From the NCBI GenBank assembly GCA_038209745.1, contig JBBQXJ010000027.1, positions 1-53,892 of the forward strand: a stretch of DNA of 53,892 nucleotides. Reading direction: 5' to 3'. Source of the stretch: Verrucomicrobiota bacterium (GTDB lineage Bacteria > Verrucomicrobiota > Verrucomicrobiia > Limisphaerales > CANJSG01). The notes beneath the pieces are model-generated. The model saw only the letters and a program-made list of their open reading frames with translations, was not told the origin of the DNA and did no database searches. This document shows, piece after piece, positions 1-53,892 of this stretch; position 1 is the stretch's first letter, and each line of letters begins with the position of its first letter. The position numbers were made by a program, and so were the translations under genes.

Positions 1-87
1 GCCGTCCTTCGGCGCATACTCGCAGCGCGTCACCCGCCACTGCCGGCCCAAACCGAGGAGTTCATGAAACAATTGCTCAGGTGTCAT
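1..87 (-). CDS. ISL3-family transposase, N-terminal 29 aa (partial)
   Basis: Manual translation MTPEQLFHELLGLGRQWRVTRCEYAPKDG matches the LFxxxLGLxxxWxV N-terminus typical of ISL3 transposases. Not in the ORF track. Confidence 0.72.
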   Translation of the reverse strand, partial: MTPEQLFHELLGLGRQWRVTRCEYAPKDG

Positions 88-140
88 CCCCCTTGCTGAC
101 CCATCTCCTACCCTCTACCCACTGAAAACAGCGAGGAACC
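1..140 (-). mobile_element. ISL3-family insertion sequence, left end (continues beyond window start)
   Basis: Minus strand from 140 begins GGTTCCTCGCTGTTTTCAGTGGGTAGAGGG, resembling ISL3 GG(T/C)TC termini. It is followed by a G-rich RBS and a transposase-like start. The host ORF loses its family similarity exactly at 140/141. Confidence 0.75.
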
Positions 141-433
141 ACCAAAGATTCAAGTTCGGCGATTGGCTGACTGTTTTTGATGTTCAGTTTGATTTGTCCA
201 GACGGCATCCAACCGGTGACAGGATTGCGGACTTGAAGCTCGCCCCGAGTAACACGGCGATATTCGGGAATCTTGGCCGGATCGTCATACCCGTTCAATT
301 CGGCCGCCAGCCATTCTGTAATGTCGCTCAAACCAAGCTTCACCGAGATCAGTTTTGCGGTCCGAAGGAGTTCCGTTGTGCTTTTCTTCGACTGGATCAG
401 ATCTCGCTGAAAATCTTTGATGAGAGAACTCAT
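141..433 (-). pseudogene. AbiTii-like domain protein, interrupted by the ISL3 element after about 97 codons
   Basis: LLRTAKLISVKLGL...EWLAAELNGY...IPEYRRV.G.L..RNP..GW.P is the AbiTii N-terminal pattern. The last ~20 aa of ORF 77..433 are read from IS DNA. Lower GC than flanks. Confidence 0.7.
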
Positions 434-527
434 GGAAGTTTCCTTGGGTTGCCGGGATTAACCGCATTCAAAGCCAAATTGCGAGAAATCATATCATGTT
501 TGCCTCTTCATCAGATTGGTTTCTCCC

Positions 528-1901
528 TCACTTCCCCTTCGGCAGTTCCTGCCAGAGATGGGCGCCCATGCGCATGCCCTTCTTGAAGAGGTCGAGGTCG
601 AACTTTTCGTTGGGGGAATGGGCGCCGTCGTCGGGCAGGGAGAGGCCGAGCAGCAGGGTGTCGGCGCCGAGGACCTTCTTGAAGTCCACCACGATGGGGA
701 TAGAGCCGCCTTCGCGCATCACGGCGGGTTCCTTGCCAAAGGCGAGTTTCAGCGTCCGCAGCGCGGCGTTGGCGGCCGGGCTGGTGGGCGAGAAGAGGTA
801 GGGTTCGCCGCCGTGATAGTCGCTGAAGGCGATCTGCACCGTCGGGGGACAGATCTTCTTCAGGTGGTTCGTCACCAGCTTGTAGGTCCTGGTCGGCGAT
901 TGGCCGGGCACGAGGCGGAAGGTCAGCTTGGCGCTGGCCCAGCTCGGCACGATGGTCTTGCTGCCCTCGCCCTGGTAGCCGCTGGTCAGGCCGTTGATCT
1001 CGACGGTCGGCCGGGCGCTCTTGCGCTCGATGGTGGTGTAGCCGGCTTCGCCGAACAGCTCCTTTACTCCGAGGAATTTCGCATACTTTTTGTCGTCGTG
1101 CGGCAGCCGTTTGAAGGACTCCCGCTCGAACTTGGAGAGAGGCACAACATCGTCGTAGAAGCCGGGAATGGCCACGCGGCCCTTCTTGTCGCGGAGCGAG
1201 GCCAGCATCTGGCTGAGGGCCATGGCCGGGTTGTCCAGCGTGCCGCCGAACAGGCCCGAGTGGAGGTCGCGGGTCGGACCGGTCAGCTTGACCTCAACGG
1301 CGGTGATGCCGCGGAGCGCGTAGGTCAGGGCGGGGAGGTTCTTCTGCGGAATGCCGTTGTCGGAGATGACGATGTTGTCGCACTTCAGCGCGGCTTTCTG
1401 GGCCTTGATGAAGGGCACGAGGCTCTTGCTGCCGATCTCCTCTTCGCCCTCGATGACGAAGGTGAGGTCGCAGGGCAGTTCGGTGCCGGTCTTCAGGTAG
1501 GCTTCGACAGCTTTCAGGTGGGCGAAGTTCTGGCCCTTGTTGTCGCAGGCGCCCCGGGCGAAGAGGCTGCAACCCACGATGCGCGGCTCGAACGGGGGCG
1601 ACTTCCAGAGATCGAACGGCTCGGCCGGTTGCACGTCGTAGTGGCCGTAGACCAGGTAGTGCGGCTTCTTGGTTCCCGCCTTGCGCGGGGTGCGGGCGAC
1701 GAGGATGGGATTGCCCTTGGTCGGATGCAGCTCGGCTTCCAGGCCGATCCCGCGGCAGTGCTTCAGCAGCCATTGGCCGCAGGCCGCCATGTCCTGGGCG
1801 TGGCCCGGCTGGGCCGAAACGCTGGGAAAGCGGAGGTATTCGCAGAGTTCCGTGAGGAACCGGTCGTAGTTCGCGTCGAGGTAGTCGAGGACGGCTTGCA
1901 T
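528..1901 (-). CDS. M20-family metallo-dipeptidase
   Basis: YGHYDVQP, ARGACDNKG, EGEEEIGS, DLHSG and HSPNE motifs. Confidence 0.93.
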   Translation of the reverse strand: MQAVLDYLDANYDRFLTELCEYLRFPSVSAQPGHAQDMAACGQWLLKHCRGIGLEAELHPTKGNPILVARTPRKAGTKKPHYLVYGHYDVQPAEPFDLWKSPPFEPRIVGCSLFARGACDNKGQNFAHLKAVEAYLKTGTELPCDLTFVIEGEEEIGSKSLVPFIKAQKAALKCDNIVISDNGIPQKNLPALTYALRGITAVEVKLTGPTRDLHSGLFGGTLDNPAMALSQMLASLRDKKGRVAIPGFYDDVVPLSKFERESFKRLPHDDKKYAKFLGVKELFGEAGYTTIERKSARPTVEINGLTSGYQGEGSKTIVPSWASAKLTFRLVPGQSPTRTYKLVTNHLKKICPPTVQIAFSDYHGGEPYLFSPTSPAANAALRTLKLAFGKEPAVMREGGSIPIVVDFKKVLGADTLLLGLSLPDDGAHSPNEKFDLDLFKKGMRMGAHLWQELPKGK

Positions 1902-2036
1902 GATCTGCGGTCAAGAGGGCCGCAGGCCGGCGGGAGCCGCAAGGGGGAAGTGGTGGGCGGCGCGTAAGACAGCTCCCCACTTTTGGGCGTTGGCAGTTTG
2001 AATGCGGTCTGGTTCCTTTAGTCCATACCTACACCA

Positions 2037-3659
2037 ATGAACTCCCAGTTTCGCATTCATCGCGCTCTGACGATCAGTTTGGCCCTCGCGGGAGCGTTTT
2101 CGCTCTGCGCGGCCGATACCCAGACACCCGCCAAGGCGGAGCCCAAGACGCCGATTCCTTCCGGTGCCCAGACTGACGGCCCGTTCCGCAAGGTCATCCT
2201 CGACGCCGATCGCGAGGTCAACGGCGTCTGGGAGGACACGCTGAAAGACCCGATGGAGCTCGCCGTGGCCAAGGACGGGCGCGTCTTCTACGCCGAACGG
2301 GCCGGCGTGGTGAAAATGTGGAAGCCGGACACGCAGTCCGCAGTGGTGATCGGCACGATTCCCGTTTTTGACGGGCTGGAGGACGGAATGCTCGGCATCA
2401 CCCTGCACCCGGACTTTGTGAAGAATGGTTGGATCTACTTGAACCATTCCATCCCGGACACGACGACCGACACGATGGGCCACAAGACCGGCATCATCCG
2501 GGTGTCGCGCTACACTCTGAAGGGGGACCACCTGGACCTCGGCTCCGAGAAGAAGATCCTCGACGTCCCGACGCAGCGCGACGAGTGCTGCCATGTCGGC
2601 GGCTCGCTCGGCTTCGACGCCGAGGGGAATCTCTATGTTGCGATCGGCGACAACACCAACCCCTTCGATTCGGACGGGTATTCCCCGAGCGATGAACGCC
2701 CCGGTCGGTTCGCGTGGGATTCGCAGAAATCGTCCGCGAACATGAACGACCTTCGCGGCGGCATCAGCCGGATCCATCCCGAGGACGACGGCTCCTACAC
2801 CATCCCCAAGGGCAATCTGTTTCCGCCCGGTACCCCCGGCACCAGGCCCGAAGCCTATGTGAAGGGCACCCGCAATGGCTTCCGCCTCTCCGTCGACCAA
2901 CGGACCGGGATCCTCTACTGGGGCGATGTCGGTCCGGACGCCGGCGGCTTCGATCCCAAGCGCGGCCCCGGCGGATTCGACGCGGTCATGCAGGCGAAAA
3001 AGGCCGGCTATTTCGGCTGGCCCTATTCGCGCGGAGACAACAAGCCCTACGCCAAGATCGACTTCGCCGCCCGCGCAAAATATCAGGCGGACGAGGCGGC
3101 TTACGACAAGGCGGTGAAGGAGGCCAAGGACAAGGGACAGCCCGTTCCGGAAGGTCTGAAGCGGCCCGTTTCCTACACGGCCGGCCCCGCGAAGATGTTC
3201 GATCCGGAGCATCCGGTGAACAATTCGCCGAACAATACGGGCATCAAGAACCTGCCCCCCACCCAGCCCGCGTTCATCTGGTATCCCGGTTCGCCCTCGG
3301 CCCGCTTCCCGGCGGTCAACGGGGGCGGTGGCCGCACCGCGATGGCGGGCCCGGTCTACTACTTTGACGACAAGTTGAAATCCCCGCACAAGCTGCCGAA
3401 GGAATTCGACCACACTCTTTTCATCTACGAATGGTCGCGCAACTGGATCGTCGCGGTGCATCTCGACGAAAACAACGACATCGCCAAGGGCGCCGACGGC
3501 AAGCCGCTCATGGAGCGCTTTTGCCCGAACATGACCTTCAAGCGTCCTATGGACATGGAACTCGGCGCCGACGGTTGCCTCTACTTGATCGAGTTCGGCT
3601 CTGCCTGGGGCAACAACAAGGACACCCAGATCATCCGCATCGAACACACGGGCAACTGA
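2037..3659 (+). CDS. Secreted PQQ-dependent sugar dehydrogenase (GSDH beta-propeller family)
   Basis: Signal peptide; EDGMLGITLHPDF, CCHVGG, GNLYVAIGDN, G.RNGFR, FGWPY motifs. Confidence 0.85.
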   Translation: MNSQFRIHRALTISLALAGAFSLCAADTQTPAKAEPKTPIPSGAQTDGPFRKVILDADREVNGVWEDTLKDPMELAVAKDGRVFYAERAGVVKMWKPDTQSAVVIGTIPVFDGLEDGMLGITLHPDFVKNGWIYLNHSIPDTTTDTMGHKTGIIRVSRYTLKGDHLDLGSEKKILDVPTQRDECCHVGGSLGFDAEGNLYVAIGDNTNPFDSDGYSPSDERPGRFAWDSQKSSANMNDLRGGISRIHPEDDGSYTIPKGNLFPPGTPGTRPEAYVKGTRNGFRLSVDQRTGILYWGDVGPDAGGFDPKRGPGGFDAVMQAKKAGYFGWPYSRGDNKPYAKIDFAARAKYQADEAAYDKAVKEAKDKGQPVPEGLKRPVSYTAGPAKMFDPEHPVNNSPNNTGIKNLPPTQPAFIWYPGSPSARFPAVNGGGGRTAMAGPVYYFDDKLKSPHKLPKEFDHTLFIYEWSRNWIVAVHLDENNDIAKGADGKPLMERFCPNMTFKRPMDMELGADGCLYLIEFGSAWGNNKDTQIIRIEHTGN

Positions 3660-3734
3660 GTTCCGCCAAAAGATCGTTGGAATCCATCGCCGCCTCCGAG
3701 GCTTCCTCGGAGGCGGCATTCTTTTCGGGACCTG

Positions 3735-3850
3735 CTAACGGCAGTTCCTCCTGCTTCAAAAGGGTCTTGATCCTCCCCAGTCGCAGCCGGTTGATCTCCT
3801 GGAGCGGGGTGCGTCCAAACGCGCTCCGGGAAGTCTTCAGCTGTCGCGCG
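3735..3850 (-). pseudogene. Remnant of an AraC/XylR-type HTH regulator
   Basis: ARQLKTSRSAFGRTPLQEINRLRLGRIKTLLKQEELPLA resembles the AraC HTH with the TLERRF-like segment deleted and the second HTH missing. Confidence 0.45.
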
Positions 3851-4027
3851 TCCTGCTTGGCTTCGTAGTGGGCCAAAGAGCGCGGATCGCGCGGAAAGAA
3901 CGAGCTGGAGAACGTGCCACAACCACCGATCGCGCCCTTGAAGTCCTCCAACCGGCGTCGCTCGCACGCTTCGTCCGGATGATCGACAGCCCGGCGCGGG
4001 GCGGAGGTGGAACTTGTGGAGGCTGGG

Positions 4028-4488
4028 CCGCCCGCCCGTGAAGTTGGTCTCCGCGCAGAAGAGCTCGCAGGTTCATCACGACAAGACCGTCGGCGACGAC
4101 AACGCCCTGCTGATTCTGGAATCCGCCACCCGCACCCTTTTTTGGCCGCGGAAAGCTGGGCCAAGCGTGGCGCGATGGACGATCGGGCAGAGGTTCACTG
4201 CTCCAAAGCAGTGGCCTATGGCGACCTGCTCCATGGCAACACCATCGACACCGACAGCTTCGAAGCTACGACTACGCCGTCGAGAAAGCCGGCCCGCTCA
4301 AGAGCGGATCCTTCACCCTCGACGAAGAGGCGAAGAACTACGGGTTCCCTCAGGAGATGGCCCACTTCGTCGACTGCGTGCAGCGCGACAAACAGCCGCT
4401 CGTCACTGGCGGCGACGCTCACGGTGTTTTGGAGATTATCTTCGCCGCCTATGAGTCCTCCGGCACCGGCCGCCGCTGGGTTCCGTAA
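4028..4488 (+). pseudogene. Frameshifted Gfo/Idh/MocA oxidoreductase C-terminal half
   Basis: Three frames join into one coherent domain: VHHDKTVGDDNALLILE / AESWAKRGAMDDRAEV..AYGDLLHGN / YDYAVEKAG..NYGFPQEMAHFVDCV..DKQPLVTG.D...LEIIFAAYESSGTGRR, stop at 4488. No N-terminal Rossmann domain recognisable. Confidence 0.75.
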
Positions 4489-4634
4489 ACCGGAATATCG
4501 CAGCTTCAGGTGCGGGACGATAGTGAGTCGGCAACGCGGGACGCGCTGTTTTTCGAGGGAACATGTGCAGAAATCACTCGGTCGGGTGCTTGCCCCTCTC
4601 GTCGGTTTCCAGCCAATCTGCAACACCACAACCC

Positions 4635-6026
4635 ATGGCCATCAAGATCGATTCCAGGCTCACTTCCGCGAAGCTGCAGAGAAAGATCGAACGCGTGTTC
4701 GACCTCGCCGGGGAGAAGATCCTCAACCTCGAAAAGTCGTGGAAGCCGAGCGACGGCACGCCCGTCTTCACGGTGAAGGGCAGATACACGTCGCGCGGCT
4801 GGACGGAGTGGACGCAGGGCTTCCAGTTCGGTTGCTCGCTGCTCCAGTTCGACGCCACGGGCGACGACCGTTTCCTGGAACTCGGCCGAAAGAAGACCGT
4901 CGAGCTGATGGCCAGCCACGTCTCGCACATGGGTGTGCACGACCACGGGTTCAACAACGTCTCCACCTACGGAAACCTCCTCCGCCTGATGCGCGAGGGG
5001 AAGATCGCCTACAACGAGGGGGAGAAGAACTTCTACGAAATGGCGCTCAAGGTCTCCGGCGCCGTGCAGGCCGCGCGCTGGACCTACGTCGCCGACGGCT
5101 CGGGCTTCATCCACTCGTTCAACGGCGGCCATTCCCTCTTCGTCGACACCATCCGCACCTGCCGCTCGCTCGCGGTGGCGCACCAGCTCGGCCACGTCCT
5201 CATGGGCGAACAGGACGAGAAGATCTCGCTGCTCGGCCGCGTCGTGGACCACGGCATCAACACCGCCCGCTACTCGATCTACTACGGCGAGGGACGCGAC
5301 ACCTACGACGTGTGGGGCCGCGCGGCGCACGAGTCGCTCTTCAACGTGACCAACGGCGTCTACCGCTGCCCGAACACGCAACAGGGCTACTCGCCCTTCA
5401 GCACGTGGACGCGCGGCCATTCGTGGGCGGTGTGCGGCTTCCCGGAGGAGTTGGAGTTTCTCGAAACCGTCTCCGGCGCCGAGCTGAAGCCCCTCGGCGG
5501 ACGCAAGGCGATCACCGAGATCTTCCTCAAGGCGGCCCGAGCGACGGCGGACTTCTTCATCGAGAATTCCTGCGCCGACGGCGTGCCCATGTGGGACACC
5601 GGCGCGCCCGATCTGCATCGTCTGCCGTCGAACTATCTCTCCAGGAAGTCCAATCCCTACAACGCGTGGGAACCGGTGGACAGCACCGCCGCCGCCATCT
5701 CGGCGCAGGGGTTGGTGCGGCTGGGCAACTACCTCGTCGCGAAGGGCGACACGAAGGCCGGCGCGAAGTATCGCCAGGCCGGACTGACCGTCGCCGACAC
5801 GCTCTTCTCCGAGCCGTATCTCTCCACCGATCCCCAGCACCAGGGGCTGCTCCTGCACTCGGTCTACCACCGGCCCAACGGCTGGGACCATGTCGCTCCC
5901 GGCCAGAAGGTGCCCAACGGCGAAAGCTCGATGTGGGGCGACTACCACCAGATGGAGCTGGCGCTGCTGCTTCTGAGGGAAGCGCGTGGCGAGAGCTACC
6001 TGACCTTCTTCGACTACACGAAGTAG
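4635..6026 (+). CDS. GH88-like glycoside hydrolase (unsaturated glucuronyl hydrolase family)
   Basis: WTEWTQGF, HDHGF, VDTI, STWTRGHSW, DSTAAAI, WGDY motifs. Start placed at MAIKID. Confidence 0.8.
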   Translation: MAIKIDSRLTSAKLQRKIERVFDLAGEKILNLEKSWKPSDGTPVFTVKGRYTSRGWTEWTQGFQFGCSLLQFDATGDDRFLELGRKKTVELMASHVSHMGVHDHGFNNVSTYGNLLRLMREGKIAYNEGEKNFYEMALKVSGAVQAARWTYVADGSGFIHSFNGGHSLFVDTIRTCRSLAVAHQLGHVLMGEQDEKISLLGRVVDHGINTARYSIYYGEGRDTYDVWGRAAHESLFNVTNGVYRCPNTQQGYSPFSTWTRGHSWAVCGFPEELEFLETVSGAELKPLGGRKAITEIFLKAARATADFFIENSCADGVPMWDTGAPDLHRLPSNYLSRKSNPYNAWEPVDSTAAAISAQGLVRLGNYLVAKGDTKAGAKYRQAGLTVADTLFSEPYLSTDPQHQGLLLHSVYHRPNGWDHVAPGQKVPNGESSMWGDYHQMELALLLLREARGESYLTFFDYTK

Positions 6027-6032
6027 GGAAGC

Positions 6033-6197
6033 GTGGCGGTCTGGCAGACCGCCACGTAGCGCGGGCAGCTTGCCCGTGGCCCAGCCTGGCAGGCCGGGCT
6101 ACATGACGGGCTGGCAGCCCGTCCTACTCGCATGAGATGGCGGCAGACGGGAGTCTGCCGCTACGGACTCGGTAGCGGCGAACGGGAGTTCGCCGCC
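6033..6197. repeat. Cluster of six REP-like hairpins (GTAG/CTAC family)
   Basis: Hairpins at 6033-6055, 6056-6078, 6079-6102, 6105-6127, 6139-6164 and 6172-6197. Five carry their own GTAG or CTAC tetramer next to the stem. Confidence 0.8.
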
Positions 6198-6281
6198 AAT
6201 CTGTTTTCCGCGCGTCCAAAGTCCGGGATTGAGCGACGCCCTCTGCCGTGGCACTGCTGAAGCGTGCAAGACGACCGGACG

Positions 6282-6494
6282 ATGAAGGTGCTCGGTGGGC
6301 GGCTCGCTCCCTATTGGGAGCGGTTCAATCGGTTGCAACGGTCGGCCGGCACGTTGCTGGCCGGCCGGCTGGGGCCCAAGGGAGTCCAGAGGTTCAAATC
6401 CTACGAGGAGTTCGAAGCATGGAAGATGTCCCATCGACTGAAGTCTCCCGCATCCCAGGTGACGACGACCTCGTCCGGCTCTGCCGCGAGCTGA
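6282..6494 (+). CDS. Small basic protein upstream of nucleotidyltransferase (candidate antitoxin)
   Basis: 70 aa from MKVLGG with PKGVQRFKSYEEFEAW. Overlaps the next gene. Confidence 0.6.
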   Translation: MKVLGGRLAPYWERFNRLQRSAGTLLAGRLGPKGVQRFKSYEEFEAWKMSHRLKSPASQVTTTSSGSAAS

Positions 6495-6907
6495 ACCGTC
6501 AGGAAGCCCTCTATCTCGTGGTCGGAGGGTTTGCCGTCATCCATCACGGATTCCTCCGGGCCACGGAAGACATTGATCTGCTGATCGAAGAATCGCCCGA
6601 AAACCAAGCTCGGGTGAAGCGGGCTTTGGAGATCCTTCCGGACAAGGCGATCCGGGAACTGGGCGACGACGATCTTCGGACCTATCTGGTCGTCCGCGTG
6701 GCGGATGACATCCTCGTCGATCTCATGCTGTCGGCCTGTGGCATCCGCTACCCAGAGGCCGCCACCCAGATCGAGCGGCGGACAATCCAGGAAGTCTCCA
6801 TTCCGTTCGCCGCGCCCGAATTGCTGCTCCGAATGAAGCGGACCCATCGGGAGAAGGACGCGCTTGATCGATTGTTTTTGGAGGAAAAAATCCGTCAACG
6901 CGGGTGA
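6419..6907 (+). CDS. Pol-beta-superfamily nucleotidyltransferase (AbiEii/DUF1814-like)
   Basis: YLVVGGFAVIHHG..RATEDIDLL (GG...RxTxDxD) and C-terminal K..HREKD..D. Start placed at MEDVPS. Confidence 0.82.
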   Translation: MEDVPSTEVSRIPGDDDLVRLCRELNRQEALYLVVGGFAVIHHGFLRATEDIDLLIEESPENQARVKRALEILPDKAIRELGDDDLRTYLVVRVADDILVDLMLSACGIRYPEAATQIERRTIQEVSIPFAAPELLLRMKRTHREKDALDRLFLEEKIRQRG

Positions 6908-8277
6908 TCAATCAAAGCCAGCTCTTCCTCCAACGCCCGCACCGCCTTCTCCAGCTCCTTCTCCCCGAGGGTCAGCGGCGGGGTGAAGCTGATCACTTCG
7001 GCGTGTTCGCCTTCGGGCAGGAAGACGAAGCCGCGTTGGAGCAGGCGCTTGATGATCCCCAGGGATTCTTCCGTGGCGGGGGATCCATCGGGCCGACGCA
7101 GCTCCAGTCCCGCCATCAAACCGAGGCCCCTGACGGAGAGCGTCAATCCAGGTGACGCGATCTTCGCGAGGCGCTTGAGCAAGGCACGGCCGAGGCGGGC
7201 GCTGCGTTGAGGCAGTTTCAGTCGCTTCAGTTCCTTGATCTGCGCGAGCGCCATCGCGCAGCCGACGGGATGACCGAGGAAGGTGCTGGTGTGGATAGCC
7301 TCGCCGTTCGACGGCGGCCAAGCCCGGTCCATCACGTCGGCGCGACCGATGCAGGCGGAGAGCGGGAAGCCGCCGGTGAGCGCTTTGCCGAGGCAGACGA
7401 CGTCCGGAACGACGCGCTCGTGTTCGCAGGCGAACCAGGCCCCGGTGCGGCCGAAGCCGGTGTAGATCTCGTCGAGGATCAGCAGTGCGCCGGATTCGTC
7501 GCAACGCCGGCGCAGCATCTGGAGGAAGCCGTCCGGCGGGACGTTGATTCCGCCGCGGGCCTGGATGGGTTCGACGAGGATTGCGCCGATGGAGCCGTGC
7601 TTCAGCAACTTGACGATGGAGGATTCGCACTCGACGAAGGCCGGGCAGGGATGCCCGGCAAGTTCGTTTTGAGCTGCCACTCGCCGGACAGGGATGCCCG
7701 GCCTACGGGACGGAAACGGCACGAAGCGGCCGAACTCGCGAAGCTGGTCGCGGAATCCGCTGCGGAAGTGGTCGCGATGCGTGGCGTTGAGCGCGCCGTA
7801 GCCGAGGCCGTGGTAGCCGCCTTCAAACGCGATGATGCCCGGTTTGCCGGTGGCGAGCCGCGCGGTCTTCAGGGCGGCTTCCACTGCTTCGGAGCCGGAG
7901 TTGCAGAAGATGCTCTTCCCTGATGCCGGATGCGTGATGCCGGAGGCCCGATCTAGGCGCGACCATCGGCCGTAGGTGATGCGGCTGAGTTCTCGGGCCA
8001 GTTCGGCCTTCAACGCATGGGGATGCACGTCGCCCATCGCGTGGAGCAGGGTGGCCATCTGCTTCTGGCCGGCGCGGACGACGGCCGGATTCGCATGGCC
8101 GGCGGCGGCGACTCCGAAGGCGCCGGTCAGATCGAGATACTTGCGGCCCTCGGCGTCCCAGACGTGGCAGCCCTTGGCCTTGGTCCAGACGATGGGCCAC
8201 GTGCCGTCTGGATCGAGGAAGGTGATGTTCCGCGACTCGTATTGCTGGAGGAGCTGGAGTGTTCGTCGGGTCGTCAC
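6895..8277 (-). CDS. Class III PLP-dependent aminotransferase
   Basis: WDAEGRKYLD, NSGSEAVEAALK, GYHG, DEIYTGFGRTG, LGKALTGG and HTSTFLGHP. GTG start at 8277 preferred because the longer start reads through a repeat. Confidence 0.92.
   Translation of the reverse strand: MTTRRTLQLLQQYESRNITFLDPDGTWPIVWTKAKGCHVWDAEGRKYLDLTGAFGVAAAGHANPAVVRAGQKQMATLLHAMGDVHPHALKAELARELSRITYGRWSRLDRASGITHPASGKSIFCNSGSEAVEAALKTARLATGKPGIIAFEGGYHGLGYGALNATHRDHFRSGFRDQLREFGRFVPFPSRRPGIPVRRVAAQNELAGHPCPAFVECESSIVKLLKHGSIGAILVEPIQARGGINVPPDGFLQMLRRRCDESGALLILDEIYTGFGRTGAWFACEHERVVPDVVCLGKALTGGFPLSACIGRADVMDRAWPPSNGEAIHTSTFLGHPVGCAMALAQIKELKRLKLPQRSARLGRALLKRLAKIASPGLTLSVRGLGLMAGLELRRPDGSPATEESLGIIKRLLQRGFVFLPEGEHAEVISFTPPLTLGEKELEKAVRALEEELALIDHPR
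7640..7706. repeat. Two REP-like hairpins inside the aminotransferase CDS
   Basis: GCCGGGCA-GGGA-TGCCCGGC (7640-7659) and GCCGGACA-GGGA-TGCCCGGC-CTAC (7683-7706). Confidence 0.7.
7922..7956. repeat. Heptamer tandem repeat inside the aminotransferase CDS
   Basis: GATGCCG-GATGCGT-GATGCCG-GAGGCCC-GATCTAG. Confidence 0.55.
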
Positions 8278-8285
8278 AGGGGAGA

Positions 8286-8374
8286 AACCACAGATGGACA
8301 AAGATTGACACAGATGAGGAACACCCCGAGGGAGCATGCGTCCGATCTGTGTTTATCTGTGTCCATCTGTGGTT
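8286..8374. repeat. Intergenic inverted repeat built from (AC)ACAGAT units
   Basis: 8286-8315 AACCACAGATGGACAAAGATTGACACAGAT matches the reverse complement of 8345-8374 at 27 of 30 positions. Confidence 0.85.
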
Positions 8375-8380
8375 GAAAAT

Positions 8381-9145
8381 TCAGACTCCCTTCTGATCGG
8401 GCGGCCAGATGAACTTGTGCATCTGGAGCTGGAAGCGCACGGGCAGCGCGTCGGCCACGATGCGTTCGACGAGGTCCTTGCGGCTGATCGGAGTGTGGTC
8501 CTGGGGGAAGGGTTTGAGCGACTTGTCCTGCTGGTGCGGCAGCAGCGGCGCGACCCAGGAGAAGAGGAGCGGGCACCTCGCCGCTAATCCATGCTGGGCG
8601 ATCTGCGCCTTGGCCCACTCGTAGTCCTCCACGGTGCCGATGACGAACTTCACTTCGTCGGTCGGTTGGAGGTGGCCGATGTTCGGCGCGTGCATCCGGG
8701 CGGATTCGCCGCTGCTCGGGCACTTGAGGTCCATGATGCGGCGGACGCGTGGATCGGTCTTGGAGATGTCGATGGCCCCACTGGTCTCGACGAGCACGGT
8801 GAAACCGTCGTCGCAGAGCTGGGCCATGAGCGGGAGGGCGTTGGCCTGGAGAAGGGGTTCGCCGCCGGTGAACTCGATGAGGGGGAGCTTCGTGGTGCCG
8901 TGGGAACTGATCCCGGAGGCCTGATCCCGGAAACCGGATGCAAAAGGCGCGGCCAGTGCGTTGATCTTGGCTCGCACTTCGTGGGCTGCGAGCTTTGTTC
9001 CTTTGGTGAAGGCGTAGGCGGTGTCGCAGTAGGAGCAGCGGAGATTGCAGGCGGTGAGACGGACGAAGACGCAGGGCAGCCCGGCAAAGGTGCTTTCCCC
9101 TTGGAGGCTCAGATAGACTTCGTTGACGACGAGCGTAGCGGACAC
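8381..9145 (-). CDS. queE: 7-carboxy-7-deazaguanine synthase (radical SAM)
   Basis: EVYLSLQGE, FVRLTACNLRCSYCDT, TGGEPLLQ, DLKCPSSGE, QLQMHKFIW. GTG start at 9145 inferred. Confidence 0.92.
   Translation of the reverse strand: MSATLVVNEVYLSLQGESTFAGLPCVFVRLTACNLRCSYCDTAYAFTKGTKLAAHEVRAKINALAAPFASGFRDQASGISSHGTTKLPLIEFTGGEPLLQANALPLMAQLCDDGFTVLVETSGAIDISKTDPRVRRIMDLKCPSSGESARMHAPNIGHLQPTDEVKFVIGTVEDYEWAKAQIAQHGLAARCPLLFSWVAPLLPHQQDKSLKPFPQDHTPISRKDLVERIVADALPVRFQLQMHKFIWPPDQKGV
8909..8943. repeat. Heptamer tandem repeat inside queE
   Basis: GATCCCG-GAGGCCT-GATCCCG-GAAACCG-GATGCAA. Confidence 0.55.
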
Positions 9146-9267
9146 GCCGGAGAGTCTAGGGGTCTCTCCGGCGGCGTGGAAACGGCGAATCGGTGGATTC
9201 GCAAAACGGGCGAAAAAAACGACGTTCCTTCCCGCAACGGGCAATGTCGAAGCGCGGACGCGGGAAA

Positions 9268-9328
9268 CCCCTCACCGGCCCTTCGGACACCCTCTCCCCG
9301 TCCGACGAAGAGAGGGCGGGGTGAGGGG
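9268..9328. repeat. CCCCTCACC...GGTGAGGGG palindromic intergenic element, copy 1
   Basis: 9-bp terminal inverted repeats with an internal CCCTCTC/GAGAGGG stem. A related copy lies at 30478-30539. Confidence 0.8.
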
Positions 9329-9367
9329 CTTTCCCCTGTTTTACGAACCCTCGCTTTTACCCGGTTC

Positions 9368-10429
9368 TCAATAGACCGCGATCTTGGCCCGGGTGCGGAA
9401 CTCGTCTTCGGTGATCTTTCCTTCGGACAGGGCGGCGGCGTCGGATTGTTTGACGGTGATCGTCATCGTCGTCGGAGAGGGAGCCGGTGCCGAGGAACGG
9501 CCTGCGCCGGTCCCGAGGGTGGTGGCCCCCATGCTGCCGTGACCGCCATATCCGCCGCCCATTCCCGATCCTGGAATTCCCATGGCTTGCGCTTGGCCGA
9601 ACAACGGAGTTTCGGATGGCATGGAGGTCACCACCACGGTCACGGTGTCGTCGGCGGAGAGGTGGCGGAAGTTGTGCGTGTTCGCGAGGGCTTTCAGCAC
9701 GCCCTTCTTCAACGACTCGACCCGTTCTCCGCTGAATTCAGGGCGGCGTTCGGGCCCGACAAAGGGATCGAGCGGATCGAGCTCACCCCGGACTTCCCGA
9801 CGGGCGGCTTCCCAGTCGGAACGGGTCTTCGGTTTGTCCGCTTCCTTCGTTTCTTTCCCGGCGGGTGCCGCCAGCGGGAAACCCACGGAGTTTTGGAAGA
9901 TCGCTCCGTGTCCTGAGATGAACAGATCGCGACTCGCGCCGCCGGAGAAGGTCTGGACCACGATGCCCATCGCCCGTCGTTCCGTGGAATGGTCGCCGCT
10001 GTCCGCGATCGAGTCCTCCAGCAGCTTGGCCATGATCCGCATGTCCTCGCGGATCTCGTCGAGCTCGCCGCGTTTCAGGTTTTGCGACGACACGATCAAC
10101 GGCTGGTCCGCACTGGAAGGCGCGGCCCCGTAGCCGTAGGAATGGCCGCCGTTCGCGGGCGACAAGGGTTCACGGAGTTCCACCCGCATACGCCCGGATT
10201 GGCCGCCGGGGCGTTCGGCGGACGCGGACCCCCGCACATCTTCGTTGATCTTGAGTTGAAGACCCGAGGACTCCGCCTCAGACGGTGCCGGCTCGGGAGC
10301 CAGAGGAGCGGTGGGCGGCGCGGGACGTTCCGGCGGGCGGTTGTCTGCCAGGCCGCTTTGGGCAAATCCCGAGGGGACAAGGGTGAGCACGGTGAGGACA
10401 GTGGCTTGGAACAGAGTGGAGCGGTTCAT
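9368..10429 (-). CDS. Exported hypothetical protein, third gene of the ECF operon
   Basis: Signal peptide (..SGFAQ), Pro-rich linker, coding-like codon use, co-oriented 34 nt after the anti-sigma gene. Confidence 0.8.
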   Translation of the reverse strand: MNRSTLFQATVLTVLTLVPSGFAQSGLADNRPPERPAPPTAPLAPEPAPSEAESSGLQLKINEDVRGSASAERPGGQSGRMRVELREPLSPANGGHSYGYGAAPSSADQPLIVSSQNLKRGELDEIREDMRIMAKLLEDSIADSGDHSTERRAMGIVVQTFSGGASRDLFISGHGAIFQNSVGFPLAAPAGKETKEADKPKTRSDWEAARREVRGELDPLDPFVGPERRPEFSGERVESLKKGVLKALANTHNFRHLSADDTVTVVVTSMPSETPLFGQAQAMGIPGSGMGGGYGGHGSMGATTLGTGAGRSSAPAPSPTTMTITVKQSDAAALSEGKITEDEFRTRAKIAVY

Positions 10430-10463
10430 GGCGGTAGCGGGGTTGAGCAACGGAGTTCAGGGA

Positions 10464-11048
10464 TCACTGGATGGTTTTACGAGGGTCCGCCGGCGCGGAG
10501 TTGTTCGCCAGCTGCGCCAGGCTGGATTCGGTCTGGCGGAAACTGGCGGCGGTGAAGACGGCGACGGTCTCCAGCTCCTTGCGCAGGGAAAGGTAGTTGG
10601 CCGTCTGTTCGGTGCGGAGATCATGGAGTTCTTCCCGGACCGCAGCGGAGACGGGCTTGAGCTGCTTGGCCGATTCGGCGGCGGCGACCTGCTGCATCCG
10701 TTGATCGAGTCCAGCAGTGAGTTGTCCGAGTTGTTGGCGTAGTGCGGCGACTTCGGCTTTGGACGCCGACGATTGTCGGCCGGCCATGAAGCCCACGGCC
10801 AACAACGCAACCAAGGCCGCTGCGATGGCCGCGATGCGAACCACGTTGGATCGTCGGCGCGTCGGCTCAGCCGGGAGCGGCGCGATTTCCCATTGGTCCA
10901 GAGAGCCAAGGACCGAACGCCAGGATTCGACGCGGTCGCGGCATTCCGGGCAGGACGCGAGATGTTCGCGAAGCGGCGCGCTTTCAGCGGTGTCGGCTTC
11001 GTCGGCGTAGAGGTGGGCGAGCCATTGTTCGCGGGAGGGATGGTTCAT
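10464..11048 (-). CDS. Zinc-finger (HxxxCxxC) membrane anti-sigma factor
   Basis: EHLASCPECR, one TM helix and a coiled coil. Its ATG overlaps the sigma-factor stop (ATGA). Corresponds to the 3' end of track ORF 10464..12920. Confidence 0.85.
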   Translation of the reverse strand: MNHPSREQWLAHLYADEADTAESAPLREHLASCPECRDRVESWRSVLGSLDQWEIAPLPAEPTRRRSNVVRIAAIAAALVALLAVGFMAGRQSSASKAEVAALRQQLGQLTAGLDQRMQQVAAAESAKQLKPVSAAVREELHDLRTEQTANYLSLRKELETVAVFTAASFRQTESSLAQLANNSAPADPRKTIQ

Positions 11049-11665
11049 AGCACGGGAACTGTTTTGGGTCGCGCCGGAGCGACGGGTTTGAATTCGGCGA
11101 GCAAGGGCGCGAGGCGGTCGAGCGCTTCGGCCATGCGGGATTTGACGGTGCCTTCGGGCACTTCGAGGACTTCGGCGATCTCGCGGAGCTTGAGCCCTTC
11201 GTAGTGCCGGAGGATGACGACGGCGCGGTAGTGCTCGGGCAGCCGCTGGAGTGCGTGGCGCACCGAGTCGGCGCACTCGCTCAGTTCCAGTTGGACGGCG
11301 GGCGATGGTTCCGGTGCCTCGTTGAACGGTTCGTCTTCGTCCAGCGAGAGCTCCCTGCGGCGGCTTCGGCGGCGGAATTCGTCGTGGCAAAGGTTCAAGG
11401 CAACGCGCCAGAGGAAGGTGGAGAAGCGGCTGTCCGGCCGATAGTCGGCGCGCTTGGCGAAGATCCGCGAGAACGTCTCCTGCGCCAGGTCTTCCGCCCG
11501 GTGATGGTCGCCGGTCATGCGGAAACCCAGTCGGCGGACCGGTTCCCGCCAGCGGTGGACCAGCTGGTCGAACGCCGCCGGATCGCTTCCGTGCTGCAAT
11601 CGCCACATGAGCTGCTCGTCCGAGGGATCGAACAGGCGCTGAAGTGGCTGGAAGAGATGGGTCAT
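11045..11665 (-). CDS. ECF sigma-70 factor
   Basis: AEDLAQETF, FSTFLWRVALNLC, LRHYEGL..REIAEVL..PEGTVKSR. Confidence 0.93.
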   Translation of the reverse strand: MTHLFQPLQRLFDPSDEQLMWRLQHGSDPAAFDQLVHRWREPVRRLGFRMTGDHHRAEDLAQETFSRIFAKRADYRPDSRFSTFLWRVALNLCHDEFRRRSRRRELSLDEDEPFNEAPEPSPAVQLELSECADSVRHALQRLPEHYRAVVILRHYEGLKLREIAEVLEVPEGTVKSRMAEALDRLAPLLAEFKPVAPARPKTVPVL

Positions 11666-11707
11666 CGCAAAGGTCGGGATGGCGTCGGCCGGTTTCGGGC
11701 TCAAGGG

Positions 11708-11738
11708 TGAAACGCTCGGCAGGGCGGTTTCGTTCGGA
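11708..11738 (-). promoter_or_regulatory. Putative autoregulatory ECF promoter
   Basis: Minus strand GAAC-N17-CGTTT about 45 nt upstream of the sigma start, matching the generic ECF AAC...CGT consensus. Confidence 0.4.
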
Positions 11739-11927
11739 AGTATTTTGAGAATTCTTCAGGGCGGAAACATCGAACGCCGGACATTCAACGCCCGAGGTCC
11801 AACAGCCGCTGTGGCGGCACTGCTTGGATGTTGGGCGTCGGCGGTTGAATGTTTCCCGGTCCCGGTCCGCTTCGCTGGACAGACCGGGCGCCGGGCCTAC
11901 CATCGTCTGCAATTCATCCCGAGCTCC

Positions 11928-13184
11928 ATGGACATCTACAAGCACCCCACCTTTGACATGGCTTGCCGCCAGTTCGACCTCGTCGCGGACCGTTTGGAGA
12001 TTCCGGACGATGAGCGTGCGCGGCTGAAATACCCGAAGCGTTCCCTGATCGTCGCCGTCCCGATCCACAAGGACGATGGTTCGGTCCAGGTCTTCTCCGG
12101 CTATCGGGTGCAGCATCACCTGACGCTGGGCCCGACCAAGGGCGGCATCCGCTTCAGCCCGGACGTGGCCCTGGGTGAAGTGGCCGCGCTGGCCATGTGG
12201 ATGAGCTGGAAGTGCGCGCTGGCGGGTCTGCCCTACGGCGGAGCCAAGGGCGGCGTGAACTGCGATCCGCACAAGCTTTCCCTGCGAGAGCTGGAGCGTA
12301 TCACGCGGCGCTTTACCCAGGAATTGATGCCCTTCATCGGGCCCCAGATCGACATCCCCGCGCCGGACATGGGCACCAACGAGCAGACCATGGCGTGGAT
12401 GATGGACACGTATTCCATCCATGCGGGCCACTCGGTGCCCGGCGTGGTCACGGGCAAGCCGGTGGGGCTTGGCGGCTCGCTGGGAAGGCGCGAAGCCACG
12501 GGTCGGGGCGTGGGGTATCTGATCAACCGCACGATGGACACGCTGGGGATGGATCCCGGCCATTGCACGGCGGTGGTGCAGGGCTTCGGCAACGTGGGTT
12601 CGGTCGCCGCGATGTCGCTTTCGAAGTTCGGCGTGAAGGTGGTGGCGACCAGCGATGTGAACGGCGGCATCCACAACGAGAAGGGCCTCGATCTCTGGAA
12701 GCTCGCGGACTACGTGCGGGAAAAAGGCAGCATGGACGGCTTTCCGGAAGCGCAGCCGGTGACGAACAAGCAGTTGCTGGAACTGCCCTGCGACATCCTG
12801 GTGCCGGCGGCGATGGAGCGGCAGATCACGGGGGAAAACGCCGCGCGGATCCAGTGCCGCATCCTGGCCGAGGCCGCCAACGGTCCGACCACGCCCGACG
12901 CGGATGTGATCCTCGATCAACGGCCGGAAATCTTCATCATCCCCGACATCCTCTGCAACGCGGGCGGCGTCATCGTCTCCTACTTCGAGTGGGTCCAGGA
13001 TCTACAGAGCTTCTTCTGGTCCGAGACCGAGGTGATGGACAAATTGTTCCGCATCCTGGAAGGCGCCTTCACCCAGACGCTCAGTCTGAGCCGCAAGGAA
13101 AAGGTCTCCATGCGTTCGGCCGCGTTGACCCAAGGGATCAAGCGCGTTCGCGAGGCGAAGCAGATGCGCGGACTGTTTCCGTGA
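11928..13184 (+). CDS. gdhA: Glu/Leu/Phe/Val dehydrogenase (glutamate dehydrogenase)
   Basis: GPTKGGIRF, PYGGAKGG, DIPAPD, ATGRG, QGFGNVG, EAANGP, NAGGVIVSYFEW. Confidence 0.93.
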   Translation: MDIYKHPTFDMACRQFDLVADRLEIPDDERARLKYPKRSLIVAVPIHKDDGSVQVFSGYRVQHHLTLGPTKGGIRFSPDVALGEVAALAMWMSWKCALAGLPYGGAKGGVNCDPHKLSLRELERITRRFTQELMPFIGPQIDIPAPDMGTNEQTMAWMMDTYSIHAGHSVPGVVTGKPVGLGGSLGRREATGRGVGYLINRTMDTLGMDPGHCTAVVQGFGNVGSVAAMSLSKFGVKVVATSDVNGGIHNEKGLDLWKLADYVREKGSMDGFPEAQPVTNKQLLELPCDILVPAAMERQITGENAARIQCRILAEAANGPTTPDADVILDQRPEIFIIPDILCNAGGVIVSYFEWVQDLQSFFWSETEVMDKLFRILEGAFTQTLSLSRKEKVSMRSAALTQGIKRVREAKQMRGLFP

Positions 13185-13241
13185 CCTCTCTAGCGCTTTG
13201 ACGGCGGCGGTCCGTTCGCTCCAGGTTTCAACGACACGAAC

Positions 13242-14408
13242 ATGGGAAAACCAAAGTCCAAGACCTCCCCGAAGCGGGACTCCCTCTCGGCCGCGACCCA
13301 GGACCGGCTGCTCCTAGGCGGGCTCTTCGTCGCGTTGGGTGTCGGTTGGCTTGTCTACCACCGGCCGGTCGCCACGCTGGAACCGGAGACGTCGCCGGCC
13401 GCCGCGTCAAAGGCGACCTCCGCCTTTCAGCCGACGATCCCCAATCCGGCGCCGGCTCCGGGATCCGCTCCGGTCGGCATGGTCTGGATTCCCGGCGGCG
13501 AATTCTCCATGGGCAGTGAGGATCCCCGCGAATCGATCTGCGGCGGCCGTGAGGCGATGGACGATGCTCGCCCGATCCATCGCGTGGCCGTGGACGGGTT
13601 CTGGATGGATGCGACAGAAGTGACCAACGACCTGTTCGCCAAGTTCGTCGAAGCCACCCACTACGTCACCATCGCCGAGCGCACCCCGCGGGCAGAGGAC
13701 TACCCGGACGCGCCGGCGGAGAACCTCGTCGCCGGTTCGGTTGTCTTCACGCCGCCCGACCACGAAGTACCTTTGGACAACCACTACCAATGGTGGGCCT
13801 ACCTCCATGGGGCCAATTGGCGCCATCCCACCGGTCCGGACAGCAACGTCGAGGGCAAAGGCGACTATCCCGTCGTCCAGATCGGCTACGAAGACGCCGA
13901 GGCCTACGCCAAGTGGGCCGGCAAGCGGCTTCCGACCGAGGCCGAATGGGAATTCGCCGCCCGCGGCGGCAAGGCCGGACAGCTCTACTTCTGGGGCGAC
14001 GATCTCAATCCCGGCGGCAAATGGATGGCCAACATTTTCGAGGGAACCTTTCCGAACAACGACACGGGCAAGGACGGTTTCAAGGGCATCGCGCCCGTCT
14101 CCCAGTTTCCGACCAATGGCTACGGCCTCTACGACATCGCCGGCAACGTCTGGGAATGGTGCAGCGACTGGTATCGGCCCGACTACTTCCAGGGACTGGC
14201 GACGGCCGGTGGCGTGGCGAAAAATCCCCGGGGCCCCGAGGTTCCGTGGGATCCGGCCGAACCGAACGAAAAAAAGCGCGTCCATCGCGGGGGCTCATTC
14301 CTCTGCACCGACCAGTATTGCACCCGCTACATGGTTGGCACGCGCGGCAAGGGCGAAGTCAGCACCGGCAGCAACCATCTCGGCTTCCGTTGCGTGAAGG
14401 TGCCCTGA
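13242..14408 (+). CDS. Formylglycine-generating enzyme family protein
   Basis: RLPTEAEWE, GNVWEW, RGGSFLCTDQYCTRY (catalytic CxxxxC) and GFRC. N-terminal TM anchor. Confidence 0.92.
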   Translation: MGKPKSKTSPKRDSLSAATQDRLLLGGLFVALGVGWLVYHRPVATLEPETSPAAASKATSAFQPTIPNPAPAPGSAPVGMVWIPGGEFSMGSEDPRESICGGREAMDDARPIHRVAVDGFWMDATEVTNDLFAKFVEATHYVTIAERTPRAEDYPDAPAENLVAGSVVFTPPDHEVPLDNHYQWWAYLHGANWRHPTGPDSNVEGKGDYPVVQIGYEDAEAYAKWAGKRLPTEAEWEFAARGGKAGQLYFWGDDLNPGGKWMANIFEGTFPNNDTGKDGFKGIAPVSQFPTNGYGLYDIAGNVWEWCSDWYRPDYFQGLATAGGVAKNPRGPEVPWDPAEPNEKKRVHRGGSFLCTDQYCTRYMVGTRGKGEVSTGSNHLGFRCVKVP

Positions 14409-14586
14409 GCCGACTTGACGAGCGCGGTCTGCGGCTCAGGACCGATCCGCTCCGATTCGCGCCGTTTCCTCCGGGTAGATCAGTGGAGCGGCAAACGCTC
14501 CTTGACCGGGCAACCGCCAATCTGCGACTTGGAGGCCATCCCCTCGCATAACCCTTTGCCCCCACCAACCCGAAAGGCCCAGCGCA

Positions 14587-15972
14587 ATGAATCCTTCCCC
14601 AGCTTCAGCGACGAATGACGGCCCTCGGCCGCATCTCGGGGACCCACGGCCGGGACGCATCTTCTTCTGGGCGGTCGCCGCGGCCTTGGCGGGGTTTCTG
14701 TTCGGATTCGACACGGTGGTCATCTCCGGGGCCGAACAGACGATCCAAGCTCTGTGGCATCTCAGCCCCGGGATGCATGGCGTGGCGATGGCGGCCGCGC
14801 TCTACGGGACGGTGTTGGGCTCGTTGATCGGCGGTTGGCCCACGGATCGGTTCGGTCGCCGGGCAACGCTGTTGTGGATCGGCGCCCTCTATTTTGTTTC
14901 GGCGGTCTGGTCCGGGCTTGCGACCGACTTCTATTCGTTCTGTATCGCGAGGTTCATTGGCGGACTGGGCGTCGGCATCTCCACGGTGGCGGCCCCGCTC
15001 TACATCGCGGAGATCGCCCCGGCGAAATACCGGGGCCGGTTGGCGGGCATGTTCCAGTTCAACATCGTGTTCGGCATCCTCGTGGCGTTTCTCTCGAACG
15101 CGCTGTTGGCGGGGATCGGGGACAACGCGTGGCGCTGGATGCTGGGCGTCGAGGCCTTTCCGGCCGTGATCTACTCGTTGCTCTGCATCGGCATTCCTGA
15201 AAGTCCGCGTTGGCTCATCGCCTACCGGGGCGACCGGGACGCCGCGATCAAGATCCTGGGCCTGATCGATCCCGGCGCGGGCCCGGCGGAACTGGCGGCG
15301 AAGGCGGACGATATCGCGGCGGCTTCGTCGGTGGGCGCCTCGGGTGCGCGGTTTTGGACTCGGCGGCTGCGGATCCCGATCCTGCTGGCGGTCCTGATCG
15401 CGTTCTTCAACCAGCTCTCCGGCATCAACGCCATCCTGTATTTTGCGCCCCGCATTTTCGAGATGACCGGCCTGGGCACGAAAGCGGCCCTGCTGCAGTC
15501 CGTCGGCATCGGCGTCACGAATCTGGTGTTCACTTTCGTCGGGCTCTGGTTGATCGACCGGATTGGTCGGCGGACTCTGCTTTTCATCGGGTCTTTCGGC
15601 TACATCCTCTCTCTGGGACTGGTGGCCTGGGCCTTCTTCACGGAACATTTCGCGATCGTGCCGGTCTGCATCTTCGGGTTCATCGCGGCCCACGCGATCG
15701 GGCAAGGGGCGGTCATCTGGGTGTTCATCTCGGAGATTTTTCCCAATCGCCATCGGGCGGAGGGCCAGGCCCTGGGCAGCTTCACCCACTGGATCTTCGC
15801 CGCGTTGCTCACGACGTTCTTCCCCCGGATGGTGGCGGCCTTCCCGCCGGGATACGTCTTCCTCTTCTTTTGCGGAATGATGGTCCTGCAGCTGGTCTGG
15901 GTGAAGACGATGGTCCCCGAGACGAAAGGCGTGCCGCTGGAGCACATCCAGGAACGGCTGGGCATCCAGTAA
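14587..15972 (+). CDS. MFS sugar porter
   Basis: GFLFGFDT, DRFGRR, PESPRWL, NQLSGINAILY, SEIFP, PETKG. Confidence 0.95.
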   Translation: MNPSPASATNDGPRPHLGDPRPGRIFFWAVAAALAGFLFGFDTVVISGAEQTIQALWHLSPGMHGVAMAAALYGTVLGSLIGGWPTDRFGRRATLLWIGALYFVSAVWSGLATDFYSFCIARFIGGLGVGISTVAAPLYIAEIAPAKYRGRLAGMFQFNIVFGILVAFLSNALLAGIGDNAWRWMLGVEAFPAVIYSLLCIGIPESPRWLIAYRGDRDAAIKILGLIDPGAGPAELAAKADDIAAASSVGASGARFWTRRLRIPILLAVLIAFFNQLSGINAILYFAPRIFEMTGLGTKAALLQSVGIGVTNLVFTFVGLWLIDRIGRRTLLFIGSFGYILSLGLVAWAFFTEHFAIVPVCIFGFIAAHAIGQGAVIWVFISEIFPNRHRAEGQALGSFTHWIFAALLTTFFPRMVAAFPPGYVFLFFCGMMVLQLVWVKTMVPETKGVPLEHIQERLGIQ

Positions 15973-16017
15973 GGGTTCGGTTTCCGGGCCAATCCCACGC
16001 TCGTGGTTTGACGGGAG

Positions 16018-17340
16018 GTGGCCGGTGAGGATCGACTGGCCGGGTTGTCGCTCTTGGTCTCCATTCGACGGGTGTTGGTCGGTGCGGCCGGATTCATTCC
16101 GGCCGCCGTTGCTATGGCGGGAGCCCAGACGGAGGGCCGGGTGGATCCCTCGACCCACACCGTGGCCGCGGTTGGGGGTCTGGTCGTGTCGGCCCATGCG
16201 GACGAGATTTCCCATCAATTGGACCGGCGCGCGAAACTCCGCGTTCTCCTGCATCCGACCCCGCTGATCGAAGACGGCATCGCGGCGTGGACCAATGCGA
16301 CTGGCTGGATCGACCACAAGGTCGGCCTGCGGTTCGGCGTGTCCTACGACACGCTGGTGCAGGGTGCCACGGAGGCCAACGGCGATGCGCTCGCGGCGGG
16401 CGGCGATCTGACCTTGCTGGGCCAGTGGACCGTATGGGGACAGAGCCAAGGCTACGAAGGGTCGTTCGGCTTCAACGGACGAAACCGGCTGCGCTTTGCC
16501 AGCACCCCGCCGTCGGCGCTCGGGGCTTCCATCGGGTCGCTTTGGAGCACGACGGACGGATTCACGGACAAGGGCTGGGAACTGCCGGAGGCGTGGTTCG
16601 AGCAGAAGGCTTGGGACGGCCGGATCGCGCTCAGGACCGGGCAGGTGAACATCCGGACGCTCTTCGACACCGCCTCGTTGCGCAGCGCGCGGCTCTATTT
16701 TCTGAACACCGCTTTCTCTTTGAATCCAGCCATTCCGTTTCCGCTCTTCGGTGCGGGCACGGCGGTGTTCGTGAAGCCGTTGGAGGACTTGGAGCTGCGT
16801 TTCGGAGCGGCCGACGCCCATGCGCGCAAGATCGACGGGCCTTTCGACACGCTGCTGCGGAGCGACGATGTCTTCGTCGTGGCCGGCCTCTCCTGGACGC
16901 CGAAGTGGAGCGAGGAGGGGCACAGCCGGATACAGGCCACCGGATGGCACACGGACTCGACCAAATCCAACGTCGCGAACGATGGCGAGGGATTGAGCGT
17001 TTTGATGGAACAGCGGTTCGACGAGAGCGGCGCGACTCTGTTTCTGCGCGGGGCCTGGTCGGACAGCCGGGCCACGGTGATCGACTCCATGGTCACGGCG
17101 GGCGCGGGTTGGATCCCGGCGGCGGGCCGACCGGCGGATCTCCTCGGGATGGCGTTTGGTTGGGGGCGGCCCCGCGACCGCTGGTTGCGCGACGAGGGCG
17201 TGATGGAGGTTTTCTACCGGGTGCAGGTCTCGGCGGAACTGCAGCTCACGCCCGACGTGCAGGTCATCGTCCATCCATCGACCGCAGCGGCGGCGGACGT
17301 TGTCACTGTCTTCGGAGTGAGGGTGCGGATCGCTTTCTGA
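16018..17340 (+). CDS. OprB-like carbohydrate porin
   Basis: Beta-strand pattern, E.FYRVQ...QLTPDVQ...P, C-terminal Phe. Start uncertain. Confidence 0.8.
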   Translation: MAGEDRLAGLSLLVSIRRVLVGAAGFIPAAVAMAGAQTEGRVDPSTHTVAAVGGLVVSAHADEISHQLDRRAKLRVLLHPTPLIEDGIAAWTNATGWIDHKVGLRFGVSYDTLVQGATEANGDALAAGGDLTLLGQWTVWGQSQGYEGSFGFNGRNRLRFASTPPSALGASIGSLWSTTDGFTDKGWELPEAWFEQKAWDGRIALRTGQVNIRTLFDTASLRSARLYFLNTAFSLNPAIPFPLFGAGTAVFVKPLEDLELRFGAADAHARKIDGPFDTLLRSDDVFVVAGLSWTPKWSEEGHSRIQATGWHTDSTKSNVANDGEGLSVLMEQRFDESGATLFLRGAWSDSRATVIDSMVTAGAGWIPAAGRPADLLGMAFGWGRPRDRWLRDEGVMEVFYRVQVSAELQLTPDVQVIVHPSTAAAADVVTVFGVRVRIAF

Positions 17341-17370
17341 GCCGAGGAACGACTGCCCCGATGGGGCGGC

Positions 17371-18726
17371 TCAAAGGATGCCGCCGGTCAGTCGGAACTT
17401 TCCGGAGCCTTCCGGCATCAGCAGATCAGTGGCTTCGATGGCCCCGCAGGTGTCCTTGCCCAGGAGATTCTCCAACCGCTCGCGCAGCTCGGACAGCCGG
17501 GGTGGAAGTGTCGCTCCGGGATCGGGCAGGTAGCGGAGGTGCCAACGGCGGTCGGGAGTCTGCCGCAGCTCGTAGTGGGCTATGCCGGTCGTTTCCTCGA
17601 AGCATCCGTCCACTTGTCGGGTGGTCACGCGGCGGCCATCCATTCCGAGCAGGGCGTCCCTGGCCCGGCCATGCACGACAAGGGAAGCGTCCGAGCCCGC
17701 GCGGGTGCGGTGTTCCACCAGATCGCCGATGCGATAGCGGATGAGCGGCATGTAGTCGTTGGAAAGGGTCGTGACGATCAGCTCGCCGATTCCGTCGCGA
17801 TCCGGGTCGGGCAGTTCCAGCAGAGCCGTCTGGCAACTGGGCGCCATGCGTCCGTGCTCGTCCTCCATCAAGAGATGCCCGGTCTCGGTGGACCCATAGA
17901 GATCGAAGACGGGCACCTCGAACACCCTTTCCAGGATGCGACGGTGGACGACGCTGAGGAACTCGTAGCTGCAGACGATGAACCGGAGCGAGGGCAGACG
18001 GATGCCTTGGGCTTCGCAATGGAGCGCGAAGCCGACCCCGTAGACCGGGTCGACATCGAGAAACTTCGGCGACCAGGCGACGGCCTCTTCCGCCATGCGC
18101 GCGAGATCCGGCTGGCTCCACAGGAAGGGATACTTAGAAAGGTTGACGAACAGCGCGTGGTCCACGACCCGGTCGGCACGGTCCGGGCGGCCCGCGTAGC
18201 AGATGTCGCCCCCGCAAACCGGAGGCGTGATGGTGACGCGACGCGTATCGGGGAACGCGTCGAGCACACTGGCGACGACGGAGTTCAGCCGGAGGGTCCG
18301 GTCTTCTTGGGCGCGCCACCAACCATAGGGGAGAAGCAGACGGGTCCGTTCCTCGGAAGTGCCGGAGGTGTGTTCGAGTTCCGCGAGTTCCTCGTCGAGC
18401 AGCGCGTTCAGATCCGCGCCGTCCCGCAGGAAGTTGCGCGGGAAGTCCCGACGGATGTCTTGCTTGGTGATGAAGGGCAAATGGGCGATCGCGGCTGGAA
18501 ACTCCTTTCCTAGAAGCCCCTGCGCCATCGCTCTGTCGGCTGGACGATAGAGCGGGATTTCCGCCAGCCAACCCGGCAGGGCCTCGGCTAGACGGGATGA
18601 TTGCCACTCTCGGCAGAGGTTTTGGGCGGAGTTTGATGGCCACGACGATCGGTTCCTCGGCGCCTCGGCCGTGTTTGGGCGGGCGCGGTGGCGCGCTGTC
18701 AAGAGCTCCGGACCGGTGGCGGTCAT
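17371..18726 (-). CDS. Phenylacetate-CoA ligase (PaaK/CapK)-like adenylating enzyme
   Basis: LPFITKQD, TSGTS, YGSTE, PLIRYRIGD, GSGKFR. GGAGGAG RBS precedes ATG 18726. Confidence 0.82.
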   Translation of the reverse strand: MTATGPELLTARHRARPNTAEAPRNRSSWPSNSAQNLCREWQSSRLAEALPGWLAEIPLYRPADRAMAQGLLGKEFPAAIAHLPFITKQDIRRDFPRNFLRDGADLNALLDEELAELEHTSGTSEERTRLLLPYGWWRAQEDRTLRLNSVVASVLDAFPDTRRVTITPPVCGGDICYAGRPDRADRVVDHALFVNLSKYPFLWSQPDLARMAEEAVAWSPKFLDVDPVYGVGFALHCEAQGIRLPSLRFIVCSYEFLSVVHRRILERVFEVPVFDLYGSTETGHLLMEDEHGRMAPSCQTALLELPDPDRDGIGELIVTTLSNDYMPLIRYRIGDLVEHRTRAGSDASLVVHGRARDALLGMDGRRVTTRQVDGCFEETTGIAHYELRQTPDRRWHLRYLPDPGATLPPRLSELRERLENLLGKDTCGAIEATDLLMPEGSGKFRLTGGIL

Positions 18727-19239
18727 GGTCGGCTCCTCCAGTCGGGGCGGACGAGGACGGGGCCTGCCTGTGCTCCCGGGCATCTCAGGAAAACGTCGAA
18801 GCGAGCAAGACTCATAAATCGATCATAGCAGGTTTTTCGCCTCTTGCAGCGGCCGTGAGCAGCGCGCCGTTCGAGCGGGGCGTTCCTGGACAATTGACTC
18901 GCCATTTAGTGCGGGTGCGAATTCGTGATCCGAGGTCCTGACAGGCGCTTGCGGCGTTCATCTGGAAGTTCGACAAAGGTGGGTTTGAATTGGGGGTTCG
19001 TGGAATGCCGAGGCCGGACGCGCAGCCGGGTCCACTGTCTCCGCTACGCCGGAATCATGACCTTGCCGGTGCTGGTGACACTCGATCAGGAATGTGCCCG
19101 CATGGGCACGGTCCGGGTGGATGCGGCCGACGTGGTGCGGGTCGCGGTGCGCCAGCGGATGAAGTGGGCGCGAGGGACGACGCCCGAGGCGCAGACCGTT
19201 GCTGACGACGCTGGGGTCTTTCACTAGGGTCCGGCCCCG

Positions 19240-22020
19240 ATGCCGACTTTGTTGGAAAAAATCCGGGCCAGCGCGGCGGAGAGGCTGGAACTTCCGGCCA
19301 ACCGCCAGCCGTCCCAGGAGCTCTCCCGCTATCGCAGGTTCTTGAAGGTCGAGACCCATCGCCTGAAGATCGAGCACCGGGCGGGCGGCTCCGGGACGGA
19401 GGTCTGCCGGGCGCGATCGATGATGCTGGACGAGTTGCTCAGCGGAATCGTTGTATCGGTCATCGCGACGAGCCCCGGCATACCGGGCCACAACGTCGCG
19501 GGGTTTTCCCTTGTCGCGATCGGCGGCTACGGTCGGGGTGAGCTGAATCCGTTCAGCGACATCGACATCCTCTTTCTCCACGACGGCACTCTGGTCAGCC
19601 GGGGCAAGCCCACGGCGGAGATGACGGCCTTGGTGGACGGGTTGCTCTACACGCTTTGGGACGTCGGCTTGAAGGTCGGCCACAGCGTCCGCAGCGTCGC
19701 CGACTGCGTGGAGGTGGCGAACCAGGACATGCAGTCGAAGACGTCGCTGATCGAGGCGCGCTTGATCCTCGGCAGCGAGAAGCTCTTCAGGGAGATGCAG
19801 CGGGCGATCGTCGCGAAATGCGTCGCGGGTCACGAGGCCGAGTATCTCGCGGCGCGCATCGCGGACCAGACGACCCGTCGGGCCAAGCACGGCAACTACC
19901 CGATGATGCAGGAGCCGAACATCAAGAACGGCTGCGGCGGCCTGCGTGACTTCCAGAACCTGGTGTGGATGGCCTTCTTCCGGATCCGCACCCGCTCGCT
20001 GGAGGCGCTGGAGGAGAAGGACATGATCACGGCGGCGGAGCGCAAACAGTTGGAGAGCGCCTATGATTTCCTCCTCCGCGCCCGCAACGAGCTTCACTAC
20101 ACTCTCGGCCGGTCGGGCGACGTTCTCCAGCGCGGCCTCCAGCCCGCCGTGGCCTCGGGACTCGGCTACACGGACCGATCGCCGGAGAAGCGGTTGGAGG
20201 TCTTCATGCGGGACTACTACCTGGCCGTCCGCAGCGTCGACCTGATCACGCGCACGCTGGAGCAGCGACTCGTCACGTCCCTGCCGGAAGAAGGGTTCGT
20301 GCCCCGGGTTCGAAGCATGCTGGAACAGCGCCGCCGCGCGCAGCGGGAGCAGCGGGTGGACGGGTTCAAGTTCTTCGACGGCGCGATCTATCCGGACTCG
20401 AACCGGGTCTTCAAGGAACAGCCGCGCCGGATGATGCGCGCCTTCCTCCACGCCCAGACTCGCGGACTCCGGCTGAGCGCGGATCTGTCGCGGCTCATCC
20501 GGGCGGATCTGTCGCTCGTCGATCGGTCCTTCAAGGCCGACACGCACGTGCGGGAGACCTTCATCGAGATCCTCAGCCACCGCGGCAATGTCGCTCCGAT
20601 TCTGCGGGCCATGCACGAGGTTGGGTTCCTCGGCAAGTTCATGCCGGAGTTCGGCCTCTTGACCTGCCTGGTCCAGCACGAGTTCTACCATCAATACGCG
20701 GCCGACGAGCACACTCTGGTCTGCCTGGGCAAACTGGACCACGTGTGGGAGGCCAAGGAGCCGCCCTTCTCCAACTACCGCGACATCTTCATGGGCGTGG
20801 AGCGGCCGTGGCTGCTGTATCTCGCCCTCCTGCTCCACGACTCGGGCAAAGCCTATCGCACCGGCAAGCACGAGATCATCGGCGGCGAGCTCGCCCTCAA
20901 GGTGGGCAAGCGTCTCGGTCTCGACGGCGCCACGACCCACCAGCTCCGGCTCATCATCGAGCTCCATCTCCTGCTGGTGCAGGTGTCCCAGCGCCGCGAT
21001 CTGGACGACCCGACGGTCATCCGGCACGTGGCCGAGCAGGTGCAGAGCGCGGACACGCTCGACATGCTCGCGTTGCACACTTTGGCGGATTCCACCGGCA
21101 CGAGCGACCAGCTCTGGAACAGCTTCAAGGACTCCCTCCTCTGGGGGCTCTACAGCCGGACGCGCCAGCTCCTTGTCGAGGGCACGGAGTTCATCCGGGG
21201 CGAGGAACGGCAGCGGGAGCTTCTCCTGGCGGAGATCCGTCGGCAGAAGCCGAAGACCTTCCACGCCGAGGAGGTGGAAGCCCACTTCCGCTCCCTGCCG
21301 CCGCGCTATTTCACGATCCATTCCGCCCGCGAGATCATGTCGCACCTGACGCTCGTCCACCGATTCCTGCACCAGCAGGTCGACGACACCGAAGATGCGC
21401 TGACGCCCGTGGTGAACTGGCACAACGAACCCGACCGCGGCTACACCGAGGTGGTGGTCTGCACCTGGGACAGGGCGGGTCTCTTCAGCAAGATCTGCGG
21501 AGCCCTCGCCGCCTCGGGATTCAACATCCTTGGAGCCGAGATTTTTTCCCGAACCGACGGCGTGGTCCTCGACGAGTTCTACGTCGCGGACGCCCGGACG
21601 GGACTGCTGGCCAAGCGGGAGGAGAAGGAGAGCTTCGAGGATCTGTTGACGCGCGCCCTGGCCGACGACGGAGTGGACCTGCACGACGTCATCATGAAGG
21701 GCAAGCTGCCCCGCTCTCCCTATCGCAAGCACGCCGTCGAACGGATGGAGACCAGGATCGAATTCGACAACGACACGGCGGGCGCGCGGACGATCATCGA
21801 CATCGAGACCGAGGACCGGATCCGTCTCCTGTATTTCATTTCACAGACGCTGAACGACCTGGATCTGGACGTGTCGCTGGCCAAGATCTGCACGGAGAAG
21901 GGTGCCGCCATCGACAGCTTCTACGTGAACGAGGCCGACGGTCGGAAGATCGAATCCCCGGAACGCCAGGCCGAGATCGTGAAGAAGCTCAAGGCCTGCA
22001 TCGCCAGGCTGGAGGCGTAG
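19240..22020 (+). CDS. glnD: [protein-PII] uridylyltransferase/uridylyl-removing enzyme
   Basis: GGYGRGELNPFSDID, EPNIKNGCGGLRD, LLHDSGK (HD domain), two C-terminal ACT domains. Confidence 0.96.
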   Translation: MPTLLEKIRASAAERLELPANRQPSQELSRYRRFLKVETHRLKIEHRAGGSGTEVCRARSMMLDELLSGIVVSVIATSPGIPGHNVAGFSLVAIGGYGRGELNPFSDIDILFLHDGTLVSRGKPTAEMTALVDGLLYTLWDVGLKVGHSVRSVADCVEVANQDMQSKTSLIEARLILGSEKLFREMQRAIVAKCVAGHEAEYLAARIADQTTRRAKHGNYPMMQEPNIKNGCGGLRDFQNLVWMAFFRIRTRSLEALEEKDMITAAERKQLESAYDFLLRARNELHYTLGRSGDVLQRGLQPAVASGLGYTDRSPEKRLEVFMRDYYLAVRSVDLITRTLEQRLVTSLPEEGFVPRVRSMLEQRRRAQREQRVDGFKFFDGAIYPDSNRVFKEQPRRMMRAFLHAQTRGLRLSADLSRLIRADLSLVDRSFKADTHVRETFIEILSHRGNVAPILRAMHEVGFLGKFMPEFGLLTCLVQHEFYHQYAADEHTLVCLGKLDHVWEAKEPPFSNYRDIFMGVERPWLLYLALLLHDSGKAYRTGKHEIIGGELALKVGKRLGLDGATTHQLRLIIELHLLLVQVSQRRDLDDPTVIRHVAEQVQSADTLDMLALHTLADSTGTSDQLWNSFKDSLLWGLYSRTRQLLVEGTEFIRGEERQRELLLAEIRRQKPKTFHAEEVEAHFRSLPPRYFTIHSAREIMSHLTLVHRFLHQQVDDTEDALTPVVNWHNEPDRGYTEVVVCTWDRAGLFSKICGALAASGFNILGAEIFSRTDGVVLDEFYVADARTGLLAKREEKESFEDLLTRALADDGVDLHDVIMKGKLPRSPYRKHAVERMETRIEFDNDTAGARTIIDIETEDRIRLLYFISQTLNDLDLDVSLAKICTEKGAAIDSFYVNEADGRKIESPERQAEIVKKLKACIARLEA

Positions 22021-22043
22021 CCGGCCACGGACCCAAGGCGACC

Positions 22044-22083
22044 GGATGACAAATTGTTCATCCGCCTTTCATTGCCGGTTCAT
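22044..22083 (+). promoter_or_regulatory. Putative OmpR/CusR-family operator
   Basis: GGATGA-CAAATTGT-TCATCC palindrome plus three TTCAT direct repeats at 22057, 22068 and 22079 (11-bp period). Confidence 0.55.
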
Positions 22084-22129
22084 GGGGACGGGGTCTATTG
22101 GGAATCGGTCCACAATGTGCATCCACACC

Positions 22130-22477
22130 ATGAAACGATTCTCGATCCTGCCCTCCGTTCTCGTTGCCGTCCTCGCGCTCGGCGCCATGGTCGGCTGCGC
22201 CTCGTCCCACTCCGGATTGGAGGCGAACGCCAAGGTTTCCAAGGCGGAGGCCACGCGCATCGCGCTGGCCAAGGCGCCCGGTGGCACCGTCAAGGAAGCC
22301 GAGTTGGAAAATGAAAACGGCAAGCTCGTGTGGTCGTTCGACATCGCCACGGCCGGCTCCAAGGACATCACCGAGGTGCAGGTCGATGCCGTCACCGGCG
22401 CCGTCGTTTCGGTCGATGTCGAGTCCCCCACCGACCAGGCCAAGGAAGCGCAGGAGAAGCGCCTGGAAAAGAAATAG
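22130..22477 (+). CDS. PepSY-domain lipoprotein
   Basis: Lipobox MVGC; AKVSKAEA..IAL...PG.V.EAELE.ENG.LVW...EV.VDAVTG. Confidence 0.88.
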   Translation: MKRFSILPSVLVAVLALGAMVGCASSHSGLEANAKVSKAEATRIALAKAPGGTVKEAELENENGKLVWSFDIATAGSKDITEVQVDAVTGAVVSVDVESPTDQAKEAQEKRLEKK

Positions 22478-22510
22478 CGTTCCGCGCCTCGGCGGTCTGA
22501 GATTGCATCC

Positions 22511-23788
22511 ATGAAAGTCCCCCGTCTCCTCGCGCTGCTTCTGGCGGTCGGCTTGGTCACGGCCGGCATCGTCGTGGTCCGCGACCAGTCGAACCGGAGC
22601 GAGGCGCGGTTGGCCGGTGAGCGTTCGATGTGGCAACTGGAGAAGGAACGGCTGGAAGCGGCCTTGATTGCGGCCAATGCCCGGCCCCGAACCTTTGCCG
22701 TCGCGTCTCCGGCGCCGGCTCCGGCTCCGGCGGTCGTGGCGTCAGGGCCCTCTCCGTCCCAGATCATCGCCCGCCTTTGCGAGCGGGCCTCGGCCCCCGG
22801 CCCGGTCAATTCGCGAACCCTCCGCCGCTCGATCTATTGCCTGGAGCAGCTGGTGGATTTTGGCACCAACGGAGTGCCCGCCATCCGTGGGTATCTTGGC
22901 CGATTCGAGGACTTTGATCTGGACGTGTCCTGGTCGAACCGTGGACGCAGCGGCGGCGGCGGCCGGGGTCGGTTGCCCCAGGAATTCATCCTTCCGCCCT
23001 CGGTGCGTTTCGGGCTGTTCGATGTCCTGCGCGAAGTCGGAGGAGCCGAGGCTGAGGCCGCGCTGGCGGACGTGATGGTCCACACCGGACGAGGCGTCGA
23101 ACTGGCGTATCTGGCGAGGACCCTCCAGGAAATGGCGCCGAACAAATATCGGGACCCCGCGATCGCCGCCGCGCATGAATTGTTGGCCGCCGCGCTTCCT
23201 GCTGTTCCCTCCACCAACCCGATGGACCGGGACCATCGCGACTATCTCTACGGCGTGCTCACTCTCTTCGGCGACGCCTCCTTCACCGGCTCGGCGCAGG
23301 CCCAGCTCGTGCGCGGCGACGGCCAGGTGGACCGCTCGTCCCTGCGCTACCTGGAGCAATCGCTGGGTGCCCAGGCGGTCCCGATCGTTGCGCAGGCCTA
23401 TCAAGACCCTCGGATCACCGACCCGGCCGCCAAGGAGCCGCTGGCCCGGGTTGCCCTGGGCTTCGTGGGCGTGGATGCGCAGGCCAACCAGCTCTACCAG
23501 CAGGCGATCAACGATCCGGCTCTCCCCAAGGACGCGCGGCGAAATCTCATCGAGGATCTGAACCAGGACGGTTTCGCGGACCGGCGCAACCTCACCGCGA
23601 ACGACCTGCCGCTCGTCCAAAGCCGCTTGGCCCTCATCGAGCAGTCCGCCCCGAACGCGATGGACCAGGTCAACGCGAAAGCCTTCGCCGAGGCCTACAA
23701 GGATCTCCAGAACATGCAGAAGAAAATCCTCAATCCCGCTCCGGTCCAGCTCAAGGCGGGAGGGGGCAACAACCAGTCGGGTCAGTGA
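22511..23788 (+). CDS. Membrane-anchored hypothetical protein with helical repeat-like body
   Basis: N-terminal TM, short coiled coil, PAPAPAP linker, helical remainder, strong coding bias. Confidence 0.8.
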   Translation: MKVPRLLALLLAVGLVTAGIVVVRDQSNRSEARLAGERSMWQLEKERLEAALIAANARPRTFAVASPAPAPAPAVVASGPSPSQIIARLCERASAPGPVNSRTLRRSIYCLEQLVDFGTNGVPAIRGYLGRFEDFDLDVSWSNRGRSGGGGRGRLPQEFILPPSVRFGLFDVLREVGGAEAEAALADVMVHTGRGVELAYLARTLQEMAPNKYRDPAIAAAHELLAAALPAVPSTNPMDRDHRDYLYGVLTLFGDASFTGSAQAQLVRGDGQVDRSSLRYLEQSLGAQAVPIVAQAYQDPRITDPAAKEPLARVALGFVGVDAQANQLYQQAINDPALPKDARRNLIEDLNQDGFADRRNLTANDLPLVQSRLALIEQSAPNAMDQVNAKAFAEAYKDLQNMQKKILNPAPVQLKAGGGNNQSGQ

Positions 23789-23835
23789 TGAATTGCGGCC
23801 ATGGGCCGTCCAACCTCCAAATTCGAATGAAATCC

Positions 23836-24867
23836 ATGAATGCGAAACTGTTCCTCCCCTTGGTGGGCGTGCTCCTTGTCGCCACAGCCAGCACCTGTCC
23901 GGCGGCCGAACCCTACCGGTTGCTCAAGGAGATCCCCGTCGGCGGCGACGGGGGCTGGGACTATCTGTCGATGGATTCCGCCGCCCACCGTCTCTATGTC
24001 TCCCACGCGACCAAGGTCGTGGTGATCGACACGGAGACCGACAAGGTCGTGGGCGAGATCGCCGACACCCCGGGCGTCCACGGCATCGCCATCGCGAGCG
24101 CTTTGCATCGTGGCGTCACGACCAATGGCCGCGAAGACAAGGCGGGCCTCGTCGATCTCGCGACGCTGAAGACCCTGTCCAAGCTGGACACCGGCAAGAA
24201 CCCCGACGGGATGATCTACGAACCGGCCTGGAAGGAAGCCTACCTCTTCAACGGGCGCGGCGAGTCGGCCACGGTGATCGACGTGGAAGGCGGCCGGGTC
24301 GTGGCCACCGTTCCGCTGACGGGCAAGCCGGAATTCGCCGCCTCGGACCCGCAAGCCGGCCGGGTCTACGTCAACCTGGAGGACAAGAACGCCGTGGCCG
24401 TGATCGACGCCAAGAAGCATGCCTTGGTGGAGACCTGGCCCATCGCTCCGGGCGAAGAAGCGTCGGGCATGGCGATGGACCGGGCGTCGCACCGCCTGTT
24501 CCTCGGCTGCGGGAACAAGCGGATGGTGATGATGGACAGCTCCAGCGGAAAGGTCGTCGCCACCGTGCCCATCGGCGACGGAGTCGACGCCAACGCGTTC
24601 GATCCAGAGACGAAGCTCGCCTTCGCCTCGTGCGGCGACGGCACCGTGACGATCGCCCGCGAGGAAAGCCCGGAGAAGCTCGCCGTCGTGCAGACCCTCA
24701 AGACGGAACGCGGTGCACGGACGATGACGCTGGACCCCGCGACCCACCGGATCTATCTCGCCTCGGCGCAGTTTGAAGCTCCGGCCGCCGGATCCCGCCG
24801 CGGGCAGATGGTTCCGGGCAGCTTCAAGATCCTGGTCTTCGGGATGGAGAAGGCATCGACGCACTGA
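23836..24867 (+). CDS. YncE/YVTN-type beta-propeller protein
   Basis: Signal peptide; GGWDYL..D....RLYVSH, GVHGIA, repeated VAVID blades, GARTMTLD. Confidence 0.88.
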   Translation: MNAKLFLPLVGVLLVATASTCPAAEPYRLLKEIPVGGDGGWDYLSMDSAAHRLYVSHATKVVVIDTETDKVVGEIADTPGVHGIAIASALHRGVTTNGREDKAGLVDLATLKTLSKLDTGKNPDGMIYEPAWKEAYLFNGRGESATVIDVEGGRVVATVPLTGKPEFAASDPQAGRVYVNLEDKNAVAVIDAKKHALVETWPIAPGEEASGMAMDRASHRLFLGCGNKRMVMMDSSSGKVVATVPIGDGVDANAFDPETKLAFASCGDGTVTIAREESPEKLAVVQTLKTERGARTMTLDPATHRIYLASAQFEAPAAGSRRGQMVPGSFKILVFGMEKASTH

Positions 24868-24912
24868 GCAATCGTTGTCACTCTTTCTTCAACAGAGACC
24901 CACCAAACCTTG

Positions 24913-26343
24913 ATGGCTTCCAATCCGTTCCCCCCGATTCGATTCCTGTCGCTGGCGCTGGTTGCCGCAGTGCTGACCGGCTGCGTCCACTACGAGGCGC
25001 GGCCGGTGGCGCTGGAAAAGACGGCTTCCGCTTTCGAGACGCGTTCCCTGGCGGGCCCGGAAGTGCGGGAGTTCCTCGCCAGCAAGATTGGTCGCGACTT
25101 CATGGAGTGGCCGCCGCCGGAGTGGGATTTAGAGATGCTGACCTGGGTGGCGTTCCACTTCCATCCGTCCCTCGACGTGGCGCGCGCCCAGTGGGACGTG
25201 GCCCAGGGTGGCATCCGCACGGCGGCAGGCCGGCCCAATCCCACCATCGGCTTCACGCCAGGCTACAATCTGAACGCGGTCACCGCCGTCTCGCCGTGGA
25301 TTCCCGGAACGACCATCGACGTGCCGATCGAAACAGCGGGCAAGCGCGGCAAGCGCATCGCCCAGAGCCGGCAACTGGCCGAAGCCGCCCATCAGAACGT
25401 CTTCACCGCCGCGTGGCTGGTTCGTGCGGAGCTGCGTCGGGCCTTGCTGGACGCCACCGCCGCTGATCGGCGCGGTCACGCCCTCCGGGAATTGGCCACT
25501 CTCCAACAACGCACCGTGGAGCTGCTGGAACAGCGGCGGCAGGCGGGCGCGGTCTCCATCCTCGATGTCTCGAACGTCCGCGTCGCTTTCGCCCGGGCGG
25601 AGGCCGATGCCGGCGCCGCGGAACGCATGGCGGCGACGACGCGCAGCCGCTTGGCCCAGGCGCTGGGCGTTCCGCTCGCGGCGTTGGCGGGCCAGCGCTT
25701 CGCCGATCCTTTCGCCGATCCGGCCTCGGTTCTTTCCGTCGAAGGACTTGCCGTCGCCCGCCGCCAGTGCCTCCAGTCGCGGCCCGACATTCTCGCGGCG
25801 CTCGCCAGTTACGAGGCCAGCCAAGCCGGGCTCCAGCTGGAGATCGCCAAGCAATACCCGGACCTCCACCTCGGCAGCGGCTACCAATGGGACCAGGGCG
25901 CCAACAAGTGGAATCTCGCCCTCACGCTCGAACTGCCGATCCTGAACCGCAACCAAGGACCCATTGCCGAAGCCCAGGCCCGCCGCCGCGAAGCCGCCGC
26001 CCAGGTCGTCGCCGCGCAGGCCCGCGTCATCGCGGAGCTGGACGCCGCACAGGCCGATATGGCCGCGTCCGCCGCGCAGATCGACGGCCTGGAAAAGGTC
26101 GGTGTCGCGCTCCAGCGGCAGGCCGATCTCGTCCATCAACAGCTCGAAGCGGGCGGCGCGGATCGTCTCGAAGAACAAGGCGCGCAACTGGAACTGGCCG
26201 TGGGCCGGCTCGCCCTCCTCGACGCGCGGACCAAGGCGGTGCAGGCCGCCGGCCTGCTGGAAGACGCGCTCCGCATCCCGTTCGCCAACCTCCGGTCGGT
26301 CGAGACCGATCCACGGCCGCCGGCCCAGTCCCAGAATCCATGA
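24913..26343 (+). CDS. TolC/CzcC-family outer membrane lipoprotein
   Basis: Lipobox LTGC; PNP, IETAGKR, RPD, YPDL, LPILNRNQG. Confidence 0.9.
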   Translation: MASNPFPPIRFLSLALVAAVLTGCVHYEARPVALEKTASAFETRSLAGPEVREFLASKIGRDFMEWPPPEWDLEMLTWVAFHFHPSLDVARAQWDVAQGGIRTAAGRPNPTIGFTPGYNLNAVTAVSPWIPGTTIDVPIETAGKRGKRIAQSRQLAEAAHQNVFTAAWLVRAELRRALLDATAADRRGHALRELATLQQRTVELLEQRRQAGAVSILDVSNVRVAFARAEADAGAAERMAATTRSRLAQALGVPLAALAGQRFADPFADPASVLSVEGLAVARRQCLQSRPDILAALASYEASQAGLQLEIAKQYPDLHLGSGYQWDQGANKWNLALTLELPILNRNQGPIAEAQARRREAAAQVVAAQARVIAELDAAQADMAASAAQIDGLEKVGVALQRQADLVHQQLEAGGADRLEEQGAQLELAVGRLALLDARTKAVQAAGLLEDALRIPFANLRSVETDPRPPAQSQNP

Positions 26344-27317
26344 AGAAAATTTTGCTTGGAACCGTGCTCGGTCTCGCGCTCGGCGCGACGGCCGCCTGGC
26401 TCGTCCTCTCCCGCCACGCCGAAGCATCCGCTCCGGAGACAACCAAAGCACCTGCGGCCGAAGAGAAGCACGACGGCGCGCTGCATTGGACCCGCGAACA
26501 GCAGACCGCCGCCGGCATCGTCGTCGCGCCCGCCGTGCCGACGGAGGTTAAGCCGGAACTGGAGGCGTTCGGACGCGTGCTCGACGCCTCTTCCATCGCC
26601 GCGTCCCGGGGCGAGATCGAGGCGGCACAGGCGACCTTGGACTCTTCTTCGAAGGAATTGGAGAGGGTGAAGCTGCTTCGTTCGCAGGGCGACAACGCCT
26701 CCGCCCGGGCTCTGGAAATGGCGGACGCCGCGATGAAACGCGACCGCGCTTTGCTGGCCGGTGCGTGGGCCCGGCTGACCGCCGCCTGGGGTCCGGCCTT
26801 GGCGCACCGCGACGATCTGTCCGAACTGTCCGTCGCCCTGCTCAACCAAACCGCCGCGCTGTTGCGCATCGACCTGCTGCCCGGTGAGACCGTGTCTTCC
26901 GCTCCCGAGACCGTTCGGCTGGCGGCTTTGGTCGGCTCGGGAAATCCCGCCGAGGCGGAGATCCTCGGGCCCGCTCCCAGCGCCGATCCGCAGACGCAGG
27001 GCAAGGCGTTCTTGGCGCTGTTGCGGACGAACGCCCCTGCTCCGGGGGCCTTGTTGACGGCCTTCATTCCGTTGGGCGGCGAAGCGACAAAAGGCGTGCT
27101 GCTTCCCCGCAGTTCGATCATCCGGCATGACGGTGAAGCGTTTGTCTGGCTCCAGACCGGCGAGGATGCGTTCGCACGGCACCGGGTCGAACTGGGCCGC
27201 GCCTTGCCCAGCGGCATCCTCGCCCTGAGCGGCGTGGCCGAGGGCGACAAAGTGGTGGTGACCGGGGGGCAGCAGCTGCTTTCGGACGAGCTGAAGGCGG
27301 GCGGAGGCGCGGAGTAA
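26340..27317 (+). CDS. RND periplasmic adaptor (membrane fusion protein)
   Basis: ATGA overlap with the TolC stop; N-terminal TM, helical hairpin, LP.SSI, GDKVVV.G. Confidence 0.88.
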   Translation: MKKILLGTVLGLALGATAAWLVLSRHAEASAPETTKAPAAEEKHDGALHWTREQQTAAGIVVAPAVPTEVKPELEAFGRVLDASSIAASRGEIEAAQATLDSSSKELERVKLLRSQGDNASARALEMADAAMKRDRALLAGAWARLTAAWGPALAHRDDLSELSVALLNQTAALLRIDLLPGETVSSAPETVRLAALVGSGNPAEAEILGPAPSADPQTQGKAFLALLRTNAPAPGALLTAFIPLGGEATKGVLLPRSSIIRHDGEAFVWLQTGEDAFARHRVELGRALPSGILALSGVAEGDKVVVTGGQQLLSDELKAGGGAE

Positions 27318-30300
27318 TGCTCCAGGCCATCGTCCAGTTTTCCATCCGGTTCCGCGGCATCGTGGTGGCGCTGTCGTGCCTCGTCTTCGCCTACGGGATC
27401 TTCGTCGCCACCCGGGCCAAGCTGGATGTGTTCCCCGACTTCGTCCCTCCACAGGTGACGATCCAGACGGAGGCGCCGGGCCTGACGCCGGAACAGGTCG
27501 AGGTGTTGGTGACGCGTCCGGTCGAGACGGCGGTCAACGGACTGGGCAACCAGGAATCGCTCCGCTCGGAGTCCATCCAGGGCCTGTCCATCATCACCGT
27601 CGTCTTCAAGGAAGGCACCCCCATCCTGCCCGCCCGCCAGATGCTCGCGGAACGGCTCGGTGAAACCGCTGGCCTGCTGCCCGCCGGAGTGAAGTCCCCG
27701 AAGATCTCGCCGCTCACCTCGGCCACGATGGACCTGCTCAAGATCGGGCTGGTCAGCGAAACCATGTCGCCGATGGATCTGCGGACCTTCGCCGACTGGA
27801 CCCTGAAGCCGCGGCTGTTGGCCGTGCCTGGGGTGGCCCGCTGCATCGTGTTCGGCGGCGAGGTCCGGCAGCTCCAGGTCCGGGTCCATCCCGACCGGAT
27901 GCTCCGCTACAATGTCGCGATCGGCGACGTGCTCTCCGCAGCGCGATTGGCCGGAGGCGTGCGAGGGGCCGGGTTCGTCGAGACGGAGAACCAGCGCATC
28001 GTCGTCCAGACCGAGGGCCGCGCGCTCACGCCGCAGGTGCTTTCGCAGGTCGTCGTCGTCGCGGGGACCAATGGCCTGCCCGTCCGGCTCGGGGACGTGG
28101 CCACCGTGGCCGAGGGCGCGGAGCCGAAGTTCGGCGACACGCTGATCATGGGGCAGCCGGGCGTGCTGATGGCCATGGCCAGCCAATACGGTGCGAACAC
28201 GATGGAAGTGACGACCGCGCTGGAGGCGGCGCTGAAGGAGTTGGAGCCCGTTTTCAAAGGCGCCGGCATCAGGCTGTATCCGCGCCTTCACCGCCCGGCC
28301 TCGTTCATCGAGGTGTCGCTCGGGAACATCCGCCATTCGCTGCTGCTGGGCGCGGCGCTGGTGGCCATCGTGCTCTTCCTCTTCCTTGGCCACGTCCGCA
28401 CCGCCGTCATTTCGCTGACCGCCATTCCGCTGTCGCTGCTCGGTGCGATCATCGTGCTGGATTGGCTGGGTGTGACGCTCAACACCATCACGCTCGGCGG
28501 TTTGGCCATCGCCATCGGCGAAGTGGTGGACGACGCGATCATCGACGTGGAGAACATCCTGCGCCGGTTGCGGGAGAACCAGACGCTGGCGACGCCGCGC
28601 CCCGTGGCCCGCGTCGTCCTCGATGCTTCGCTCGAAGTCCGCACCGCCGTGGTCTACGCCACCTTCATCGTCGCCCTCGTGTTCCTGCCGGTGCTGACCT
28701 TGACCGGGCTCCAGGGCGCCTTCTTCGCTCCGCTGGCCTTCGCCTATATCCTTGCGATCCTGGTCTCGCTGGCGGTGGCCCTGACGCTGACCCCGGCGTT
28801 GACCATCCTGTTCTTCGCCAAGGGTGCGGGCCGCGAGACGCCCCCGAAGCTCCAGGGCTTCCTCCGCCGGAACTACGAGCGTCTGCTCGGGGGCGTGGCC
28901 CGGTATCCGGTGCCGGTCGTCGGCGTGGTCGTGCTGCTCTGCGTCTTAGCGCTGGCGCGGGTGCCGTTCCTCGGGGGCGAATTTCTGCCGGCGTTCCGCG
29001 AAGGGCATTTCGTCCTCCAGGTCTCGGCCGCGCCCGGCACCTCGCTTCCGGAAATGCTCCGCATCGGCAAGCAGGTGACGGACTCGCTCCTCAAGAATCC
29101 GGCCATCGACACCGTCGAGCTCCAGGCAGGACGGGCTGAACAGGGCGAGGACACCTGGGGCCCGCACCGCAGCGAGTTCCACGTCGAGCTCAAGCGCTTG
29201 GCCGGCCACGAGGAGAAGCAGGTGGGCGAGGAGATCCGCGCGCTGCTGGCAAAGGTTCCCGGCATCCAGTTCGAGGTGATGACGTTCCTTGGCGACCGCA
29301 TCAGCGAAAGCATCAGCGGCGAGACCGCTCCGGTGGTCGTGAATCTCTTCGGCGACGACCTGGACGCGCTCGACGCCAAGGCGGCGGAAGTGGCGGGCCT
29401 GTTGACCACCGATCTGAACGCGAAGGACGTGCAGGTGAAGTCGCCGCCGGGTGCGCCCCGCATGGCCGTCCGCTTGCGCACCGACCGGCTGGTGATGCTC
29501 GGATTCCGTCCGGTCGAAGTGCTGGAGGCCATCCAGATCGCCTACCAGGGCGCGGTCGTGGCGCAGGCGTATCACGGGAACCAGGTTTCCGACGTGTCGG
29601 TGATCCTGGATGGCGGGAGCCGCCGTGATCCGGAAGGCGTGGCCGACCTCGTCCTGCGCAACACGGCCGGCCTGAGCGTGCCGCTCCACGAACTGGCGGA
29701 CGTGTATCGGACCAGTGGACGCTTCTCCATCCTGCACGAAGGCGCCCGCCGCCGGCAGACCGTGACCTGCAGCCCGGGCTCGCGGGACGTGAAGTCCTTC
29801 GTGGCCGCCGCCCAGAAGACGATGGCGGCGAAGCTCATCCTGCCGCAGGGGATGTATCTGGAATTCGGCGGCGCGGCCGAAGCGCAGAGCCGGGCCACCC
29901 GCCAGCTCCTGCTCCACTCCGCCATTGCCGGCGTGGGAATCCTGCTGTTGCTGATCGTGGTGCTGGGCAACTGGCGGAACCTTTTCCTCCTGCTGATGAA
30001 CCTGCCCTTCGCCCTCGTCGGCGGCGTGATGGCCGTCTACCTGTTCGGCGGCGAAGGCGGCCTCTCCATGGGCGCGCTGGTCGGCTTCGTCACGCTGTTC
30101 GGCATCACGACACGGAACTCCATCATGCTGCTCTCGCACTACGAACACCTCGTGAGCGTCGAGGGTCGCGCGTGGAACGCCGCCACCGCCGTCCTCGGCG
30201 CCAGCGAACGTCTGGTGCCGATTCTCATCACCGCGCTGGTCACCGCGCTGGGGTTGTTGCCGCTGGCGCTCGGCAGCGGCGAAGCGGGCCGCGAAATCGA

Positions 30301-30433
30301 GGGGCCGATGGCCGTGGTGATCCTCGGAGGGCTGGTCACTTCCACCGCGTTGAACCTGCTGGTTCTCCCCGTCCTTTGCACCTGGTGGTTCGATCCTCGC
30401 AGGAAGGTCGGCGCCGAACCCGTTTCCTCCTAA
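27317..30433 (+). CDS. CusA/CzcA-family RND efflux transporter
   Basis: 1038 aa; LDVFPD, TEAPG..PE.VE, GEVVDDAIIDVEN, R..PILITA. Confidence 0.95.
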   Translation: MLQAIVQFSIRFRGIVVALSCLVFAYGIFVATRAKLDVFPDFVPPQVTIQTEAPGLTPEQVEVLVTRPVETAVNGLGNQESLRSESIQGLSIITVVFKEGTPILPARQMLAERLGETAGLLPAGVKSPKISPLTSATMDLLKIGLVSETMSPMDLRTFADWTLKPRLLAVPGVARCIVFGGEVRQLQVRVHPDRMLRYNVAIGDVLSAARLAGGVRGAGFVETENQRIVVQTEGRALTPQVLSQVVVVAGTNGLPVRLGDVATVAEGAEPKFGDTLIMGQPGVLMAMASQYGANTMEVTTALEAALKELEPVFKGAGIRLYPRLHRPASFIEVSLGNIRHSLLLGAALVAIVLFLFLGHVRTAVISLTAIPLSLLGAIIVLDWLGVTLNTITLGGLAIAIGEVVDDAIIDVENILRRLRENQTLATPRPVARVVLDASLEVRTAVVYATFIVALVFLPVLTLTGLQGAFFAPLAFAYILAILVSLAVALTLTPALTILFFAKGAGRETPPKLQGFLRRNYERLLGGVARYPVPVVGVVVLLCVLALARVPFLGGEFLPAFREGHFVLQVSAAPGTSLPEMLRIGKQVTDSLLKNPAIDTVELQAGRAEQGEDTWGPHRSEFHVELKRLAGHEEKQVGEEIRALLAKVPGIQFEVMTFLGDRISESISGETAPVVVNLFGDDLDALDAKAAEVAGLLTTDLNAKDVQVKSPPGAPRMAVRLRTDRLVMLGFRPVEVLEAIQIAYQGAVVAQAYHGNQVSDVSVILDGGSRRDPEGVADLVLRNTAGLSVPLHELADVYRTSGRFSILHEGARRRQTVTCSPGSRDVKSFVAAAQKTMAAKLILPQGMYLEFGGAAEAQSRATRQLLLHSAIAGVGILLLLIVVLGNWRNLFLLLMNLPFALVGGVMAVYLFGGEGGLSMGALVGFVTLFGITTRNSIMLLSHYEHLVSVEGRAWNAATAVLGASERLVPILITALVTALGLLPLALGSGEAGREIEGPMAVVILGGLVTSTALNLLVLPVLCTWWFDPRRKVGAEPVSS

Positions 30434-30606
30434 GAGCCTGTCTGAAAATGAAAATCCGGCCGCATCATCCCGTCAGGCCCCTCACCGCGGCCCTGTCCCC
30501 GTCGGACGGGGAGAGGGTGGCCGCAGGCCGGGTGAGGGGTTCAACGGTCTTCCTCTTCCCCACGCGGCCCGGTCCTGTCCATTGCGGGACATTTCCAAAC
30601 CGGTTC
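30434..30606. mobile_element. Probable MITE with IS5-family (IS1031-like) termini
   Basis: Left end GAGCCTGTCTGAAAAT (30434-30449) and right end ATTTCCAAACCGGTTC (30591-30606) are inverted repeats matching at 12 of 16. Flanks are TAA and TGA (TNA target). Confidence 0.5.
30478..30539. repeat. CCCCTCACC...GGTGAGGGG palindromic element, copy 2
   Basis: Same termini and CCCCGTC.GACG..GAGAGGG core as 9268-9328. Confidence 0.8.
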
Positions 30607-30612
30607 TGACCC

Positions 30613-31287
30613 ATGCGCGTGCTCGTCGTCGAGGACCACAAGAACACCGCCGCCTTCATCCGCAAGGCGCTCCAGGCGGAAGGGTTCGCGGTCGATGTCT
30701 GCGACAACGGGGACGACGCCCTCCTCGCCGCCACGACCACGCCGTTCGACGCGCTTGTCCTCGACATCATGCTGCCGGGTCGCGACGGGTTGAGCGTGCT
30801 CAAACAGTTGCGGACCCGGCGCAACGCCACCCCCGTCTTGCTGCTCTCGGCCCGGGGTGAAGTGGACGAACGGATCGAAGGCCTGGACTCCGGTGCGGAC
30901 GACTATCTTCCCAAGCCTTTCGTCGTGGCCGAACTTATCGCGCGGGTCCGCGCCCTCGGTCGTCGCGGACAGGAGAACCGGTCGACGGTGCTGCGCGTCG
31001 CCAACCTCACTCTCGACACGGTCACCCGTCAGGCCGGACGCGGCGGCACCGTCATCGAACTCACGGTCCGCGAATATCGGCTGCTCGAATTCCTCATGCG
31101 CTCCGCCGGACGCATCTGCGGACGCATGACCATTCTCGAGAAGGTCTGGGACTACGGCTTCGACCCGGGAACGAACATCGTCGACGTCTACATCCGCCGG
31201 CTCCGCGAAAAAGTGGACGACGGTTTCGAGCCCAAGCTCCTCCACACGGCCCGCGGCGTGGGCTACGTCCTGAAGGAGACTCCATGA
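30613..31287 (+). CDS. OmpR-family response regulator (CusR/CzcR-like)
   Basis: VEDH, LDIMLPG.DG, GADDYLPKPF, TNIVDVYIRRLR.K, TARGVGY. Confidence 0.95.
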   Translation: MRVLVVEDHKNTAAFIRKALQAEGFAVDVCDNGDDALLAATTTPFDALVLDIMLPGRDGLSVLKQLRTRRNATPVLLLSARGEVDERIEGLDSGADDYLPKPFVVAELIARVRALGRRGQENRSTVLRVANLTLDTVTRQAGRGGTVIELTVREYRLLEFLMRSAGRICGRMTILEKVWDYGFDPGTNIVDVYIRRLREKVDDGFEPKLLHTARGVGYVLKETP

Positions 31288-32375
31288 CGATCCGCACCCG
31301 GCTCACGCTCTGGTATGCGGGTGTCCTTTGCGCCTCGATCCTCGTCATCGGGGTTGTCGCCTATCGCGAGTTCGTCCTGGAGAAGAACCGCAATGTGAGG
31401 TCCGCGCTCAAGAAGGCCGGCCAGCCCGATCTGGAGGGTCCCGAAGAAGAGTTGCGCGAACTCCGCGAGATCCTCCTCTCCTACGTGTTGCCGTCGGTGG
31501 CCCTGGCCGTGGGCGGAGGCTGGGTGTTGACCCGCAAGGCCTTGGCCCCCGTCGCGGCCTTGACGGCGGCAGTCGGCCATATCGACGAACGGACGGTTGG
31601 CCAGGCCTTGCCCCGCACCGGCAACGGCGACGAGCTCGACCGCCTCACCGAGGTGTTCAACGACATGACGGCGCGGCTCGACGATTCCTTCCAGCGCATC
31701 CGCGACTTCACCCTGCATGCTTCACACGAGCTGAAGACCCCGCTCACCGTGTTGCATGGCGAACTGGAGGCCGCGCTCCAGGATCCCGCACTGCCCCCCG
31801 CCCACCGGGAGCGTTGCCAGACCCAGCTCGACGAAGTGCAACGCCTCGCCGCCATCGCCGACGGCCTCACCCTCCTGACCAAGGCCGACGCCGGCCAGGT
31901 CTCGCTCGCCCGCGAACCGGTTCAGTTCGACGACCTTGTCCGGGACGCCCTGGACGACGCCTTGATCTTGGCGCGACCGCACGGCGTTCGGGTTGAACTG
32001 GCCCAGTGCGAGTCGTTGATCGTCGCGGGCGATCGCCATCGGTTGCGGCAGCTCCTGCTCAACCTCACGGACAACGCGGTCAAATACAACGAGCGCGGCG
32101 GCAGCGTGACCCTCGCGTTGCGGCGCATGGGGGACGCAGCCGAACTCACCGTGGCCAACACCGGACCCGGCATTCCGCCGGAGAAGATCGCGCGGGTTTG
32201 CGACCGGTTCTTCCGGGCGGACGCCAGCCACAACAACGCCGTCGAAGGGTGCGGGCTCGGTATGAGCATCGTGCAATGGATCGTCACCGCGCACGGCGGA
32301 ACCATCCGGGTCAGGTCGTTGCCGGAACCGCTCACGACCGTGACGGTGCGGCTCCCGGTCGCGGTTGCTGTTTGA
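31284..32375 (+). CDS. Heavy-metal-type sensor histidine kinase
   Basis: Two TMs, HAMP, ASHELKTPL, NLTDNAVKY, G.GLGMSIV. ATGA overlap with the regulator. Confidence 0.93.
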   Translation: MTIRTRLTLWYAGVLCASILVIGVVAYREFVLEKNRNVRSALKKAGQPDLEGPEEELRELREILLSYVLPSVALAVGGGWVLTRKALAPVAALTAAVGHIDERTVGQALPRTGNGDELDRLTEVFNDMTARLDDSFQRIRDFTLHASHELKTPLTVLHGELEAALQDPALPPAHRERCQTQLDEVQRLAAIADGLTLLTKADAGQVSLAREPVQFDDLVRDALDDALILARPHGVRVELAQCESLIVAGDRHRLRQLLLNLTDNAVKYNERGGSVTLALRRMGDAAELTVANTGPGIPPEKIARVCDRFFRADASHNNAVEGCGLGMSIVQWIVTAHGGTIRVRSLPEPLTTVTVRLPVAVAV

Positions 32376-32540
32376 GCGGGCCCGATTTTCGCGAACCACG
32401 ACGAAGCGAACCAACGGAGCGCGGACTGTCACGCCCGCGAGTCCGGCATTGATCAGCGAGACGGTGAACCACCCGACGACATATTCTCCGGGATATTGAG
32501 GAGCGTTCATGGTTTCTGGACGGGCGGTTCGATGTCGGGG

Positions 32541-32840
32541 TCACGGATCGAGATGTGTCCGGATCCACTCTGGATCTCGGCGGCAGTCGACCACCGCCCA
32601 GACGACCGCAGTCTCTTCTGAGAAGGTATAGTAGATCGCGTAGGGGAAGATTCGGCTCAGAAGCCTGCGATAGTCCTTGTAGGCAAGCCGCTGAACCCCG
32701 GCCGTTATTCTGAGCCGCTCTATGTCGCCCCGCAGGCTGGACGCGAAGTAGTCGCCCAAACCCGCTTCCTGTGATTCGTAGAACCAGAACCCTTCGTTCA
32801 GATCCTGAAGCGCGTCTTCAGAAATCCGAATCGTGATCAT
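32541..32840 (-). CDS. RelE/ParE-family toxin
   Basis: A.QDL.....FYE.QE.GLG..F and FPYAIYY patterns; overlaps the antitoxin stop. Confidence 0.85.
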   Translation of the reverse strand: MITIRISEDALQDLNEGFWFYESQEAGLGDYFASSLRGDIERLRITAGVQRLAYKDYRRLLSRIFPYAIYYTFSEETAVVWAVVDCRRDPEWIRTHLDP

Positions 32841-33046
32841 GCCCGCCCTATCGTGTGCTTCGCCTGGTTCCAGTCCTGGATTTTGGAACGACCTGTTGCG
32901 GCGCGCTCCCGGCGGGAGTCCAGAAGGTCCTGGTGCTCCTTGGGTGGGGCGATGTTTTCGACGTGGGATCGAAGATCGACCCAGATCGCCTCCATGATCT
33001 GGAGCTTCTCGCGGAGAGGGAGCTTGGCGACTTCGGCGAGGTTCAT
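32837..33046 (-). CDS. Addiction-module antitoxin (TIGR02574-like)
   Basis: LP..EKLQIMEAIW.DL, H..LLD.R, W..AK; 69 aa directly upstream of the toxin. Confidence 0.85.
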   Translation of the reverse strand: MNLAEVAKLPLREKLQIMEAIWVDLRSHVENIAPPKEHQDLLDSRRERAATGRSKIQDWNQAKHTIGRA

Positions 33047-33219
33047 CAGGGGTGGAAACTACTTCACCGGGCCGGCCCTTGTCAGCGGGATTCTTTCAGG
33101 GGAGACCTGTCCAGCACGGTCGAAATAGCGCACTCCCGACTGGCAGTCCGAATCGCAAATCACCTTCATTTTTCGTCGTGACGAGTCGCGCCGGAAGATG
33201 CCCTCCGGCGAGCGAGGAA

Positions 33220-33456
33220 TTATCTGCGTCGCGCCGTCACACCGACAACGATCCCGACAATCGGCGGCAGAACCCACATTCGGTCATATATCACCGTCCA
33301 CTGTTCGGACGCTCCATTGTAGATCCCCAGCACACGAGTGAAGAAGCCCAACGCGAAATATCCAAGCGCCCCCACTCCGAAGACTCCAATGCCGATTCCG
33401 ATGGCAGCCAAAGTGTCATAGGACCTGTTGGATGCCTTTAGCTCGTCATCAGTCAT
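33220..33456 (-). CDS. Small two-TM membrane protein
   Basis: Two hydrophobic segments and a basic C-terminus; starts 11 nt after the flavoprotein stop. Confidence 0.55.
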   Translation of the reverse strand: MTDDELKASNRSYDTLAAIGIGIGVFGVGALGYFALGFFTRVLGIYNGASEQWTVIYDRMWVLPPIVGIVVGVTARRR

Positions 33457-33467
33457 GCGGTAAGAGC

Positions 33468-34664
33468 CTACCGATCCCGATCAATCCACGCCACCGCCGA
33501 CTGCGCGGCGCGGGTGCCGGTGGCGAAGCAGCCCTGCAAGAGGTAGCCGCCGGTGGGGGCTTCCCAGTCGATCATTTCTCCGGCGACGAAGAGGCCGGGA
33601 AAGCGTTCCAGCATCAGATCGGCGTCGAGCTCGCTCCAGCAGACGCCGCCGGCGGAGGAGATGGCTTCGGCCAAAGGACGGGGGCGGAGGAGCGGGATGA
33701 CGCAGTGTTTCGCCTCCCGGGCCAGCGACTCGACGCTGGTCCAGGATTTGCGGGCGAGGATGGCGTGGGTGGCGTCGCCGAGGCGCCAGCGGACGAGGGC
33801 CTCGCCGAGAAAATTGCGCTTCACGCGCAGCATCTTCACCATGAGCTGTTCGTGGGTGAAGGAGGGCTTGAAATCGATGGCGATGGCCGGCTCGGACATG
33901 GCGCGGAGCGTGGCCCCGAGCTGGTAGATGGCGCCGCCTTCCAGACCGTAGCGGGTGATGAGCAGTTCGCCGATGGCGGTGCGCGCGCCGGCGCGGACGT
34001 GGATGTTCTTCAGCGGCTGCCCTTCGGCTTGGGCGAGGACTTCGGCGGGCCAGCCGTGTTCCCAACCGCAGTTGGCCGGAGCCAGCGGATGGTGGGCGAT
34101 GCCGAGCTGCGCGAAGACCTGGGTCCAAGCGCCGTCGGAACCGGTCTTGCCCCAGGAACCGCCTCCGAGCGCGAAGACCACGGCGTCGGCGGTGACGGAC
34201 GCGCCATGGGCGAAGCCGAGCCGATGCGGCCGCTCCGGTTCGAGCGAGGTCCAGCGGTGGTTCATCGCGAAGCGGACGCCGAGACCGCGCAGCCGTTCCA
34301 CCCAGCGGCGGAGCAGGGGAGCGGCCTTCATCGCCGTCGGGTAGACGCGGCCGCTGGTGGCCTGGAAGGTTTCCACCCCGAGGTTTGCCGCCCATTCGCG
34401 CAGGGCGGCGGGATCGAATCCGGCGAGCAGCCCGGGCCAGAGGTCCGTCGGTTGATCGGAGCCTGAGTAGCGGGTGGCGAAACGTTCGAGCGGTTCGCCA
34501 TGGGTGAGGTTGAGACCGCCTTTGCCGGCCACGAGGAACTTCCGCCCGACCGAAGGCTTGGCGTCGTAGAGCGTGACCTCGAGACCGGCGGCCGCGGCGA
34601 CTTCCGCCGCGCGCAGACCGGCTGGACCGCCGCCGAGGACGGCGAGTTGGGTGTGGCTGTTCAG
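33468..34664 (-). CDS. HI0933/TIGR03862-family flavoprotein
   Basis: Extending track ORF 33468..34532 upstream recovers VLGGGPAGL and GRKFLVAGKGGLNLTH. Also AISSAGGV and WEAPTGGYLL. Start appears non-canonical (CTG 34664). Confidence 0.88.
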   Translation of the reverse strand: MNSHTQLAVLGGGPAGLRAAEVAAAAGLEVTLYDAKPSVGRKFLVAGKGGLNLTHGEPLERFATRYSGSDQPTDLWPGLLAGFDPAALREWAANLGVETFQATSGRVYPTAMKAAPLLRRWVERLRGLGVRFAMNHRWTSLEPERPHRLGFAHGASVTADAVVFALGGGSWGKTGSDGAWTQVFAQLGIAHHPLAPANCGWEHGWPAEVLAQAEGQPLKNIHVRAGARTAIGELLITRYGLEGGAIYQLGATLRAMSEPAIAIDFKPSFTHEQLMVKMLRVKRNFLGEALVRWRLGDATHAILARKSWTSVESLAREAKHCVIPLLRPRPLAEAISSAGGVCWSELDADLMLERFPGLFVAGEMIDWEAPTGGYLLQGCFATGTRAAQSAVAWIDRDR

Positions 34665-34975
34665 AGGGGAAACGCTAGTTGGCTGAAGAATGGAAGAGGA
34701 TCAAAGAGTTCCGAATTCGATCTGTTTCAGATAGATGAACCCGGGGGCTTTGACGCCGGCCTCTTGGCGGATGACTCCCGGGTCGTCGAGGAGATTGGCG
34801 GCGAACCCCCGTTCGCCGCTACGGGGCGGCAAGGTCTGGAAGATGGTTCCGGGGAAAGTGGACTGCGCGAAATCCGAGATCCCAAGGCCGAACCAGCCCA
34901 AAAATCTTGGTCGAGCCGCAGGATTGGATCATCTCGCACTTGTTCGAGGAACAGGCACAGGGCAGCTTCAGCTTC

Positions 34976-36271
34976 ATGAATCGACGAACTTGCTCCTCTC
35001 TGCTGGCCCTGATGATCGGGACATTGCCGGCAATCTCCGCAGAACTGCCCCAGACCAAACTGGAGGTGGTGACCGAGGGGTTGACCTCGCCCATGGCCCT
35101 TGTGGAACTGCCGGACGGCGCGCGGATCGCGGTGGACCAGGTCGGGTTCATCCGGGCTTTGGGGACGGACGGGAAATTGGCGGAGGAGCCGGTCGCGGAC
35201 TTCACCGACAGGATGATCACGATCAACCGGAACTATGACGAACGGGGCCTTTTGGACCTGGTGCTGCATCCGAAGTTCAAGTCGAACCGGAAGGTGTTCG
35301 TCTACTATTCCGCTCCCAAGGATTCGGCGGTTCCATCGGATTGGGACTCCAGCAGCGTGGTCGCAGAATACACCCTGAAGAAGGGTTCGCCGCTCAAGCT
35401 GGACATGGCTTCTGAGAAAGTCCTGCTGCGGTTCGGGCACCCGTTCGGGAACCACAACGGCGGCCGGATGGCCTTCGGTCCGGACGGGTTCCTCTACATC
35501 GGCTCGGGCGATGGCGGCGCGGCGAACGACCAGGGTCGGCGGCCGCCCGAAGGCAACGGGCAGAACCTGCAGACCCTGCTCGGCAAGATTCTTCGCATCG
35601 ACGTGGACAACGGTCAGCCCTATGGGGTGCCTACGGACAATCCTTTCGCGGACGGCAAGAGCGGCCGGGCGGAGATCTTCGCCTACGGGTTCAGGAATCC
35701 ATGGGGAGTGTCGTTCGATCGGGGTGGCAACCATGAGCTGTTCGTCGCGGACGTGGGGCAGAATCTCTTCGAGGAAGTGGACATCGTGGTGAAGGGTGGA
35801 AACTACGGGTGGAACCTGCGTGAGGGCTTCCAGCCGTTTGATCCGAAGAGTGCGAAGCCGGGGCCGGGGACCGGAGCGAGCAAGGGCTCGCGGGGCGAAC
35901 CGCTCTTGGATCCGATCGTTGACTATCCGCACCGCACGCAACCGGCGACGGCGGTGCAGGGCATCAGCATCACGGGCGGCTACGTGTATCGGGGCAAGAC
36001 GATTCCCTCTTTGGTGGGGCGCTACGTCTTTGCGGACTGGGCGCGGAACCAGGGCGTGGGCGATGGACGGTTGCTCGTGGCGACGCGTCCGACGAGCGGA
36101 TCGAAGTGGGATCTGGCGGAGCTGCCTGTCGATCGGGATTCGAGCAAGCCCGGTCCCTACATCACGGCGCTGAGCGAATCCCGCGACGGGGAACTGTATG
36201 TGTTGATCCACGATCGGGGAAACCCCACAGGCACGGGTGGGAAGGTCATGAAGCTGGTCCCGGCGAAGTGA
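34976..36271 (+). CDS. Secreted PQQ-dependent sugar dehydrogenase (GSDH family)
   Basis: Signal peptide; ERGLL, NHNGG, GDGG, GKILRID, YGFRNPW, DVGQN..EE, GGNYGW. Confidence 0.9.
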   Translation: MNRRTCSSLLALMIGTLPAISAELPQTKLEVVTEGLTSPMALVELPDGARIAVDQVGFIRALGTDGKLAEEPVADFTDRMITINRNYDERGLLDLVLHPKFKSNRKVFVYYSAPKDSAVPSDWDSSSVVAEYTLKKGSPLKLDMASEKVLLRFGHPFGNHNGGRMAFGPDGFLYIGSGDGGAANDQGRRPPEGNGQNLQTLLGKILRIDVDNGQPYGVPTDNPFADGKSGRAEIFAYGFRNPWGVSFDRGGNHELFVADVGQNLFEEVDIVVKGGNYGWNLREGFQPFDPKSAKPGPGTGASKGSRGEPLLDPIVDYPHRTQPATAVQGISITGGYVYRGKTIPSLVGRYVFADWARNQGVGDGRLLVATRPTSGSKWDLAELPVDRDSSKPGPYITALSESRDGELYVLIHDRGNPTGTGGKVMKLVPAK

Positions 36272-36341
36272 GCCGGACAGCTGATCGACCGTTTGACGAA
36301 GATCTTTTCATGATGGGAGACCGTCCTTAGCGACCACGCCC

Positions 36342-36881
36342 ATGGATACCTCGGAGAACGCTCTTGAGCCGCCTGGCGCTCCCTCTTGGTGGCGGGTGGC
36401 CCTAGTTGGGCGGCGTCCCCGGGCGACAGCGATCCGGTCGGCGATCCTCCTGGTATTGGGACTGATCCTCGTCGGGTTGAGCATTCTCGTGGTAAAGCCG
36501 GTCCGGGTCAGCGGCATCAGCATGGAGCCGACCTATCACAACGGGTCCTTCAACTTCATCAATCGCGCGGCCTACTGGTGGTCCGAGCCCAAGCGGGGCG
36601 ATGTGGTGGGCTACAGCTTCACGGGGCAACACGCGATGCTCTTCAAGCGGATCATCGGCCTGCCGGGAGAGACGGTCCAACTCCGGGAAGGCCGTGTTTT
36701 CATCGACGGCGAGCTGCTGGAGGAACCGTATCTGGTGCACCGGATCCGCTGGAACACGAAGCCGGTGACCATGAAGGCGGACGAATACTATCTGATCGGC
36801 GACAATCGAGGGATGCCTCAGGAGAACCATGACTTCGGCCGAGGCAGCCGGCGCAAGATCGTTGGAAAGGCATCGTGGTAA
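36342..36881 (+). CDS. lepB: Signal peptidase I
   Basis: SMEPT, RGDVV, KRIIGLPGE, GDNR. Confidence 0.92.
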   Translation: MDTSENALEPPGAPSWWRVALVGRRPRATAIRSAILLVLGLILVGLSILVVKPVRVSGISMEPTYHNGSFNFINRAAYWWSEPKRGDVVGYSFTGQHAMLFKRIIGLPGETVQLREGRVFIDGELLEEPYLVHRIRWNTKPVTMKADEYYLIGDNRGMPQENHDFGRGSRRKIVGKASW

Positions 36882-37387
36882 AGCGCGTCGCCCAGGTTGC
36901 ACTGGTGCTTGTGCTCGTGGCGGGCGGGGTTTGGCTCTGGCGGACCTTGTTTCCGTCGGATGAGGCACAGATCCAACGGGTGCTGCTCGGGCTCGCGAGC
37001 GCGGCGAGCATGGACGGGGGCGAGGGAAACATCTCACGGATTCGGCGGGTGGACCGCGTGACCGATCGCCTGACACCGGACGTGGTCATTCGGTTTGCTC
37101 CGGAAGGAGGGCGTGGCGTTGTTTTCAACGGCAGGGACGAGGTTCTTGGGGCCGCCGTCGCTGCCGGGCGGACGGGGCGGTCGGTTGTGGTGGAGTTCGT
37201 GGACATCGACGTGTCGCCGGTGCCGTCGGGGGCGGAATCGGCGACGGCGGTGTTGACGGCTAAAGTGCAGGTGGTGGGAGAGAGGGACTTTGGCGTGCAG
37301 GCGCTGCGGGTGGAACTGTCGAAAGAAAAGAGCTTCGGATGGAGGCTCAAACGGCTGGAGAGCTTCAACCCGCTGAGCAAGGAGTGA
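36875..37387 (+). CDS. Membrane-anchored hypothetical protein (possibly NTF2-like fold)
   Basis: N-terminal TM and beta-rich C-terminus ending in a GWRL strand; overlaps lepB. Confidence 0.65.
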   Translation: MVKRVAQVALVLVLVAGGVWLWRTLFPSDEAQIQRVLLGLASAASMDGGEGNISRIRRVDRVTDRLTPDVVIRFAPEGGRGVVFNGRDEVLGAAVAAGRTGRSVVVEFVDIDVSPVPSGAESATAVLTAKVQVVGERDFGVQALRVELSKEKSFGWRLKRLESFNPLSKE

Positions 37388-37429
37388 TGGCGGGATCGAT
37401 CAGGGTCGAGGTGCTTCCGGGTATCGCCT

Positions 37430-39658
37430 TCACATCAGGTTCATCGGGTCGATATCGATGACAAGCCGGATGTCGTCGGGCAGGCGATTGGCGAGGGAGA
37501 TCTCACTCAAACGGCGGCTGAGACGGCTCATTTGGCCTGCACGGAGCATGATCTGGAAGCGGTGGAACGATTCCGCCTTGGCCAGCGGGGCGGGGGCCGG
37601 ACCGGCGAGTTTAAGGTCGTTGAACTCCGCCGCGAGCGGGTCGAGGAGCTTGCGGAAATGCTTCGCGGTGAACTCGACCTTTTCCTCGTTGCGACCTTTG
37701 AACGTCAGCAGGGCAACGCGGGCAAACGGTGGATAGCGCAGCTGTTCTCGGAACTCGATCTCCTGTTCGTAAAAGCCGAGGACATCGTGACGGCGGGCAT
37801 ATTGGATGGCGGGATGAAAGGGGGTGAAGGCTTGGATCCAGACTTCACCCTCGATGTCGCCGCGGCCCGCCCGGCCGGCTACCTGGGTCAGGAGTTGGAA
37901 CGTGCGTTCGCCGGCACGAAAATCAGGGACGTGCAGTCCGAGGTCCGCGTGGATGATCCCGACCAGGGTGACGTTCGGAAAATGAAGACCCTTCGCGATC
38001 ATCTGGGTGCCGACCAGGATGTCGATCTTGCCGGTGCGAAAGTCGCCCAAGATTCGGCGGTAGTCCTCCTTGCGCTTGAGCGTGTCGGAATCCATCCGGC
38101 TGATGCGGGCGTGGGGAAAGATCTTGGCCAATGTCGTTTCGACCTTCTCGGTGCCGAGCCCGGCGAAGCGAATGGCTGGATTCCCGCACGAGGCTTCAGG
38201 ACAGATGGAAGGGGCCTTGGACTGGTGGTTGCAGATGTGGCAGCGGAGTTGTTGGGCTGCGCGATGGTAGGTGAGGGAGACGCTGCAGTTCGGGCATTGG
38301 GCGATGTAGCCGCACTTGGGGCACTGCATAGAGGTGGCGAACCCGCGCCGGTTCAGGAAGAGCATCACTTGCTCCTTCTTCTCCAAACGTTGCAGAATGG
38401 CCTCTTTCAGCTGGGGGGAGAGGACGGTTTGATCCTTCTGCTTTCTGGCGACCATTCTCATGTCCACCACGCGGACGACGGGCATCTTGGCGTTGTCGGC
38501 CCTGGTCGGCAGTTCGAGCAGGCGATATTTCCCTTTTTTGGCGTTGTGAAAGCTCTCCATCGACGGCGTCGCGGAGCCGAGGACCACAGTAGCCTTCTCC
38601 ATTTGGCCGCGGACTACGGCGACGTCGCGGGCATTGTAGCGGGGGGCTTCCTCCTGCTTGTAGGAGTGTTCGTGTTCCTCATCGACGATGATCAAGCCCA
38701 GCGGTTCCACCGGGGCGAAAACGGCCGAGCGGGCTCCGATGACAATCTTCGCCCGGCCATCGCGGATCTTGTGCCACTCGTCATGTCGTTCTCCGGCGGA
38801 AAGGTGGCTGTGGAGCACCGCAATTGCGGTCCTCACCGGTCCGGAGCTGAACCGGGCTTTGAACCGCTCCACCGTTTGCGGGGTCAGGGAAATCTCCGGG
38901 ACTAGCACGATTGCCCCCCTTCCTTTGGCCAAGGAATGGGCGATCGCCTGGAGATATACCTCTGTCTTCCCGGAACCCGTGACACCGTGGAGCAGAAACG
39001 TTCCCGTGTCCGACGGCTCAGTCGGGAGGTCCAACGTCCGTTTGATCGCGCTTAGGGCGACTGCCTGTTCCTGGCTGAGTTCAAGGGACTCCGTGGCCAC
39101 GATGATCTCGTTTGCGTAGGGATCTCTCTCGACCGTGGCCGGTGCGATTCGGACAAGTCCTTTGTCCTCCATTCGCCGAAGCGTCGCGGCTGTTGTTTGA
39201 GAAAACTCGGCGAAACGCCCGAGCAGCATCGACTCATGTCCTTCCAAAAGGGCTAAGATTTGCCGATGTCGTGTGGAGACCGCCGGCGAACGCGAAACAT
39301 CGGGAACTGGATAGATGTGCAGACGCTCCTTCCAAGCGGCATTGGTGCCCTTTACGGCTTCGGGCAACATCGCTCCAAGCGCTGTTTCGGGTGAACAACA
39401 ATAGTAGTCCGATATCCAGCGGCTCAACCGGAGCACGGCAGCCGTCAGAAGACCCTTTCTTCCGACCAATCCGATGATCGATCGCAAAATGGTGTTTGGA
39501 GAGGTGACCGGAAACGCGGTCACGCAACCGAGGCACTCCCGCGATCCGAAGGGCACCTTGACGCGCGATCCAATGGCAACGTCCGCCTCCAGCGAATCCG
39601 GAACCAGGTAGTCAAACTCCCGTCGCAGCGGCAATTCCAGGGTAACTCGAGCGATCAC
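37430..39658 (-). CDS. priA: Primosomal protein N'
   Basis: GVTGSGKTEVY, DEEHE, Cys-cluster zinc fingers, GTQMIAKG, QVAGRAGR. Confidence 0.97.
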   Translation of the reverse strand: MIARVTLELPLRREFDYLVPDSLEADVAIGSRVKVPFGSRECLGCVTAFPVTSPNTILRSIIGLVGRKGLLTAAVLRLSRWISDYYCCSPETALGAMLPEAVKGTNAAWKERLHIYPVPDVSRSPAVSTRHRQILALLEGHESMLLGRFAEFSQTTAATLRRMEDKGLVRIAPATVERDPYANEIIVATESLELSQEQAVALSAIKRTLDLPTEPSDTGTFLLHGVTGSGKTEVYLQAIAHSLAKGRGAIVLVPEISLTPQTVERFKARFSSGPVRTAIAVLHSHLSAGERHDEWHKIRDGRAKIVIGARSAVFAPVEPLGLIIVDEEHEHSYKQEEAPRYNARDVAVVRGQMEKATVVLGSATPSMESFHNAKKGKYRLLELPTRADNAKMPVVRVVDMRMVARKQKDQTVLSPQLKEAILQRLEKKEQVMLFLNRRGFATSMQCPKCGYIAQCPNCSVSLTYHRAAQQLRCHICNHQSKAPSICPEASCGNPAIRFAGLGTEKVETTLAKIFPHARISRMDSDTLKRKEDYRRILGDFRTGKIDILVGTQMIAKGLHFPNVTLVGIIHADLGLHVPDFRAGERTFQLLTQVAGRAGRGDIEGEVWIQAFTPFHPAIQYARRHDVLGFYEQEIEFREQLRYPPFARVALLTFKGRNEEKVEFTAKHFRKLLDPLAAEFNDLKLAGPAPAPLAKAESFHRFQIMLRAGQMSRLSRRLSEISLANRLPDDIRLVIDIDPMNLM

Positions 39659-39971
39659 GGATCAATTGAAACGGAATCGTCCTGAAAAACAACCAAGGCC
39701 AAATGCAAAAAGGCCAATCTGGATGCCTTAAAAGCCGGCTCGGCAGGCCTTTTAAACCCAACAAAGTAAAATTTTGTGAGAAACCTCTTAAGGTGCCCAA
39801 GCGGAGGCCGATAGGGAAAAAGTCGATGGAAGGGCCTATGTTCAGATGCGGGTTCAGCTGAGCTCAAAATTTCATCAATTCGCGTTTGACAGCCGTCCAC
39901 GCTCTCAACTAACTATGCCCCTGCCTAATCGCCTGAACTGTTTGGTCCATAAACCAAGGGAAAATGCAGAT

Positions 39972-41168
39972 ATGAAACGAATTACTTCTTCCGTAGGCCT
40001 TGTGGCCTTGGGTGCCGCAAGTTTGCAGGCTGCCTACGCTCCTGGCTTGAGCCAGATGGAAACCTCCAAACCTTGGACGGTCTCCGCAGCGGTGCATGGC
40101 TTTTACGACGACAACTACGCCACTGCACCTTCTGCTTCGAAGCGCGGTAGCTATGGCTTCGATGTCTCTCCGAAGCTGGGTCTCAATTTGGCGATGGATC
40201 AGACCTTGATTCGGGCCTCCTACGAGTACTCCGCCAAGCTTTTTGAAGATCGCTCTGGTAATAAATGGGACCAGTCCCATGTCTTGGATGCAACTTTGGA
40301 CCATGCGTTTTCGGAACGCTACAGCTTGAAGCTGGCTGAAAACTTCGCCAAGTCCCAGGAGCCTGATATTTTCTTCGGAGCAATTCCTCTCCGCTCAAAC
40401 ACGGACAACGTCCACAACCGTGCGAGTGCAGCCTTCACGGGTGCTTTCACGCGGATAATGGGCTACGAGGTCAGCTATCAGAACGATATCTATCGCTATG
40501 ACGACGCGACTCGATCACTTCAGTTGGATCGACTTGAGCACGACATAATGGGGCGGTTGACTTGGTTGCTTCAGGAAGAAACCATTCTTTCTGCGGGTGG
40601 AAAGTATCGCCTCATTCGATATGACAACGGGGACTTCTTCAAGAGGGACGCCGATATTTTCTACGGTTTTGCGGGTATTGATCATCAGATGAGCGCGAAG
40701 TTTGGCGCTTCCGCTCGCTTTGGTTTCTACTACACCGATTACAAGGCCGGTGGTAGCGGCTCGGTAAATCCGTATGCGGATATCTCGGTTACCTACACTT
40801 ATGCCGAACTGAGTTCGCTACAGCTTGGATTCCGGCTCGACCGAAATCAGACAGATATCACTTCTATCGGTGGTGTGACAGTTTTGGGTCAAAATACGAC
40901 CGGCGGATATCTCCAGTGGAACCACCAACTGGCTTCTCGCCTGAGTGCTGTTGGTTCCGTGGTGGCGACAAGTTCACAGTTCGACGTTGGGAACAATAAT
41001 AGCAGCCAAGCGGACCTCTTGGGAGCTGTTTCCGTGGGGTTGAACTACATGATCTCCGACCATTTTTCAACCGATGCGGGCTATAGCTACACCCGCCTTT
41101 CCTCAGAGGTTAACAGCCGCTCCTACAGCCGTAACCGGGTCTATGTCGGCGTGACTGCTAAGTTCTAA
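39972..41168 (+). CDS. Outer membrane beta-barrel protein associated with polysaccharide export
   Basis: Signal peptide, amphipathic strands, Y.RNRVYVG.TAKF C-terminus; precedes wzc/wza. Confidence 0.82.
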   Translation: MKRITSSVGLVALGAASLQAAYAPGLSQMETSKPWTVSAAVHGFYDDNYATAPSASKRGSYGFDVSPKLGLNLAMDQTLIRASYEYSAKLFEDRSGNKWDQSHVLDATLDHAFSERYSLKLAENFAKSQEPDIFFGAIPLRSNTDNVHNRASAAFTGAFTRIMGYEVSYQNDIYRYDDATRSLQLDRLEHDIMGRLTWLLQEETILSAGGKYRLIRYDNGDFFKRDADIFYGFAGIDHQMSAKFGASARFGFYYTDYKAGGSGSVNPYADISVTYTYAELSSLQLGFRLDRNQTDITSIGGVTVLGQNTTGGYLQWNHQLASRLSAVGSVVATSSQFDVGNNNSSQADLLGAVSVGLNYMISDHFSTDAGYSYTRLSSEVNSRSYSRNRVYVGVTAKF

Positions 41169-41191
41169 GCTCGGAAAAACTTGGTCGTTTG

Positions 41192-41233
41192 ATTAGGAGG
41201 CTGGACACCTAGGTTTCAGCCTCCTAATTTTTT
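41192..41233 (+). terminator. Intrinsic terminator-like hairpin inside the export operon
   Basis: Perfect 12-bp stem ATTAGGAGGCTG/CAGCCTCCTAAT with a T tract ending 3 nt before the wzc ATG. Confidence 0.7.
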
Positions 41234-41236
41234 CTT

Positions 41237-43414
41237 ATGGACCCAATCAAATCTCCCGAATCGAGCGAATCGAAGCTCCATTTCCTGGACTACTGGCGCA
41301 TAGTCCGGATTCGCAAAACGGTCATCATCATCGTCTTTTTGTTGGTGATGATCACCACGACTGCGATCACTTTGTTGATGTCCAAGACCTATTCGAGTTT
41401 TGCTCGGATCTCGGTTGACAAGGACAAGAGCGACGTCGAGGGATTGGGTATGGAGCGGGCTGTTTCCGGATATGACCCTTTCTTTCTTCAGACGGAGTTT
41501 GAGAAGATCACTTCCCAAGTCGTTCTGGACGAGGTGATTTCGATATTGAAACTACAGGCAAAGTGGAGCAAGCGCTATGCGGATGGAGAGTCGCTTCCGA
41601 TTACCAAGGTTCGGCAATATCTCAAGAGCTCCCTTCAGGTGAAGCTCTCCCGCAATACAAGTCTGATCGAGATCTGGGCTTACAGCGAAGACAAGGAAGA
41701 GGCGGCGCAGCTGGCCAACAGTGTTGCCGAGGTTTACAAAGAATCCCGCCTCACAAAGCGTAAAGAGATCAAAAAGAAGGGTATTCAGGTCTTGCAGGAG
41801 CAGTTGGCTGTTCGACAGAAGGAATTGGCTGGTTTGCAGGCCGTTCTCAACGAAATCAGAAGGACGAACGAGATCACATTTCTCGATGAAAATAGCCTCA
41901 ATAGTTATCAATTGCTGCAGACGGAAGAGTTGCAACACATTCAAATGGAGAAATCTAGCGCGGCCTTGCGCTTCGATGCCGAGAGTCTCCGGTTGACTCA
42001 AATTGAATTGCTGACCAGAGAGCAGTTAAGGAACTCGATGGAAACGATCTATCCCGATGCCACTCTGGGGAGACTTGCCCAAGATTACGCGGTGCAGGTC
42101 CAGGCGCTCACTTCAATTGGGCAGAACAAGTCTGATAGCCATCCGGACGTCCAAGAACATGCGGCGGTTGTTGCAAAAATCCAATCCCAGTTGGACGGCA
42201 AAATTGGTGGAATAATTCTAGGATTGAAGATCGCAGCGGCTACAGACAAGGCGACATTGGATAACCTGACCACTCAACTTAAAGAGCAGGAGTCCAAGAG
42301 TGGGGCACTCAAAGCCAAACTCGTTCCTTACACATTGGTCAAAGAGGATGTCGATCAGGCTAAGAGAGTTATCTCGGCGCTTCAACTGAGGGTCGAACAG
42401 GAAACGATCGATTCGCAGCTGCCGATGGAGTCCGTTGTAACGGTTCACGACGTGGCATTCCCGGATGTGAAGCCAGTTAGGCCAAACGTCTACCTCAACC
42501 TTACTTTGGGCGTTGTTGTCGGATTGGTTCTCGGAGTTGGTTTGGCCTTCTTCATTGAGTATTTGGACACCAGCGTGAAGACGATCGACGACGTTGAACG
42601 CGCGCTCCAAGCTCCAGTCTTGGCTGTCATTCCACAGAATGTCGGAACAATTCTCTTCGAAGGGCCAGAAAGTCCCCATGCGGAAGCCTATAGAGTCTTG
42701 CGCACCAACATACTATTCGCCCGCAAGGACCCTTCCTGGAATGCTGCCACCGTCGTTTCCGGCGGTGCTGGTGAGGGTAAATCCACCACGTTGTTCAATT
42801 TAGCGACGATCTTTGCCCAGAATGGAAGCCGAGTGCTCGTGGTGGACTCGGATCTTCGCCGTCCAAGCATCCACAAGATCATCAATGTATCCAACAACAT
42901 TGGATTGACCAATTACCTGCTTAAACAGAACAGCTTGGAAGAGGTCATCCAGCGGACGACGTTGGCAACTTTGGACGTGATGCCCTCCGGCAAGTTGCCG
43001 TCCAGTTCGATGGGTATTCTCAGTTCCCCGCAGATGAAGGGTCTGATCAGTGAGTTGAAGCGTCGCTACGACTTCGTCTTCTTCGACTCACCTCCCATCA
43101 TGGGTATCAGTGACGCCGCCGTTTTGGCCAGCGAGGTCGACATGGTGGTGCAGGTGATCCAATATCGTCGTTATCCGCAGCCGATGACCATCCGCGCGAA
43201 GCAGATGATTCAGAAGGTCGGTGGCAATCTTCTTGGTGTCGTGTTGAACAACATCAACATGAGTCAGGACGAAAACTACTACTACTACAGCGGTTACTAT
43301 TACGACTACTACTCCAAACAGGACGATGACGATGAGGATTCGTCGAAGAAGAAGGCGGCGGAAAAAGCAGGTGTGCCGGCCAACGGTCGATTGGAGATCA
43401 AGGGCAAGTATTGA
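41237..43414 (+). CDS. wzc: Polysaccharide co-polymerase / tyrosine autokinase
   Basis: Two TMs around a coiled coil, EAYRVLRTN, GEGKST, DSDLRRP, FDSPP, Tyr cluster YYYYSGYYYDYY. Confidence 0.95.
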   Translation: MDPIKSPESSESKLHFLDYWRIVRIRKTVIIIVFLLVMITTTAITLLMSKTYSSFARISVDKDKSDVEGLGMERAVSGYDPFFLQTEFEKITSQVVLDEVISILKLQAKWSKRYADGESLPITKVRQYLKSSLQVKLSRNTSLIEIWAYSEDKEEAAQLANSVAEVYKESRLTKRKEIKKKGIQVLQEQLAVRQKELAGLQAVLNEIRRTNEITFLDENSLNSYQLLQTEELQHIQMEKSSAALRFDAESLRLTQIELLTREQLRNSMETIYPDATLGRLAQDYAVQVQALTSIGQNKSDSHPDVQEHAAVVAKIQSQLDGKIGGIILGLKIAAATDKATLDNLTTQLKEQESKSGALKAKLVPYTLVKEDVDQAKRVISALQLRVEQETIDSQLPMESVVTVHDVAFPDVKPVRPNVYLNLTLGVVVGLVLGVGLAFFIEYLDTSVKTIDDVERALQAPVLAVIPQNVGTILFEGPESPHAEAYRVLRTNILFARKDPSWNAATVVSGGAGEGKSTTLFNLATIFAQNGSRVLVVDSDLRRPSIHKIINVSNNIGLTNYLLKQNSLEEVIQRTTLATLDVMPSGKLPSSSMGILSSPQMKGLISELKRRYDFVFFDSPPIMGISDAAVLASEVDMVVQVIQYRRYPQPMTIRAKQMIQKVGGNLLGVVLNNINMSQDENYYYYSGYYYDYYSKQDDDDEDSSKKKAAEKAGVPANGRLEIKGKY

Positions 43415-43431
43415 TCCTGGAATTCAGAGTT

Positions 43432-44070
43432 ATGCGTCAAATCTCGTCCGTAAAACTGCTAGGGTTGTTGGTTATTCTAGCTGGAATGATGTTGGGGAGT
43501 TCAGGGTGCAACAGCAGTCGCCTCCATCGGGAATCGAACCACGGGGCGGCGGACGGCGGGGGCAACAGTGCGGTGCCCACAAATGCCACGTCAGCCACCG
43601 AGCTGCAGTTTCGCCCCGGGGATTCGATCAAGATCGAATTCAGCGACACCGAATTGAAAACGGTGGAGACCGAGATCAAACACGACGGCGTCATCTCTCT
43701 GGATCTGGTGGATCAGATCAAGGTGTCGAACAAAACTCCCCGGGAAGTGGAGCAGGAAATCAGGGGGCTTTATGTTCCGAAATTCTACAAGCGACTCACC
43801 GTAACCGTGACTCCTGGGACCCGGTTCTTCTACGTTGGCGGAGAAGTAAAGCAGGTGAACCGCTTCGCTTATTCTGGCAGAATTACCCTGCTGAAAGCGA
43901 TCCAGTCGGCTGGCGGATTCACAAACTTTGCCAACAAGCGGGAAGTTCGGGTCATTCGGGCGAACGGGCAGGTGATCCTTGTTGATTGTGTCGCTGCTCT
44001 CAATGATCCGAGTCTGGATATCGAGATCTATCCGAACGACCAGATCAACGTGAAGCCGTCAATCATCTGA
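43432..44070 (+). CDS. Wza-like (OPX) polysaccharide export lipoprotein, short form
   Basis: Lipobox SSGC, PGD.I, DG.ISL, YVGGEV, AGGFT.FA (SLBB). Confidence 0.88.
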   Translation: MRQISSVKLLGLLVILAGMMLGSSGCNSSRLHRESNHGAADGGGNSAVPTNATSATELQFRPGDSIKIEFSDTELKTVETEIKHDGVISLDLVDQIKVSNKTPREVEQEIRGLYVPKFYKRLTVTVTPGTRFFYVGGEVKQVNRFAYSGRITLLKAIQSAGGFTNFANKREVRVIRANGQVILVDCVAALNDPSLDIEIYPNDQINVKPSII

Positions 44071-44462
44071 TGCTCCATCTGAGTTTGCGCAGTGATTCAG
44101 TGGCGGGCACCGATACGGTTGCCCGCCATTTTCCGTTTCGAATTGGGAGGTCCGAGGTTGCTTCTCTACGATTGGAGCGTGCAGGAATCTGGGAACAGCA
44201 CGCTGAACTCAATTTAGGAAACGGCTGCGTGACCATTGCGAGCTGCGATCAAGCTCCGGTGCGAATCAATGGGTGTCAGATGACAGAGCCCTGCATTGTT
44301 CATTGCGGCGATCTGCTCGAACTGGGATCCGTGAAGATCATCGTAGGACTTTCGTCTGCTGATCGACGGAAGGACCTTCTGCAACAAGGGCTGCTGGCTG
44401 GGTCGATCCTTGGACTGACTCTGGCCCAAGGTGCAATCTTTTGGTGGCTGTCGAATCAGTGA
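44070..44462 (+). CDS. FHA-domain protein with C-terminal TM helix
   Basis: PFRIGRS, QHAEL, RING, GDLLELG; TGATG overlap with the wza-like gene. Confidence 0.72.
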
Positions 44463-46003
44463 CGGAAGTGCCGGAAACCGGTAAAAGCCATGGCGACCCC
44501 GCGTTCGTCCGCTGCTGCGATGACCTCTGGATCGCGAACGGAACCTCCGGGTTGAATGGCTGCGGTGGCACCGGCTTCGGCGGCGGCGATCAGTCCGTCC
44601 GGAAAGGGAAAAAACGCGTCGCTGCAAACCACGCTGCCTTTGAGCGATAGCGTCGCTTCACCAGCTTTCCAAACCGCGATTTGGCTGGAATCCACTCGGC
44701 TCATCTGACCGGCGCCAACTCCGAGCGTCTGGTTGGGTCCGCAATAGACGATCGCGTTCGACTTCACGTGTTTCACCACGCGCCAGCCGAACAGCATGGC
44801 TTCGATCTCCTCCGCAGTGGGGTGTCGTTTTGTCACAATTTTCAGATCCGTGGCGGTGACGCGGCGGATGTCGCGTTCTTGGAGCAGATAGGAGCCGGAC
44901 GCGACGCTGCGCACGTCGAATCCAGTGGTTGGGACCGGGAAGGTCTTCATGACGAGCAGACGGAGGTTCTTTTTCTTTTGCAAGAGAGCGAGGGCCCCGG
45001 AGGAAAAAGCGGGAGCGACGATCACTTCGCTGAAGATCTCGGCGATTGCTTCCGCACAGGCCAGATCAAGCGGTTGGTTGACGGCGATGATGCCACCGAA
45101 CGGGGCCTGCTTGTCGGTGGCGAAGGCGCGATCCCAAGCGTCGCGAAGATGGGCCCCGCGGCCGATGCCGCAGGGATTGGAGTGTTTCAGGATGGCCAAG
45201 GTCGGGGTTTCACCGGCGAATTCGCCGATCAACTGCGCGGCAGCGGTCAGATCGAGAATGTTGTTGTAGGAGAGTTCCTTGCCGTGGAGCTGCTCGAAAT
45301 GGCTGTGGAACTCGCCGAACAACGCGGCTTTCTGGTGGGGATTCTCGCCATACCGCAGCGGTTGGGCCAAGGGCGCGTGGAGGCGGAGGGTCGAAGGCAA
45401 TTCACCCGAGATGCCAAAGCTTTTCTCCAGATGGGTGGCGATCGCCGAGTCGTAGGCGGCGGTGCGGGCATAGACCTTGGCAGCGAATTTGCGACGCTGT
45501 TCCAACGTGGTTTCGCCAGTCCGGCGGAGGACTTCGGCTACCTCTGGATAGTCCGCCGGGTCCGTGAGGACGGTTACACTGTCATGGTTTTTGGCCGCGC
45601 TGCGGAGCATGGACGGGCCGCCGATGTCGATGTTTTCGATGGCATCGTGGAGGGACACGCCCGGCCTGGCCACGGTCTGTTCGAACGGATACAGATTCAC
45701 GACAACCAGATCGATCGGCTTGATGTCGTGCTGGGCGACGGTGTTTTCGTGGGTGGCGTTGCCACGCAGATAGAGGAGGCCCGCGTGGACCTTGGGATGC
45801 AGGGTCTTTACCCGGCCGCCGAGCATCTCGGGAAAGCCAGTGTAGTCGCTCAGTTCGATGGTCTCGAGACCGGCGTCGCGCAGGGCTTTGCCGGTCCCGC
45901 CGGTGGAGATCAGTTCGATGCCGGCCGCGACCAACTCTCTGGCGAAATCAACCAGACCGGATTTGTCGGAGACTGAGAGGAGGGCGCGTTGAATCTTCGG
46001 CAT
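44456..46003 (-). CDS. purH: Bifunctional AICAR transformylase/IMP cyclohydrolase
   Basis: [47 protein letters not shown]. Confidence 0.98.
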
Positions 46004-46263
46004 AGGAGCGGACAAAATCTCTTTTCCAGCGTGGGTCCGTCAACGCGAAGTTCTCCACACCCATGCCGGTGCCGCATGTAATCATTGCTCGATGGAGCCG
46101 GCGTTGAGTGCGTGCTCTCTCGTGGGGGGTGCATTGTGGATTCGCGATTTGCCGAATTGCTGGCGTCAGTGTCGGTCCCGTCTCGCTTCGTTTGGGAAAA
46201 GGACACGCCGGATTCATCGAGTCGCCAGGCCGGCGCCCTGAATCGTGGCCGAATCCCCGATGC

Positions 46264-46608
46264 TCAATGCGCCGCAAGTTCTGCTGGCACTTCGAGCGTC
46301 TCGTGCTCGGAAACGGTTTCCATGGTGCGAAAGCGCTCGGCGTTGAAGCCCAGTTCCTGGCGGTGGACGTTGAACGCGTCGGCCGGGTTCTTGAGCTCTT
46401 CCAGCAGAATGCCGATCTCGCCGTCGCTGTCGCCGGGTTTGTTGTTCAGGCCCTTCATGTGGCCGGCGTTGAGCATCTTGCCCCGGCCGATATAGACGGC
46501 TCGCACGGTGTAGACGGAGTCCTTTTTGGGCAGCTGACGGTAGACGAGCTGGACCTCGCGCGGGAAGGAATCGTCGATGCAGACGACTTTCTGACCTTTC
46601 TGAAACAT
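46264..46608 (-). CDS. Hypothetical protein, 114 aa (possible SH3-like barrel)
   Basis: MFQKGQKVVCIDD..YTVR..GILLEE..GFNAERF with strong GC3 bias. Start moved to MFQK. Confidence 0.72.
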   Translation of the reverse strand: MFQKGQKVVCIDDSFPREVQLVYRQLPKKDSVYTVRAVYIGRGKMLNAGHMKGLNNKPGDSDGEIGILLEELKNPADAFNVHRQELGFNAERFRTMETVSEHETLEVPAELAAH

Positions 46609-46864
46609 TTCGTGTGGCGGCTTTGGCGGCGGTTTCTCGGGTGTCGAGAGCCGGCCAAGCACTCGACGATTTTGCGGCGACGCAACGGAATCGCAAGAGG
46701 TGAAATCGGCTTCAGCCCAGGACCCTGCTCTCTCAAAAGTTGTGACACCGGGACGGATTGGCATGGAGCGTTCGGCTGTGCCGGAGGACGCCCACTGCCG
46801 CGATTGAACTCCTGTGGTTTGGGGTGGTCCTACCTTTCCCATCGAGTCGGCCCGGGGATAACCG

Positions 46865-46893
46865 TTGGCAAACGAATCGGTGTTCACTAGGTT
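46865..46893 (+). promoter_or_regulatory. Putative sigma70 promoter of the permease/SPFH/ATPase operon
   Basis: TTGGCA-N17-TAGGTT, then AGGA just upstream of ATG 46915. Confidence 0.45.
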
Positions 46894-46914
46894 CGCGGCC
46901 TTTATTTAGGAACA

Positions 46915-47880
46915 ATGCGCCAATTTCTGACCATCGCAGTCAATGCGTTCATGGAGCTCGTCCGGCAGCCGGTCTTCCTGCTGCTGATGACCGCCTCCAC
47001 GATCTTCTGCGTATTCCTGTCCTGCGTGAACTACTTCGGGTTTGGCGATGAACCGAAGCTCGTCCGCAACAGCGTCCTCGCCGTCATGATGCTTTCCGGC
47101 CTTTTCGGAGCCGTGCTGAGCGCCTCGGCCTCGGTCGCGCGCGAAATCCGGACCGGCACCGCGCTGGCTGTCTTGTCGAAGCCCGTGGGCCGCGCCCAGT
47201 TCCTGATCGCCAAGTTCGCCGGTCTGGCCGCCGTGCTGGCGCTGATCACCTTCATCAATCTTCTCGGGTGTCTGGCCGCCTCCAAGATGGCGTTCGATGC
47301 CTATGGATCGGTCGACTACGCCTCGCTCACGATCTTCGTCAGTGCGGTGGTCGCGGCGTATGCCGTGGGCGGATTCAGCAACTTTTTCCTCCGGCGCAAC
47401 TTCGTCTCGGACGCCACGTTTGCGCTGGTGGTGCTGCTGACGCTGGCGTTCGTGGTGATCTGGGCGATGGAACGGGAGACGCGGATGTTCGTCGGGAAGC
47501 CGGAGGTGAACTGGCAGATGGTGCCGTGCGCGGTCCTCATTCTTTTCGCCCTCTGGATCCTCGCCGCTTTGGCGCTGGCCCTCTCGACGCGGCTCGACGT
47601 CATTCCCACGCTGGCTTTATGCAGCGGGTTGTTCCTGCTCGGGCTGATGTCCGACTACCTCTTTGGCCGACCGGCGGAGGAGGGTTCGATCTGGGCCCAA
47701 GTGCTCTACGCCGTGACGCCGAACTGGCAACTGTTCTGGGCGGTGGACGCCTTGGACACGAGCAAGGCCAAGATCATCCCGTGGGCCTACGTGGGGAAAG
47801 CCTTTGGCTACGTCGCCGCCTATGCGGGCGCGGCGTTGGCTCTGGCGATGATGATGTTTGAAGACCGTGAACTGAGCTGA
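46915..47880 (+). CDS. ABC-2-type permease-like membrane protein
   Basis: IA.NAF.E..RQP, EIRTGT...LSKPV.R.QF...KF.G, about 8 TMs, C-terminal F..REL. Confidence 0.85.
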   Translation: MRQFLTIAVNAFMELVRQPVFLLLMTASTIFCVFLSCVNYFGFGDEPKLVRNSVLAVMMLSGLFGAVLSASASVAREIRTGTALAVLSKPVGRAQFLIAKFAGLAAVLALITFINLLGCLAASKMAFDAYGSVDYASLTIFVSAVVAAYAVGGFSNFFLRRNFVSDATFALVVLLTLAFVVIWAMERETRMFVGKPEVNWQMVPCAVLILFALWILAALALALSTRLDVIPTLALCSGLFLLGLMSDYLFGRPAEEGSIWAQVLYAVTPNWQLFWAVDALDTSKAKIIPWAYVGKAFGYVAAYAGAALALAMMMFEDRELS

Positions 47881-47881
47881 C

Positions 47882-49774
47882 ATGGAACGAAACCATTTGA
47901 AAATAGGACTGGTGAACTGGTTGGCGCTGCTGGCCGGCGCGGTCGTGTGCCTCGCCATCGCCCGTTACGTGAAGTCGGCCGCCGGCATGGTGGCCACGGT
48001 CCCTCTCTTGATCGGAACCCTGGTGGCGCTGGTGAGCTGGTTCCAGATGCGGCTGGAGGAACGCGAACGGCTGGAACGTCTGGAGTTCGACGAATTGAAC
48101 AAGGAGAAGGGTTCCAGCGCGCTGTTCAACACCGACGAGGCCGACACCTTCGCCGCCCGCCAGTCTCGCGAATCGTTCGAGAAGTATTTTGTCCGTGGAT
48201 TCACCCTGCTGCTCTTGCTCGGCGAGATCGCCGCCGTGGTCGTGCTTTGGCGCTGGTTGGGCTCGGATCCGGCCCAGATCGTCGCGGAGAAGGCCGGAGT
48301 CGGCATGGCGGTGATGGGCATGATCGCCCTCCTGTTCTTCCTGCTCGGCAAATACGCGACCGGGATCTCCCGCTTGAAGGACGAGCGTCTGGTCGGTCCC
48401 GGCGGCGCCTATCTCCTTTTGGGATCCGTGGTCGCCGTGGCGGTGATCGCCGGCGCGTTGGCGCCGGTCATGGGCGGGTATCCGCAGTGGGACCGCTACA
48501 TCGCGCGGGGCTTGGTCGTGGTTATCGGGCTGATCGGCTTGGAGACGTTCATCACGTTGGTGGCGGAGATCTATCGCCCCCGGGTCCGGGGCAAGGCCGC
48601 GCGGTTGATCTATGACAGCCGGTTTGTCGGGATTGTCGGACAGCCGGATTCGCTCTTCCGGACGGCCGGCCAGGCGTTGGACTACCAGTTCGGTTTCAAG
48701 GTGTCCGACACGGAGTTCTTCCAGTTCCTGAAGCGCTATTTTCCCGCGTTGTTGTTGGTCCAGGTTGTCATTCTCTTCGCCTCCACTTGTGTCGTCTTCC
48801 TACAGCCGGGCGAAGAGGGATTGTTGGAGCGTTTCGGCAAACGAGCCGCTTCGGCCGGAGTGCTCGAGCCCGGAGCCCACTTCAAGCTGCCTTGGCCCAT
48901 CGATTCGGTGCGGCGCTTCAACACGAAGGAGGTCCACAGCCTGCACGTTGGGTTCGTGCCGGCCGACGACGAAGGCAATGCGCCGATCCTTTGGAACGTG
49001 GCCCACTACAAGGAGGAGTTCAATCTGCTGGTCGCGAGCCGGGAACAGGTGGCGACCAACTCCACCGGCGGTGTCGCCGTGCCGGTCAGCCTCATCACGG
49101 TCAGCATTCCCGTGCAGTTCCAGATCCGGAACGTCGCCGACTGGGCCTACAACTACGTCGATCCGGCGAGCGTGCTGGAGAAGATCGCGACCCGCGAGGT
49201 GGTCCACAACCTCGTCTCCGCCGACCTGAACGAGGTCATGTCCACCGGTCGCGAACAGGCCGCGCGCGAACTCAAGACCCGGATCCAGGCGGTCGCGGAC
49301 GAATTGAACCTCGGCGTCGACATCGTCTTCGTGGGCCTCCAGGACATCCATCCGCCGACCAAAGTGGCCGCAGCCTACCAGGCCGTGATGGGCGCCAAGC
49401 AGACGGTCGAAGCCATGCGGTTCGCCGCCGAAGGCTATGCGGCCCGGACCGTCCCGCTGGCCCAGGCGGAGGGGCAGAAGCGGATCAACGAATCCGAGGC
49501 CTACGCCTTCGAGCGGATCGCCGGGGCCCAGGCCATCGCGGCGCGGTTCACGAACCAGATCACGGCCTTCGCCGCTTCGCCCAACGTCTATCCGACCCGG
49601 GAATACCTGCGGATCTTCGCCGCCGCCACGGCCGGAGCCCGCAAGATCATCGTGGCCACGACCAACAGCCACGAGATCGTCCAGCTGAACCTCGAAGAGC
49701 GCCTGCGCAGCGACCTTGGAGATGTCTACGTCGCGCCCACCACCCGCGAACAGAACGCGGCCCCGAAGAAGTAG
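47882..49774 (+). CDS. HflK-like SPFH protein with a large multi-TM N-terminal domain
   Basis: About 7 TMs in the first 300 aa, then GLLERFGK, PG.HFKLPWPID, LQDIHPP..VAAAY and an AEG/A.AE coiled coil. Confidence 0.88.
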   Translation: MERNHLKIGLVNWLALLAGAVVCLAIARYVKSAAGMVATVPLLIGTLVALVSWFQMRLEERERLERLEFDELNKEKGSSALFNTDEADTFAARQSRESFEKYFVRGFTLLLLLGEIAAVVVLWRWLGSDPAQIVAEKAGVGMAVMGMIALLFFLLGKYATGISRLKDERLVGPGGAYLLLGSVVAVAVIAGALAPVMGGYPQWDRYIARGLVVVIGLIGLETFITLVAEIYRPRVRGKAARLIYDSRFVGIVGQPDSLFRTAGQALDYQFGFKVSDTEFFQFLKRYFPALLLVQVVILFASTCVVFLQPGEEGLLERFGKRAASAGVLEPGAHFKLPWPIDSVRRFNTKEVHSLHVGFVPADDEGNAPILWNVAHYKEEFNLLVASREQVATNSTGGVAVPVSLITVSIPVQFQIRNVADWAYNYVDPASVLEKIATREVVHNLVSADLNEVMSTGREQAARELKTRIQAVADELNLGVDIVFVGLQDIHPPTKVAAAYQAVMGAKQTVEAMRFAAEGYAARTVPLAQAEGQKRINESEAYAFERIAGAQAIAARFTNQITAFAASPNVYPTREYLRIFAAATAGARKIIVATTNSHEIVQLNLEERLRSDLGDVYVAPTTREQNAAPKK

Positions 49775-49792
49775 TTTCCCATTTTTACCGAC

Positions 49793-50701
49793 ATGAAGAA
49801 GTCCTCCCTCTCATTGGTCGCCGGCCTGGTGCTGGCCTTGATCTTCGGTCTCCGGATGATCTGCTTCCAGGTCCGCGTGACCGAGGTCGCGCTCCTGACG
49901 ACCTTCGGCAAGCCCACCGCGCCCTACACCGAGCCCGGTTTGAAGTTCAAGCTGCCCTGGCCCATCCAGGACGTGCTGAAGTTCGACAAGCGGGTGCAGA
50001 ACTTCGAGGGCCGCTTCGAGGAGACTCCCACTCGCGACGGCTACAACCTCCTCGTCTCCGTCTATGCCGGATGGCGGATCGTCGAGCCCGCCAAGTTCCG
50101 TGAAGCCTTCGTAGACGGCTCCATGAGCCGCGCGCAATCCACGCTGGAAGAGCGGTTCCGGAGCGCCAAGAACGCCGTCGTGGGCCAGCACCCGTTCTCC
50201 GACTTCGTCTCCACCGATCCGCAGCAGCTGAAGTTCGCCCAGATCGAGACCGAGATCCTGGAGTTCGTCCGCAAGGACATCCAGGAACGCTACGGCATGG
50301 AGATCGCCTTCCTCGGCATCAATCGCCTCGGCCTGCCCGAGAGCGTCACGCAGAAGGTCTTCGACCGCATGACCGAGGAACGCCAGCGCGTCACCCAGAA
50401 GCTGCAGGCCGACGGCGAACGCGAGTCGATCAACATCCGGTCCGCCGCTGATCGTGACCGTTCGCGCATCCTGGCCGACGCCGAGGCGAAAGCGACCGAG
50501 GTTCGTGGCGCGGCCGATGCCGAGGCCGCCCAATACTACGCCAGCTTCGAGAAGAACCCCGAGCTGGCCATCCTGCTCCAGAAGCTCGCCGCGCTGGAGG
50601 CTTCGTTGAAGGACCGGGCCACTCTCGTGATGGATCCGAACACCCCGCCGTTCGACCTGCTGGACCCGAAGAACAAGATTGGCGGCTCCACCCGGAAGTG
50701 A
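49793..50701 (+). CDS. HflC-like SPFH protein
   Basis: Single TM, PGLKFKLPWPIQ, DKR, WRI..P..F, LP...VFDRM..ER, G.ADAEAA..YA. Confidence 0.9.
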   Translation: MKKSSLSLVAGLVLALIFGLRMICFQVRVTEVALLTTFGKPTAPYTEPGLKFKLPWPIQDVLKFDKRVQNFEGRFEETPTRDGYNLLVSVYAGWRIVEPAKFREAFVDGSMSRAQSTLEERFRSAKNAVVGQHPFSDFVSTDPQQLKFAQIETEILEFVRKDIQERYGMEIAFLGINRLGLPESVTQKVFDRMTEERQRVTQKLQADGERESINIRSAADRDRSRILADAEAKATEVRGAADAEAAQYYASFEKNPELAILLQKLAALEASLKDRATLVMDPNTPPFDLLDPKNKIGGSTRK

Positions 50702-50704
50702 TCC

Positions 50705-51907
50705 ATGAGCGATTCCCAACATCCTCACGACGACCATGGCCACGAGCACGGGCATGATCACGACCACGACGAACCTGATCATGGCGTGAAAGAGGGCGAG
50801 ATCGTCCTGAAGAAGCCCGCGTCCGGGAAGCCCGTGCCGGAACCCGTCGCACATCAGGTGGAGGACGCCGGCACCCGCGCCTTGGCCGATGCGCTGAAGA
50901 GCAGCTTCGCCATCGTGCGCTGGTTGATGATGGGGCTCGTCGGGTTGTTCATCTTTTCCGGCGTGTTCACCGTCGGTCCCCAGGAGCGCGCCATCATCCT
51001 CCGCTTCGGCAAGCCCCGCGGAGCGGCCGACCAGCAGCTGCTCGGTCCCGGCCTCCACTTCGCCCTTCCCCGGCCCATCGACGAGGTGGTGAAGATCCCC
51101 GCCACCCAGACCTACCTTGTCCGCTCCACCATTGGCTTCTACAACTGGCCCCCGGAAATGGAGGCGGCCCGGGAGAAACCGGCTCCGGCGCCCTCCCTCA
51201 ACCCGATGATCGACGGCTACGTCCTCTCGGGTGACGCGAACATCATGCACGTCCGCGCCACGGTCCGGTACACCCTGGAGAAGCCGGTCGACTACGTGTT
51301 CCAGTTCGTCTCCGCCAGCAACACGGTCCAGCACGCTCTGGACAGCGCCGTGGTCTACGCCTCAGCGCAGTTCCCGGTGGACGACGCCCTGCGCCTGAAC
51401 CAGGCCGGCTATCGCGAACGCATCACCGCCCGGCTGAACCAGCTCGTCGCGGCCGACGCGCTCGGCATCAGGATCGATCCCGTCGACGTTCTCGTGGAGC
51501 CGCCGCTCGTGGTGAAGCCGGCCTTCGACGCCGCCCTCGCCGCCGAAGCCGAACGCAGCAAGGCGGTCAACGGTGCCCATGGCTACGCGAACGCTCTCCT
51601 GAGCAAGGCGGAGGGCGAAGCCAAGGCCGTCGTCAACCAGGGCGAGGCCGACCGTTCGAAGATCGTGAAGATGGCCAGTTCCGAGGCGAAGTATTTCCAG
51701 GACCGGCTGCCGGAGTTCGAGCGGAACCCGGAACTCTTCCGGGAGCGTCTCCTCACCGAGTCCATGAGCCGCATCCTGACCAACGCCCAGGACAAGTTCT
51801 TCCTGCCCGCCTCCGTCGGTGGCGCGTCGCGCGAACTTCGCATACTCTTGAACCGCGAGCCGTCGAAGCCGCCCCAGCCGGTTTCCGCCGATCCCGGTGC
51901 GCGATAA
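50705..51907 (+). CDS. HflK-like SPFH protein with a His/Asp-rich N-terminus
   Basis: 9 His in the first 27 aa, single TM, LRFGK, PGLHFALPRPIDEV, GDANI, PP..V..AF, AEGEA, P.L.RERL. Confidence 0.9.
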   Translation: MSDSQHPHDDHGHEHGHDHDHDEPDHGVKEGEIVLKKPASGKPVPEPVAHQVEDAGTRALADALKSSFAIVRWLMMGLVGLFIFSGVFTVGPQERAIILRFGKPRGAADQQLLGPGLHFALPRPIDEVVKIPATQTYLVRSTIGFYNWPPEMEAAREKPAPAPSLNPMIDGYVLSGDANIMHVRATVRYTLEKPVDYVFQFVSASNTVQHALDSAVVYASAQFPVDDALRLNQAGYRERITARLNQLVAADALGIRIDPVDVLVEPPLVVKPAFDAALAAEAERSKAVNGAHGYANALLSKAEGEAKAVVNQGEADRSKIVKMASSEAKYFQDRLPEFERNPELFRERLLTESMSRILTNAQDKFFLPASVGGASRELRILLNREPSKPPQPVSADPGAR

Positions 51908-51925
51908 CCACACCTCTCCGCAGCC

Positions 51926-53892
51926 ATGAACGTTTCCACCAAGGCCATCACGAAAGCCGATCACGGTCACCACGACCATGATCACGACCATCATCATGAG
52001 CACGACGATGATTGCGGCTGCGGCCACGACCATTCCCATTCCGAGATCCATCTTGGCCGGACCATTCTCGGCTTGATCCTCGTCCTGAACGCCTACGTGG
52101 TCGGGTTCGTGTTTCCGGAGGCCAAGCTCGTGGGCGGCTACAGCGCCATGATCGGCGCGGCCATTCTCGGCTATCCGATCGTCCTCAGCGCATTTCAGGA
52201 TCTCCGGCGCAGCACCCTCAGCACGAACACGCTCGTGGCCCTCGCGGTCGTCGCATCCTTCGCCAGTGGCAACTACGAGGAAGCTGGATTCGTCGCGTTC
52301 TTCATGCTGCTCGGCGAAATCATCGAGACCCGCACCGCCGATGGAGCCCGCCAGTCGATCGAGTCCCTCATCAAGCTCACTCCCACCAAGGCCCGCCGCG
52401 TCACCGCCAAGGGCGAAGAGGAAGTGGCCACCAAGGACCTCGTGGTCGGCGATGTCATCCGTGTCCGCCCCGGCGACAACGTCGCGGCGGACGGCGCGAT
52501 CACCAGCGGCCAGGGATCCTTCAACCAGGCGAACATCACCGGTGAATCGCTCCCCGTGGACAAGAAACCCGGCGACGAAGTCTTCGCCGGCACGATCAAT
52601 CTCACCGGAGTGCTGGAGATCAAAGTCAGCCGCGCCGGCCGGGATACCACGCTCGGGCGGGTGCGCGACCTGATCCTCGCCGCCGAGAAGACCAAGCTCC
52701 CCATCATGCGGATCATCGACCAGTACATGGTCTATTACACCCCGCTGGTGTTGTTGATCGGAGCGCTTGTCTGGGCCTTCACCTATGATCTGGAGCGGGT
52801 CATCTCCGTCTTCATTGTGGCCTGTCCGTGCGCCTTCGTGCTCGCCACGCCCACCGCGATGGTCGCGGCGCTCTCCGCCGCCGCCCGCCTGGGCATCCTG
52901 ATCAAGAACGTCGCGGACATCGAGCTGGCCGCCCGCATCAACGCCTTCGTCTTCGACAAGACCGGCACGCTGACCACCGGAAAGCTGGCCGTCAGTCGCT
53001 TGGCGCCGTTGAACGGGGTCACTCCCGCCGAACTCCTCCGCGTCGCGGGCTCCGCCGAGAAATACAGCAACCATCCCACGGCCAAAGCATTGGCCAATCT
53101 ATCCGCCGAAGCCGGCGTCACGCTGGCCGAGCCCCAGGACTTTACCGAGACCGCCGGTCGTGGCATCCAGGCCAAGGTGGACGGAGTCGTCGTCACCGTC
53201 GGACGGGCCCAATGGCTGAAGGACAACGGGGTGACCGAGGACTTCATGCAGTCGGTCGATCTCAACGAGACCGAGGGCTACAGCCTCGTCTTTGTCGCGC
53301 GCAACGGACAGTGCATCGGTTGGGTCGGCCTGCAGGACCAGACCCGCGCCGAGGCCCGCGAATCATTGGCCGCACTGAAGGATGTCGGCGTCCGCCGCAT
53401 CGCCATGGTCAGCGGCGATCGTCAACCCGTAGCCACCCGCGTGGCCGCCGAGATCGGTTGCGAAGAGGTCGTCGGCGACTGTCTCCCGGAGAACAAGGTC
53501 GAGTTCGTCCGCGCCATGAAGGCCAAGGGCTACCGCGTGGCGGTGGTCGGCGACGGCGTCAACGACGCCCCCGCGCTTGCCGCCGGCGATCTCGGTATCG
53601 CGATGGGCGCCGCCGGATCCGAAGTCGCCATCCACAGCGCCACCATCGCGCTGATGAACAACGATCTTCGCCGTCTTCCCTTCCTCGTGAAGCTTTCGCG
53701 CCAGACCCGCGGGGTCATCAACCAGAACTTTCTCATCGGCATCGTCTTCGTCATCGGGGGTCTGGTGCTGGCGGCCCTCGCCTACATCAATCCCATCGTG
53801 GCCGCTTTGATCCACGTCGTCGGTTCACTGGTGGTGGTCTTCAACAGCTTCCGCCTCGTCCGCGCCGGCGAGGAACTCGAGCCCTATCATCC
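51926..53892 (+). CDS. P1B-type heavy-metal-translocating ATPase (3' end beyond window)
   Basis: Manual translation from MNVSTK stays in frame to the window end: His-rich leader with CGC, TGES, ACPC, DKTGTLT, HP, SGD, GDGVNDAPAL. Confidence 0.95.
   Translation, partial: MNVSTKAITKADHGHHDHDHDHHHEHDDDCGCGHDHSHSEIHLGRTILGLILVLNAYVVGFVFPEAKLVGGYSAMIGAAILGYPIVLSAFQDLRRSTLSTNTLVALAVVASFASGNYEEAGFVAFFMLLGEIIETRTADGARQSIESLIKLTPTKARRVTAKGEEEVATKDLVVGDVIRVRPGDNVAADGAITSGQGSFNQANITGESLPVDKKPGDEVFAGTINLTGVLEIKVSRAGRDTTLGRVRDLILAAEKTKLPIMRIIDQYMVYYTPLVLLIGALVWAFTYDLERVISVFIVACPCAFVLATPTAMVAALSAAARLGILIKNVADIELAARINAFVFDKTGTLTTGKLAVSRLAPLNGVTPAELLRVAGSAEKYSNHPTAKALANLSAEAGVTLAEPQDFTETAGRGIQAKVDGVVVTVGRAQWLKDNGVTEDFMQSVDLNETEGYSLVFVARNGQCIGWVGLQDQTRAEARESLAALKDVGVRRIAMVSGDRQPVATRVAAEIGCEEVVGDCLPENKVEFVRAMKAKGYRVAVVGDGVNDAPALAAGDLGIAMGAAGSEVAIHSATIALMNNDLRRLPFLVKLSRQTRGVINQNFLIGIVFVIGGLVLAALAYINPIVAALIHVVGSLVVVFNSFRLVRAGEELEPYH

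Follow-up and report, generated by a model that had tools for sequence, protein, structure and literature searches.

A conserved eight-gene cluster of Verrucomicrobiota probably encodes an HflK/C-type ring of three SPFH proteins that is dedicated to a P1B-type metal pump. Five of the genes lie in the window (the whole stretch of DNA that was analysed, 53,892 nt, which is the entire contig C27), and three more lie on contig C13, whose end overlaps the end of C27. The three SPFH proteins are designated here by type and length as K630, C302 and K400.

Organisation of the cluster

The earlier note had described five co-oriented genes separated by 1, 18, 3 and 18 nt, and the ORF coordinates bear this out (Table 1). 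Family scans likewise matched its assignments, with a sub-threshold ABC2_membrane_2 match in the first product, Band_7 in the next three and a P1B ATPase in the last. The reported absence of ftsH and hflX from the window also held, the single FtsH of the genome being encoded on contig C8 and hflX on C117, but the reported lack of an ABC ATPase proved to be an artefact of the contig end. Read across the C13 overlap, the P1B ATPase reaches its full length of 689 aa, and behind it lie genes for an ABC ATPase of 408 aa, another ABC-2-like permease of 609 aa and a protein of 495 aa. The predicted unit thus comprises eight genes, with the contig break inside the P1B ATPase.

Table 1. Features of the cluster in the window
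Feature	Coordinates	Strand	Basis and details
Promoter-like element	46856..46893	+	GGATAACC, TTGGCA (-35-like), 17-nt spacer, TAGGTT (-10-like), 22 nt ahead of first ATG
ABC-2-type permease, NosY-like fold, 321 aa	46915..47880	+	PF12679 26.6 bits; structure model; Foldseek
Long HflK-type SPFH protein (K630), 630 aa	47882..49774	+	Band_7 61.4 bits; TIGR01933 134.0 bits
K630 N-terminal six-helix domain, aa 1-290, possibly CDF-like, without CDF metal site	47882..48751	+	model and fold comparison
HflC-type SPFH protein (C302), 302 aa	49793..50701	+	TIGR01932 136.8 bits; own clade
Second HflK-type SPFH protein (K400), 400 aa, His/Asp-rich cytoplasmic N-terminal tail	50705..51907	+	TIGR01933 144.2 bits; own clade
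K400 His/Asp-rich tail, aa 1-27	50705..50785	+	read off translation; putative metal binding
P1B-type heavy-metal ATPase, 655 residues up to contig end	51926..53892	+	TIGR01525 556.9 bits; open frame 51926-53890

A single putative promoter had been proposed ahead of the first gene, and a promoter-like element is indeed present there. Its consensus, GGAaTAACC-gTTtGCA-N17-TAAnCT, is conserved in a MAFFT alignment of 70 upstream regions, and the window copy probably acts as a promoter, although a generic sigma-70 promoter scan did not call it. No Zur-type or Fur-family box was recognised upstream of the cluster in the upstream-region alignment, and Rfam gave no match within 45900-47100 at E values up to 1. 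Internal terminator-like sites were not above the level of shuffled sequence (8 found versus 6.1 ± 2.7). Separately, GGAATAACC and TGTGC-N6-GCACA were noted as candidate protein-binding sites.

Conservation of the SPFH trio beside the pump

The gene arrangement is conserved far beyond chance. Of 80 related loci, 64 keep the five-gene order intact and the remaining 16 are cut by contig ends; none contradicts it. At greater distances the core of K630, C302, K400 and ATPase genes is contiguous in 23 of 26 regions, which come from 24 distant genomes with K630 identities of 25-39%. Among 300 genomes of the phylum, the ATPase subtype and the long HflK were each found in 113 and both together in 112, that is, in 112 of the 114 genomes holding either. 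The two genes lie no more than 8 kb apart on one contig in 101 of these 112 genomes, and K630-ATPase adjacency is absent from the other 11. The lone genome with only the ATPase (G145) carries a divergent trio beside its pump, and in the lone genome with only K630 (G299) the pump is interrupted by a contig end. ATPase copies without SPFH neighbours occur in genomes G289 and G169 and at locus L153, and in one genus (g103) the long HflK has been relocated away from the remaining cluster genes. A gene-neighbourhood survey of homologues had been proposed as a check of the locus; in it the SPFH trio stays beside the P1B ATPase, and the co-occurrence, the adjacency and the natural fusions described below mark the trio as evolutionarily tied to the pump and not merely adjacent to it. 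The four core genes, in which the pump is a distinct P1B subtype, have thus been passed on as a set. In a plasmid collection, the ATPase query gave at least 5000 matches, all of those listed below 40% identity; the K400 query gave 9 records, the two inspected being canonical hflKC pairs without a pump.

Natural fusions join the pump to an SPFH protein in a single polypeptide. Among the best 150 relatives of the ATPase, 18 of 19 representatives of 965-1073 aa contain E1-E2_ATPase, Hydrolase and Band_7 domains, and the SPFH part is of the HflK type. The fused reading frame is continuous in all six fusions checked. For one fusion, 19 related metagenome loci were compared; ten have the order fusion, HflC, HflK, and three more are cut after HflC. 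As read from their sequences, these pump::HflK fusions are the strongest point for a tie between scaffold and pump.

The ABC transporter genes are present in 12 of 22 distant regions with sufficient flank, and in the other 10 the trio and pump stand without detectable ABC genes; the upstream permease is absent from most distant regions. Downstream of the pump in the close clade, the ABC ATPase is found in 53, the second permease in 49 and a 514-aa family (p514) in 46 of 57 loci. The p514 family has no Pfam or NCBIfam match, and in the Atlas it falls in unnamed clusters of Lentisphaerota and Verrucomicrobiota only. The earlier note had counted the ABC-2 permease among the proteins enclosed or organised by the ring, and this part of its proposal found no support: because the ABC and permease genes are absent from many distant copies, they cannot be essential clients.

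Properties of the encoded proteins

HflK and HflC make up a large membrane cage around FtsH and are usually encoded in the hflXKC locus. Both K630 and K400 score below the 159.4-bit cut-off of the HflK equivalog family TIGR01933, and C302 scores just over the 134.4-bit cut-off of the HflC equivalog TIGR01932; canonical pairs from the same phylum reach 264-288 bits (HflK) and 265-269 bits (HflC). In a tree obtained by quick search from 63 rows, K630, K400 and C302 form one clade each, separate from canonical HflK/HflC (SH-aLRT 98-99), the K400 clade having SH-aLRT 98 and the C302 clade standing on the HflC side (SH-aLRT 99). The phylogeny against canonical HflK/C that had been suggested thereby identifies the trio as a distinct paralogue set. 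The structure model of K630 (pLDDT 79.6) begins with a six-helix membrane domain that belongs to no family (aa 1-231) and a cytoplasmic linker, followed by TM7 (276-303), the SPFH domain (304-490) and a helix (493-565), the SPFH domain and coiled coil being placed in the periplasm. Its SPFH part matches HflK chain 7vhp_E with Z 16.4 over 267 residues. The HflK architecture of anchor helix, periplasmic SPFH domain and long coiled coil is therefore present, and the C302 gene lies between those of the two HflK types.

The trio resembles E. coli HflK/HflC-FtsH (7vhp) in having HflK and HflC types side by side, each with one N-in anchor helix, an SPFH domain in the periplasm and a coiled coil. Unlike the E. 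coli pair, it contains three subunit types rather than two, scores under or at the family cut-offs and falls into separate clades; it also lacks linkage to hflX or ftsH, and the gene conserved beside it encodes a metal pump that relatives carry fused to the HflK type. Whether the genome carries a separate hflKC and ftsH had been raised as a check, and the answer is divided: in the source genome (92% complete) one FtsH is encoded, unlinked, on C8, but canonical HflK/HflC are absent. Within family f20, canonical HflK was found in 1 of 48 cluster-bearing genomes, and at least four genomes (G004, G023, G247 and G284) hold canonical hflKC pairs in addition to the cluster. The N-terminal tail of K400 contains at least three His in 48 of 71 close and 3 of 25 distant orthologues. 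It gives weak matches to the His-rich loops of DmeF and RcnA, and its composition suggests that it binds metal.

The N-terminal domain of K630 is possibly CDF-like, as judged from its model. The top fold matches are CDF transporters, ZnT3 (9jj1_A; Z 14.8, rmsd 3.8, 194 residues) and SLC30A10 (9kvx_B; Z 14.6, rmsd 2.5, 172 residues), followed by ferritin-like bundles at Z up to 12.3, on a scale where helical bundles may reach about 13 by chance. Alignment of the domain with a CDF alignment by hhalign gave a probability of 38.7% over 108 columns, and the H/D positions of the CDF metal site (HxxxD/DxxxD, TM2 and TM5) are not retained in it. Pfam gave no match to K630 aa 1-287 at E values up to 10, PF01545 included, a profile of the domain found nothing under E 0.2 among PDB sequences, and Atlas matches stood at 0.80 only. 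Residues D204 and E221 of the domain are invariant.

The pump exceeds the TIGR01525 cut-off of 346 bits by a wide margin and also matches the E1-E2_ATPase and Hydrolase domains. Its P1B membership is evident from C300-P301-C302 in TM4 and the DKTGT motif (D344-T348); these residues and H630 of the last TM helix do not vary among 42 orthologues. Both termini are His-rich and a CxC-GHDH motif is present; of 65 orthologues, 62 have an N-terminus with at least five His. Median identity over 65 loci is 76%. The pump's best solved relative is sCoaT (7qbz, 344.7 bits), with CopA and ZntA almost equally close; against pumps for Cd, Cu and Zn it scores 344.7, 337.7 and 293.2 bits, respectively. In the last helix, L-I-H-V-V-G-S, the His aligns with that of HEGST in sCoaT. 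According to the P1B signatures reportedly set out by Arguello in 2003 and Smith in 2014, group 1 (Cu+) has YN and MxxSS, group 2 (Zn/Cd/Pb) K and DxG, and group 4 (Co/Zn) SPC and HEGxT. None of these signatures is fitted as a whole by the CPC and L-I-H-V-V-G-S of the pump, and Zn, Cu, Co and Cd are candidate metals. A complex prediction for the ATPase with K630 residues 1-300 (score 0.00, mark 0.32) counts as evidence for neither side.

The first permease falls just under the gathering score of PF12679 (27.2 bits) and has a median identity of 64% over 76 related loci. Its model (pLDDT 68.9, pTM 0.75) retrieved NosY chains of NosDFY at all of Foldseek ranks 1-10, the best being 7qba_E (E 6.3e-4, TMt 0.72). 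The ABC ATPase at 70659-69433 of C13 is of the DrrA/GldA class and provides the NosY-like permease with a cognate ATPase in the cluster. The cluster shares these two components, the NosY fold and the ATPase class, with the NosDFY(L) system for copper delivery to N2O reductase, but differs in lacking NosD, NosL and NosZ, in identities of only 15-18% and in having two unlike permeases, one of them large-looped. Open frames of 880-1240 aa that suggested permease::K630 fusions were dismissed as over-extended ORFs in high-GC DNA, since the permease and K630 genes do not share a frame.

Related systems and the proposed role of the SPFH trio

By gene order, the closest described case is PA2439-PA2435 (paFlo5-7/hmtA) of P. 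aeruginosa. HmtA is said, on the strength of work by Lewinson in 2009, to be a Zn/Cu importer. That import has since been called unconfirmed (PMC10393844). According to the accessible parts of the reports, the SPFH genes PA2439-PA2437 (PaFlo5-7 = PA14_33070/33080/33110) precede hmtA, PA2435, and rise 9-14-fold under zinc depletion, with Zur shifting their promoter (PMC4542158, PMC8531726, PMC13086221, PMC9431628; for the zinc response also PMC11761036). The locus forms one unit of metal homeostasis and is placed in the Zur regulon, with Zur binding to the PA2439 promoter (PMC4542158, PMC8531726, PMC9431628), and is separate from hfq-hflX-hflK-hflC (PMC13086221). In the portions of two papers that were available, the PA2437-39 proteins are interpreted as FtsH modulators (PMC11761036, PMC9431628), and in those of a third the paFlo5-7 triple deletion has subtle phenotypes only, under conditions without metal limitation (PMC13086221); the supplement of the latter contains primers and no species table for PaFlo5-7.

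In PA2439-PA2434, as in the window, a trio of HflK, HflC and an HflC/K-family protein lies just ahead of a P1B ATPase rich in His and away from canonical hflKC, a likeness of gene order. The window differs in the extra six-helix domain of its first HflK and in the flanking ABC-2 transporter genes; conversely, PA2436 and PA2434 have no shown counterpart in the window cluster, upstream of which no Zur-type box was recognised. The earlier note knew of no functional description of such a neighbourhood. For function this stands, the literature searched having yielded no functional account of SPFH-P1B coupling, but the gene order itself was already in print for P. aeruginosa PA2439-PA2435.

A second parallel is provided by the effluxosomes of M. 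tuberculosis. The accessible part of the report describes PacL1-3 as small membrane proteins encoded in operons with the P1B ATPases CtpC, CtpG and CtpV; they gather the pumps in membrane nanodomains and stabilise them, and their metal-binding tail works as a metallochaperone (PMC13043812). On paper, the His/Asp tail of K400 could be an analogue of the PacL tail. However, PacL proteins are DUF1490 rather than SPFH proteins, are confined to Actinobacteria and share no homology with the trio.

In the arrangement we favour, the three SPFH proteins would assemble on the periplasmic side of the inner membrane into a hetero-oligomeric ring resembling that of HflK/C. The pump would be located in or at this ring, whose task, as a scaffold dedicated to the pump, would be to hold, stabilise or gate it. 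The first HflK would here carry its six-helix membrane domain in the place where the fusions have the pump, and the cytoplasmic His/Asp tail that the second HflK often has, which resembles the termini of the pump itself, would pick up a divalent metal or pass it on. The ABC-2 transporter of NosFY type may be a lineage-specific addition, possibly delivering metal to periplasmic targets. A bolder version, which we regard as quite unlikely, has the K-C-K proteins form an FtsH-independent vault around a pump-bearing patch of inner membrane, with the pump filling a private periplasmic metal chamber for metallation or buffering. Metal for periplasmic or outer-membrane targets would then be taken out of the chamber by the 495-aa protein together with the NosFY-like ABC-2 machine, and the CDF-like six-helix domain of K630 would be a degenerate second transporter now acting as the pump's docking point or as a sensor.

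The trio might instead be an HflK/C-type modulator of FtsH in the quality control or turnover of the pump, with FtsH inside the ring and the pump as its substrate. FtsH is a zinc protease, which we count in favour of such a role, as are the HflK/HflC-like fold and family of the trio and the interpretation given to the P. aeruginosa proteins. The source genome, with one FtsH and no canonical HflKC, and the rarity of canonical HflK in family f20 also leave a setting in which the trio could still partner FtsH. Against this, canonical hflKC co-exists with the cluster in the genomes named above and in P. aeruginosa, and the trio is therefore more than the housekeeping pair; in addition, ftsH is unlinked, and a substrate role leaves the covalent pump::HflK fusions unexplained. 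We therefore consider FtsH modulation rather unlikely. It is very unlikely that the genes are merely co-regulated in a metal-stress or metal-starvation regulon, with the SPFH proteins acting on the membrane generally and making no specific contact with the pump. The Zur regulation and weak deletion phenotypes in P. aeruginosa, as far as the available parts of those papers go, would fit such co-regulation, but this rarely preserves four-gene adjacency down to 25% identity together with the near-complete co-occurrence seen here, and it would not yield gene fusions. Nor is the true client of the ring probably the NosFY-like ABC-2 transporter (permease, ABC ATPase, permease 2 and 495-aa protein), with the P1B ATPase only feeding it metal. 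The translational coupling of the permease to the long HflK across a 1-nt gap, the NosY fold and the genes that follow the pump in the close clade speak for that arrangement, yet it is highly improbable given the distant regions in which trio and pump occur without ABC genes, the usual absence of the upstream permease and the fusions, which link the scaffold to the pump and contain no ABC part.

The effect of SPFH rings of the HflK/C, stomatin, prohibitin and flotillin families on the proteins they enclose is an open question on which this cluster bears. To our knowledge, FtsH is almost the sole defined bacterial client of such rings. With the dedicated scaffold that we favour, the cluster would represent a second client, a metal pump that is hard-wired genetically to its own K-C-K trio, either as a neighbouring gene or by fusion. 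Stoichiometry and topology are fixed in the fusions, which are thus ideal for cryo-EM, the P. aeruginosa gene-order relative is zinc-regulated and genetically tractable, and the verrucomicrobial eight-gene form adds a NosFY-type ABC-2 machine. Were the vault real, it would be a bacterial membrane-bounded metal microcompartment made of SPFH proteins. Should the scaffold govern how stable the pump is, how much metal is present locally or how metal is handed over, membrane microdomains would be tied to metal homeostasis beyond the actinobacterial effluxosomes.

Gene content of the cluster and its continuation past the contig end

The window comprises contig C27 in full; the genome to which it belongs has 4.58 Mb in 140 contigs (92% complete). 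The earlier note had described five co-oriented genes with gaps of 1, 18, 3 and 18 nt, and no ftsH or hflX in the window. The ORF coordinates and Pfam and NCBIfam scans reproduced this arrangement, and the single ftsH of the genome was located on contig C8 and hflX on C117; the observation is therefore confirmed. The genes encode a permease (perm), a long HflK (K630), an HflC (C302) and a second HflK (K400), the last three forming an SPFH trio, and a P1B pump (ATPase).

Cluster genes within the window, with family calls and scores
Gene	Coordinates	Strand	Family call	Model	Score (bits)	Cut-off (bits)
perm	46915-47880	+	weak ABC-2 permease	PF12679	26.6	27.2
K630	47882-49774	+	Band_7/SPFH, HflK-like	TIGR01933	134	159.4
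C302	49793-50701	+	Band_7/SPFH, HflC-like	TIGR01932	136.8	134.4
K400	50705-51907	+	Band_7/SPFH, HflK-like	TIGR01933	144	159.4
ATPase	51926-53890	+	P1B heavy-metal ATPase	TIGR01525	556.9	

The reported lack of an ABC ATPase was not upheld. The end of the window's contig (53760-53892) overlaps the reverse-complemented end of contig C13 (70800-70931) by ∼130 bases, and therefore the two contigs join. The overlap extends the ATPase by 34 residues to a full length of 689 aa, including a second His-rich tail at its C-terminus (GDHDHDHDHHGHSH), and behind this gene C13 continues with a 408-aa ABC ATPase (DrrA/GldA class), a 609-aa permease and a 495-aa protein. Thus the missing ABC ATPase reflects a contig break. 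In 57 related loci the sequence beyond the pump exceeds 1.5 kb. Genes on the strand of the pump follow there: an ABC ATPase in 53, a large-loop ABC-2-like permease in 49, and p514, the uncharacterised ∼514-aa family that includes the 495-aa protein, in 46. Read across the join, the cluster is a predicted eight-gene operon that runs past the end of the window.

A promoter-like element, GGAaTAACC-gTTtGCA-N17-TAAnCT, is kept across 70 upstream regions (window copy 46856-46893). Seven loci (L018, L048, L049, L064, L077, L078 and L086) carry an inverted repeat, TGTGC-N6-GCACA, 60-110 nt before this element; its window counterpart (46770-46800) is imperfect, and another subset of related loci has ATTTTGAAC and CGGGCGATGGC in its place. 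These three sequences may be operators for some regulator. No conservation of the upstream neighbors, a small divergent ORF and purH, was found in related loci. The divergent ORF (46264-46887, minus strand), likewise not found conserved beside the cluster in relatives, has no family match and is protein-like only in its C-terminal ∼120 residues; as drawn it would overlap the promoter-like element, and hence it probably starts at a more internal position. Between priA and purH, the segment 39846-44462 has a low GC content (0.51-0.52 vs 0.61-0.68 elsewhere) and resembles an island for exopolysaccharide export. Its products are a beta-barrel porin, a Wzz/BY-kinase-like protein, a polysaccharide exporter like Wza and a small protein with an FHA domain.

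Conservation of the trio with the pump

Neighborhood surveys, as suggested in the earlier note, were made at two distances and found the homologues conserved beside P1B ATPases. Among the best 80 of 587 confirmed K630 relatives (K630 identity 44-62%), all five genes occur in order at 64 loci, the remaining 16 end at contig ends, and none contradicts the order. Median identity is highest for the ATPase (76%), followed by perm (64%), C302 (50%), K630 (48%) and K400 (46%). Eight of the contigs with this Verrucomicrobia-type cluster (L019, L029, L040, L045, L053, L059, L074 and L080) are titled, for example, Bifidobacteriaceae, Pseudomonadales or Candidatus Aquilonibacter; they are probably mislabelled bins. 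In the plasmid collection, the records of 4.6-5.4 Mb (L131, NZ_CP069303.1; H33; H36) are evidently chromosomes filed as plasmids.

In 26 distant regions from 24 K630-bearing genomes (K630 identity 25-39%), the three SPFH genes and the ATPase stand side by side in 23, and one region ends at a contig end. K630 stands alone in the other two, both from genus g103; one genome of this genus retains C302, K400, ATPase, ABC ATPase, second permease and p514 intact on another contig. In this genus (L105, L117, L136), the long HflK has been relocated to a different contig and the remaining cluster genes are together. ABC genes are seen in 12 of the 22 distant regions whose flanks are long enough, and the upstream permease is present in 9; trio and pump thus make up the invariant core.

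When 300 sampled genomes from the phylum were searched, K630 matched (E ≤1e-10) in 137, in addition to the window's own; among the matches listed, 90 genomes have a full-length one at E ≤1e-55. The ATPase subtype occurs in 113 of the 300 (E ≤1e-130). Among the K630 matches listed, 112 genomes have both proteins, one has the ATPase alone and one K630 alone; this count leaves out 11 listed matches to the SPFH part only (open frames of at most 461 aa), which are canonical HflK, and does not extend to 37 rows beyond the listing. In 101 of these 112 genomes the two genes share a contig and are no more than 8 kb apart. The ATPase-only genome was found to have a divergent trio beside its pump, and in the K630-only genome the pump is interrupted by a contig end. 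Pump copies without SPFH neighbors were seen in two genomes of family f50. Two genomes, G177 (L102, L103) and G070 (L100, L101), each carry two full cores, whose copies branch in the tree either as sisters or apart from each other.

Canonical HflKC and natural ATPase::HflK fusions

The earlier note had also asked whether the trio could be the genome's own HflKC, proposing a search for separate hflKC and ftsH genes. A separate ftsH is present; a canonical hflK above the curated cut-off was not found in the window's genome, and its only further SPFH genes are one prohibitin-like and one YdjI-like. Such an hflK occurs in 37 of 301 genomes. In canonical pairs from this phylum, HflK reaches 264-288 bits and HflC 265-269 bits, roughly double the values in the window, and four genomes (G004, G023, G247 and G284) carry an hflK-hflC pair with best matches to E. 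coli HflK/HflC alongside the cluster. A quick 63-row maximum-likelihood tree (16 trios, seven canonical pairs including E. coli, one prohibitin-like outgroup) recovers K630, K400 and C302 each as a single clade (SH-aLRT 98-99). C302 branches with HflC, whereas K630 and K400 are both on the side of HflK, where the tree does not settle the order of the clades. By score and phylogeny, the trio is distinct from housekeeping HflKC.

The ATPase was compared with 1.84 billion cluster representatives and the best 150 relatives were examined. Nineteen are proteins of 965-1073 aa, 18 of which combine E1-E2_ATPase and Hydrolase domains with a C-terminal Band_7; the nineteenth has hexapeptide repeats and HMA in place of Band_7. 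The fused SPFH part matches canonical HflK of the phylum at 123-193 bits in 17 of the 18 (66-84 in P0232) and K630 at 68-130 bits, with almost nothing against HflC, and is assigned on these scores to the HflK type. A metagenome scan with one fusion, P0160, returned 19 loci. Fusion, HflC type and HflK type are consecutive in 10; three end after the HflC gene and three in or just after the fusion. Only an ATPase was found in the other three, two being short contigs and the third (L153) an unfused ATPase relative whose downstream 6 kb hold no SPFH genes. The fusion frames are open over ∼950-1010 codons in all six checked. In these loci, therefore, the first subunit of the same K-C-K trio is covalently attached to the pump, and the six-helix domain of K630 occupies the position that the pump holds in the fusions. 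These fusions are the strongest evidence for the predicted contact between pump and ring.

Protein anatomy and known systems

The N-terminus of the ATPase is rich in His (at least five in 62 of 65 orthologues) and bears a conserved C-x-C-G-H-[DE]-H motif. CPC in TM4 and DKTGT are also present, and the last helix contains an invariant His (L-H-x-x-G/S-S). In sequence the ATPase stands about as far from the solved Cd/Co pumps as from those for Cu and for Zn. K400 begins with MSDSQHPHDDHGHEHGHDHDHDEPDHG; among 71 close orthologues, 48 have tails with at least three His and 13 have tails with at most one, and only three of 25 distant copies have at least three.

The model of K630 (pLDDT 79.6) contains six long helices (aa 5-231, pLDDT mostly >85), and a conserved cytoplasmic linker that carries the motifs EIYRPRVKGK and ALDYQFGFKVSETWFY; TM7 follows and leads on to the SPFH domain and a coiled coil. 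The N-domain has no Pfam or PDB profile match. Its best structural matches are the CDF membrane domains of ZnT3 (Z 14.8) and SLC30A10 (Z 14.6), zinc and manganese transporters, with ferritin-like bundles ranking below (Z ≤12.3). An hhalign comparison with 24 CDF domains from the phylum gave weak sequence support (probability 38.7%), and the CDF metal-site residues are absent, so the modeled likeness is kept as a lead. For perm (pLDDT 68.9, pTM 0.75), Foldseek ranks 1-10 are all NosY (best 7qba_E, E 6.3e-4, TMt 0.72); its modeled fold matches this subunit of the NosDFY copper-delivery ABC machine.

A similar gene order is found in P. aeruginosa, where the available text places PA2439 (HflK family), PA2438 (HflC) and PA2437 (HflC family) upstream of hmtA (PA2435) (PMC4542158): three SPFH genes before a P1B ATPase, as in the window, the likeness being one of gene order. 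According to the portions available, these genes are 9.0-14.4-fold up in a znuA mutant (PMC4542158, Table 2), Zur shifts the PA2439 promoter (PMC8531726), the proteins of the locus increase on zinc depletion (PMC11761036), and a zinc-chelating drug induces the SPFH genes, tabulated as PA14_33070, 33080 and 33110 (PMC9431628). A 2026 study names these PaFlo5-7 and, in its available part, shows them to be separate from canonical hflKC and patchily distributed, with only subtle deletion phenotypes; that part contains no occurrence of the ATPase (PMC13086221). In these sources the gene order is therefore already in print, but its meaning is not. The earlier note's statement that no functional description was known holds for function; the literature searches found no functional account of SPFH-P1B coupling. 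The closest functional analogue in the accessible text is the sequence-unrelated PacL-organised effluxosome of M. tuberculosis (PMC13043812).

The initial interpretation, an SPFH cage organising a metal pump, was partly right. The tie between trio and pump, upheld by synteny, co-occurrence and fusions, is very strong; caging, a role for the ABC-2 parts and independence from FtsH are putative. Taken together, the cluster is predicted to encode an SPFH assembly of the HflK/C type whose candidate client, the pump, is a different and dedicated one. This should clearly interest those who study SPFH proteins, and it can be tested directly.
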